Source of the DNA: Mobula hypostoma
Lineage: Eukaryota
Assembly: GCF_963921235.1 (NCBI RefSeq)
Contig: NC_086097.1
Span: 124,064,001-124,128,000, forward strand
DNA: 64,000 nt
Direction of reading: 5' to 3'
This document shows positions 1 to 64,000 of the stretch, one piece after another; the first letter of the stretch is position 1; every line of letters begins with the position of its first letter. The notes beneath the pieces are model-generated. The model had not been told where the DNA came from and searched no databases. It saw only the letters and a list, made by a program, of their open reading frames with translations. Made by a program: the position numbers and the translations under genes.

Positions 1-468
1 AGGAACAACACCTTATATTCCATCTGGGTAGCCTCCAACCTGACGACATGAACATTGACTTCTCTAACTTCCGCTAATTTATATACACACATTCTTTCTC
101 TCTCTCTCCTTTTTCTCCCTCTGTCCCTCTGACTATACCCCTTGCCCATCCTCTGGGTTCCCACCCCCCCGTCTTTCTCTCCGGACCTCCTATCCCATGA
201 TCCTCTCATATACCCTTTGCCAATCACCTGTCCAGCTCTTGGCTCCATCCCTCCCCCTCCTGTCTTCTCCTATCATTTTGGATCTCCCCCTCCCCCTCCC
301 ACTTTCAAATCTCTTACTAACTCTTCCTTCAGTTAGTCCTGACGAAGGGTCTCAGCCTGAAACGTCGACTGTACCTCTTCCTAGAGATGCTGCCGGGCCT
401 GCTGCATTCACCAGCAACTTTGATGTGTGTTGCTTGAATTTCCAGCGTCTGCAGAATTCCTGTTGTTT
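1..468 (+). mobile_element. Penelope-like element 3' end (GIY-YIG C-terminus, pyrimidine-rich UTR, hammerhead-bearing terminus)
   Basis: 3-77 reads EQHLIFHLGSLQPDDMNIDFSNFR*, typical of a PLE GIY-YIG endonuclease end. The downstream terminus recurs many times in the window. Confidence 0.85.
335..370 (+). ncRNA. Minimal type I hammerhead ribozyme motif (PLE-associated)
   Basis: AGTC-CTGACGA-AGG-gtctcag-CCT-GAAA-CG-TC-GACT. Helix I AGTC/GACT, core CUGANGA and GAAA, 3-bp helix II, palindromic ACGT helix III, GUC triplet ending at 366. Confidence 0.8.
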
Positions 469-1915
469 AGGTAGAGTAGCATGTAGTGTTAAGGAGGCAG
501 AGAGTCTGCAGAAGTACTTAGATTGGGAAAATGGGCAAAGAAGTGGAAGATGGAATATAGTGTAGAGAACACTGTGTAGAGTGCACAATATATTCCATCT
601 CTCACTTCTTTACCCTTTTCCTAATCTAAGTACTTCTGAAGACTACTAGAAGGAACTTCTGCACTTTAGTAGAAAGAATAAAGGCGTAGGCTATTTTTTA
701 AACGGGGAGAAATTTCAAAAATCAGTGGTGCAAAAAGACTTGGGCAGGATTCCCTTAGTGGTAAGAAAGGCAGATGTGATACTAGTATTCATTTTGAGAG
801 GACTAGAATTTAAGATCAAGGACATGAGTGGGAATCACATTGAAGCTTATTGAATATTGAAAGACCTAGAGAGCATAGAAGTTTCCTATAGTGGGTGAGT
901 CTAGGACCAGCAGTCACAGCCTCAATAGAGGGAGTATTTATGTAGAACAGAGTTAAGGGGGGATTTCACATCAAAGTTGCTGGTGAACACAGCAGGCCAG
1001 GCAGCATCTCTAGGAAGAGGTACAGTCGACATTTCGGGCTGAGACCCTTCATCAGGACTAACTGAAAGAAGAGCTAGTAAGAGATTTGAAAGTGGGAGGG
1101 GGAGATCCAAAATGATAGGAGAAGACAGGAGGAGGAGGGATGGAGCCAAGAGCTGGACAGTTGATTGGCAAAAGGGATATGAGCGGATCATGGGACAGGA
1201 GGCCTAGGGAGAAAGAAAAGGGGGAGGGGGGAAAAACCCAGAGGATGGGCAAGGGGTATAGTGAGAGGGACAGAGGGAGAAAAAGGAGAGAGAGAAAATA
1301 AAATATAAATAAATAATGGATGGGGTATGAGGGGGAGGTGGGGCATTAGCAGAAGTTTGAGAAGTCAATGTTCATGCAATCAGGTTGGAGGCTACCTAGA
1401 CAGAATATAAGGTGTTGTTCCTCCAATCAACTGTCCAGCTCTTGGCTCCATCCCTCCCCCTCCTGTCTTCTCCTATCATTTTGGATCTCACCCTCCCCCT
1501 CCCACTTTCAGATCTCTTACTAGCTCTTCTTTCAGTTAGTCCTGACGAGGGGTTTCGGCCCGAAACGTCAACTGTACCTCTTCCTAGAGATGCTGCCTGG
1601 CCTGCTGCGTTCACCAGCAACTTTGATGTATGTTGCTTGAATTTCCAGCATCTGCAGATTTCCTCGTATAAGGGAGGATTTCTTTAGCCAGAGGGTGATG
1701 AATCTGTGAAATTCATTGCCACGGACAGCTGCAGAGGCCAAGTCATTAGGTATATTGAAAGCGGAGTTTGATAGGTTCTTAATTAGTCAGGGATTGAACG
1801 ATTAAGGGGAGAAGGCAGAAGAATGGGGTCGAGAGGGATAATAAATCTGCTATGATGAAAGATTGGAGCAAATTCAATGGGCCAAAAGGCCTATATCTGC
1901 TCTTATATCTTATAA
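469..1915 (+). mobile_element. Old CR1 LINE 3' fragment, split by the PLE insertion at 968-1668
   Basis: Degenerate RT-end sequence and a CR1 3' UTR (ttctttagccagagggtg...aatctgtg) resembling other CR1 copies in the window. Confidence 0.75.
968..1668. mobile_element. Fold-back Penelope-like insertion (minus arm ~968-1425, plus arm ~1424-1668)
   Basis: Two oppositely oriented copies of the 1-468 terminus. Hammerheads at 1024-1059 (-) and 1538-1573 (+). 14-bp TSD taaggg(g/a)ggatttc at 954-967 and 1669-1682. Confidence 0.88.
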
Positions 1916-1935
1916 GTAAACCACAAATATCTATA

Positions 1936-2162
1936 AACGCAAACAACAGGAATTCTGCAGATGCTGGAAATTCAAGCAACATACATCAAAGTTGCTGGTG
2001 AACGCAGCAGGCCAGGCAGCATCTATAGGAAGAGGCGCAGTCGACGTTTCAGGCCGAGACCCTTCGTCAGGACGAAGGGTCTCGGCCTGAAACGTCGACT
2101 GCGCCTCTTCCTATAGATGCTGCCTGGCCTGCTGCGTTCACCAGCAACTTTGATGTATGTTG
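1936..2162. mobile_element. Short fold-back PLE terminus forming a perfect 93-bp palindrome
   Basis: Arms 1976-2068 and 2071-2163 are exact reverse complements around 'ag'. 14-bp TSD cacaaatatctata at 1922-1935 and 2163-2176. Intact hammerhead core on - at 2039-2073. Confidence 0.92.
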
Positions 2163-4060
2163 CACAAATATCTATAGTTCATGTAGTCTCACTTTATGAG
2201 TCTGAAAGGTTAACTCTGTTTCTCTTTCTGCAGATACTACCTGACCTTCTGAGTATTTCCAGCATTTTCTGTTGTATTATTGTATTTATAGGTCTGCTTC
2301 TCTTCATAATACATAAAACATCTAAATTGTCTTGAATGTAACTTACCTCTTACTTCAATAAGTATTTGAGAGTGTATTGGTAGAACTATAATAAAAGCTT
2401 CACGAGAGTAACAGCAACCTGTTTGTGCAGTTACTAGTGATATTCTAAATACATGTTGCAAAGGTATTTCATGTTGGCATTCTAAAAATATAAAGTTGAA
2501 CTGTGGAAACTCTAGTATTTCAGAAAATTTAATCATTATCACACATAAATAAAATGGGATTATATCATACTATCCATCATGTATTCACAAGCAAGGTCCC
2601 CCAAAGGAAGAAAGGGAAATTGCGGAGTTTTCATATCAAGCTACTTTTTATTTCCTGGCTAGCTGTAAAGCAGAATTGCCAGAAGGCTTGGAAGAAAGTT
2701 CCAATGCACAGCTGTGACTGCTAGAGGGATAACCAATCTAGAAAATGGAAAAATAATAGAATTCTTTGGGAGGAAATTGCTAAAATTTAATTACTAAATT
2801 AAAACAATATAGTAAAGCTCTGATAATCTGCTATCTGTTAAATCCTGATGGTTCCACATCTCTCTCCCTTTAACATAACAGGGTACTGGTTCCCACCCTC
2901 CTATTAAACTTACTGAATTCATAGAACATTTATTATATCTCTGAGAAACATCTTTTACAGGATGTTGATAATACGACTGTAGTAGCTGCACCTCAGTGAC
3001 GCTGGGACCAAAATCCTCATAGGGTGTTTGCTATTGCTATGGATGAAGGTATTTAAATCACTTTGGCAGGTGCAATGAAAAGGAGAAAAATGGTATATTA
3101 ATGATTGCAAAAAATAGCACTAGAGGACAATATACAGTTTACTTAAGACCAGACCAAGAGAGAATGCAATAGGAAATTTAGGTTGCAACATAAAGCACTT
3201 CAAAGAACATTGGAGAACTGCATTTGCAGGATTATGATGTTTTGACAATAATGGTGGCTTGGCTAACAAAAGAGACAGTACGGGATATGAAATAACTTGC
3301 TATAAAGAGTTTGGGAAAGATTAGGGAAAGGAAAAGTTCGTGGACAATATTGATTGAAACTATTGTAGGTCTGGGGGACAGCAAACTTTCGAGGAAATTA
3401 ACAGAAATTAAAAGTCATAAAGGAATTACTGGGGGTTTTAACGATCCGTTTAAGGACCAGAATAGTAACAATATAAGGGACACAATTCAGTAAGAATTTT
3501 GAATCTTTTTGAACATTACTTCCCTGACCTGTCAAGGAAAGAGATATTGCTTCAGTTCTATCTGCAGGGTGAAATGGGCTGAGAAAATGTCAGTGGGAAA
3601 CGTTTAGGGTTAGTGATTATTATAATTATTAGAATTGTTGTGGAAAAAGATACGGAAAACTGGGATTAAAAAAAATATGTAAACATATTGTTTGTGTCAC
3701 CTTTGGTTCTTTTGTTGATTAATTTCATGGCACATATTCTAGTATGGGAATGGTTTCTGTCTATTGACTCTATAGAGTTTATGATTTAAATACCTCCATC
3801 AGACCCTTATGCTACATCCTCTGTTCCAGGAATAATTGTTACTTCTCTGATCCACTTATGTAACAAAAATCTCTCACCCTGGAATCATTCTAGTAAATCT
3901 CTTTCCTAAAACATCCTGTCTTAAAGTGTGGTGCCCAAAACTACACCCAAGTTCCAGTCTTAGATGAACCAGATTGTTATAAAAGCTCATCTTGTCTTGC
4001 TATACAAAAAAGAAAACAAGTACCATGTTTCTGAAATGAAAGCAAGAACAGGATTCTACG

Positions 4061-4275
4061 TCTATCTATCTATTTATTTATTTATTTATTGAGATGCAGC
4101 ACGGAATAGGCCTTTCTGGCCCTTTGAGCCACACCACCCAGCAATCCCCCGGCTTAATCACGGGACAGTTTATAATGACCAATTAACCTACCATCTGGTA
4201 CGTCTTTGGACTGTGGGAGGTAACCGGAGCACCTGGAGGAAGCCCACATGGTCACGGGGAGAATGTAGAAACTCC
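4061..4275 (-). mobile_element. V-SINE fragment with CR1-like tail
   Basis: V-domain (ttctccccgtg..gtggg.ttcctcc.ggtgctccggtt.cctcccacagtccaaagac) followed by a gggcc.gaa.ggcct tail and (AAAT)n/(AGAT)n. Confidence 0.75.
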
Positions 4276-4329
4276 TCTGAATTTATCCTCCCACTCTCAA
4301 TAACCTCTGCATATATCTTCCCAGATCTG

Positions 4330-4805
4330 GAGCACTGAATACAAGAGCAGGGAGGTTATGCTTCAACTTTGTGAAATATTGGCCAGATCTCATCTGAAGT
4401 ACTCTGTTGTTTTCATCACCGTTCTCTAGGAAAGATGTGAAGGTGCAGAGGAGATTCACTAAAAGACTGCCTGGGATGGAGCATTTTAGTATGAGGACAG
4501 ACTGGAGAGCCTAGTTCTGTTTTGCCTTTAACAGAAGAGGGTAGGAGTGCACATGATTGAGGTATATAAAATGCTGAAGGCTATAGATTTAGAGGAAGGG
4601 GTTGGAGATTTAGAAGGGATCTGAAGGGGACTTTCTTCACCCAGAGAACGGTGATTACCTGGAATGCATTGCACGGTAGAGTGATGGAAGTGAGATGTTG
4701 ACAGCTCATAAGAAGTACTTAATCACCTAAGCATAAGCCAAGTGCTGGAGGAATGGACTAATACAGCTAGCACCCACTTCTCAGCCTGCTTCCATGCTGT
4801 ATGAC
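4330..4805 (+). mobile_element. Old CR1 LINE 3' fragment
   Basis: Degenerate match to the CR1 RT C-terminus (LVRPHLEYC/VQRRFT region) and 3' UTR. Confidence 0.65.
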
Positions 4806-5158
4806 TCCATAACTCTCTTTAACTCTTGTTTTCAGAAGTGTCTCTATTAATTGATACAGCCTCTCTTCATTTTTCCTATCTAAACGTAGTGCATGCCTAT
4901 ATTCTCTTGAATCTTATTGGGACCTCCTCATAATTCACCTCACTTCCAGATTTCATATCATCTTTAAATCTAAATTAGTTATATTTTTTAAAAAAAGAAA
5001 AAAGATCCTGAACAAATCCTTTTGGTTAGGAAAAAATGTTCACTAAAACACTTTTTATTCTGTCTTTTGGCTGTTTTTTTATCTAGTCTGCTACCTCCCC
5101 TTTTATGCTTTTAGATTCAGTCTTACACCTATTAAAATGCCTTATATGCCTTTTGATA

Positions 5159-5675
5159 ATAGACAATAGGTGCTGGAGTAGGCCATTCGGCCCTTCGAGC
5201 CAGCACTGCCACTCACTGTGATCATGGCTGATCATCCACAATCAGTACCCCGTTCCTGCCTTCTCCCCATATCCCTTGACTCCGCTATCATTAAGAGCTC
5301 TATCTAGCTCTTTCTTGAAAGCATCCAGAGAATTGGCCTCCACTGCCTTCTGAGGCAGAGCATTCCACAGATCCACGACTCGGAGTGAAAAAGTTTTTCC
5401 TCAACTCCGTTCTAAATGGCCTACCCCTTATTCTCAAATTGTGACCTCTGGTTCTGGACTCCCCCATCATCGGGAACATGTCTTCTGCCTCTAGCGTGTC
5501 CAATCCCTTAATAATCTTATGTGTTTCAATCAGATCCCCTCTCAGCCTTCTAAATTCCAGTGTATACAAGCCCAGTCACTCCAATCTTTCAACATATGAC
5601 AGTCCTGCCATTCCGGGAATTAACCTCGTGAACCTACGCTGCACTCCCTCAATAGCAAGAATGTCCTTCCTCAAA
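5159..5675 (-). mobile_element. Young 5'-truncated CR1 LINE
   Basis: ORF 5300-5569 YTLEFRRLRGDLIETHKIIKG...SRTRGH, CR1 3' UTR, and direct repeat tttgata at 5152-5158 and 5676-5682. Confidence 0.92.
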
Positions 5676-7093
5676 TTTGATAGATCGTACACATAATAAC
5701 CACATTTCTGTCTTTAGTCTTTTTTGATTACCTCAACAAAATGTTTATGAAGTTAGTGAACATGTTTTGTCTTTAGTAAATTCACGCTGGCTTTCACTAA
5801 ACAATCCAGATTTTTCTAAATGAATGCTACATTTGCCCCTGATTTTCATTCCGAAATCTTCTTATTACTAAGGCCGAACTGATTGCGGTATAGCTGCTGG
5901 ATTTTGCTTATTCCCTTTCTTCAAACAAAATAAAAGTCTAGTTCTGAGGCACCATCCCTCGTCTGCAGAGGTTTGAAAGATGATGGTCAATTCCTTTGCA
6001 ATGTCTTCGCTCAACAGCCTGGAAGGCATCCCATTTCAAATGGATGATCCATCCATTTAATGCAGAGTTAGTCTTTCTTTGTCACTTTTTTAACACATCC
6101 ATTATTTCAATTGTGTCCTCCTTTGCTGAGAACCCAAAAACATTATCTTGTTAAAGACTGATGGTAAGTACAAATTAGTACCTCTGCATCCAGATAATCT
6201 CCTTTGTGATCTATGATTTGCAACCACCTTCTGCTCCTCCTATTCTTTTACTATTTCAATGCATTTAGATCATTTCTGGTCTCATTTAATGTGTTCCTTC
6301 TACCTTTTCTCATCTTACTACTTGCTTCTCTAATTCATTCCTCCAGAATCTTCTATAATCAGCCTGATTCTCACTATCATTTGACATCCATTGTATGCTT
6401 TTCTTTCATTATATTTTCCTCTATACCTTTGGACATCCAAGGAGTTTTGGCGCTGCCTTTCACCATTGTCGAAATGCTCCAACACTATAATTGAGCCATC
6501 CTTTACTTAACACCTGCTATTCAAGTATATTTGACAATCTTTGGTTCCAGTTTACATTGGTGAGATCTTCAGCTGTACCATGAAATGTGTGTAGGATCTA
6601 AGATGTAGTGCTGGTAGAGTACCAGCATATGTAACAAAAGGAGATAGTTGTGACATTTGACTGGCATCTAGATAAGTATTTGAACTGAAAAGGTTTGCAG
6701 GATCTTGGGAGTGAATATTTTAAGATGGAAATCAGAGAATAATAGACAGGGAAGAAGGCTATTTGGCCATTTGTGTCTGTGCCAGAGTGGAACTAATTGG
6801 ATTATTCTTATATTGAACTGTCACAGACTCAATAGGCCAAATGATCTCCTTGCCGTGATAACCTTCCTGTGATTGTAATATTTCCATTTTTTTGTTATGT
6901 TACAGTTCTGTTTGTTTGAAGTTTGTATTTAATATGAATGGACTATGGAACAATAACAGCAAAGCACTTAATCACAGTGTGTCTTCAGGCATTTTACCAT
7001 TGCAAGATTATACCAGCCAAGTTTTATTCTAACCTCTTCCCCCAAGACTGATCAAGAACCAATATTGTTTATGTATCCCTTATATTTTGCTAG

Positions 7094-7219
7094 AATTGGA
7101 CAGACAAAATGAAGCAAAATGAAAATGAAGAGAAATACCAAAAAACAGCAGCAGGAGGTTTTATTTCAGAAAACTGTGTTCCTGTTCGTGGGATCAATGC
7201 TTCACTTCTTTCCCACCAG
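7094..7219 (+). CDS. SPAG1: SPAG1 coding exon (about exon 4 by analogy to human)
   Basis: tag acceptor 7091-7093, gt donor 7220. 126 nt, phase 0-0. NWTDKMKQNENEEKYQKTAAGGFISENCVPVRGINASLLSHQ resembles the SPAG1 'W..EIK...PPVRG' segment as recalled. Confidence 0.8.
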
Positions 7220-7977
7220 GTAGAAATGGGAGTTTTTATACATTCACTTCTCTTATTGTGATTTTTATTCACATTTTCTGCTTGAAAGGTTGTTCTCTAG
7301 GATTTTTTGTTCCAGTCAATGGAGAGCTATTGTAAAGAACAACCATGTCAAGATTTGATTTCTTTGATTTTTTTTTAAATATAATTGAAGTATTGGGTAT
7401 GAGAGTCTTCAAAAGTGACAACAGAACAGTTTTGTCCGTTTTGGTGAGGTGTATGTTGATGGAATCCTTGAAAGCAACTCGTACATCTTGCCTCATTGAT
7501 AAGTAAATAACTTGTTACACAGAATACTTAAATATAACCTTAAAGTGATAAACAGTATCCTCCAAGTTCAGTGATAGGATGTTAATCAAAGTAGGTGTGC
7601 TCTCTTGTGCCAGCATCCTCAGCTTTGAGGCCCTGGTTACACTCATGAGTAGGCAATTTGTTTGCCTGATATCGGACTCCTGAAGTAGTTCTGTCTCAGG
7701 AAGTAATTATCAATTCAAGGATATGCTCAAAGTCTCCCCTTTGAGAAACTATAACATCTCCATTGACTCTTGGGAATCCCTGGCCCACAACTGTTCAAGA
7801 TGGAGAAGGAGCATTTGGGATAACACAAGAGGAAGACAATGCCACACTCTGCCCCACCAGGCATCATCTGGCCCCGTACTAGATTGTGTAGGTTAGCTTT
7901 AGTTGTCATATGTGCATCAAAATGTTGAAACATACAGTGAAGTGTGTCATTTGTGTCGAATCAAATCAGCGAGCATT

Positions 7978-8470
7978 GAAAACACAGATTCTGCAGATGC
8001 TATAAATCCAGAGTAACACACACAAAATGCTGAATGAACTCAGCAGGGCTGGCAGCATCTATGAAAATAAATAAACAGTCAATGTTTCGGGTGGAGACCC
8101 TTCATCGAGACTGGAAAGGAAAGGGGAAGGCATCAGAATAAAAAGGTGGAGAGAAGGGAAGAAAGACAAGCTAGAGAGTGAGAGACATCAAAGTTGCTGT
8201 TGAACGCAGCAGGCCAGGCAGCATCTCTGGGAAGAGGTACAGTCGACGTTTCAGGCCGAGACCCTTTGTCAGGACGGTCTGATGCTGCCTGGCCTGCTGC
8301 GTTCACCAGCAACTTTGATGTGTATTGCTTGAATTTCCAGCATCTGCAGAATTCCTGTTGTTTGTCTAGAAGGTGATAGGTTAAGCCAGGTGAGTGGGAA
8401 AGGTAAAGGGCTGAACAAGTAGGTATCTGATAGGAGTGGAGAGTTGATCGTGGGAGAGAGGGAGGAAGGA
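7978..8470 (-). mobile_element. Older Penelope-like family terminus with degenerate hammerhead (8077-8112), interrupted by a younger PLE
   Basis: gattctgcagatgct...cacaaaatgctg.atgaactcagcagg motif and purine-rich UTR, similar to termini at 10980, 20028, 42562 and 48900. Confidence 0.75.
8185..8365. mobile_element. Short fold-back PLE terminus
   Basis: Minus arm 8185-8275 and plus arm 8281-8365. Degenerate 14-bp flanking repeat ctagagagtgagag / ctagaaggtgatag at 8171-8184 and 8366-8379. Confidence 0.85.
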
Positions 8471-8708
8471 TTATGCTGGACAGCCCGCAAGCGTTGCCAC
8501 ACTTCTGGCGCCAATGTAGCATGCCCCTAGCTCACTAACCCTAACCCTAACCCTATGTCTTTGGAATGTGGGCAGAAACTGGAGTAACCAGAGGAAATCC
8601 ATGTGGTCACAGGAACAATGTACAAACACTTTATGGGCAATGGTGGGAATTGACCCCCGATCGGTGATTGCTGGTGCTGTGAAATGATGCACCACTACCG
8701 TGCCACCC
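8470..8708 (-). mobile_element. V-SINE with tRNA-derived head
   Basis: B-box-like ggtcaattccc followed by the V-domain. Related copies at ~14905-15100 (+), 33423-33640 (-), 38300-38560 (-), and tail pieces at 32290-32428 and 50040-50195. Confidence 0.7.
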
Positions 8709-9739
8709 GCTCAGTATGTTTCCACATTGGCCTTGTCAGTCACTTTAACGACTACAGAACAGGAGTGGAAGTAGGACAGCTTTTGGAATTCACTTTTGTT
8801 ACACCAACTACCTATTTTCATTAATTCATTAAATTCACTAATTCAATAAAGTTAAACATCCCATAGCACTTAAAAAGGAACTATTATTAAGCAACATTTG
8901 ATATTAGGATAAAATTGTATTCTGCCAAAATTTGGGCAAGGTAAGAATTTGATTGGATATTTCAGAGGTAGTAAGATAGTTTGATATAATGCTGGAGTCT
9001 ACTCCATATATCGAAATGCAGTATGGTTTTGATTTAATCAATTAAAATATTTTGTAAAATTTATGGTCAAACTAAATTCATGTTTTATACTAATTATACT
9101 ATTTGGGAAAAAATATAAAGCAAAACTATATTCCAGGCATATGTAACTAAAAGAAGTTGAAATTCTTAAATTGACAAGATATTATCAGTATGCTTGAGAG
9201 GATAATAAGGTTCTATGAGCTTTTTTATGTAGGTTTGATAGGGCTGGGTAGATAAAGTTCTGGTATCATGGGTTGGGGGTAGTCTTGGGTTGTGGGAAAG
9301 GTGAAGAGGTATCACAGGGGAATTATATTCAGCATATGAAAAAAAGGTCAGATTTAAACAGAAGGATTATTCTACATTTGAAGATTAATAGGTGGCAAAT
9401 AGAGAAAAATGTCCTCAATTAGAAATATAATTTAGAACTTGAAATGTTCTTATGAAAAGCTTGAAAATTACACAAAGCTTCTCTGATGGTTCACTTGAGT
9501 GAACGCACCATGCAAAATTGCACAGAGACATACAAGTACGCAGATGTTATAGAAGTGTAGAGAATGTTCCAGATTCAGTCCCCCGACAACATCTTCAGTT
9601 GATTTTGATTAGAACCATGAGACTGTAGTTAGCTTCAGTATCCTAGACACCTCTCATGACTTCGAATCCCATCTCTTCATTATATTCCATGCAAGAGGTT
9701 CCTCAGAATGGGGTGATGGGATGCATCTCAGGGGTAGGT

Positions 9740-10600
9740 GTAGGGACTTCTGTTTTTTTTCTGCCATTTATATAAATGATTTGGACATGAATGCTCAGGA
9801 CTTGATGAGCAAGTTTGCAAATGACATGAAATTATGATGTGGTGTTATAGCAAAGAAGGTTATTGTAGATTACAAGGGGATATTGATCTGTTGGGAAAGT
9901 GGTCCATGAAGTGATAAATGGATTTCAGTACAGGTAAATGTGAGGTGATGTACTTTGGAAAGTCAAACCAGTATAGGATTTTCATTGTTAAAGGTAGGAC
10001 ACTAGGGAGTGTAATGGAGTGGAGTACAAGAGTATTGTTGTTGAAAGTGGTGTTACAGGAAGACACTGGTGAAATAGGCATTTAGCACGCTGGCCTTCAT
10101 CAGTCAGGGCAATGAGTGCAGGAATTGAGATATTATGTTGCAGTTGTATAAGTCTTTGGTGAGGTTGCATTTGGAGTACTGTGCTTAATTTTGCTCATCT
10201 TGAATAGGAATGTCATGATTTATCTGGAAAGAGTGCAGAAAGGGCTAGAAGGTCAGGCTAGGTCTTTATTTCCTGAATGAGGGGCATAGATTAGGTTTCT
10301 GTGGGCAAGGAGGATCCAAAACAAGGGGGCATATATATAGAGTGAGTGAGGAAAGTTTTAAAATAGACCCGAGGGGCAACTTTTTCACACAGAGGGTGGT
10401 AAGTGTATGGAGTGAGCTGCCAGAGGAAGTGTTGAAGCAGGTTCAATGCTATCAATTAAGAAGCATCTGGAAAGATACACGCAGAGGGTGTGGCCTCAGA
10501 GATTTGAGTTGAATGCATGAAATTGGCACTGGCTGGGTGGGCATGTGGTGGACATGTACTTTTTGTGCCGAAGGGCATGTATTCATGCTGTATAACTCCG
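9740..10600 (+). mobile_element. Old CR1 LINE RT/3' fragment
   Basis: IYINDLD...SKFANDMK and LQLYKSLVRLHLEYC remnants plus a 3' UTR. Confidence 0.8.
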
Positions 10601-10749
10601 ACTTTTGATGCCATGAGAAAGTGCATGTAGCCCAGCATTGATTCCTTTGGTCATAGTTCCCCAAATATGTCTCTGTGTGATGCAGTTTGACATGAGTGAA
10701 ACTGATACTTTTGGTCATGTGTTTGATAATTGTATTGTTTATTTTACAG

Positions 10750-10820
10750 AATGGCTTTGGGGGAAAGAAATCAACTGTAAAGAAAAGGATGGCTCCCAGA
10801 GATTACAGTGAATGGGACAA
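10750..10820 (+). CDS. SPAG1: SPAG1 coding exon
   Basis: ttttacag acceptor, gtatgt donor. 71 nt, phase 0-2. NGFGGKKSTVKKRMAPRDYSEWDK carries the PRDYxEWDK motif. Confidence 0.93.
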
Positions 10821-13050
10821 GTATGTTACTTATTGTATAAATCGGACAGCTAGTACAGTTGAGCAAAGGATAATAATTTGGAGGATAACAGTAACTTTAA
10901 AGATACTCAACAAGTCAGCAGTTAAAATTAATTGTCAGCTTGTCATTATATACACACAAACTAGTTGCAGGAAAACATAGACACAAGAGATTCTGCAGAG
11001 GCTGGAAATCCAGAGCAGTACACACAAAATGCTGGAGGAACTCAGCAGATCAGGCAACATCTATGGCATTTTGTGTGAAGATCATGGCTGATCTGATAGT
11101 AACCTCAAATCCTTATTCCCACCTATCTCTCGTAACCTTTCACTCCCTTCCTTACCAAGAATAAAGCCAACATTGTTTTAAAAGTACGTATTCAGAGGTT
11201 CTATGAGGAAGAATTCCAAAGACTGCCTATTCTATGAAAGAAGTTTCACTTAATCTGTTTTAAATAGAAGTTGCCTTATTTTTAAATGGTGATTTATAGT
11301 TCTAGATTCTTCTACAATGAAAAATTCCCTGCATATCCATCCTGCAGAATCTTGTATATGGGCTTCAATTGGGTTGCCTTTTACTCTTCTAGATTCCACT
11401 GGATAAAAGCTTAGCCTGTGCAGTATTTCCTCACAAATGACCCACTATTACAAGTATCAGACTGGTAAATCTCAGAACTCTTCCTAGCATTTAAATCTAT
11501 CCTTAAATGAGAAGACCAGCACTGTATACAGTACACCAGACGTGGGCTCACCAGTGCCCTGTATTACCGAGATATGACCTCACTGTCCTAGCAGTAAACA
11601 CTAACACTCTAAATGATTGCAGGACTTGCGTAATGGCCTTTTGTTAATCAAGCACATTTATTTTCCATATCAAGGGGTGTGAAGGACAACATTTTCGGAA
11701 GGAGGATGGTGGGTGTATGGAATAAGCTGACAGAGAAAGTGGTAGCAGCAGATAAAATTATAACATTAAAAAGACATTTAGATGGGTACATAGATAGGAA
11801 AGTTTTTGAAGGCTATGGGTCAAACGCAGGCAATGGGACTAGCTCACATAGACATTGAGTTAACTCAAAAGGCCTGTTTCCATTTTGTCTAACTCAATGA
11901 CTTTGTCTAGATCTTTGGTAGCTTCCTTATGTACTTTTCACAACTTACTTTCAAATTTAACCAACATTACCTTTGCAGCCATTATTCAAGTAATTTATAT
12001 AATTTATCAAATAATTTATTCAAGTAATCAAGTAATTTATACTTTCTGTGACATACTACCTGATATTTCTTGTAAAGCATAGGAAGGTCACTATGACTTC
12101 TATCTCCTTTTATCTATCTATGTCTATGTAATTAATATCTCCTCTGCCATGAGCTTTTATTTTCTGCAATAACATTTGGTGTGGCACTTTATTAGGTGCT
12201 TTCTGGAAATATAAGTATAATAAAACTCTAATGGTCCTGTTTCCTCAACAATTTGGGGTTTAAGACTAACAAGACCTGACTATTGATATATTGATACTAC
12301 TCCTATTAATACACTAACATACTTTAAATTTGCCTTTTTTCAGATGTTATACAACATTGTAATGAATTTAACAGTAAACCAGCATAGGAATAGAGGCCCA
12401 ATGAGTTTAAAGGGAGCACTGAAATGGGGTCCAGCTGTGATTAAAAGAGCATGGGAAGGATAGCGTGGACCCCTATACACTGGGACTTCTGAACAATAGG
12501 AAAACAGATGATCAAAACTTTACTGCATATTGGTTTCCTTTATCCATTGCAAATATTACTTCTTTCAAAAAACATCCTTCAAAGAGGGCACTGTTCCTGG
12601 TGCAGGTAGATGGGACTAGGGAGGATAATAGCTTGGTACTATTTGTGCCAAAGTTTGGACTAGATGGGTCAAAGGGCCTGCTTCTGTGCTGTAGTGCTTT
12701 CCGACTCTAAGTACAGATGTGATGTATTCTTTTAAGTCTATAACCTCTGGCTCCACACTTGATGGCCACACTGATCCTTGAGGTACTCCATTCTCTCTCT
12801 ACTTATCCTTTATTATAAGTACTAATAGGATCTCTCAGTATTCTTTATTTTACCTTATTTACCGAAGCTATCTCATGTCATTTTTTTTGCCCTACTGATG
12901 TCCTTCTTGTGTACTTGATTTCATTCTTAAGTATACCAAAAGTGTTATTGATTCAAACTTAATCTTATGTATGTATATATATATTTGCTTTATGGAGGAT
13001 TAATATGACTATTCTCAAGTTCATATGATTGTTCTAAATTTTGATCCCAG

Positions 13051-13163
13051 ATTTGATGTGGAGAAAGAATGTGCCAAAATTGATGAAGGCAAGGAAGAAA
13101 TTAAATCTAAAACTATCTTCAATGATTCAATTTCTGGAATAGGGAAGAGTATTGATACAACAG
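13051..13163 (+). CDS. SPAG1: SPAG1 coding exon
   Basis: cccag acceptor, gtaatt donor. 113 nt, phase 2-1. FDVEKECAKIDEGKEEIKSKTIFNDSISGIGKSIDTT completes the WDK|FDVEKEC motif of SPAG1/RPAP3. Confidence 0.94.
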
Positions 13164-14093
13164 GTAATTATTGTTGAATTAGAGAAAATCGTGTACTTAT
13201 GTACATACAACTTAGATAAACATTTTACGTCTCATTTTTTGCTCTTATCTTCAAGCGGTTCAGGAATAGTGACTACTGCTCAGCCATCGGGCTCTTAAAC
13301 CAGTGGGGACCACTTCATTTCCCCATCATTGAAATGTTCCCACAACCTATGGACTCACTTTCAAGGGTTCTTCATCTCATGTTCTTGATATTTATCGCTT
13401 ATTTATTTATTATTTTTTTCTCTTTTGTATTTGCAGAGTTTGTTGTCTTTTGCATGTTGATTATTTGTCCACCCTGTTGGGTTTGTCTTTCATTGATTCT
13501 ATTATGGTTCTTGAATTTACTGAGTGTGCCTGCAAGAAAACAAATCTCAGGGTTGGGTATGGTGACATCTCTGTACAGTACTTTGATAAATTTACTTTGA
13601 ACTTGAAGATAGTATGAAAAACAGTGCAGTATTACAAGCTCAGTTACAAGGATTTCTATCTACACCTTAGGACTGAAGGAGCATCAGAACCACTTTACGT
13701 TATCATAGTTTCCTTATTACAAATATGGCCATAAGCATCTTGCAAAATAAGTGCTGTGAAAGCATGACTCAAATTCATGTATTAAAGACTGGTTGTAGTA
13801 TGTATGGTCTTTCAAAAGGCATAAAGGGCTGCTTAATAAGTGTAATATTAATATTACTTTATTGCGTGCTTTCGTTCACATGATACCCTCAAACTAGATA
13901 ACTACTTAGACAACTTCGTCTCATGTTCTCAATATTTATTGCTTATTTATTATTATTTTCTTTTCTTTGTATTTGCACATTGTTGTAATTTGCACATTGG
14001 CTGTCCACTCTGTTGGTGTAGTCTTTCATTGATTCTATTTTGGTTATTAGATTTATTGTGTGTGCTTGCAAAAAATTAATCTCAGGGTTGTAT

Positions 14094-14411
14094 TATTATT
14101 AAGGCATCCGTTAGTCTTGCGAGACCATGGATCTACACCTGGAAAGTCTTCACTCTCCTGGGCGCAGGCCTGGGCAAGGTTGTATGGAAGACTGGCAGTT
14201 GCCCATGCTGCAAGTCTCCCCTCTCCATGACACCGATGTTGTCCAAGGGAAGGGCAAGAGCTGATACAGTTTGGTACCAGTGTCATCACAGAGCACTGTG
14301 TGGTTAAGTGCCTTGTTCAAGGACACAACAGGCTGCCTCAGCTGGGGCTTGAACTCATGACCTTCAGGTTGCTAGTCGAATACCTTAACCACTTGGCCAC
14401 GTGCCCACATG
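14094..14411 (-). mobile_element. tRNA-derived CORE-type SINE with RTE-like tail
   Basis: A box TGGCCAAGTGG, B box GAGTTCAAGCC, CORE-like gtgtccttgaacaaggcacttaacc, (TAA)n tail. 12-bp TSD tcagggttgtat at 14082-14093 and 14412-14423. Confidence 0.85.
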
Positions 14412-14513
14412 TCAGGGTTGTATATGGTGATATATATGTACTTTGATAATAAATTTACTTTGAACTTTTGAACTTTGAACTTTTACATGTTTGGGTATGA
14501 TTTCTTTCCTCAG

Positions 14514-14619
14514 GCATGACTGACCAAGAAAAAATGGTATTAGCTGATCGGGAAAAAGACAAGGGGAATGAAGCTTACCGAGCTGGGGACTACAAAGAAG
14601 CTTTGCTTTACTACACTAG
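14514..14619 (+). CDS. SPAG1: SPAG1 coding exon, start of TPR domain 1
   Basis: tttcctcag acceptor, gtacct donor. 106 nt, phase 1-2. MTDQEKMVLADREKDKGNEAYRAGDYKEALLYYTR includes the carboxylate-clamp KxxGN. Confidence 0.95.
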
Positions 14620-16329
14620 GTACCTTCACATATGCTTGATCTGTGAAAATTGAAAATAAAACTCATATCTATATCCTGAATCTCTCAAGAATGTTTCTAA
14701 CAAGTTTGTGTACAATAACCTACTTTGAAATGAATTTAGTGTCTTTGCACAAGGAATTGCAGAATCACTTTGGTACAGAGAAGGATCGGAAGCACAACTG
14801 GAGTGCTCCCTTGACAACTGGATAAACAAATATATTTAATTTAACAGGGAACATGAGGGGCAAGTTTTTCTATACAGAATATAGTGTGTACTTGGACTAA
14901 GCTGCCAGGCAGCATGGCAATGTAATGGTTAGCACAACTGATCCCCATTGCTATCTGGAGTGAGTTTGCAGGTTCTCCCTGTGACTGTGTGGTTTTCCTC
15001 CAGGTAATCTGGTTTCCTCCCCCATTCCAAAGAGGTGGGTTAGGATTAGTAAATTGTAGGCATGCTTTTTTGGTGCCGGAAGCATTGTTAATGCCCAAAC
15101 AACAAAAGCACATTTTTCTTTTGTTTAAGCAACTTTACTTTCAACGTCTCAGTTCAATGCATAAGGACTGTCACCTTTTCATCCCCCAATTCCCCCTTTT
15201 CCCCTGACGCGCACACGCGTAACAGGGCAAGTATGTGTGCCTGCTAACTACTTACATAGTCCAAGTGAACAGAATTCAACAGCATGGCAACACCTGTGAG
15301 CTGCCCAGCACAATCCTCACTCATTTAAATGACACATTTCAAAGCTAATTGTCATCTTTTAACTTGTTTACAATTGCAATGTTTAAAAGATATTTGGATA
15401 AGTACGTGTTTGGAAATGTTTAAGGGGATTAAATGCACAAATGGGACCAGCTCAGGTCAGCACATTGATCTGCATCGACAAGTTAGGCTGAAGGGCTGTT
15501 TCCATGCTCTACTGTGTGACTATGTTTTAATATTGTGAGAGTCTGGGAAGTGCTGCTAACCAGAGAGCCCGGGGTGCTGTTGTACATAAATCATTAAAAG
15601 TTAATGTGTAAGTGCAGTCCACTTTTAAAGGCATTTTAATACAATATGTTCTAATAAGACTACAGCTATATTGTGTAGTCATCTGGTTCCCTATGTAAAG
15701 AAGAGTACAACAGAAGATCACAGAATTGATTTCCAAAATGAAGGGTTTAGCCTATAAGGAGGGATTAAGTATGCTGGGTGTATAGTATACTCTTTGCCGT
15801 TTAGAAGAATGTGAGATGATCTCATTACAACATACAGAGTTCCTTTGGGTTGAGAGGCTAATGCAGGAATGATATACCCCTGACACTGGAGTGTCTGGAA
15901 CACCACTCTGGACTGAAGTAAGAAATGTCCTTGCTTAGTGAATCATTGAATTTCACGACTGAAGATGACTGTACAAGGCTCAGTGGCTCAGTCCATTCAA
16001 GATGGAGATTAATAAATTTGTGAATATTAAGGGAATTGGTATATTAGGTTTTTATAGTCAAGTTTACTGAGGTACAAGAAATCTGTGGAATTCTCTGCCC
16101 AGGGAAGCAGTTGAGGCTTCTTCACTAAATATACTTAAGATACAGTTAGATAGATTTTTACATAGTAGGGGAATTAAGGATTATGGGGAAAAGGCAGGTA
16201 GATGGAGCTGAGTTTACAGACAAATCAGCCATGATCTTATTGAATGGCAGGGCAGGCTTGATAGGCCGGATGGCCTACTCCTGCTCCTATTTCTTAAGTT
16301 TTTATGTTCTTAAGAAAAACTTTGCTTTG

Positions 16330-17230
16330 CATGCCATTCATCCAGATCATTTCATTACATCAGTATATTGAGGTAATGCAAGGGAAAAGCAATAACAAAA
16401 TAAATTGCTCCAGTTACAGAAAAGGTGCAGTGCAGTGCAGGCAGACAGTCAAGGCCACGATGAGGAAGATTCTGACGTCAAAAGTCCATCTTATCATACA
16501 AGAGGCCCATTCAATCTTACAGGATAGAAGCTCTCCTTTCAGGCTTCTGGCCCTTCTTCCCAGTGGGAGGGGGGAGAAGAGAGAATGTTTGGAATGGGAG
16601 AGGTCCTTGATTATGTTAAATATTAAGGCAGTGAGAAGTGTGACAGATGCAATGGAAGGTAGACTGGTGTTTATGATATAGTGAGCTGTGTACACTTCTG
16701 TCAGGAGTTTCATGCTGTTACTGGCAGGGCAGTAGCCATACCAGGCCATGATTTATCTGGATAGGATGCTTTCTGTGGTGCATCTGTAAAAAATGGTGGA
16801 ATCAACAGGGACGTGCCAAATTTCTTTAGCCTCCTGCGGAAATAGAGGTGTTGAGGCACTTTCTTGGACATGGTGTTTCCGTGGTTGAAGCAGGACAGGC
16901 AATTGGTGATATTAACTCTGAGGCACTCTCAACGCTTTTGATCTCAGCATCATTGATGTAAACAGGAACATGTGCATTGCCCATTTTCCTGATTCAACAA
17001 ACATTCTTTTTGCTGATATTGAGGATAGGTTGTTGTTAGAACACCATATCACTAGGATCTTTATCTCCTTTCTGTACTCAGACTCATTGACATTTGAGAC
17101 CAGGCCTACTATGGTGATGTCATCTGAAAACCTGTAGATGGAGTTAGAGCAAGATCTAGCATCACGGTCATGAGTGTATAGGGGTTAAAGTTGGCAGCTG
17201 AGGACACGGTCTTGTGAGGCACCAGTACCA
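16330..17230 (-). mobile_element. Decayed Rex1/Babar-type LINE 3' part
   Basis: IIKDLSHSKHSLFSPLPLGRRARSL C-terminal motif in ORF 16414-16749, with a YRFSDDITIVGL RT remnant near 17100-17140. Confidence 0.75.
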
Positions 17231-19098
17231 GGGATGCATAGAACATAGAACAGTACCTCAGTGGGCATACTGTTCTCCTTTGTTACCTCCTGAAAAAACT
17301 CGATCAAGTTTGTAAAGCATTGCCTACCCTTCACAAATCTTGGGAGTTTGTGTACTTTGCAGATGTAGATGTGGGTCAAGGATGGCATAATGGCTCCTTG
17401 GTGATGTATGATTTGGTATATTTAAAACAGAGGTTGATTGGTACTTGATTCGTCAGGGCATCAAAGGTTACGGAGAGAAGACAGGAGAATGGAGTTGAGA
17501 GAAATAATAAATCAACCATGATTGATGGTGGAGAAGACTCAGTGGGCCAAATGGCCTTTATTTTGCTCCTGTGTCTTATTGTCTTATGGTTTCATGATGA
17601 ATGTAAGTAAAGAGCTGTGGCTACTTCTGAGAGGCTGACTATTGAATTGAGAGATATGGGGTTAGTTTAGGAAATGGCACTGAAGTAAACAGCATCTGTG
17701 ATCATGTTGAATGGCAAAGTAGGCTTCTGTTTTTTATCTTGCCGTGATCCAAGAATCACCATTTGTCCTTCCATCACAGTCCAGTTCAAGACACATAGAG
17801 GCTTGCTACCGATAACTTAATTTAGAACCATGCAGCTCAGTCATCTTTCTTCTGCATTCAGATATAGTGCATTCTCAGACAGATGACAACAACTGGTCAC
17901 GCTAAAACTGAAAACTCTTTGCTTTGATGCAATTTAGGTAAACTGTTTTGGGATGTAGCCTGCATGCTGATATCTCTATCTTATGGTTAAAAATTTTTTA
18001 AAAAGAAGTGAAATTTCTGTAGCTATGGCCTTGTATATGCATCAAACTGGAAATAAAAATCCGTCAGATTTTATAATAAAAGATGTAGACAAAATGATTA
18101 CATTCGAGAATCTCATCTGATTCCTTTATTTGTTTAAATTAAATTATTTAACCATAACCGTATTATTTTAATGAAATTATCTTGCGTTCTATGTCTAATT
18201 ATCTCCATGAAATTATTATTAAATAATATTAAAATGTGGAAGTTGATGTAGAACCATCTAATTTATTTAAACAATGGCCTGAAATAGCTTAGGCATACAG
18301 TATGTGAAAAATGTGACATACTTGCATTTTGTTATGGTTGATTATACTATGGTGCTTTGGAATTTAAGTGCAGCAGTAGGCTATTGTACCTGCTCAATTG
18401 AACAGATAAGGAGCACAAAACCTTTCATGATATGGGATTTAGTAGGTCAGAGAGGTCTTTTTGCAGAAGTACGGTAGATGTGGGTCATGGATGGTGTGTT
18501 GTAGGATGAAGGATATAATTGAAGAGCTGTAGGAAATATTGAGTGGAGAGGGTGACCAGTCAATGATCGAGATCCATATTGGCACCACTGGCATAGATAG
18601 ATGTGATATGAACAAATACAAAAAAAATCTACTGCATCCCATTTATAAGTACAATCTCTTTATTGACTCACTTCAATAAAGGCTTAAAAACATTTGTCAA
18701 ATATGTGCCTGTTCCCAATACCCCTTAATTCCTTGATTTTTCAAATGGTTGTCTATCTCCACCTTAAATATATCGGATGATCCCATATCCACCACCCTCA
18801 GAGATGGAGTTGCAGAGATTCACCAGCCTCTAAGGAGGTGTAATTATGCTGGTGACAGCACAGAAGGTATTTGCAAGGATGTCGCCTGAATTTGAGGGCT
18901 TAAGTAATGAGGAAAGGAGTTACAGTAGTATTTGTAAGTAAATAAGGGTGTCATTAGCTTTGTTACTATTTTGGCACCAAGTTACTGACCCATTGTAGTA
19001 TTTCTAATTCTAAATTAGAGAGTCATTTTCCCTTCCCTATAAACAGTATCCGTACTCATTCATTATTTTATTTCTCTTTCTCCCTTGCCTCAAACCAG

Positions 19099-19229
19099 AA
19101 GCATATCAGTGATGCCAAATGTAACTGCATTTAACAACCGAGCTCAAACTGAAATTAAGCTTCAGGAATGGAAGAAGGCTCTTAGTGATGTTGAAAAAGT
19201 ATTAGAATTAGATCCTGGCAATTTAAAAG
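19099..19229 (+). CDS. SPAG1: SPAG1 coding exon, TPR domain 1
   Basis: ccag acceptor, gtgagt donor. 131 nt, phase 2-1. SISVMPNVTAFNNRAQTEIKLQEWKKALSDVEKVLELDPGNLK. Confidence 0.96.
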
Positions 19230-20027
19230 GTGAGTAGCACAACCCCAATGCCTGCTACAATGTCTTTAATAATAGCTGCTAACAAATGTTTAGCTAACTG
19301 GTGGTTTCTTGTTCTTTGGTTTTCTACTTTTATTTAGTACATGAGTTACATTTGCTCTTTTACAATCAAATAGAATTTTGAAAATTAGAACAATATTAGG
19401 CACCCATAAGAACCCAGAATGACACCTATTACCACGCAAAAACTTATCAGCCCTCAGTTCCAATAATTTGTTCAGTATCTTCTCTGGTGATTTCCATTTT
19501 CATCCCTTCCAGTTTCTGTTTGAAGGCCTTCTGGCTTTCTAGAATGTTATTTGTGTCCTTTTTCAATTTCTTATAAAAATCTTGACTTTTTAAAAATATT
19601 TCTGGCTAGCTTAATCTTATACTGTATTTTTTGCTTCCTGATGAATCACTTAATTATTTATTGTTTTTTCTTATACACTATCCATTTTTCAGACCTGCTA
19701 CCTGCTTTGCCCAATTACTTGCTTTGTTCTTTAAGCTTAATACAATCTTTAAGCTCTTGTCTTACTTGATGATGTGTGATTCATCTTTCCCTTGGATGAT
19801 TTCATTCTCATTAGAATATATTCTGAGAGATCCCCTTAAATGTCTGTCATTGAATCTTGACTGATTCTTAAGCCCAACTGGCAATTTGCTTTACCTAGCT
19901 CTGTTTCAATGTCATCATAGTTTACCTTATTAACCTTGGACTCATTCATTTTTCCTCAAACTGAATGTAAAATATAGTCATATTGTGGTTGCTGTTCTGT
20001 GGGTGCCTTCATGAAGAGGGCTTGCAG

Positions 20028-20160
20028 GATGAAAGGCCTCAACCCGAAACGTTAACTGTTTATCTCCCTCCATAGATACTGCCTGATCTGCTGAGTTCCT
20101 TCAACAATTTGTGTGTGTTACTCAAGATTTCCAGCATCTACAGAATCTCTTGTGTTTATG
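20028..20160 (+). mobile_element. Older PLE terminus with truncated hammerhead
   Basis: gatgaaaggcctcaacccgaaacgttaact followed by gatactgcctgatctgctgagttcc...ttccagcatct. Confidence 0.7.
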
Positions 20161-20631
20161 TATCTAGGTTGTCTTTTCCCACCCTATACTGTTTCTTTAA
20201 CCTTTCTTCCTTGATACTTCTCCCTCCAAGATGATTAATTTTGAGGGCCTGTACACTGTTCCCTCAAATAATTTTTTGCCTTTATTATTTCTTTTCTTTA
20301 CTCAAACTGTTTTTACATTGTAGTTTCCTGAACTTACATCATCTCTGTCTGTACTACTAAGATGCTCATTAATTAACAAAGCCATTATTCCAATGTTTCT
20401 CTAGCCTATCATTAAAATTTTGATTCTTTGCCTTGTAATTATTTTATAGTCCTCTCTACATCTCTATCATTTGTTTCACTAGAACACTGGTCCCAGCGAG
20501 GTTCAGCTGTAAACCATCCCACTGGTATAACTCCTGCTTTGCCCAATATATTGCCAGTGCTCTGTGACCAAAAACATTTCTGCTCCACCAGTTTTTCAGG
20601 GGTCAACTTTATTATTGTACGTTTACATGTA

Positions 20632-22158
20632 CAAGTCAACCACCTCGAATCCGGCAGTCAGTAATCCGGTTCCACTGCTGGTTCAGACGTAACTTTTGCC
20701 AGCCTAATTTCAAATTTCCCATGTTGTTGCACCAACCTGTCGTCATTGTTTTGGTGGTGCCATCAGCAAAATCAGCTGTTTATAACGCTTTAAAAGAAGC
20801 AAGTCATTCCTCTGTGCTATTTTGCCTTTATTTTTATAACCTGCGCTTGTCTAGCTCCATTCATCTCTTCATGAATAAAAGGAGTGCTTCTTGTGGTGTA
20901 AAGTGCGAACACCACGGGTTATCTATACAAGATAAGGTGGAAGTTCTGAAAAAAGTCGACAGTGGTGTGTCTGTGAAAAGCATATGCGACTTGTATAACA
21001 TTGACACTTCCACAGTTTGATATAAAGAACCAAAAGAAAAGCTGCTCCAGTTCTTTGGAACAAGTGAAATTATTTCCTGAAGAACTAGGACTGAATTATA
21101 AGTGTGATTATGGTGAAGGGTGACTTCAGTGTTTCAAGCAGTGACATTGTATAAAATTTCATGCAGTGTGTTGTGCAAAACGCTCAGCAAACAAGGAAAC
21201 AGCTGCTGAGTTTGTTGATGAGTTTGCCAAGTTAGTTCCTGATGAAAATTTAAGTCCCAAGCAGGTCTACAATGCGGACTAAACCGCATTGTACTCCAAG
21301 ACAAATACTGACTCGAGGATGTAGAGTTACCAACAGGTTATAAAGCATCAAAAGATCGTGTCACTGTGTTGGGCTACTCTAATGCCGTAGGAACTCATGG
21401 ATGTAAGTTGTTAGTCACCGGTAAAAGTTTACTTCCCAGAGCTTTCAAAGGTATGAAGCAGTTTCCAGTCAATTAATTATGCCAACAGAAAAGGATGGAT
21501 TACAACTGACATTACATTGGAATGGTCTTTGTTCCAGAAGCAAGAGCTCACTGTGACTCTTGGTCTGGACAAAACTTGTAAAATAATGCTGATTTTAGAT
21601 AACTGTGTAAGTTTTCACAAATAAAATGAAGTGAGGCGTTTTACATTTAAAAACAAACCGAAATACATTTTATTGAACTCCTAAACCTGAACACAAAGTG
21701 CGTTAAAAATCCTTTACATAATTATGTAATCATGTCAGACCTGCCTCTTAAAATGAACCCCAACTCAACGTTGGTGGTTGTGAATTATGTATGTATCCAC
21801 CAATTATGCTGCTGTGCACATCCAAAAGCAGAACTCTTGTAAAGAATAATGTTTATGGTATCAACCTGCCACCTAACTGTATACCATTAATTCAACCCCG
21901 GACCATTGCATATTATGCACTTTGAACGCTAAATATCGCTCCCTGTTAATGAAGCGGCAGTTGTCTCTGTCAGACCAATATAGGAATTTGTGAAAGAATT
22001 GCTTGTCATTTGGTGTTTTTTTTATTATCTGAAGGTGAGGTAGTCATCAAGTGGGTTAGAGGTATCAAGTTCATAAATTAACCACCTGTGATTTGGCAAA
22101 ATCACTAATCTGGCACTGCACAGGCCCCAGTCATTCCAGATTTGTGGTTGTCAATCTG
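20632..22158 (+). mobile_element. Decayed Tigger/pogo DNA transposon (transposase pseudogene)
   Basis: HTH segment LSIQDKVEVLKKVDSGVSVKSICDLYNIDTSTV. DDE remnants QVYNAD*TALY, DRVTVLGYSNAVGT and LILDNC. Degenerate TIRs flanked by TA at 20630-31 and 22159-60. Confidence 0.85.
21606..21811. mobile_element. ~200-bp insertion, possibly a short solo LTR, splitting the Tigger LDNC-AHP motif
   Basis: Starts TGTAAG. The transposase reading gataactg resumes at ctgtgcacatcca. No clean CA end or TSD. Confidence 0.45.
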
Positions 22159-23128
22159 TATTAGGAATTTGCTGTGGTGTGTTGGTCAGAGTGCAACAGG
22201 TAACAAACAACAGCTTTCAACAATTCTGACATAAAAATTAAATTACTGGTTACAGTACAGATATGCAATAAAGTGTGCATAAATATCATCATACAGTTTC
22301 AAAGTAGGCAGCATTATAAAAGGTGGTTTAAAGTGTGGTAATGGGAGTAATAGGCATTTGATAAGGTACCCCATGCAAGGCTTATTGAGAAAATAAGGAA
22401 GCATGGGATTCAGGAGGACATTGCTTTGTGGATCCAGAACTGGCTTGCCCACAGAAGGCAAAAAGTGGTTGTATACGGGTCATATTCTGTATGGATGTTG
22501 GTGATCGGTGGTGTGCCTCAGGGATCTGTTCTGGGACCCCTACTCTTCGTGATTTTTATAAATGACCTGGATGAGGAAGTGGAGGGATTGGTTCGTAAAT
22601 TTGCTGATGACATAAAGGTTAGGGGTGTTGTGGATAGCGTGGAGGGCTGTCGGAGGTTACAACGGGACATTGATAGGATGCAAAACTGGGCTGAGAAGTG
22701 GCAGATGGAGTTCAACCTGGATAAGTGTGAGGTGGTTGATTTTGGTAGGTCAAATATGATGGCAGACTATAGCAGGCAAGGCTCTTGGCAGTGCGGAGGA
22801 TCAGAGGGATCTTGGGGTCCAAATCCATAGGACACTCAAAGCTGCTACGTAGGTTGACTCTGTGGTTAAGGCGGCTAATGGTGCCTTAATGGGGTGGATA
22901 GTCAGAAGCTTTTCCCCAGGGGTGAAATGGCTAGCATGAGACGGCATATTTTTAAGGTGCTTGGAAGTAGGTACAGAGGGGATGTCAGGGGTAAGTTTTT
23001 TACGCAGAGAGTGGTGAGTATGTGGAATGGGCTGCCGGCGGCGGTGATGTTGGCGGTAACGACAGGGTCTTTTAAGAGACTCCTGGATGGATACATGGAG
23101 CTTAGAAAAATAGAGGGCTATGGGTAAG

Positions 23129-23455
23129 CAACAAACATCAAAGTTGCTGGTGAATGCAGCAGGCCAGGCAGCATCTCTAGGAAGTGGTACAGTCGATGTT
23201 TCAGGCTGAAACCCTTCGTCAGGACTGACTGAAGGAAGGGTTAGTAAGAGATTTGAAAGTTTCCCACTTTTAAATCTCTTACACCTCCCACTTTCAAATC
23301 TCTTACCAACTCTTCCTTCAGTTAGTCCTGACGAAGGGTCTCGGCCTGAAACGTCGACTACCTCTTCCTAGGGATGCTGCCTGGCCTGCTGCGTTCACCA
23401 GCAACTTTGATGTGTGTTGCTTGAATTTCCAGCATCTGCAGAATTCCTGTTGTTT
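23129..23455. mobile_element. Fold-back PLE terminus inserted in a CR1 3' UTR
   Basis: Minus arm ~23129-23260, short filler, plus arm ~23284-23455. Hammerheads at 23191-23226 (-) and 23324-23359 (+). TSD gggctatgggta(ag/gg) starting at 23115 and 23456. Confidence 0.9.
23324..23359 (+). ncRNA. Intact minimal hammerhead motif
   Basis: AGTC CTGACGA AGG gtctcgg CCT GAAA CGTC GACT. Confidence 0.8.
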
Positions 23456-26400
23456 GGGCTATGGGTAGGTCTAGGTAGTTTTAAGGTAAGGACATGTTCG
23501 GCACAGCTTTGTGGTCCGAAGGGCCTGTATTGTGCTATAGATTTTCTATGTTTCTATGGACAGTTGTCTTGAGGCAGTACATGTTGAAGGTAGGTTTGAT
23601 CCTGAGGGATGGTGGGAGCTGGAGATGATAAGTGACTGGACTGATTCAGTGGGCAATCTTGAAGGGACCAATGAACAGGGGCAAGAGCTTCCGGGAGTCA
23701 GTACACAAGGGCAGGTCTTAGGTGGACAGCCAGACATAGTTCCCAGGCCGGTGTAGTTTGGCTGGATACCGATGGTGGTTAGCCTGGCAGCAATAGGCAC
23801 AGTTGGCAGCTAGGATGTCCCTTTGTGCCCTCTTCCAAGCATTCCAACAGCAGCAAACCAGGGCCAAGGTGGACAGGACCTCCACCGTTGGCTCCACCTT
23901 TGAGATTGACTGGGGTTGGTAGCCTTGAAACATGCCAAAGCACGACATACCCATGGCAGAGGAGGTGTGCAGGTTGTGGCACAGCTCAGCATAGAGCAGA
24001 AACTTATTCTATTCAAAGGGTTAGAGGCTGCGAAGCATTTCAGAAACTTTTTTGCTGACTGGTCGTTGGTCTGCATATGATAGAGAAACGACAAACTCAC
24101 TAAGGTGCAGCGGAGGAAGCAGAAGGCTGGCTAGAAGTGGGAGATGAATTATGGGCCCCTGTCTGACACATTCTCCTAGGGGAAACCGTGGAGGCGAATT
24201 ACACGTTGAAGAACCAGGTCCACTGTCTCAGTGCCTGACTGAAGTTTTGAGAGAGCAATGAGGTGGGCCACCACTATTGTGATTGCTATAGCCCCATTGG
24301 AAGGTGAGAAACCTGTGAGGAAGTTCATGGTGATGTGAAACCACCAGCATTGAGGAACTAGCAGGGGCTGCAGAAGATTAGTGGACCTCTGGTTGGAGGA
24401 ATTGAACTGAGCACATTGAGGGCAAGAGCCGATGAACTGATGTACATCTACGATCATAGTGGGCCACTGGAACCAGCATTGCAGAAACCAGAGTCTCATG
24501 CGTCTGGATGGCTGGAGAGTGGTGAGGAATGGGCCCCACTGGTGTGCCTCAGGGCACATGGCTGCCAGCACATACATGTTGGTATGTCAACCAGATCAGG
24601 CTTGTGCTATAGGGCCTGGTAGATCTGGTTCTCGAGATGTTCAGGGCGAGGATCCATCTCGCTTTTAGCTGGGTCAAAGTGTTGTGACATGGTGTCCGCC
24701 TTTAGTGTTTTTGGAGCCTGATCGGAAGGAAAAGGTGAAGTTGAATTGTTCGAAAGGGCCCAGCAAGCCTGGCATGGACTGAGTTGGCAGGTCTGTTGAA
24801 TGGATATGCGGTTCTGGTGGTCAGTCCAGATCTGGAAGGGTTCAGTGTTTCCCATCAGCCAATGTCTCCATTTCTCCAAGGCCTATTTGATGACGAGTAG
24901 CTCCCTGTCCCCTACTCCATGGCAGTGCTGTGTAGAGTTGGACTTGAGTGAGAAACTGGCATAAGGGTGTCTCTTCCTGCGTAATCCTCATTGGGAACAC
25001 GATGGCTCTGGGACCCATGTCCATAAGACATAGGAACAGAATTAGGCCATTCAGCCCATCGAGTCTGCTTTGCCATTCCGTCATGGCTGATCCCGGATCC
25101 CACTCAACCCTATACACCTGCCTTCTCGCTATATCCTTTAATGGCCTGATTGATCAGGAAATGATCAATTTCTGCCTTAAATATACACACGGACTTGGCC
25201 TCCATCACAGTCTGTGGCAGAGCATTCACAGATTTACTTCCCTCTGGCTGAAAGCTTCCTCCTTACCTCTGTTCTAAAGAGTTGCCCCTCAATTTTGAGA
25301 CTGTGCCCTCTGGTTCTGGATACCCCCACCATAGAAAACATCCTCTCCACATCCACCCTACCTAGTCCTTTCAACATTCGGTAGGTTTCAATGAGATCCC
25401 CACGCATTCTTCTAAATTCCAGAGAGTACAGGCCCAAAGCTGCGAAACCGTCCTCATATGCTAACCCCTTCATTCCTGGAATCACCCTCACGAATCTTCT
25501 CTGGACTCTCTCCAATGACAATACATCCTTTGTGAGATAAGGGGCCCAAAACTGTTGACAATACCGCAAGTGCGGCCTGACCAGTGTCTTATCAAGCCGT
25601 TCCCCTGAAATAAATGCCAACATTGCATTTATGTTCTTTACCATAGACTCAACCTGTGAATTAACCTTCTAAGAGTATTGCACGAGGACTTCCAAGTTTT
25701 TCTGCACCTCTGATATTTGAGCCCTCTCCCTATTTAGATAATAGTCTGCACTATTGTTCCTTTCACCAAAATGTATTATCATACATTTCCCAACTCTGCA
25801 TTCCATCTGCCACATTTGTGCCCATTCTTCCAACTTGTCCAAGTCCTTCTGCAATTGCATTGCTTCCTCAGCACTACCTACTCCTCCACCTTTCATCGTA
25901 TCATCTGCCAACTTTGCCACAAAGCCATCAATTCCAGTATCTAAATCATTGACAGTGTCAAAAGCAGCAGTCCCAATACTGAACCCCTGAGGAACACCGC
26001 TTGTCACTGGCAGCCAACCCGAAAAGGACCCCTTTATTCCCACTTTCCGCCTCCTACCTGTCAGCTGTTTCTCTTTCCATACCGTGTCATAGGATTTTAT
26101 CTTGTTAAGCAGTCTCATGTGTGGCACCTTATCAAGCTCCTTCTGAAAATCCAAGTAAGTGACATCCACTGCCTCTCCTTTGTCCACCCTGCTTGTTACG
26201 AACCCTTAACAGATTTGTCAGGCAAGATTTCCCTTTCCAGAAACAATGCTGACTGACTCATTTTATCATTAGTATCCAAGTACCTCAAAACCTCATCTTT
26301 AATAATAGATTCCAACATTTTCCCTGCCACTGAGGTTAGGCTAACTGGCCTATAATTTCCTTTCTTTTGCCTTCCTCCTTTCTTCAAGAGTGGAGTGACA

Positions 26401-26747
26401 TTTGGAATCTTCCAGTTCTCCGGGACCATGCTGCAATCAAGTGATTCTTGGAAGATCATGACTTACCTTGTGTGCCCTTTCCATTTACATGGCTTTTATG
26501 CAGTCCTTAACTTCCTTTGTCAGCCACAGTTGGCTACCCCTGCCACTTGAGAACTTCTTCCTCTGTGGGACATATTTATCCTGTCCCTTGTGAACTATTA
26601 CCAGAAACTTCAGCCATCTCTGCTCTGCTGTCATCCCCGCCAGTATCCTCCTCCAATTCACCTGGGCAAGCTCCTCTCTCGAGCCTCTTAACTCCCTTTA
26701 TTCCATGATACTGATACATGCGAGTTATGCTTCTCCTTCTCAAATTG

Positions 26748-27970
26748 AATTGAATTGAAAGACCTTTATTGTCATTATACATAGGTACAATATAACTCTG
26801 TTTGGCTTCCTCTCAGGCAATTAAATAAAGCGGTAGATAAAAACAAGACAGTAATAGAAAAACAGTATTAAATAGATAAGTAACAGAAAATAAGTTGCAG
26901 CAGCACCAGAATATCACAGTAATGCACAAAGTGCTGTTAGTGCAAGTATTTGAGTGCTTGTGTGTGCTGACAGTTTCAGTCATTGTTCTGTGGGAGTGGT
27001 GTGATGGAGGCCACAGCTCTGGGATAGAAGCTGTTCCTCAGTCTATTTGTTCTGGCTTTTAGTGTCCTGAACCCTTTTGCTGGACGGCAGCGGGTCAAAC
27101 AGGGAGTGGCCAGGGTGTGTGGTATCTCTGGTTATGCTGATTGCTTTCCTCCTGAGTCTTAAACACAAAATAATCTGCAGATGCTGTTGTCAAAGGAACA
27201 CTCACAATGCGCTGGAGGAACTCAGCAGGTCAGTCAGCATGACGCTGACTGACCTGCTGAGTTCCTCCAGCGCATTGTGAGTGTTCCTCCTGAGTCTGCT
27301 GGAGTAGATGGTGTCCAGTCCTGGGAGCTCCATCCTGACAATTCACTGGGCCGCCTTCACCACGCGATGCAGGTCTTGTCGCTCAGCAGCTGTGCAGCTG
27401 GCGTACCACACTGTGGCGCTGTTGGTCAGGATGGTTTCAATTGTGCTTCTGTAGAAGTTAAGCAACAGCTTTTGTGGGAGTTTGGCCTGTTTCAGCTTTC
27501 TGAGGAAGAAGAATCTTTGTTGTGCCTTTTTTACAAGCAGTGAGGTGTTGGTGGTCCATGTCAGCTGTTTTGACAACATAACTCCAAGGAACTTATGTTT
27601 TCCACACTTTCCACTACCTCTCCATGTATATGGAGGGGGGTGTGTACTCTGTCCTTTGATCTCCTGAAGTCAGTGATCATCTCTTTTGTTTTAGAAGTGT
27701 TAAGGACCAGGTCGTTGTCCTTACACCACTGCGTCAGACGATCCACCTCAAGCCTGTAGGCTGTTTCATCCTCGTCCGAGATCAGGCCAACCACTGTGGT
27801 ATCATCCGCAAATTATTGATGGAGTTGGAGGTGTAGATGGGGGTGCAGTCATGTGTGAAGAGTGTGTAGAGCCTAGGGCTCAGCACACAGCCCTGCTGAG
27901 ATGAGGGTGGTGGAGGTGTGCTTACCAATTCTGATTTGCTGTGGTCGGTCTGTGAGAAAGTCCATGACCC
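26748..27970 (-). mobile_element. 5'-truncated Rex1/Babar LINE nested in the CR1
   Basis: QGCVLSPRLYTLFTHDC, LNTSKTKEMITDFRR, KKAQQRFFFLRKL motifs and a (TTCAA)n tail at 26743-26759. CR1 sequence is contiguous across the insertion. Confidence 0.9.
27160..27283. mobile_element. Fold-back terminus of a second PLE family (perfect 45-bp hairpin)
   Basis: Arms 27194-27238 and 27244-27288 are exact reverse complements. 14-bp TSD ttcctcctgagtct at 27146-27159 and 27284-27297. Confidence 0.88.
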
Positions 27971-30900
27971 ATGCAGTACGAATTCAAACACATGATCTCT
28001 GCCTCCTCAGGGTTCCTTTAAGTTAAGATCCCTAATAAGATCTGGGTTATTACACAACACCCAATCTAAGATAGCCTTTCCCCAAGGAGGCTCAGGCACA
28101 AGCTGCTCTAAAAGCTATCTCGTAGGCATTCAATAAATTCCCTGCCTTGCAATCTGACACCAGCCTGATTTTCCCAGTTCCCTTGCGCATTGAAGTCCCC
28201 CATTACAATTGTGTCATTACCACTATTACATGCCTTTTCCAGCTCCCTTTGCAATCTTAACCCTTCATCTTGGCTACCATTTAGGTGTCTATATATGATT
28301 CCCATAATTTTTTTTTTAACCTTTGCAATTTTTTTAACTCTTCCCACAAAAATTCAATGTTCTCTGACCCCATGTCAACTCTTTCTAAAGATTTAACTCC
28401 AACAGACCCACACCACTGCCTATGCTTTCTTGCCTGTCCTTTCAATACAAAGTATATCCTTTGATGTTAAGCTCCCAAATATGGCCTTCTTTCAGCCACG
28501 ACTCAGTGATGCCCACAATTTCATACCAACCAATCTCTAATTGCACCACAAGTTCGTCCACCGTATTCTGAATGCTTTGTGTATTTAAATACAGCATATT
28601 CAGTCCTGCGTTCCTTGCCCTTTTGAATTTTGCCTCTGTGGTACAATTTTACTCTTTGCTCCGTCTGCATTTGTACCCAATCATTGGCTTGTCTTTCCTT
28701 ACATTTATGCTACACCCATCATCTACTTGTAAACCTGCTGGCTCATCCTCAGCTCCATCATACTGATTTCCATCCCCCTGCCATATTAGTTTACACCACT
28801 CCCAACAGCTCTAGTAAATCTGTCTGCAAGAATATTTGTCCTCCTTGGATTCAAGTGTAATCTGTCCCTTTTGTACAGGTTCCATCTGCCCCAGAAGATG
28901 TCCCAATTATCTGGAAATCTGAATTCCTGCCCCCTGCTCCAATTCTTCAGCCGCACATTTATCTGTCACCTCATTCTACTCATATCCTCACTGTCGTGTG
29001 GCAAAGGCAGTAATCCTGAGATTACTACCCTTGAGGTCTTGCTTCTCAGCTTCCTTCCTAATTCCCTATATCCTTTTTTCAGGACCTCCTCCCTTTTTCT
29101 TCCTATGTCATTGGTCCCAATATGTACCGCGACTTCTGGCTGCTTACCCTCTCTTTTCAGGATATCATGGACACATCCAGAAACATCTTGGACCCTGGCA
29201 CCTGGGAGGCAAACTACCATCCAGGTTTCCTTTTTGCATCCACAGAATCATCTGCCTGTCCCCCTGACTATAAAGTCAGCTATTACTGCTGCCATCCTCT
29301 TCAGTTTCCTACTCTTCTAAGCCACAGGGACAAACTCAGTGCCAGAGCTATTGCTTCCCCCAAGTAGGTTGTCCCCCCCACCCCCCAACAGTACTCAAAA
29401 TGGAGTACTTATTGTTGGCGGGGGGCGGGGGATGGCCACAGGGCTGCTCTCCACTATCTGACGTTCTCCCTTCCCTCTCCTGACAGTCACCCATTTATCT
29501 GTCTCCTGTAGCCTTACCTCCCTGTAGCTCCTGCCTATTACCGCTTCATTTTCCCCAACAAGCATTGAGCCGCGAGCTGCAGTTCCCTAACACAGTCTCT
29601 AAGGAGCTGCATCTCGATCCACCTGAGGCAGATGTGGCCATTGGGGATGCTGGGAGTCTCCTGGAAATCCCTGATCTGACATCTAGAACAGGACACTGAC
29701 ATACCCTTATTCTCTCAAGATTTAAGTATGAAATAAGGAATGAACTTGCGTCCGCCTGTTCTGGCTGAAGCTTTGTTGTGCCAAAGCCTTACTACTCTGC
29801 CTCAGACTACTCCCACAGTGACAGATGCATCCACCTCTATCACAAAAAGTCTGGAGGGATGGTGGAGAATGGGAGTGGTAGTGAAGTATATCTTGAGCTC
29901 CTCGAAACTGTGGTCTCTGCTTATTTGTGAGATAGGCGACTTGGTGAGGAGGGTGAGAGGAGTGGTGAATTGGCTGTAGTTTCTGATGAAATGGCAAAAG
30001 AAGTTGGAGAAGCCCAAGAGGTGCTGTAGCTGTTTGAGGGAGCACAGTTGGAGCTATTCAACGATGGCGCCCACTTTCTGTAGGACTATGGTTACGCCTT
30101 GGGGTGAAGGAATGTAACCAAGGAAGGAAATGACTGGGGCACGGAATTACTATTTCTCTAACTTGCAGTACAGTTGGTTTTCGAAGAGTCAGATGTGGAC
30201 TTGATGATGAGGATGTCATCAATGTAGACAAAAACAGACCTGTGTGGCATGTCTCAGAGGATCTCGTTGATGAAGGCTTAGAATACGATTGGACTGTTAG
30301 AATGTCTGAAAGGCGTCACCATGTACTTGTAGTAACCAGTGAGTGCTACGAATACAGACTTCTGCTCATCCTCCTGCTGGATGCAGATCAGACTGTATGC
30401 AGTCTGTAGATCCAGTTTGCTGTAGATCTGGGCTCCATGGTGTGTTTTGAAGGGAAGCAGCTAGCGGTTCTTAATGGTGATTTTGTTGAGTCCATATAGT
30501 TAATGCAGGGTTGAAGTGCTCCATCTTTCTTCTTGACAAAGAAGAATCCTGAATTGGCTGGGGACGGGAATGGTCAAATGAGGCTGTGCTGTAGCGCTTT
30601 GGTGATGCAGTCATTTATGACTTGGGTCTCAGGAGGGGAGAAGGAGAACAGGTGACCTCGGGGAGGGGTGGCGCCCGGAAGAAGTCGATTGCGCAGTGAT
30701 GTGGTCTGTGAGACAGAAGGGTACTGGCTTCCCTTTTTACTGAAGGAGGTGGTTAAATTGTGGTATTCCTGTGGGAGTTCGGTGAGGTTAAGGCTTTTCT
30801 GTCTCCACAGATTTATGGGGTGAGGTCAGCTGAGGGTGCAGGCAAGTGGTCCAGCAGGTGGGTCCCCAACTCAGCAATGAACTGGTTGACCAGGCGATGT

Positions 30901-31612
30901 GAGGATCGAGAGTAGAGAGCCAGGGGTAACCCAAGATGAGAGGAGTGTTGGATGAGTTGACCAGGAGGAATTGGATGGACCTCTCGGTGCTCTCTGATGT
31001 TCATATGCACAGGCTGCATGTGCACTCTGACCATTCCAGACCCCAAGGGACATCCGTCAATTGCTTTGTCAATTCAGAGGGCCAGACTGCATTCCAGTTG
31101 CACTCCACTGCGAGGGTCTGGAATTCCACAGTGTAATCCAGCACTGAGCATGAGCCTTGATACAGGTGAGGTATCCAATCTGCTGTCACCCTTTCACTTC
31201 CAGATGGTAAAAAGCTCGGTGCATCCCAGCAGCGAATTCCTCGTATTGATTGCAAATGTGGATTTTATTGACCCAGTTAGCGGCAGCCCAGGTCAGAGAG
31301 AAATAATGAAGGCAATTTTGACTCAGTCCGTAATATTAAAAGAGATGGCTGGAGCTCAAAGTGCAAGACATATTGGGATAGGAAGTTGTAGCATCATGTT
31401 GGGGGACTGTCAAAGCAGTCGAGCACCAGTTTCCAGGGCTCTGAGGGAGGAGGCTGACTGGTGTAGGGTTGCTTTATCAAGACAGAGAGCTGGTTGAGAA
31501 TGGTGAGCAGATGGTCAATGGTTTCCTGCTGCTTCTGGATCATGTACACGCATTGGTGGGCAGCTTCCTTTAGGCAAGCAGACTGCTTAGTCAATCATGG
31601 ATTCACACAGTC

Positions 31613-31934
31613 TGTTAAGAAGTGAAGAGGAGGCTTGATACAAATGCAGAGCAACAGAGATGATTTAGCGGTGAGCAATAACTTTAATGATAAACTGCAA
31701 AATAACAAGCCACATGGGGCCACAAATAAGAGAACAGACATTGAACTTAACAGGGCAACAGATAACTGAAGGCTAGGAGCATCTGGATGAGGCTGGCTGC
31801 GTCAACTGGTGAACAAGGATTGTGGATGAAAGCTGTGTTTAAATAGGCTGCAGGTGATGAGTTGAAAACGAGCAGCAGGTGACTTCTGTTAGCTAACTGG
31901 AGGCTGGAACAGGCCTGCGTGTACAGGCCTGACA
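31613..31934 (-). repeat. 5' LTR of the Gypsy element
   Basis: TGTCAGG...CTTAACA termini on -, TATTTAAA box at ~31838-31845, ATTAAA signal, directly upstream of gag. Confidence 0.75.
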
Positions 31935-32811
31935 TACTGATTGATCTAAGCTCAGATAATTTCTTCTTCCTCCCTCTTCTCTCTTTTTCCATTTCCCATT
32001 CTGGTTCTCCTCTTCACCCTTCTCTTCTCCTCACCTCCCTATCATCTCCCTTTGGTATCCCTCCTTCCCTTTCTCCCATTGTACACTCTCCTGTCATATC
32101 AACCCTTTACTTTTCCACTTATTACCTCGCACCTTCTCCTGGGGTTGGAGACATATGTATGGAGAGGAGCGTTGGAAGCGTATGTGTATGTAAGAAGAAG
32201 AGAGTGGGAAAGGAGCTTGTTGTACTGTTGTTATTTGCTATTGTTGTGTTGTGATTATCATTTGTATAAGCTATTCTTCTGAACTTTGTGTGTATGCTAT
32301 GTTGGCGCTAGAATGTATGGTGACATTTCTAGGCTACCCCCAACGCGTCCTTGGGTGTGTTGTTAACATAAATGAATCATTTCACTCTATGGTTCGGTAT
32401 ACATGTGATAAATAAATCTGAATCTGAAACAGTTCAATAGATTAAGCATGATGAATTTATTTAGCAAGTGTTGATAAATTTAGTGATGTTTACTTTAAAA
32501 AATATATTAATTTTCTGGGATCTGGTAATTGCTGGAAAAATCAACGTAGCAGCATTTATTGCCCTTGAGAAGGTGGTGGGGAGCTCCCTTCTTTAACAGC
32601 TACTGTCCTGTCGATGAACGTTCTTCCACTATGCTATTGGATAAAGTGTTCCAGTATTTACACCCATTGACAATGAAGGACTAATTGTTGGTGAGATATC
32701 CTTCTTAATGTAATGCAAGCGTGATGTTGACTAAATTATAATCTGAATAATTTTATTGGGGTTTTAACAGTGGATATTGTGCTGTTTACTTTTCTCTTGC
32801 ATTATTTACAG

Positions 32812-32918
32812 CATATCTGCGCCGTGCCACCGTTTATAAACATTTGGGGAACCATCAAGAAGCAATAGATGATTTAAAGAAAGTGTTGCAAGCAGAACCA
32901 GACAATTCCATAGCCAAG
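32812..32918 (+). CDS. SPAG1: SPAG1 coding exon, TPR domain 1
   Basis: tttacag acceptor, gtaaga donor. 107 nt, phase 1-0. AYLRRATVYKHLGNHQEAIDDLKKVLQAEPDNSIAK. Confidence 0.96.
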
Positions 32919-34076
32919 GTAAGAACAAGGGAATCTTTAGTATGAAACAAGATCGGAACTTAACCATCCTTGTTAACTAATTAGAGATATGTGAGCCAGC
33001 ATACTTGAAGGAATTTAATATAAAATAGATGGAAATTATGAGGTTTAAATTAGGTAGAAGAATACCTTTCATTTTGTTAAACTAAATTTTTCTTTACTAT
33101 ATTATACTTGGTACCATCAGTTGTTTAAAAATTTGTTCTTTACGTATGACATCCTGAAATTTAGGAAGGTGCAAGAAGTCTTTCATTCCATTTTTTGACA
33201 ACAGATTTTGTTGACTTTCTACTTTTTAATGCTGGACAAGATTTTAATTGGGGGAAAATTGATCAAGGGAGAACACATCCGAATGTTAACTCTTCAGCAG
33301 GTATTGGATTACAGAATATATAGTATTGCTACTTCAATCTGAGAAAGACCCCTTTTACATCATGTTCTAGTGAAACATACATTTCTCTGTTTGATTGGGC
33401 AATGGAAACTCTTTAATAAAGAGGAAGATTAGCTTTATTTGTCACGTGTACATTGAAACATGCAGTGAAATGCATCGTTTGCATCATATCATTGAAGATT
33501 GTGCTGAGAAGCCTGCAAGTGTCCCCATGACTCTGGCACCAACATGGCACGCCCACAGCTCACTAACCCAGCTGGTACATCTTTGGAATGTGGGAGGAAA
33601 CCCACATAGTCATAGGGAAAATGTACAAACTCCTGACAGAGGACTTTCTCTCTCTCTCACTTTCAAGGACTCTACAACCCACGTTCTTGGCATTGTTTAT
33701 TTATTTTGTATTTGCACAGTTTGTCTTTTGCACATTGGTTGTTTATCAGTCTTGTAATTTTTAATTGGTTCCTTTATAGTTTGTTCTGCTGTGAATGCTC
33801 AGAAGAAGATGAATCTCAGAGAAGTATATGGTGACATCGACATATTTTGATAATAAATTTACTTTGAACTTTGAACGGAGAGTAGTGGGCATTGAATGCC
33901 GATTTTATAGCTAGGGCTGTAAAGCAATTGCATTAACTGCTGTGCTTCCATGCCATCCTTAATAGTTTAAGTAAAATATAAATGATTTGCAGCATGTGGG
34001 ATTCCTTTATCATTTACTAAATTAAAAACAGTGTAGTTCAGAGTGATTCACTCGTCTCCTACTTGTTCACTTTCAG

Positions 34077-34218
34077 AATTTGCTTCAGGAACTTGAGCGG
34101 AATCTGAAAGACTTGCAACCTCCTATGAAAATATCGAAGAAAGGGAAAAAGATGTTTATTAAAACAATAGAAGACTCTGACGAGGAACAGCAAAGAGAAT
34201 ATGCAGACAAAAATAAAG
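34077..34218 (+). CDS. SPAG1: SPAG1 coding exon, post-TPR1 linker
   Basis: ctttcag acceptor, gtgaga donor. 142 nt, phase 0-1. NLLQELERNLKDLQPPMKISKKGKKMFIKTIEDSDEEQQREYADKNK resembles the KGKRMxIxEIExSED motif. Confidence 0.93.
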
Positions 34219-34824
34219 GTGAGAATGGCTGTCAGATTTATCTGTACCCAGTTTAGTTTTCCTTCATCATTTTCTTGACATATCCCCTGCACAAATACAA
34301 GGTAATTTAATATGGCTTTGTCTTTCTCTTAACCAAAATCTGAACTATTGAAGAATAGACTGAGATGGTTAAAAACACTTGGAATTATTAGTTTCTTTGT
34401 TTCTTTCATGGCTTCACAATCAGCCTTGGAAAATTGTTTGAAGTAATACAAGTTTTTTCAAGTAAACACAGCAGAAACAATTCAACGATAGCTGCTACTA
34501 TCATTGTGTAGTATATTAGTGCTGTAAAACAAAAAGACCTTATAGACTCCAAAATTAATATGTTTGAGAAGATGAGTAGAAGGGAAGGAGCAATAGCTGG
34601 ATGTCACCTCTCTGGGTACCCACTTTCAACCTGAAGGCTCTCTTAAATGCCTTTCTACAATCAATGCAGTTAATGTACAATATTACTTTATACAAATATT
34701 TTATCATATAAAACATATACACGGTACTGTGCAAAAGTCTGAAGCACATGTACATTGCGAGGATCCCTCTGACTTTTGCATGCAAAAAAACCCACAGATT
34801 TCATGACATATGTGAGTGTTGATT

Positions 34825-35140
34825 AACCTGACTCTGATTTGGGTCTCTGTTGTGGACTGATAGTATGAAGGGAACAGGGAGAGGGCAATCATGGTATGAA
34901 AAAGGGGAAGGGAGATGGGAGGGAGCAGGAAGCTCCTAAGAGACATTCTGTAATGATCAATAAACCAATTGTTTGGATTCAGATGACCTTACCTTGTGTC
35001 TCAGCGCTGGGTGTGTCTGCACCCATGTCACCCACAGCCCTGGCAGTCCTTCTCTGCCACCTGTCACGGACCTCTCCCATGTCACTCTACCCTTGCATTC
35101 CCAACATCCTTTCTTCCTGCCAGATTACAAACTCGCTCTC
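34825..35140 (+). repeat. Unclassified interspersed repeat (second copy inverted at ~47805-48075)
   Basis: Shared gacattctgtaatgatcaa.aaaccaattgtttgga...ccttgc(c)attcccaacatcctt motif. Both copies lie next to short cagtactgtgcaaaagtctt Tc1-like ends. Confidence 0.65.
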
Positions 35141-35229
35141 CACTCCCTTACAGTATTGTGAAAAAGTCTTCACTGTCATGTTTTTTTCAAATCTTTTATT
35201 ATTATTATTATCCAAAATTAACACGAGTA

Positions 35230-36666
35230 CAGGTTTCCCCCGCCATCCGAAGGCAGAGCGTTCCTATGAAACAGTTCGTCAGCCAGAATGTCGTAATGTG
35301 AAGAAACAATTGCCATTTATTTATATGGGAAAAATTTGTGAGCATTCGCAGACCCAAAAATAACCTACCAAATCATGCCAAATAATACATAAAACCTAAA
35401 ATAACAGTAACATATAGTAAAAGCAGGAATGATATAAATACGCAGCCTATGTAAAGTAGAAGTACCTTCCTACAATCATTGCCGCACTGTTCTCCGTAGC
35501 GAAAATCTCACGCAAGCGCTCTCGGCAGAAACACTCTCTCAGTAACCTTTAAGCTATGAAGCTGCCAAATCATACCAAATAATGCATAAAAATATGCAGC
35601 CTATATAAAGTAGAAATAATGTATGTACAGTGTAGTATCACTTTCCGGAATTGGGAAGACATCGAGCACACTGATGATGGTGTGTTAGGCTGACTTGTCA
35701 GAGGTTGGGGTGGTCCAGTGGCCCCCAACCTTCAGGCCACGAACCGATACTGATCCGTGAAGCATGCAGGGGTACATTGGTAGCCAGGACGCACCCAGCA
35801 CATCTTTAAGAAGAAAGCAGAAATAAACAAGCTAATTAATTCGATGCCGCCCGACACATAACTGTCGGCCCAGATCAGAGGCGGTGCAATCGGCGATTGC
35901 CGATTTGTGGAGGTGTCATCTCATTGTCGTCTGTTTCCATCAGGGCAGGCAGGTCATCTTCTTCTATGTCTGCCTGCCTCGACGTCGAAGTTCGAGGTTC
36001 GTCGTCTGCTGTGGCTGATGTGGAAGGCTTGCTTGACTGCTTAGCCTCACGCATTTTTCTATTATACAGTTCTTTGTAAGCACTCAAACTATCTTGCAAA
36101 TATGCCCTAAACCGATGTACCCTTTCAAAATTAAAGTCATACTTTAACATTGCAGTGAAAATCTCACACAGTTGCTTCACATTCAGTTCTTGGACGACTT
36201 CACTTTTGGTCCGTTCACTACTGCATTCGGTTTCGATTGTTATCCTTTCCTCTTCCAATTGCATCAGCTCTTCATCTATCAGTTCTTGGTCATGGGATGT
36301 CAAAACCTCTTCAACATCATCTTCATCAACGTCCATAAGCCAAACTCACTTTGTCCTTGCTTCGTTCACCACGATCAAAACGCTTAATTATGTCTTGTTT
36401 TACGCTAAGTGTAACACTCTTACGAACTCTTTTAGGCTTTTCCGATACCTTAGAACTCATCTTGCTAATGGCTGCTCACAGGCACGTATTTAAGCAATGC
36501 CGGCGAGAATGCAGTTCCGGGGGAGGAGCTTGGCTGCTCGGGGTACATGCTGCCTTTTTTCGTATCAGTGAAAACACCTTCTTTTAGTGAAAACAGGTAA
36601 ATAATGTAGGCCTTTCGTAACAGTGAGGTTTCGTAAAGCGAATGTTCGAAAAGCGGGGGGCACCTG
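35230..36666 (-). mobile_element. Internally deleted Tigger/pogo DNA transposon
   Basis: TIRs caggt(tt/g)cccccgc with TA at 35228-29 and 36667-68. N-terminal MSSKVSEKPKRVRKSVTLSVKQDIIKRFDRGER (ATG at 36460) abuts the acidic C-terminal tail (ORF 35875-36336). The DDE core is absent. Confidence 0.9.
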
Positions 36667-36839
36667 TACATCGAAGTAAGCAACACTTAAAAGGTCTCAA
36701 GAAAAAAAACATTATTTTAAAGATTGAAAAAATTTTGGTGATTTTAAAAAAACCCCTACTAAGCAAGAAAAAGTGGGAAAAGGTGGGGGGAAAAGGTCTT
36801 GACTGTTATGTTCCTTTCATTGACTAAATGAACAAAATC

Positions 36840-37090
36840 TGTGTAGACACTTAGACAATGGACAGACTTAAACAATGCTTTTGACAATTGCACCCTCTGA
36901 GCACGATGTAGTGTCTAATGGACAATCAAGTGCACACATCTGCTGTTTGGCAAAAGTCTCCTGTCCTAATTGTAATAGTGGCATAGTGTCTCAAATAAGT
37001 GAAGGGAATCCTGGCAATTTTCTCAATTAGTTTTTGTTCTTAAAGAATTGTCCCAAATAAGCAGCTGCCCTGATTAACCAGAGTCCACTG
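36840..37090. mobile_element. Right-end fragment of a pogo-like non-autonomous element (same family as 52706-53480)
   Basis: Shared tgtagtgtctaatgg...ttagtttttgttcttaaag..ttgtcccaaataa...ccactg|ta. Confidence 0.7.
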
Positions 37091-37216
37091 TATGTGATAT
37101 ATGATATGTAATTAATAATTCAATATAGTCAAAAAGGGAACATTTCCAGCCTAAAGGGTAACCAGATGACAAAGAATTACTTCACAATTTATAGACTTTC
37201 TTTCAAAGACTCTACA

Positions 37217-37789
37217 TTCAGTCAGTCAGTGGGTGCGGTCCCGAATCCGGGGTTGGCGGCTATGCACCTCCATCTTCTTCGATCTTGTGACAGCACCGAG
37301 TACAGCCTCTCCTCCAGTTTGTTCTCGCTGGCCGCCTTGGCACCGCCCACTGCTGCCCCCACTAAACTCGAGCCTGAGGCCTTGTCAGCCTCCAGCCGCG
37401 ACCGCTTCTTCGAGCTCGGCCTTTCCTTAGGCGGAGGCCTTGGGCAGGACCAGGCACACGGTGCAGCGCCCAAGTTCATCATGTCTCTTCTAACTAAGTG
37501 GATAGCATACGATTCGTAGATACGTGGTGAGGCTTTAATCTCTTCCACGGAAGATGGCTGTTGGCTCACAAGGAGCTCATCCGCCCTTCGTCAGGTGTTG
37601 TTTTTTAGTCCTGCTGGACATCCTCACACCCTCCTCACCAGACTAAGTCCAGTGGGGGAACCAGCCCAAGTCGCCGACCACTCGACCATGGCCCCCAGCC
37701 GAGCACCGGGTGCCCGCCCCCCGCCGAGTCTCTCCGAGCGTCTGGCACTGGACGAAAAACCATGGGCGAGTGGCCGGCGACCAAACTGG
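37217..37789 (-). mobile_element. Chimeric non-autonomous RTE-like retro-insertion carrying a captured gene fragment
   Basis: GC/CpG-rich island in an AT-rich intron. Flanking repeat aa(a/g)gactctaca at 37205-37216 and 37790-37801. The 3' end encodes QDRRRWR, an RTE-like ORF end, then an (ACTG)n tail. Confidence 0.7.
37291..37470 (-). pseudogene. CYHR1: Captured fragment resembling the 5' coding region of CYHR1/ZFTRAF1
   Basis: PSSKKRSRLEA...AASENKLEERLYSVL (KLEERLYSVL = 37320-37291) matches the recalled CYHR1 pattern PPKKRLR...KLEERLYSVLCC that precedes its RING-type zinc finger. Recognised from memory, not by search. The 5' boundary is approximate. Confidence 0.72.
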
Positions 37790-38596
37790 AAGGACTCTAC
37801 AACTCATGTAAATATATGTATTTACTTATTTCATTATTTGCATGATTTGTCTTTTGCATATTGGTTGTATGCCAGTGTAGTTATTTATAGTTTTTCATAA
37901 ATTCTAATTTTTTAAATTTTCCTATAAATGCCTGCAAGAAGATGAATTTCAAGGTTATATACGTACTTGCGTAATACATTTTGACTCCTCCTCAGATGGT
38001 ATCTGACCCAACTGAATATCAGCTTCTATTTAATTCGTCTCCACAGGGTGGCACTGTTACTGCTAAAAGCATATTGCAGGAACCATTATTTGTTTCTCTG
38101 TTGGTGTCATAACCTTTTACAGCTGATTATTCAAGGAAAACTTAGACAAGAAAGCCATTTTCTTTATCCAATAAATGAAATTAAACAATTGGCAATGAAA
38201 TATTTCAAAAATTAAATTTAAAATACAGTTTATTGTATCTTAAAGTCAATTTGTTATATTTGTTTTGGATGATCTTGATATTATATCTCTATCCTAAACA
38301 GCTTTATTTGTCACGTTACATCAAAGTATCAGAACCTACAGTGAAGTGGATAGTTTGTGTTAATAAACAACAATGTCCAGGGATGTGCTGGGAGCAGCTC
38401 GCAAATGTTGCCAGGCTTCTGGTGCCACTATAGCATGCCCACAGTTCACTGACCCTAACCATAAGTATTTGGAATGTGAGAGGAAACTGGTGCACCCAGA
38501 GAAAACCTATGCAGTCATGGAGAGAATGTACATACTCTTTATGGGCAATGGCGGGAACATATATTGCAGCTTGCTCATTCTCAGATCCATTCCCTA

Positions 38597-40595
38597 TGTA
38601 ACTCTCGCTTTGGCTAGCGGCTTAATATAGGGGGTGATAGCCCCCAGCCCGGTCAAACTTATGAAATCTCGTTTGGGTGGATGCTGTGTGATGTGTCCCA
38701 TGTTACAGTGCCCCAAAATAACGAACAGTACACAATATGCGATTAAATGATTAAGCTTTATAGTTCTTACTTTGACTATACGGTTAGTAAAGAAATGATA
38801 AAAGAAAAAAAAGGGCCCAATCTTATTAAACAATCTGTTGCACAATGTTGAAGCTCACAAATACGGCCATTCGTCCACCATCGACCTCCTCCGATCCTCG
38901 CTGCCCTTCAGACCCTCGCTCCAAGTTCACCCCATCCAGCGGTCTACCATCTCTTTCCTTTCACGTCTTCTCTCCTCATCTCTCCCTGGCCAAAAGACTG
39001 TGAAAACCTCTCTTTCAGCTCCCAAGAAAGAACAACAGCATCCCTAACCCCGTTATCTCCAGTCATAACCCAAACATTGCTGCTGCAGAGAAACCATTAC
39101 ATTTACATTTATGTGGAGTACTTCGCCATATATTCAACCTGAGCCTGAGGCTCCGGAGGGTTCCTGTACTGTGGAAGATGTCCTGCCTCGTCCCTGTGCC
39201 GAAGACGCCAAGCCCCAGCGGCCTCAATGACTACAGACCGGTGGCATTGGAGAGACTTGTTCTGGAGCTGCTCCGCCTATGGTCAGGCCACACTTAGGTC
39301 CCCTGCAGTTCGCCTACCAGCCCCGACTAGGAGTTGAGGATGCCATCATCTACCTGCTGAACCATGTCTACACCCACCTGGACAAGCCAGCCAGCACTGT
39401 GAGGGTCATGTTTTTTGATTTCTCCAGTGCGTTCAACACCATTCGCCCTGCTCTGCTGGGGGAGAAGCTGACAGCGATGCAGGTGGATGCTTTCCTGGTG
39501 CCAAGGATTCTTGATTACCTGACTGGGAGACCACAGTACGTGTGCTTGCAACACTGTGTGTCCGACAGAGTGATCGGCAGCACTGGGGCTCCACAGGGGA
39601 CTGTCTTGTCTCCCTTTCTCTTCACCATTTATACCTCGGACTTCAACTACTGCATAGAGTCTTGTCATCTTCAGAAGTTTTCGGATGACTCTGCCATAGT
39701 TGGATGCATCAGCAAGGGAGATGAGGCTGAGTACAGGGCTACGGTAGGAAACTTTGTCACATGGTGTGAGCAGAATTATCTGCAGCTTAATGTGAAAAAG
39801 ACTAAGGAGCTGGTGGTAGACCTGAGGAGAGCTAAGGTACCAGTGACCCCTGTTTCCATCCAGGGGGTCAGTGTGGACATGGTGGAGGATTACAAGTACC
39901 CGGGGTTACAAATTGACAATAAACTGGACTGGTCAAAGAATACTGAGGCTGTCTATAAGAAGGGTCAGAGCCGCCTCTATTTCCTGAGGAGACTGAGGTC
40001 CTTTAACATTGGCCGGACGATGCTGAGGATGTTCTACGAGTCTGTGGTGGCCAGTGCTATCATGTTTGCTGTTGTGTGCTGGGGCAGCAAGCTGAGGGTA
40101 GCAGACACCAACAGAATCAACAAACTCATTCGTAAGGCCAGTGATGTTGTGGGGATGGAACTGGTCTCTCTGACGGTTGTGTCTGAAAAGAGGATGCTGT
40201 CCAAGTTGCATGCCATCTTGGACAATGTCTCCCATCCACTACATAATGTACTGGTTGGGCACAGGAGTACATTCAGCTAGAGACTCATTCCACCGAGATG
40301 CAACACAGAGCGTCACAGGAAGTCATTCCTGCCTGTGGCCATCAAACTTTACAACTCCTTCCTTGGAGGGTCAGACATCCTGAGCCAATAGGCTGGTCCT
40401 GGACTTATTTCATAATTTACTGGCATAATTTACATATTACTATTTAACTATTTATGGTTTTATTACTATTGATTATTTATGGTGCAACTGTAACGAAAAC
40501 CAATTTCCCCCGGGATCAATAAAGTATGACTATGACTATGATCAGTGAAACCTTACAGCATGCTACACAGCAGTGAAACCCTACAGCATGTTTCA
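38597..40595. mobile_element. Putative solo LTR interrupted by a Rex1/Babar LINE
   Basis: Begins TGTAAC and ends catgtttCA (degenerate inverse). CpG-richer non-coding body. TSD not clean (ccta/tctg). Confidence 0.5.
39111..40541 (+). mobile_element. Young 5'-truncated Rex1/Babar LINE with a 333-aa RT frame
   Basis: ORF 39279-40280 contains LQFAYQP, FFDFSSAFNTI, GAPQGTVLSPFLF, KFSDD and LNVKKTKELVVD. The frame continues past an in-frame TAG. AATAAA plus (TATGAC)n tail. Confidence 0.95.
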
Positions 40596-42561
40596 TCTGT
40601 AATCGTGAGCTTTGGCTCAGCAGAACCATTTAATACTCATCTAGAAGTTGGGAGTGCAAGCATAACACTAGTGTTTCAATATCTGGGATACCATTTAAGT
40701 GTAGCACTGAAGGAGAGACCAGAATTGTAATTTATATCTAGAACTGGGGGATATGAGCAAGATCCTAAGTGAATATTTCTCATTGGAATTCATTAGGGAA
40801 AGGATACTGAAGCTGGGGGTTAAGGAGGGGTACATTAATTTTCTGTATCAGGAAGGAGGAAGTGGTAGAAATATTGGAGTACATTAGGGTGAATAAATTC
40901 CAGGGCTTGATGAGATACGAATGAGTTTAAACTAATATGGCAGGGGACGGGAATCAGTATGATAGAGCAGAGGATGAGCCAGCAGGTTTACAAGTAGATG
41001 ATGGGTGTAACATGAATGTAAGGAAGGACAAGCCAAAGATGGAGCACAAATGCAAACAGAGCAAAGAGTTAAATTGTACCACAAAGGTAAAGTTCAAAAG
41101 GGCAAGGAATGCAGGACTGAAGGTGCTGTATTCAAATGGGCGTAGCATTCAGAATAAGGTGGATGAACTCATGGTGCAATTAGAGATTGGTTGGTATGAT
41201 GTTGTGGGCATCACTGAGCCGTGGCTGAAAGGAGGCCATAGTTAGGAACTTAATATTAAAGGATATACCTTGTATCGAAAGGACAGGCTGTGGTGTGGCT
41301 CTGTCAGTAAAAGAAGGGATTACATCTTTAGAAAGAGGGTAACATAGGGTTAGAGAATGTTGAATCTTTAGTGAAGTTAAGAAATTTCAGGGGTAAAACA
41401 AATTATGGGAATCATATACAGGCCTCCAAATGGTAGCCAAGATATGGGGTTAAGATTGCAAAGAGAGCTGGAAAAGGCATGTAATGTGGGTAATGAGGCA
41501 ATTGTAATGGGGGACTTCAGCATGCAAGGGGATTGGGAAAATCGGGTTGGTGTCGGATCACAAGAGAGGGAATTTGTTGAATGCCTATGAGATGGCATTT
41601 TAGAGCAGCTTGTGCTTGAGCCTACTCTGGGAAAGGCTATCTTAGATTGGGTGTTGTGTAATAACTCAGATCTTATTAGGGAGCTTAATGTAAAGGAACC
41701 CTGAGGAGGCAGTGATCATACTATGATTGAAGTCATACTGCAATTTGAGAAGGAGAAGCATAACTCGTGTGTATCGGTATTGCAATGGAATAAAAGCATG
41801 AGAGAAGAGCTTGCCCAGGTGGATTGGTGAGGAGGACAGCAGAAAAGAGTTGGCTGAAGTTTCTGGGAATCATTCACAAGGGACAGGATAGGTATGTCCC
41901 ACAGAGCAAGAAGTTATCAAATGGCAGGACTTGGCAACCGTGGCTGACAAAGGAGGTTGAGGACTGCCTAAAAGCCATGGAAATGGAAAGGGCACACATG
42001 GAAAGTGAGTGGGAAGTTGGATGATTGGGAAGTTTTAAAAATCCATCAAAAGGCAACTAAAAAAGCTATAAGAAGGGAAAAGATGAAATATGAGGGCAGA
42101 CTGGGCAATAATATAAAGCAGGATACTATAAGTTTTTTCAGTTATATAATGAGTAAAAGCGAGGTGGGAGTTGATTTTGGACTACTAGAAAATGATGCTG
42201 GTGAGGTAGTAATGGGTGTCAAAGAAATGGCAGATGAACTTAATGGATACTTTGCACCTTTCTTCACTCTGGAAAACAGTAGTGGTGTGCCAGAAGTCTG
42301 TGACTGTCAGGGAGCAGGAGTGAGTGCCATTGCTATTACAAAGGAAAAAACGCTAAGCCAACTCCAAGGTGGATAAGTCACCTGGACCAGATGCACTACA
42401 TCCCAGTGTCCTGAGGGAGGTTGCTAAAGAGATAACGGATACATTAGTCATGATCTTTCAAGAATCACTTGATTCTGGCATGGTCCCGACGTATTGGAAC
42501 ATTGCAAATGTCACTCCACTCGTTAACAAGGGAGGAAGGCAAAATAAAGGAAATTGCAGGC

Positions 42562-42744
42562 TTTTTCTCCTTCCCCACCTTTTAAATGTACTCCTCGTCT
42601 CTTTTTCTCCAGTCCTGCCAAAGAGTCTGGGCCCAAAATGTCAACTGTACTTTTTTTCCGTAGATGCTGCCTGGCCTGCTCAGTTCCTCCAACATTTTTT
42701 GTGTGTTATTTGGATTTCCAGCATCTGCAAATTTTCTCTTGTTT
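42562..42744 (+). mobile_element. Older PLE terminus inserted in CR1
   Basis: Degenerate hammerhead 42611-42646. Imperfect flanking repeat gaaattgcaggc / gaaattataggt. Confidence 0.75.
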
Positions 42745-43169
42745 GAAATTATAGGTCAGTTAGTCCAATCTCAGTGGACTAGTGGGAAAGTGTTGGAGTC
42801 TATTATTAAGGATGAGGTTTCGTGGTACTTGGAGACTAATGATAAAATAAGTCAAAGTCAGCATGGTTTCTAGAAAGGAAAATCTTGCCTGACAAATCTG
42901 TTAGAGTTCTTGGAGGAAGTAACGAGCAGGGTGGACAAAGGAGAGGCAGTGGATGTCATTTACTTAGATTTTCAGAAGGCGTTTGATAAGGTGCCACACA
43001 TGAGGCTGCTTAACAAGATAAAATCCTGTGGTATTACAGGAACGATACTGTCATGGATAGTGGAATGGCTGACAGGCAGGAGGCAGTGAGTGGGAATAAA
43101 AGAGGCCCTTTTCTGGTTGGATGCCAGTAACTAGTGGTGTTCCTCAGGGGTCAGTGCTGGGACTGCTAC

Positions 43170-43266
43170 CTAGTCCTGACGAAGGGTCTCGGCCTGAAAC
43201 GTCGACTGCACCTCTTCCTACAGATGCTGCTTGGCCTGCTGCGTTCACCAGCAACTTTGATGTATG
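43170..43266 (+). mobile_element. Minimal PLE terminus insertion (~97 bp) starting at the hammerhead
   Basis: Intact hammerhead 43172-43207. Direct repeat ctgctac at 43163-43169 and 43267-43273. It splits the CR1 PQGSVLG/LLLF motif. Confidence 0.88.
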
Positions 43267-44465
43267 CTGCTACTTTTCACATTGTTTGTCAGTGATTTAG
43301 ATAATGGAATTGATGGCTTTGTGGCAAAGTTGGCGGATGATACGATGAAAGGTGGAGGGGTAGATAGTGCTGAGGAAGCAATGCATTTGCAGAAGGACTT
43401 GGACAAGTTGGAAGAATGGGCACAAATGTGGCCGATGGAATGCAGAGTTGGGAAATGTATGATAATGCACTTCGTTAAAAAGGAACAATAGTGCGGACTA
43501 TTATCTAAATGGGGAGAAGTTTCAAACATCAGAGGTGCAGAGGGAATTAAGGGTCCTCGTGCAAGACTCCCAGAAGGTTAATTTACAGGTTGAGCCTGTG
43601 GTAAAGAAGGCAAATGCAATGTTGGCATTTATTTCAAGGGTGCACTTGGAGTATTGTCAACAGTTTTGGGCCCCATATCTCAGAAAGGTTATGTTGTCAT
43701 TGGAGAGAGTCCAGAGGTGGTTCACAAGGATGATTCGGGGAATGAAGGGGTTAACATATGAGGTGTGTTTGGCAGTTTTGTGCCTGTACTCACTGAAATT
43801 TAGAAGAATGTGTGGGAATCTCATTGAAACCTACTGAATGTTGAAAGGACTAGGTAGGGTGGATGTGGAGAGGATGTTTCCTGTGGTGGGAGTATCCAGA
43901 ACTAGAGGACACAGCCTCAAAACTGAGGGGCAGCCCTTGAGAACAGAGGTAAGGAGGAATTTTTTTTATCCATAGAGTAGTAAATCTGTGAATGCTCAGC
44001 CACAGACTGCGGTGGAGACCAAGTCCATCTGATTATTTAAGGCAGAAGTTGATTGTTTCCTGATCGGTCAGGTCATCAAAAGATATGGCGAGAAGGCAGG
44101 TGCATGGGATTGAGTGGGATCCGGGATCAGCCATGATAGAATGGCGGAGCAGACTCAATGAGCTGAATAGCCTAATTCTGGTCCTGTGTCTTATAGTTGT
44201 ATGGTCTTATGGGATCTATCCCAGCAGATAATGAAAACAATGGAGGAGACTGCTGGGACTATGACGAAAATGTTTGCATCTTTATTGGGAACAGATGAGA
44301 TACCAGAAGATTGAATGGAAACTAACGTTGTTCCCTTGTTCAAAGAAGGCATTCAAGAGATAAACCTGGAAATTATAGGCCTTGCATTGGTAGAGAAGTT
44401 GCTGGAGAAGATTCTGAGAGAGTGATTTCATGTTCACTTGGAATGGTTTAGGAAGAGTTAATATA

Positions 44466-46733
44466 CAGTGGTGCTAGAAAGTTTGTGAACACTGTAGTAT
44501 TTTGTCTATTCCTGCATAAATTTGACCTAAAACCTGATCAGTTTTTCACGCAAATCCTAAAACTAGATAAAGAGAACCAAATTAAGTAACTCAAAAAAAA
44601 GTTTATACTTGTTCATTTATTTATCATGAAAAGTGATCCAATATTACATGTATTTGTTTGAAAAAGTACATGAACTTTGCTTTCAGTTATTGGTGGGACC
44701 CCCCTTGTACTGCAATCACTTCAACCACACATTTCCAGTAACTGTTGATCAGACCTGCACATTGGCTTGCAGGAGTTTTAGGCCATTCCTCCTTACAAAA
44801 CTGCTTCAACTCTGGGATGTTGGTGGGCTTCCATGTATGAACTGCTTACTTCAGGTCCTTCCACAATATTTCCATAGGATTAAGGTCAGGACTTTGTTTT
44901 GGCCATTCCAAAACATGAATTTTCTTCTTTTTAAACTATTCTGTTGTTGATTTACTCTTATCTTTTGGATCATTGTCTCGTTGCATTATCCAACTTCTAT
45001 TAAGCTTCAGGTGATGGACTGCTCCTGACATTCTCTTGTGAAATGTGTTAATACAATTTTGAATTCATTGTTCCCTCAATGATTGCAAGCTGTCCAGGCC
45101 CTGAGGCAGCAAAGCAGCCCCAGATCATGATGCTCCTTGGGATGAGGTTTTGGTGTCGGTGTGCAGTGCCCTTTCTTCTCCCAACATAGCAATGTGCATT
45201 TCTGCCAAAAAGTTCAACTTTTGTCTCATTTGTCCACAGAACATTGTCCCATAAGGATTGTAGAATATCCAGGTGGACTTTTGCATACTTGAGACGTGCA
45301 GCAAGTTTTTTTTGTAGAGCAGTGGTTTCATCCACAGTGTCCTTCCATGAACACCATTCTTGTTCAATGTTTTTCTTGTAGTGGACACATGAACTGAGAC
45401 TTTAGCACATTCTAGAGATTTCTGCAGGTCTTTTGCTGTTACCCTTGTGTGTTGCCCTTAAGGCATTTATTTGACTTTGTTGGGTCTACATTTTAAATGA
45501 TTTGTTTCTAACTATTTTCTAGTTAAAGTTTAAGGTTGATAATTATGTTACAGTATAACAAACGTAAATTCATTGTCTATGGTATATCGCGGCATGCGAT
45601 GACGTCACCTTCGGTTTTGTCGCGTCTTATGCGTAACCTCCAGTTCGGGAAGGTGTGAAGGTGGATGCCATGCTTGCAGCATGATGGCGAAGTGCTCCGT
45701 TTCTACCCACAAAGAAACATTATAGAAGCAACGCCGTAAGTTCATAAGAATGTATTTGAAGTAAAAATATTAACGGGATTTCTGTTAAGGAAGCGGCGGT
45801 TGGGGCAGCACGCGTGCCGGCTTTTCAATTTCAAACGCGGGGTGGGCTCAAGCTCGATGGCAGTTTGACGCGAACCCCTCGCCCGCTACTCGGGGCAGCT
45901 GGAGACACTCGCTGAGAGAAGAGAGCATGCGTGGTCTCCAGAATGAAACAGACGCTGTATATATTTGTATTTTTTTATCAACCGTTTTCACCATACGACG
46001 TTGATGTGGAAGAGTGCACAGTAAATGGTTAACCTTACTACGACTCTGTCTTCATTGGCTCCGGTTTAACTTGGTGTTGAGTCAGAGTTTCAACACACTG
46101 CACGAGAACACTACACCTTGGTTTCTTTTTCATCTCCTTCAGCATTGCACATTGTGCTCTTGGTGTGATCTTTGCAGGATGCCCACTCCTAGGGAAAGTA
46201 GCAACAGTACTGGGTTTTCTCCATTTGTAGACAATTTCTCCTCCTGTGGACTGATGAACACTCAGGTCTTTAGAAGTGCTTTTCTGGCCTTTTCCAGCTT
46301 CATGCATCTCTACAATTCTCTTTCTAAGGTACTCTGAAAGCTGTTTTGATCAAAGCATAGTGCAGATAAACAGATCTTCCTTGAGAAGAGCAGGATCTGT
46401 CAGTAACCTGACTTTGTGTGTCCCTTTTTATAGGGTAAGTCACCTCTACAACCCAACCTCCAATCTCATCTCATTGATTGGAATACCTGACTCCAAATAG
46501 CATTTGTAGAAGGCATTACCCAAGAGGTTCACGTACTTTTCCCAATAAATACTTGTAACATTGGATCATTTTTCTCAATAACTAAATGAACAAATATAAT
46601 GCTTTTGTATTATTTAATTGGTTTCTCTTTTTCGAGTTTTAGAACTTGTGTGAAGATCTGATCTCATTTTGGGTAATATTTATGCAGAAATACAGAAAAT
46701 TCTACAGGGTTCACAAACTTTCTAGCACCACTG
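44466..46733 (-). mobile_element. Tc1-family DNA transposon with long TIRs (decayed)
   Basis: Perfect terminal CAGTGGTGCTAGAAAGTTTGTGAAC inverted repeats extending imperfectly to ~210 bp, TA flanks. Transposase pieces PRSGHPAKIT, VLWTNETKVELFG, MIWGCF, DNDPK and SPDLNPME. Confidence 0.95.
45448..46115. mobile_element. Solo LTR (668 bp) inserted in the Tc1 transposase
   Basis: TGT...ACA termini with an exact 5-bp TSD ccttg at 45443-45447 and 46116-46120. CpG-rich. Tc1 sequence is contiguous across it. Confidence 0.88.
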
Positions 46734-47134
46734 TATTTTGAATGTGAGAAATCATGCCTCACAAATCTGATTCTTTTAAAGAAGTACATACTAGGAAAAT
46801 TGATGAAGGCAGAATGACAGATATGGTTTGTGTAGATTTAAAAGGTCGCACATGGTAGGATTGTCCAGAATATTAAGGTACAAAGGATCTGAAGCATGCT
46901 GATAAACTGGACCTGAAATTGGCTTGGTGATAAGAGGGTAGTGGTAGATGGGTGTTTTCTGATTGGACATCTGTAACAAGTGGTGCCCTACTGGGATTGA
47001 TGCTAGGACCTTTGTTGTTTGTAATATATGTATATAAATGACATGGATGACAATGTAGATGAGTGTACAGACAACAACAGAAATTAATGGAGATGCAGAT
47101 AGTAAAGAAGATTGTCTTGGGCCAGCAGGACGTA

Positions 47135-47519
47135 TACTCAGTGGCCATTTGTACATCTGTATACCTGCTCCTTAATGCAAATATCTAATCAGCCAATCAT
47201 GTGGCAGCAACTCATTGTACAAAAGCATGCAGACATGATCAAGAGGTTCAGTTGTTGTTCAGTCCAGATGTCAGAATTAGGAAGAAATATGATCTAAGTA
47301 ATAGTTCTGTGGGCAAAACTGCCTTGTTAACGAGAGAGATTAGAGGAGAATGGCCAGACTGATTCAACAGCAAGTCAAATAACCATGTGTTACATCAGTG
47401 GATGCAGAAGAGCATCTCTAGTCATACAACACATCAAACCTTGAAGTTAATGGGCCACAGCAGCAGAAGACAACGAACATACAATCAGTAGCCAAGGTAC
47501 CTCCTTGTGGCCAAGAGTG
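47135..47519. mobile_element. Tc1-derived non-autonomous element (MITE-like) inside an old CR1
   Basis: ta|(t)actcagtggcca ... tggccaagagtg|ta imperfect TIRs. Confidence 0.65.
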
Positions 47520-48094
47520 TAATTACAATGATTAAAGGGACTTTGGACGGGTAACTGGATAGGAAAGATGTAGAGGGATACAGGCCTAATGCAGGCAAAC
47601 CAGATTACCATAGATGAGCGTCAAGGTGTGGTGGGCTAAAAGGATCCATTTCTGTGCTGGACATTTCAAAACAGCAACATAGGAAGTACCATGTACCCCT
47701 GCATTATGGGGGGGGGGCGGTGTTGTATTCCCAGAAAAACATCAGTGTTGTGATTTCTTTTCCCCGTTGAATCCCATGTAATACTGTACTGTGCAAAAGT
47801 CTTAGTGAGTTTGTAAATCTGGCAGGAGCAAAGGATGTTGGGAATGGCAAGGGTGGAGTGCCGCAGGATGGGTGTGGGACAAGTGACAGAGAAGGAACAT
47901 GGGTGGGAATTAGTGAGAGTGCAGACACACCCATCCCTGAGACACCAGGCAAGGTAATTTGATTCCAAACAATTGGTTTCTTGATCATTACAGAATGTCT
48001 CTCTGGTGCTTATTGCTCCCTCCCCTCTCCCTGTCCCCTTCCCACTCTCATTCCACAATACAGATCCATATCAGAATCAGGTTTATCATTGCCA

Positions 48095-48612
48095 TAGACA
48101 TCTTTGCCATAGAGGGAGTACAAAGAAGGTTCACCAGATTGATTCCTGGGATGGCAGGACTTTCATATGAAGAAAGACTGGATGAACTGGGCTTGTACTC
48201 GTTGGAATTTAGAAGATTGAGGGGGGATCTGATTGAAACGTATAAGATCCTAAAGGGATTGGACAGGCTAGATGCAGGAAGATTGTTCCCGATGTTGGGG
48301 AAGTCCAGAACGAGGGGTCACAGTTTGAGGATAGAGGGGAAGCCTTTTAGGACCAAGATTAGGAAAAACTTCTTCACACAGAGAGTGGTGAATCTGTGGA
48401 ATTCTCTGCCACAGGACACTGTTGAGGCCAGTTCATTGGCTATGTTTAAGAGGGAGTTAGATATGGCCCTTGTGGCTACGGGGGTCAGGGGGTATGGAGG
48501 GAAGGCTGGGGCAGGGTTCTGAGTTGGATGATCAGCCATGATCATAATAAATGGCGGTGCAGGCTCGAAGGGCCGAATGGCCTACTCCTGCACCTATTTT
48601 CTATGTTTCTAT
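48095..48612 (+). mobile_element. Young 5'-truncated CR1 LINE
   Basis: Open C-terminal frame AIEGVQRRFTRLIPGM...FFTQRVVNLWNSLP, 3' UTR and a ttctatgtttctat tail. Confidence 0.95.
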
Positions 48613-50534
48613 ATTACTTACATATGTCATGAAAGTTGTTTTATTTGTGGCAGTAGTGCAGTGCACGGTACTTCATAAAATTCCTATGGTACTGTGCAAA
48701 AGCCTTAGGTGCCCTGGCTGTATTTATGTGCCTTAGGCTTTTAATACTGTAAGTGGAGGTGCTTCCTTGAGATAAATATTTCTTTAGTAAAATTCCCATG
48801 GGTTTGCTGTCTGTTGACAATCTAATTCTGATTTTTTTCATAGGGAGAAGAGGAAATGATTATCGTTTTAATTAACTACCAATGACTATACTCTTTTCCA
48901 TTAATGATGCCTGGCTAGCTGAGATCCTCTAGCATTTTGTGTGTGTTGCTTGGATTTCCAGCATGTGCAGATTTTCACTTGTTTGTGAATGAATATTACA
49001 TTGTTTGATAAACTATCATTCCACAAGTATCAATAGAAGGGATTGTCTTGTCAGCTTTTAAAGCAAATCTCCCCATTAGCTTCCTGCTGTGAGCCGACAG
49101 GCTGTAATCGTAATCCATGCTAACCTAATACAGTTCTCTCCATGCATGTATTAATTGAATTCCATAAGAGCAAGTTTTAATTTCATATCTTAAATATTTT
49201 AGCTGGTGATTTGTGAATTCAGTAAGGGTGAGTAATCCAATATTGTCTGCTATAATGCAGGGGTAGACTGTAATAAGTTTTCAGTTACAAGTAATGGAGG
49301 CCCAGTGGCCAGTTTTGCTTATTTAGCCAGAATTCATCCCTAAAGCTGCATAATCAAAATCAGGATATTTCCTCATTTGGTTTATTCACTAAACACTGTG
49401 TTGTGACAGCAATAATTAGCCTACAGCGATTTGTGAGTACTAATGAAGGGAAAGAGTCTTCCTTAAACAACCCTCCCGCCCCTCTAACCCCTTCTCACTC
49501 CCCTTCAACCCTTCCTCTCTGCTGTCTGCCCGCCTGACCCATTCTCACTCAGAACTGATCCTTCTTTCTCTCTCCAATACTTTGACCCTTTCTATATCTA
49601 ATATTCAAAGTAAATGTATTGTCAAAGTACATGTATGCCACCATATCCGTACTTCAAGATTCATTTTCTTGCAGGCATTTACAGGAAATTAAAGAAGTAC
49701 AATGGAACTTATAAAATCCATAGGTAACAAAGACGAGCAAACAACCAATGTGCAAAGAAGACATAATCATGTAAATAAATAATACTGAACCCAAGGAAGG
49801 ATAGGAGTGTAACAAAGGTTCACCGGGTTGGTTCCTGGAATGCTGATAGAGAGAATGAGATGTAATCCTTTTCAACAGTCAGAGAGCAATACAGCTCAGA
49901 AATGGGCCTTTTGGCCCACCATGCCTATGCAAACCATCGTGTTTCTCTATATTAATTCTACTTGCCCTAGATATGACTATATATGTCCATGTCTTGCTCA
50001 TTCAGGTACCTGTCCAGATGTCTCTTAAGTATTTCTACTGTTTCAGATACAGATTTATTTATCACATGTACACCTAAACATACAGTGAAATGCGTCATTT
50101 GCATTAACACCCAAGACACCTAGGGATGTGCTGGGAGCAGCCCACAAATGTTGCCACACATTCCAGTGCCAGCATAGCGTGCCCAGAGTTGCTCGGTAGA
50201 ATAACACAGAACACAACAAAATAGACACAGCAAGCAATAAAACAACAATAGCACCCACTGCCGCCCACCCACACACACGGACAGTCCTCCAAATCCAGGA
50301 TAAGCCTCCGGACCTTCAGTCCCCAGGCTTGAGCCATCAGGCTTCAACTTCCGGACTTCTGATCAACTGCCATCCCATCTTCTTTAGCAACTTATTCTAG
50401 ATACCAACTACTTTTTGTGTGAAAAATTTGCTGCTTGGATCCCTTGAAAATTGGTCTTTCTCTCCTTAAAACTCTGCCCTCTAATTTTAGACAACTGGCT
50501 ATGGGAGCAGACTTGGGGCCATCTTCACTATCTT

Positions 50535-50922
50535 TTGTCCGTTCATTATGTGCCGTGTCATATAACATGGGCGATCGTGACTTTTTTCCATGACCATGAT
50601 TGTTCAAGCAAATTTTTCTACAGAAGTGATTTGCCATTGCTTTCTTCTGGGCAGTGTCTTTACAAGACAGGTAACCCCTGCCATCATAGAGATTGTCTGC
50701 CTGGCATCAGAGGTTACATAACCAGGACTTGTGATATGTGCCAGTTGTTCATACCACCATCCACCACCTGCTACCGTGGCTCTGATCGGGGGCGGGGGGG
50801 GTGCGGCTAAGCAGGTGCTACACCTTGCCCAAGGTTGACCTGCATGCTTGCTGAGGGAAGGAGCTCCTCACACTGCAATTACACTGCCTTTGGTAGAGAT
50901 GTAGCTCCACCCTGCCATCCCC
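50535..50922 (-). mobile_element. RTE-related short non-autonomous element inside an old CR1
   Basis: gaagaaagcaatggcaaatcacttct resembles the RTE/BovB-type GGCAATGGCAAACCAC motif. Short flanking repeat ctatct. Confidence 0.55.
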
Positions 50923-50929
50923 TGCTATC

Positions 50930-52070
50930 TATATCTCACATAATTTTGTTCACCTCTATCATGTCACCACTTGGCCTCCTTCACTCTGGGGGAAACAGAT
51001 CTAACCTGTCCAATTTCTCCTTATAATCAAACCCTCTAATCCAGACAAAATCATTGTAAAATTGTTCTGCACCCTCTAGCCTAATCACATTTTCTGCAGG
51101 GTGGCAATCAGAACTGCATGTAGTACTCCAAAGGTGGCCTAACCACGTTCATTTACAAGTGTAGCATGACATATTCATTGCTTCAGCCACTGAAGGCAAT
51201 CATGTCATATGCCTTCACCACCCTGTCTAGCCATGCTGCTACTTTCAGAGAATTAATTGGAGTCATAGAATCATGCAGCTCAAAAACAGGCTCGTCAGCC
51301 CATCTGTCCATGCTGATCAAGTTGCTTACCTGAGCTAGTTTCATTTGCTTAAATGGGTCTCTTTCCTAGCCAAGTATCTGTCCAAATGTCTTTTAAACTT
51401 TGTAATTGTATCCATGCCTTGGTAGCTTGTTCCAAGTAACCACCACACTTTGTGTGGAAAGTCTTGCTCTCAGGTCTTTTTTAAATCTCTCCCCTCTCAT
51501 ATTAAATCTATGTCTTCTAGTTTTGGACCTCCCCCGTGGGAAAAGATCTGTGACCATTCATCTTGTCTCTGCTGCTCTTAATTTTACATATATACATCTG
51601 CTCGCCTCCCAGGAGGGAAAAAAAGCCCCAGCCTATCCAGCCTTTCCTGGTATCTCATGCCCTGAAGTCCTAGTAACATCCTTGTGAATATTTTCTTTGC
51701 TTTTTTCAGCTTAATTACAACTTTCCTATAGCTAGGTGACTGGAACTGCATACAATACTCCAAATGTGGTCTCACCAGCATCTTGTACAGTTGTAACATG
51801 ACATCGCAGCTCTTGACCTCAATGCCCTGACCAATGAAGCACCACCTTCACCACTCGTGTCACCTATTTCATGGGACTGTACATTCGTAGCCCCAGGTGT
51901 CTCTATTATGTAACAGTCTCCAGGACCCTGTTTAAGTCCTGCCCTGGATTAACTTCTCAAAATGAGCACTTGCACTTGCCCAAGTTAAATTCTAATTGCC
52001 ATTCCTTGGCCCACTTTACGAGTTGATCTACATCTTGTTGTAATATGAGATAACCTTCTTTGCTGCACAA
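50930..52070 (-). mobile_element. Old CR1 fragments
   Basis: ORF 51584-51799 MLQLYKMLVRPHLEYC and CR1 3' UTR remnants. Confidence 0.8.
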
Positions 52071-52705
52071 GATGATAAGAAGCATTGATTGAATGGATAG
52101 CTAGACTTTTCCCAGGGCAGAAATGACATACTCCTTTTCCCTGTTTCCTGTGTTCTCGTTGCAGCAGACTGCAGCAACCTGCACTATAATGGTGGCTGAA
52201 TATGGGACAAATGAGTGAGGAAAGAAATAAGTGGAACAAAGTGACTGAGGATTAGGTGTTCAAGGAGAGAATGTCCTATCAGCAGAGAAAGGGAGTCCAG
52301 GGAGAGGGGAGAACGTACCCAAGGAGCAGGGAGAGATGTCCTGTGAGGTGGGAAGAGGGTTAAAGGGCACTTGAGAGAATGAGAGGGGAAGAAGGAGCCT
52401 GCAGTCCAGGGAAATGGGGAGCAGGACGAGGGAGAGGGTAGGGAAAGGGGTTATCCATGCAGCATTGATATGGTGGAGGAGTTCGCATGTTTTGGGGGAG
52501 TGAGTGGCCAGGGATGAGGAAAGAACTGGTGATGGTCACAATTACGGTATTTAAATTCAGGCTTAATTGATCTTGCATCATATTGTACTGTAAAAGTCAC
52601 TGTTCTGTGATCTCATTTCTAAGCAAACATGATTATAAAGCAAAATCAAAAATGTTAATGTACAATAGTTTGTCTTATTCTTTGTGTAATATGACTTTAG
52701 ATATA

Positions 52706-53480
52706 CAGTAAATCCAGTTAATTGAGACATATCAGGACTGGTATATTTTGGCCCAATTAAGCAGCTGCCCCAGCTGTTTGAATAATAAATTATGTATTTA
52801 AATAAAATTCAGAACAAACTGGAACACTATTGGAGTACTATAGAACTGTCTATTAGTTCCTAAGAACTATTGGTATTAGTTTGATAGAGGAATTTCTCCG
52901 CTGCAGTGTTCGTTTGATTGACTGTACCTGAACAAAATCAGTGCAGACGCCTGGTGTAGATAATGCACTGCCTTCATACAATGTTATTGATGATTGCATC
53001 CTCCAAATCTTCAACTTCATTGTAGCATTCAAGATGATTGTTGATACCTCCAAATTCTTCATAGCTCTTAACTTGCTGAAGTAGTGAAATCATTTCATTT
53101 TTACTTCCAGCCATTTTTGGCATCTTCAAGCCTGACTGCTTTAAACCACAGTGAACAAAACAGTTCGGAATTATCTCGCCAACTATCAGTGACAAAATTA
53201 CTACCCTTTGAATACAAGCACATGCACCCGAAGCTACTTAAAATCCGTTCGCTCTAAGCAGAGTGTAGTGTCTAATGGCCACACAAATGCACGCAGCTGA
53301 AGCTGGTTAGAAGCTGTACAGGAACAGTCTCCTGCTCCAATTCAGTGGCCAAATAAACAAATTCCCAAATAAACAAAGGGAATCCCCGCTAATTTCTGGA
53401 TTAGTTTTTGTTCTTTAAGATTTGTCCCAAATAAATGTCTGCCCTGATTAACTGATGGTCTAATTAACTGGAATCCACTG
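52706..53480 (-). mobile_element. pogo/Tigger-like non-autonomous DNA transposon
   Basis: TIRs cagtaaatccagttaatt / aattaactggaatccactg with TA flanks. Remnant IIPNCFVHCG..acidic C-terminus. Confidence 0.8.
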
Positions 53481-53985
53481 TATTCACGCTTTTTATAAGT
53501 ATTATTCAGTGCTGTTTCTATATTCCTATTTTATAACCTGCATTCAAAACAAAACTGAAAATACTTTTTGCAGAAAATAAAGCTTTTTTTAAAAAATCAG
53601 TTTAATAAATAATACATTGGCTTAAGATTGTACAGTGTTTGCCAAAACACTTAATTTCTTGGTTGGGTTGATTGGTATTTTTTCACAATAAGTTTAGTTG
53701 ACTCACTGGTTATAAAGCAAACAGCTCTCTGCCTATGCTGATGAAGAGGGAAGTACTGCTTTTACTTTCCATGAAAATCAAGTGCATTCTTAACATTCTT
53801 TTTCCAATTAGCTGGTTGTGAACTTTGCTGAAGGTCTCTTACCTTGGACATCGTTTTCAATCTGAGTGCCATGTTGTTACCCTATTAAACTTGTGATACA
53901 GTTTCTTTACCTTCCCCTTCTTAAAGACTGCAATAGTTCTTTCCACTGATGCAATCTAGCTTGTAATATATGAACTTCCTTCTAG

Positions 53986-54438
53986 ATCCTAATACACCGG
54001 TGGGCAGAGAAACATCAAAGGTAAATGCTGTCATGGGGAACGCACAGAAAAAATGTTCACCCACTCGAGAAAGTCAGACTAAAGAGAAGAAAAGTGGCAA
54101 TACTGCAGCGCAGAAAGACAATAAAGATACTGATGGTGATTTAACAAGATTAAAGAAAACAGAACAAAGTAGACACAAACATGAAACAAAAAGTGAAAAT
54201 GTCAAGGATGTTTCAGTTTCAGTGCTAAGAGAAGGCCAAGAATCTCCGAGAACTGACTCCAACCAGGTTCTTCCCCCTGGGTCAAGTACACAGACAGAGA
54301 AAGAAGCGAATAGCCTAGGGGCTCTGCCTTCTCCTGTGTCAAAGCTTAAGAGTGAAGGAAATGAACTGTTCAAAACTGGGCAATTTGGAGATGCAGTGAT
54401 GAAATACACTAAAGCTATTACTGAGCTTTCTGAATCAG
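53986..54438 (+). CDS. SPAG1: SPAG1 large coding exon: linker plus start of TPR domain 2
   Basis: ccttctag acceptor, gtatga donor. 453 nt, phase 1-1, inside ORF 53970-54458. Contains VMGNAQKK and LKSEGNELFKTGQFGDAVMKYTKAI. The acceptor was chosen by phase compatibility. Confidence 0.9.
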
Positions 54439-54899
54439 GTATGATAGCAGCCTTTTAATATATTGATTAAAGTACACTGCATACGCATATGCATTCCTCC
54501 TAATCATATGCATACAATTTTGGAGGTAAAATGTTTGCATGTTTGATTTTAGCACATGAATTTGATTTGAAATACTGTTTTTCGTAGATGGTTTAAGTAC
54601 ATAAATGTTTTCCACTGGTTAGATGTGATCAGTATTGCTTTTCATAAGGCTACTTTTAATTTACTTATGGAGAATTTTGTATCTCCTGAATGGCCATAAT
54701 GTTCTTTGTATCTAATGTAAAAGCAATGTATAGCTAAGAGGAAGTATAATAAAATATAGTTACTGTAAGATAGTCGGGCCATTTGTTTTTAGTGTTCAGA
54801 TATACATTTGTTAACATTTGTTTCTCAAACCATCTATTATCAAAAATCCATATGAAATACACCGTCTATTTTAAAAATAAAAGTGAAGCAATAACATGC

Positions 54900-55505
54900 T
54901 ATAAGACCATAAGACATAGGAGCAGAATTAGTCCATTCAGCCCATTGAGTCTGCTCTGCTATTCCATCATGGCTGATTTATTACCTCTCTCAACCCTGTT
55001 TTCCTGCCTTCTCTCAATAACCTTTGATGCCTTGGTAAATCAAGAACCTATGAACCTCTGCTTTAAATATAAATGACTTGGCCTCCACAACCATCTGTGG
55101 TAATGAATTTCATAGATTCACCACCCTCTAGAGAAACTCCCCCTCATCTGTTTTAAAGGGACGTCCTTCCATTCCGAGGCTGTGCCCTCTGGTCCTAGAC
55201 TCCACCAATATAGGAAACAACTTCTCCGCCTCCACTCTGTCTAGGCCTTTCAATATTCAATAGCTTTCAATGAGATCCCACTTCATTCTTCTAAACTCCA
55301 ACGAGTAAAGGTCAAAACCATCAATTATTCCTCGCACATTTATCTTTTCATTCCAGGGGTCATACGTGTGAACCTCTTCTGGACCCTCTCCAATGGCAGC
55401 ACATCCTTTCTTAGATAAGGGGCCCAAAACCGCTCGCAATATTCCAAGTGTGGTCTGACCAAAGCCTTATAAAGCCTCAGCACTATATCTTTACTTTTAT
55501 ATTCT
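54900..55505 (-). mobile_element. CR1 LINE 3' fragment
   Basis: LYSLEFRRMKWDLIE and tail cctatgtcttatggtcttat. Confidence 0.88.
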
Positions 55506-56261
55506 GTTTACCTCTGAGTCTAATCTACGTAGTGGTAGAACACAAAGTGGCCTTGACTTCTCCAGACCTAAGGTGGAAAGATTAGGTAAGATTTGCTGCT
55601 CAGATTGTTAACCAGTGACCTTGCTGGTTGGTCTGTGCTTAGAAACTTAACGAAGATAGGTTAGATTTAGATGGTGCTCATTTTACCGACCCCCATGGAG
55701 GGGCAACAAATGATTACTCATTATAATGAATTGGCACCATATAGGTTGGAAGTCTGCTGGCACCTTTGGGATCTAATCTCACCACAAGTCAGCAGCTTCA
55801 AGGAAAAGAAAGAATGGTGGATGGTGAACTTGAAACTTGAAAAGGTTTACCATTTGTAATCAGGGTAGAGATGAATAAAGTTCTGATATTATCATTACCA
55901 TAAACCATCAATTTACTTGTTTGTGCTAAAAAGTTATATATCTGTGTGGTTGGGTGGCTCATTAGTACAGCACATTGACGTACTAATTTGCTTTGTCACG
56001 CATTGTATTTAAATGTATTTTAAAAGCCAACTGAAGTCTGAAGTGAGTAGAATGGAGAGAAGTTTAAAAGGGCAGTCACTTTTGATGCACAGTGTCTTGC
56101 ATCCATCTGTTGGATTGCCAGTCATCTTTCTCATAGATGCAAGGTGCCCCTAAAGGAGAGCCAAATATGATTTTATCTTGCTCTTCTTCCTTTTGAAGTT
56201 GGCCATCATGAGTTGTATTTCCTTACCCCTGAGTTCCCAAATACCCAGTAGTATAAATTGC

Positions 56262-57900
56262 CATACAGAAGTAATGATGGGGTACAGAGAAATAGCAGGT
56301 GAATTCAATAAGTATGTTGCATCAGTCTTTGCTGAGGAAGGTACCAGCAGCATGCTAAAAATTCAAGAGTGACAAGGTCAGAAGTGAGTGTAGTTGCTAT
56401 TACTAAGGAAAAGGTACTTGGAAAACTGAAAGGTCTGATGGTAAATAAGTCACCTGGACCAGATGGACTACACCCCAGGATTCTGAAAGAGGCAGATGAG
56501 GTGATTGTAGAGGCGTTCATTGTGATCTTTCAAGAATCTGAAAGGGTTCAGAAGGATTAGAAAATTGCAAATATCATTCCACACTTTAAGAAGGGAGGGA
56601 GGTGAAAGATGAAATTATAGGCCAGTTAGCTGATTTCACTGGTTGGATGATGTTGGAGTCCATTAGTAAGGATGAGGTTTTGGGGTATTTCAAGGCACAT
56701 GATAAAATAGGTTGAAGTCAGCAGGGTTACCTTGAGGGGAAATCTTCCCTGACATATCTGTGGGAATTATTTGGGGAAATAACAAGCAGGAGAGGCAATG
56801 AATGTTGTTTAGAAGGCCTTTGACAAGGTGCTACACATGAGGCTGCTAAATTAGATAAGAGCCCATAATATTACAGGAAAGATGCTAGCATGGATAGAAA
56901 ATTGGCAGGAGGAAAAGACTGGAAATAAAGGGAACCAGTTCTGGTTGGCTGTCACTGACTAGTGGTGCCCCCTAGGGGTCAGTTTGGGGCCACTTCTTTT
57001 CATGTCAATGATGGATGGCAGAATTGATGGCTTTGTGGCCAAGTTTGCAGACGATACAAAGATAGGTGGAGGGGCAGGTAGCGGGCAGGAGCACACAGGG
57101 AGTCTGCAGAAGGACTTAGATGGATTAGGAAAATGGGCAAAGAAGAGACTAATGAAATACAGTGTAGGGAAGTGTATAATCATGCACTTTGGTAGAAGGA
57201 ATAAAAGTGTAGACTATTTTCTAAGTGGAGAGCAAATCCAGAAACCAGAGATGCAAAGGGACTTTAGAGTCCTTGTGCAGAATTCCTTAAAAAATAACTT
57301 GCAGGTCAAGTTGGTGGTAAAGAAGGCACATGCAGTGTTAGAGAGGGCTAGAATATAAGAACAAGGAGGTAATGCTGAAGCTTTATAAAGAATTGGTCAG
57401 ACCACACAGAATATTGTGAGCAGCTTTGAGCTTCCTATCTAAGAAAGGATTTGTTGCCATTGGAGAGGGTCCAGAAGGAGGTTCACAAGAATGATCCCAG
57501 GAATGAAAGGGTTAAGGTATGAGGAGCACTTGATGGCGCTGGGCCCACACTCACTGGCATTTAGAAGAATGAGAGGTGATTTCATTGAAACCTATCAAAT
57601 ATTGAAAGGCCTAGATGGAATGGATGTGGGGGTACACCCTCAGAGTACAAGCATGTCTTTTTAGAACAATGATAAGGAGGGATTGCTTTAGCCAGAGGGT
57701 GGTGAATCTGTGGAACTGATTGCCACAGATGGCTGTGGAGGCCAAGACATTGGGTGTATTTAAAGCAGAGATTGTTTAGTGAGAGCATCAAAGGTTGCAG
57801 GGATAAGGCAGGAAAATGGGATTGAGAAGGATTCAGCTATGATAGGATGGCAGAGCTGATGTGATGGGTAATTTCAGCTCCTTGTCTTATGCTCCTATTA
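56262..57900 (+). mobile_element. Decayed CR1 LINE RT portion
   Basis: KSPGPDGLHPRILKE, FVAKFADDTKIGG and a 3' UTR. Confidence 0.9.
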
Positions 57901-58053
57901 GAAATTGGGTGAAATCAGAACCTATGGTTGTTTCCACTGTCAAAAAAGCTCATTGATATTAAAGTGTAACTTAATAAGCCTGTTTGTAAACTTTCCACTT
58001 TACAAAAAGTGAAACATATGGAAAAATGCTGCTTTTTGTGCTCTTTTTGTAAG

Positions 58054-58153
58054 GGGTGGATTGCCCAGCAGAATTAAGCATCTTGCTATCAAATCGAGCG
58101 GCGTGCTACTTGAAGGATGGAAATTGCAATGAGTGCATAAAAGATTGTACAAG
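58054..58153 (+). CDS. SPAG1: SPAG1 coding exon, TPR domain 2
   Basis: tttttgtaag acceptor, gtaagt donor. 100 nt, phase 1-2. GVDCPAELSILLSNRAACYLKDGNCNECIKDCTR. Confidence 0.96.
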
Positions 58154-58736
58154 GTAAGTGTGATGACAGATTTTTTGTCGTAGATTAAATCATTTTTATA
58201 AGATAGCCATGTACAGGCTATAAAGTTAGGACCATTGAGTACTTATTTTTGTCAACATTAAAAAAATAATTAATTGTGATTTGAATCACATTGGATGATG
58301 GGCAATTAATACCATCTATATCTCTTAAATTGGTTCAAATCAAAGTGTAAAACTGGGTGTAGCTCAGTTTCTGACATTTTTAGCTAATGATGCAAAAAAT
58401 GTGGAAAGTAAAAAAATAACGATTGTTTCTTAAATTAAAAGTAGGGCAAACAACGGATTAGTTAATGCTTTCATGTGAAAATTGTTAACAAAACGTAAAT
58501 ACAGCAAACTTCATTTCAGCCACACTCATACATTTTGAAAGTGGGTATCACAGACAATGTGCATTGAATATATTTTCTTAGCATGTATTCACAAAAATGC
58601 AAATCTTGAGTTCTTCACCTTCAGTAGGGCTTAATATTCTATATTGAATTTGCAAGACAATACATTATAATTTGATTTCAATGACTGCTAAGATCTATCA
58701 CCTGCAAAATGAGATGTGATGATCCAAAATATCAAA

Positions 58737-58737
<1 letters not shown>

Positions 58738-58777
<40 letters not shown>
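58738..58777. repeat. (TG)20 microsatellite
   Basis: Pure TG run. Confidence 0.97.
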
Positions 58778-58780
<3 letters not shown>

Positions 58781-58814
58781 TGTGATAAGGGAGGAGAAAT
58801 AGATGTTTCCATAA

Positions 58815-61800
58815 TTTTAGTGTGTGCCTTCAAGCTCCTGAGCCTCCTGTCTGATGGTAGTAATGAGAAGACAGCATGTCCTTGGGTGGTGGGGGTCTTC
58901 AATGATGGAAGTTGCCTTTTGAAGATGTCCTCAATGATGGGGAAGCTGGTGCCCATGATGGAGCTGGCTGAATTTACAACCCTCTGCAGCTTTTTCCGAT
59001 CCTGTGTATTGATGTCTGTGTACCAGGTGATGCAACCAGTTAGAATGTTCTCCATAGTACATCTGTAGAACTTTGCTAGTTTGTGCTGACATATCAAATC
59101 TTCATAAGTGCCTTCGTCATAATTGCATCAATATATTGCGCCCAGGATAGATCTTTAGAGATGTTGGCGTCCAGGAATTTGAAACTGCTCACCCTTTTCT
59201 CTGCTGATTCCTCGATGAGGACTGGTGTGTGTTCTCTCAACTCCCCTTTCCAAAGGTCCACAATCAATTCCTTGGTCTTACTGATGTTGATTGCAGAGTT
59301 TTTGTTGTGACACCACTCAAGCAGCTGATCTATCTCACTCGTGTACGGCTCCTCATCACCATCTGAGATTCTGCGGAAAATAGTTGACAACACTGATGGT
59401 CAGAAGTCATTCATTGTTGTCTTAAAATGGAGTTGCTTTTCTCGTTGAGCTTGGAGTGGTTATTCCAAAGATATCTCATCAATCATAGTGGTTTCTATGC
59501 ATGATGTTGCTGGTATTTCAATGGTGTTGAAACTCACATTTAAAAAAAAATATTATGTACCATTTTATGAGGTAACCAACAATAGCAACTAGTATTCAGT
59601 ATATCTAATAGTTAAAGAATATTCACAAATAAGCATTAAAATCTTAGAATGAATCGATAATATATTTGGTAAGCATCAGTACAGAAGTTAGAACTGAAGT
59701 TACGATGGTGTTGAATGCTCAGTTGTAATCAATGAACAGCAGCCTGGCATTGGTACTACTATTGTCCAGGTAATCCAAGGCCAAGTGGATAGCCAATGAG
59801 ATTGCATCTGCTGTAGACCTATTGAGGCAATAGGCAAACTGCATCATGTCCAGGTTGTTGCTTAGGCAGGAGTTGATTCTAGTCATGTCCAACCTCTGAG
59901 AAGCACTTCATCACAGTAGATGTGAGTGCCACTGGGTGATACATTGAGGCAGCTCATCTGCTCTTCTTGGGCACTGTTATGATTGTTACCCTTTTGAAGC
60001 AGGTGGGAACTTCCGACTGCAGCAATGAGAGATTGAAGATATCCTTGAACACTCCCACCAGCTGGTTGGCATAGATTCTCAGCAGACTATGAATCTCCTG
60101 GTTCATCCATGACTTTTGGTTTGGGTATGTCCAATAGTTCACAAGATCACAAGACAAAGGAGCAGAAGTAGGCCATTTGGCCTATTGAGTCTGCTCCGCC
60201 ACTCCACCACGAGCTAAACTATTCTCCCATCTAGTTCCAATTTCCGGCTTTTTCCCCCCTATTCCTTGATATCCTGACTAATTAGATACCTGTCAATCTC
60301 CTCCTTAAACACCCTCAATGATCGGGCCTCCACAGCTGTATGTGGCAACGAGTTCCATAAATCCATGACCCTCTGGCTAAAAAAATTCTTATCATCTCTG
60401 TTTTAAATGGGTACCCTCTAATTCTAAGACTGTGGCATCTTGTCCTGGACTCACCCACCAAGGGAAGCAGCCTTTCCACATCTACTCTGTCCAACCCTTT
60501 CAACATTTCGAAATGTTTCTAGGAGATCCCCTCTCATTCTTCTATACTCTAATGAATACAGTCCAAGAGCCGACAAACATTCCTCATATGTTAGCCCCTG
60601 CATTCCAGGAATCATCCTTGTAAATCTTCTCTGAACTCTGTCCAACATCAGTACATCCCTTCTAAGATAGGGGGCCCAAAACTGCACACAGTATTCCAAA
60701 TGAGGTCCCACCAGTACCCCATAGAGCCTCATCAACACCTCCTTCCTCTTATACACTATTCCTCTTGAAATGAATGCCAACATAGCATTTGCTTTCCTTA
60801 CTGCCGATCCAACCTGGTGGTTAACCTTTAGGGTATCCTGCACGAGGACCCCCAAGTCCCTTTGCACTTCCGATTTTTGAATTTTCTCCCCATCTAAATA
60901 ATAATCTGCCCGATTATTTCTTCTTCCAAAACGTACAACCGTGCATTTCTCAACATTGTATCTCATCTGCCATTTCTTTGCCCACTCTCCTAAACTGACC
61001 AAGTCTCTCTGCAACCTTTCCGTTTCTTCAACACTTTCTGCTCCTCCATCTATCTTGGTGTCATCCGCAAACTTAGCCACAAAACCATTTAATCCATAAT
61101 CTAAATCATTGATATACATTGTAAGAAGAAGCGGCCCCCTGTGGAACACCACTAGTAACTGGCAACCAATCAGAATAGGATCCCTTTATTCCCACCCTTT
61201 GCTTTCTGCCTATCAGCCAATGCTCCACCCATTCCAATATCTTTCCTGTAATTCCGTGGGCTCTCATCTTATTAAGCAGCCTCTTAATTGGCACCTTATG
61301 GAAGGCCTTTTGAAAATCCAAATACACAACATCCACAGCCTCTCCCTTGTCAATCTTATTTGAGATTATCTCAAAAAATTCCAGTAGGTTGGTGAGGAAT
61401 CTTCTCTTCCTGAAACCATGCTGGCTTGGGCCTATCTTGTCATGCACCTCGAGGTATTTCATAACCTCGTCCTTGAGGATCGACTCCAATAACTTTCCAA
61501 TTACTGATGTCAGACTAATAGGTCTGTAATTTTCTTTTTGCTCAAAGACACACAGTCATTCACACAGGTCTTGATGAAGTCAGTTACAACTGTGGCATAT
61601 TTATTCAAGATTCGAAGATGAATCTCTAGCTATTGTCCAGTCCACCAACTAAAAAAAATTTTTAAGCATTCTTCTGCTCCCTTGACCATGCCTTCTTGAT
61701 CCTCACTACTGGTGCTGTGGTCTTTCGTCTCTGCTTATATGCTGGGAGTAGATGTACAGCCAGGTGAACGGACCTTCCAAAGTGTATGCGTGGGATGGCA

Positions 61801-62400
61801 TGGTAAGTTGTCTTGATAGTGGTATAACAGTGGTCAAGTGTGTTGACACCTATACCTCTTCGGGTGATATGTTGATGGTAACTGTTCAGAGACTTCTTTA
61901 ACTTGGCCTAGTTGAAACCACTTGAAATGATAGAGAAGGCATCAGGATGCGCTGTTTTGTGCCTGCTGATTACAGTGCACAGCTCCTCCAGTGCTGACCT
62001 AAGGTGGAATGTACATCGCTACCAGGAAGATGGTGCAAAACTCCCTAAGCAGATAAAATGGACGGCATTTGACCACTGGATGTTCCAGGTCGGGAGAACA
62101 GGACTGAGACAGAACCGCCACATGTGTGCACCACAATGAGTTAGTCACGAAGCATACTCCACCTCCTCTACCTTTAAAAGACTGAGATATCCTGTCTTTA
62201 TGGGGAATGGTGAAGCCATCGGGCTGCAACACTGCATCAGAAATGGTGGGGACAGCCATGTTTCCATGCAGCAAAGTACACAGCAGTCCTTGATATCCCT
62301 CTGGTAAAGCAATCTTACTCTGAGGTCTTCGATTTTATTTTGCAGAAACTGTATATTCGCCAGCTGGATAGTCAGGAGTGGTGGTCTAAGGCCTCAGCAT
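58815..62400 (-). mobile_element. Fragmented old Rex1/Babar LINE (pieces ~58815-59395, 59705-60140, 61540-62400)
   Basis: [47 protein letters not shown] and INISKTKELIVD. C-terminal FYRCTMENILTGCITWY. Confidence 0.85.
60141..61540 (-). mobile_element. Fairly young CR1 LINE RT/3' part nested in Rex1
   Basis: ORFs 61106-61489 and 60451-61152 (YLDFQKAF, SGVPQG, KFADDTKI, PHLEYCVQFW) and a (tcttgtga) tail. Confidence 0.95.
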
Positions 62401-62734
62401 TTTGATCTTACCTGTAGTCCAGCATGCCGTCTCTGCTTCCATATTCTTAAAGGGGAACTGCACTTGCAATCTGAGCCTGCGATCCAGGATCCATTGATTT
62501 TGCATATTTATAAAATTTTTAATATGTGTCAACATGATGTTGTTTACCGAAGTACCCATGGCTATGAATGTGCATTTCAGGAATATTTGATAATTCCCAT
62601 CAGATAGAGTCACCTCTTATCGGCACTATCTTATTTTTGTTGGCTTTGGACATATTTTAATAACCATTAAGCTGCAGGTTTTAAAAAGATGTTACAGTTC
62701 ACATTTTACTAAGGCAGAAAATGACGAAAGGTCA

Positions 62735-63228
62735 CCTCATTATAGGGAGGATGTGGAAGCTTTAGAGAAGGTACAGAAGAGATTTACCAGGATGCTGCCT
62801 GGATTAGAGAGCATGTCTTATGAAGATAGTTGAGCGAGCTAGGCTTTTCTCTCTGGAATGGAGGAGGATGAGGGGTGACTTGCTAGAGGTGTACAAGATG
62901 ATAAGTGACATGGATCGATTGGGCAACCAGAGACTTTTTCCTAAGGCAGAAATGGCTAATAACCAGGGGGCATAATGTTAAGGTAATTGGAGGAAAGTAT
63001 AGGGGGGTCTCAGAGGTAAGTTTATTACACAGAGAGTGGTGGGTACGTGAAATCTTCTGCCAGGGTGGTGGTAGAGTGATACATTAGAAGTATTTAAGAA
63101 ACTCTTAGATAGGCACGTGGATGATAGGAAAATGGAGAAGTACGTAGGAGAGAAGGGTCAGTTGATCATAAAGTAGGTTAAAAGATTGGTACAACTTTGT
63201 GGATTGAAGAGATGTAATGTTCTATGTT
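62735..63228 (+). mobile_element. CR1 LINE 3' fragment
   Basis: ALEKVQKRFTRMLPGL...RGDLLEVYK remnant and a ttctatgttttat tail. Confidence 0.85.
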
Positions 63229-63538
63229 TTATATCTGCGTAATAAATATAAATAAATGTGCAGAGAGAATCTTAATGATTGAATATAGAGAGATTCATTT
63301 GGAAATTCTGCTTGTGATGGGACAGGGAATGCATGTTGACCAAAGGTAAGGTGAGGAGAAACATGAGAGGGGAAGCGTATCTTAATTAAGACCATATTTT
63401 GGCGAGACAAATATATGAAGAAGAAAGTAACAGGTACATTTACAATGTTAACTGAAGGGTATGAGATGACAGTATGAATATCTTGCCTTATTTTTATCCT
63501 GAGAGTATCATGTAATTTTCTTTTTTTCACTTCTGTAG

Positions 63539-63691
63539 GGCATTGGAGCTGCAGCCATTTTCTATAAAGCCACTTTTGCGACGAGCTATGGCCTACGATT
63601 CCATAGAGCGATATCGACAAGCCTATGTGGATTATAAAACGGTCCTTCTCATAGATAATAGGATCCAGGTTGCAAATGACAGTGTCAACAG
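63539..63691 (+). CDS. SPAG1: SPAG1 coding exon, TPR domain 2
   Basis: Long pyrimidine tract plus tag acceptor, gtaaga donor. 153 nt, phase 2-2. ALELQPFSIKPLLRRAMAYDSIERYRQAYVDYKTVLLIDNRIQVANDSVNR. Confidence 0.96.
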
Positions 63692-64000
63692 GTAAGAACT
63701 ATTGCATTAAATAAATATAAATATTTTGGGCAATTATTTTTATTGGACCTATAGACAACAATAAAGTAAATACCCTAAAACCTTAACACATAGGAGCAGA
63801 ATTGGGACATTTAGCCTGTCAAATCTGCTCTGCAATTCCATCATGGCAGATTTATTATCCTTCTCAACCCCATTCTCCCCATAACATTTGATACCTTTAC
63901 TAATCAAAAATCTATCAACCACTGCCTTAAATATATTCCAAATACTCAACCTCCACATCTGGCTAAAGAAATTCCTCCCTCAACGTCCACTCTATCTTTG

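Follow-up and report, generated by a model that had tools for sequence, protein, structure and literature searches.

Several non-autonomous families of the RTE clade, namely Bov-A, RTESINE1/2, MAR4_MD and RTE-N2_Lch, are bipartite elements (Kojima 2018, PMC5786205; PMC7245038), with RTE-N2_Lch retaining 214 bp of the 5' end and 70 bp of the 3' end of an RTE (PMC5786205). The family described here, found through one insert in the genome of Mobula hypostoma, has in common with them, as far as the cited descriptions extend, a 5'UTR part, a LINE 3' end of about 70 nt (here 73), a microsatellite tail and the loss of the ORF. In those descriptions small RNAs or unattributed sequences form the heads placed in front, whereas here permuted host coding sequence separates the two LINE parts, and a fold-back hairpin that the element made from itself serves as the head. 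Both ends of the family derive from one LINE of the same genome, the coding region has been lost and the whole has spread as a unit. It is thus of the bipartite non-autonomous RTE type, and is set apart by its permuted internal host cargo and its fold-back hairpin head.

Circular RNA-derived pseudogenes, notably the 33 circRFWD2 copies in mouse (Dong et al. 2016, PMC4897178), likewise combine a non-colinear order of host exons with many copies and an association with retrotransposons. As reported there they join annotated exon ends and have LTR flanks (PMC4897178), whereas here the circle would lie inside a first exon, be represented by exactly one lap, miss a splice-type joint by 2 nt and be fixed in a LINE-derived element. 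SVA_F1, which carries MAST2 exon 1, and the STK40-SVA of chimpanzee with its 94 members (PMC6139936) also amplify a host first exon inside a non-autonomous non-LTR family; in the published outline this cargo is colinear, at the 5' end, acquired by ordinary splicing and driven by L1, in contrast to an internal, permuted, RTE-type cargo in roughly ten times as many copies. Both snoRTE/PlatSINE1 of platypus (PMC7245038) and the R2/R1 SIDEs (PMC3414825) are LINE-end chimeras with a cellular RNA or a second element that spread as a unit, and template jumps have been proposed for chimeras of this type in the same two sources. Their heads are non-coding RNAs or ribozymes in colinear order, and the cited accounts describe neither an mRNA cargo nor a record of editing. 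Lastly, microDNA comes close in size (near 200 bp) and in its GC-rich exon source, although the circles reported are somatic and transient, and that source does not describe germline capture into a retroposon (PMC8458813).

From the comparisons set out below, we consider it probable that the insert is a neutral copy of a bipartite RTE-type family whose permuted ZFTRAF1 piece came from a small circle, a family mobilised by a LINE and headed by an ADAR-edited fold-back hairpin. Such a family would be a dated, thousand-fold record, from a vertebrate germline, of three events that usually leave no lasting trace: a small exon circle, template jumping onto it and A-to-I editing of retroposon RNA. 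Host coding cargo is known among DNA transposons from Pack-type elements; here, stringent LINEs are seen to be able to carry it between both of their ends. A search of the openly accessible literature on the family, or on CYHR1/ZFTRAF1 and transposons in fishes, found nothing; the family may already have an entry in Repbase or Dfam.

The element, its copies and its partner LINE

The window, i.e. the entire 64,000-nt stretch of DNA that was analysed, holds the element on its minus strand at 37217-37789 (573 nt), a full-length copy as judged by comparison of copies. It is flanked by a 12-bp target-site duplication, with the 5' copy at 37790-37801 and the 3' copy at 37205-37216 differing by one mismatch (11/12), and it splits an older dispersed repeat on the plus strand (37185-37900, in parts of about 37185-37204 and 37802-37900). 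CpG observed/expected is 0.74 in the insert versus 0.29 in the whole window. When joined, the flanks can be aligned, through the insertion point, with an unbroken copy of the older repeat at about 33640-33770. Because this empty-site homolog carries the 12-mer only once, the duplication was made upon insertion; the alignment comprises some 20 nt of left flank and some 100 nt of right flank, the left flank by itself scoring no better than shuffles. An earlier note on this DNA had described a CpG-rich insert that splits an older repeat between an 11/12-bp duplication, and this description is borne out.

With the element as query, 1,935 candidates were obtained from the 3.48-Gb genome, and the 40 of these that were scored each cover at least 524 of the 573 nt at 88–92% identity, the match to itself apart. 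A set of 120 fetched loci, after removal of four host-gene and five LINE-tail loci, left 111 that represent 81 distinct copies, and every one of the 81 has the same three joints. A 22-mer spanning the 10-nt deletion typical of the family has 344 exact matches in the genome; at all 30 sites examined, taken in positional order, the sequence runs on into the host piece, and at 29 of them as far as the tail. Since this 22-mer is intact in 38 of 79 spanning copies and in 5 of 19 in a less biased, tail-picked set, the family is estimated at about 700–1,300 copies. A multi-copy retrotransposed family with identical junctions, as the earlier note had suspected, therefore exists, and its hundreds of ZFTRAF1-like matches are liable to confuse both annotation and read mapping.

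Duplications of at least 7 bp flank 51 of the 81 copies, whereas shuffled pairings gave such duplications in 14 of 241 cases, and 5' truncation is graded; together with the high copy number and the microsatellite tail, these features mark spread as a unit by target-primed reverse transcription. Copies diverge from the family majority by 2.8% outside CpG (1.0–6.0%) and by 18% at CpG. Subfamily structure was looked for and rejected, with just one weak linked pair of sites in an otherwise star-like alignment of 116 rows, a number that includes some duplicate loci. This divergence and the want of subfamilies point to one master and a single past burst. The joint of the 98-nt deletion, which is specific to the family, is spanned at 85% likeness or more by contigs from two coded organisms, A and B, and the leader is therefore not limited to one sample. 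One copy (L224) stops inside the first part of the host piece (piece A below), at about nt 346, and has no tail. An unrelated, uniform 1.5-kb repeat with sharp ends (L121-L150; 5,633 candidates, about 91–94%), probably a DNA transposon, was left unused.

The 3' end of the element (37217-37289, minus strand, 73 nt) consists of the last 21 ORF codons of a LINE, the stop codon and an (ACTG)n tail, and over this part the family majority matches, base for base, the majority sequence from 23 LINE tails. Among 30 examined of the 79 exact tail matches, 25 belong to chimeras and 5 run on into RT sequence. Walking upstream from such tails yielded seven long LINE copies of about 3.4 kb with a single, broken endonuclease+RT frame, four of which have the same leader as the family. 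Their closest homologs are proteins of about 1,010 aa with endonuclease and RT domains, and the first Met of these aligns with the start codon of the family's frame. The architecture of the RTE clade comprises a length near 3.3 kb, a single ORF of some 1,000 aa that encodes an APE endonuclease and RT, no ORF1 and a short tandem tail, and it is by this architecture that the partner LINE is classed as RTE-type. About 2.9 kb of its ORF is replaced in the family. The RTE-type leader and tail that the earlier note recognised thus both map to the genome's own LINE.

Between the hairpin and the host piece, at 37468-37660 on the minus strand, the LINE alignment places the rest of the 5'UTR and the first ORF codons, with deletions of 7 nt and 10 nt. 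In 17 LINE copies the region of the 5' junction is preserved. The 10-nt deletion is absent from all of them, and a single one, L195, has the family's 7-nt deletion together with one diagnostic base, and so marks the parent subfamily. A leader ending directly before the first endonuclease motif was sought and rejected (0 matches); the joint actually lies 46 nt past the start codon. Rfam gave no match near threshold on the element and three LINE 5' ends, leaving a ribozyme or small-RNA head unsupported. A SINE in the strict sense is likewise rejected, the leader being LINE 5'UTR with no tRNA/5S/7SL-type head, so that the earlier note's term 'SINE-like' applies only loosely.

Several minor features of the LINE copies may be recorded. 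Three 5' ends (L194, L197 and L202) are about 150 nt longer than the others and carry a TATA-like box some 15 nt upstream of the point at which four other copies and the forward arm of the family begin. Visual inspection of the 98 nt lost by the family suggests a certain similarity to an HDV-like fold; Rfam returned nothing for it and P1/P2 could not be paired convincingly. One copy (L168) has its LINE tail inverted upstream and another (L191) a separate, displaced 5' piece. Named homologs are annotated as 'craniofacial development protein 2', a name that may point to an RTE origin. The named matches are from marine invertebrates, horizontal transfer of the LINE being a possibility, and two further matches, P0006 and P0007, which come from short contigs, are intact 1,010-aa relatives of the partner LINE at about 64% identity.

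The hairpin leader and the permuted ZFTRAF1 piece

The leader measures 322 nt, slightly more than the earlier note's estimate of about 300 nt, and is structured and RTE-type as stated there; the whole of it maps to the LINE 5'UTR. Its first part, at 37735-37789 (minus strand), is an inverted fold-back copy of the 5'UTR that matches the reverse complement of the parent at 49 of 55 positions and forms the 5' arm of a hairpin. The forward 5'UTR head follows at 37661-37736 on the same strand, comprising the loop, the 3' arm and the 98-nt deletion joint. Folding of the family stem gives -101.7 kcal/mol (z -7.0, 200 shuffles), while the first 340 nt of the window copy give z -2.0.

Compared with its parent, the head reads G in place of A at many positions. 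The change affects 12 of 18 parent adenines in nt 54–129 of the element versus 0 of 56 in nt 130–324, where family majority and LINE differ at only three sites; Fisher's test gives p 8e-10 for a segment that was chosen after looking, and the reference is a majority sequence built from up to 13 LINE copies, of which 4–8 cover the head. Each of the 10 changed positions in the 3' arm still faces a T in the inverted arm, and hence the founder still had A when this arm was copied. The inverted arm itself shows A>G at three sites, probably four, and the strand is again the same. The A>G changes are thus clustered, all lie on one strand, occur only within a long duplex and affect both of its arms, which is the established mark that ADAR editing leaves once the edited RNA is reverse-transcribed. 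The changes are therefore likely to be ADAR edits in the founder, fixed by reverse transcription. Against editing, several adenines stayed unedited and many of the edited ones are preceded by a 5' G, a neighbour which ADAR disfavours. Sites 19 and 101 have 27–29% A among the copies, inside the upper range of CpG decay. No genome copy was found of a leader with the deletion yet without the edits, allowing up to three mismatches, and the unedited state would be that of the LINE copies and the inverted arm. The literature search found no report of ADAR edits fixed in the consensus of a retroposon.

The middle of the element is derived from the host gene ZFTRAF1 (CYHR1). A protein search returned three matches among 461 candidates, all of them chondrichthyan ZFTRAF1/CYHR1 (best E 2.5e-8), and the genome's own gene was located on contig C5. 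Alignment of the DNA to exon 1 of that gene reveals two parts, both on the minus strand. Piece A, at 37428-37467 (element nt 323–362), corresponds to c.284-323 and is out of the host frame, and piece B, at 37290-37427 (element nt 363–500), corresponds to c.146-283 and is in the host frame. In the window copy, 38 of 40 positions of piece A and 125 of 138 of piece B are identical to the exon, and the family majority differs from it at only three of 178 nt. The attribution made by the earlier note therefore stands as regards the gene and piece B; the 40 nt of piece A had been missed because they lie in another frame, and the host part in fact spans 178 nt (37290-37467) as two swapped parts.

This host piece is circularly permuted, with c.284-323 placed ahead of c.146-283. 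The LINE has bases other than those of the host at both boundary positions, so that c.283 and c.284 both come from the host; the circle was thus opened exactly, with blunt joints to the LINE parts, if a circle it was. Given the permuted order and the exact abutment, plain copying of a linear mRNA is insufficient, and the simple template switch onto host mRNA that the earlier note had envisaged is not supported. An exact opening is what one cut of a circle would yield, while rolling-circle copying or tandem duplication would give arbitrary lengths.

The third joint, at which such a circle would be closed, lies close to splice-type sequence. Piece A ends 4 nt short of the exon-1 splice donor, with GT following c.327, AG lies at c.146-147, and there is a 3-nt microhomology at a period of 180. 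A back-splice to that AG and a joint at the microhomology would give the identical 180-nt circle, 2 nt longer than what the element holds. The 180-nt joint is absent from all 81 copies, every one of which is 2 nt short of donor-to-AG. First exons naturally lack a splice acceptor, and the stretch ahead of c.146, being without a pyrimidine tract, would make a poor one.

The open frame and the origin of the founder

In the family majority a frame of 93 codons opens at the start codon of the LINE itself and closes at the LINE's stop (37222-37503, minus strand). The window copy, in which the earlier note had pointed out a frame through both junctions, is indeed open across them for 122 codons from stop to stop (37222-37590); its family start codon (37501-37503) is mutated, and the first ATG, at 37482, leaves 86 codons. 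Pfam returned merely a sub-threshold DUF for the chimeric frame. Both LINE joints and the opening of the circle are in phase 1, the phase of the host, and of the four combinations of length the frame is kept only by 180 nt with no deletion and by 178 nt with the 10-nt deletion.

That the 93-codon frame arose by chance, and had no role in the success of the family, is the reading to which we incline slightly. The copies show no sign of selection on it, with substitutions of 2.5, 2.6 and 2.8% at the three codon positions, frameshifts in 22 of 76 and a stop in 11 of the other 54. The host piece is in addition GC-rich and stop-poor, and phase matches of this kind are expected by chance at about 1 in 9. 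On the other hand, a chance frame would not be expected to begin and end at the LINE's own start and stop with both LINE joints in the host phase, nor to be kept open by a 10-nt deletion which the LINE copies lack. These points would be accommodated if the master RNA had been selected to keep its frame open, with a founder in frame followed by compensating losses of 2 nt and 10 nt; the likelihood of this we place somewhat short of even. The benefit might then be an escape from decay or a ribosome-coupled access to LINE protein. The family may in this respect serve as a test case of whether non-autonomous RTE RNAs need an open frame.

For the founder itself the following events are proposed. 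The starting point would have been a LINE of the subfamily with the 7-nt deletion, in which an opened circle replaced the 2.9 kb of ORF. Most simply this would take two template jumps of the reverse transcriptase, one onto the free 3' end and one off the 5' end of a once-nicked circle, a scheme suggested by both joints being blunt, although blunt joints would be compatible with DNA end-joining as well. Before or after this replacement, the 98-nt deletion in the 5'UTR, and then fold-back copying, would have created the hairpin, whose RNA would have been edited in the founder before a single amplification burst in trans, likely by the LINE's own proteins. The circle would most likely have measured 180 nt, closed at the exon-1 donor by a back-splice to the cryptic AG or by the 3-nt microhomology, with 2 nt lost later. 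In its 180-nt form the chimera would have been in frame from LINE start to stop, the frame of today being restored by the 10-nt deletion. No intermediate was found, and both the 180 nt of the circle and the sequence of steps are therefore reconstructed.

Whether the circle consisted of RNA is, in our estimate, about an even question. A DNA circle would be microDNA of the GC-rich first exon, closed by the 3-nt microhomology, cut once and end-joined into a broken LINE copy that then became the master. This we regard as unlikely, while still the foremost competitor for the source of the host piece, as it would demand a 2.9-kb deletion and an insertion in one event that left exactly the ends kept by bipartite RTE elements. 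Its closing joint would furthermore coincide with a splice donor, for which a crude uniform null gives a chance of about 5 in 100, and the remaining changes of the founder look RNA-level.

The fullest version of the RNA reading supposes a germline circRNA back-spliced inside ZFTRAF1 exon 1, of which the RTE reverse transcriptase copied one lap, placed in frame between the start and stop codons of the LINE and behind an ADAR-edited head, the frame being kept by compensating deletions for the sake of RNA survival and access to LINE protein. It must be called doubtful. If it were true, a circRNA and an RNA-editing event would both have become a thousand-copy mobile family, and a translated, stop-free RNA would let a non-autonomous RTE survive decay and borrow the proteins of a LINE.

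An origin without any circle appears improbable. Linear ZFTRAF1 RNA would be cut at c.283/284 and the reverse transcriptase would make three jumps over the fragments in swapped order. In vivo template jumps by non-LTR reverse transcriptases are among the events reported by one source (PMC3414825), non-colinear joints from structured, open-ended RNAs are allowed for in another (Dong et al., PMC4897178), and the 178-nt joint would here need no additional loss of 2 nt. The scheme nevertheless costs an extra jump, requires that both pieces of one cut were held together and leaves the position of the third joint at the donor unexplained. A once-opened small circle remains the preferred source of the host piece.

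The window copy in the SPAG1 intron

Stingray SPAG1 protein, found via an exon in the window, maps to 11 stretches on the plus strand. The exons at 34074-34226, on the upstream side, and 53985-54443, on the downstream side, enclose the minus-strand element, which is therefore intronic and antisense, as the earlier note had it. The window copy is in all other respects an ordinary, neutral member of the family, one among hundreds in both orientations, with a divergence from the majority of 3.1% outside CpG (family mean 2.8%) and 21% at CpG. That it regulates ZFTRAF1 as antisense RNA within SPAG1 pre-mRNA is hardly credible, given this ordinary divergence and its many counterparts in both orientations, even though its orientation is as that idea requires and its longest exact match to ZFTRAF1 exon 1 reaches 30 nt.

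A contig of a further coded organism, G, covers the unique flank at 37931-38300 at about 94% and is likely its ortholog; it ends before the insertion site. The contigs of G and of another coded organism, C, leave the hairpin uncovered, which does not count as its absence there. The window contains other mobile sequence as well. A DNA transposon remnant at 35700-36670, presumably Tigger-like, has a transposase-like frame on the minus strand (35875-36345). The same SPAG1 intron holds a 349-codon open RT-like frame of another LINE on the plus strand (39231-40280), with more LINE remains at 41300-43900, and broken gag/pol-like frames on the minus strand at 29700-31600 are probably the remnant of an LTR retrotransposon.
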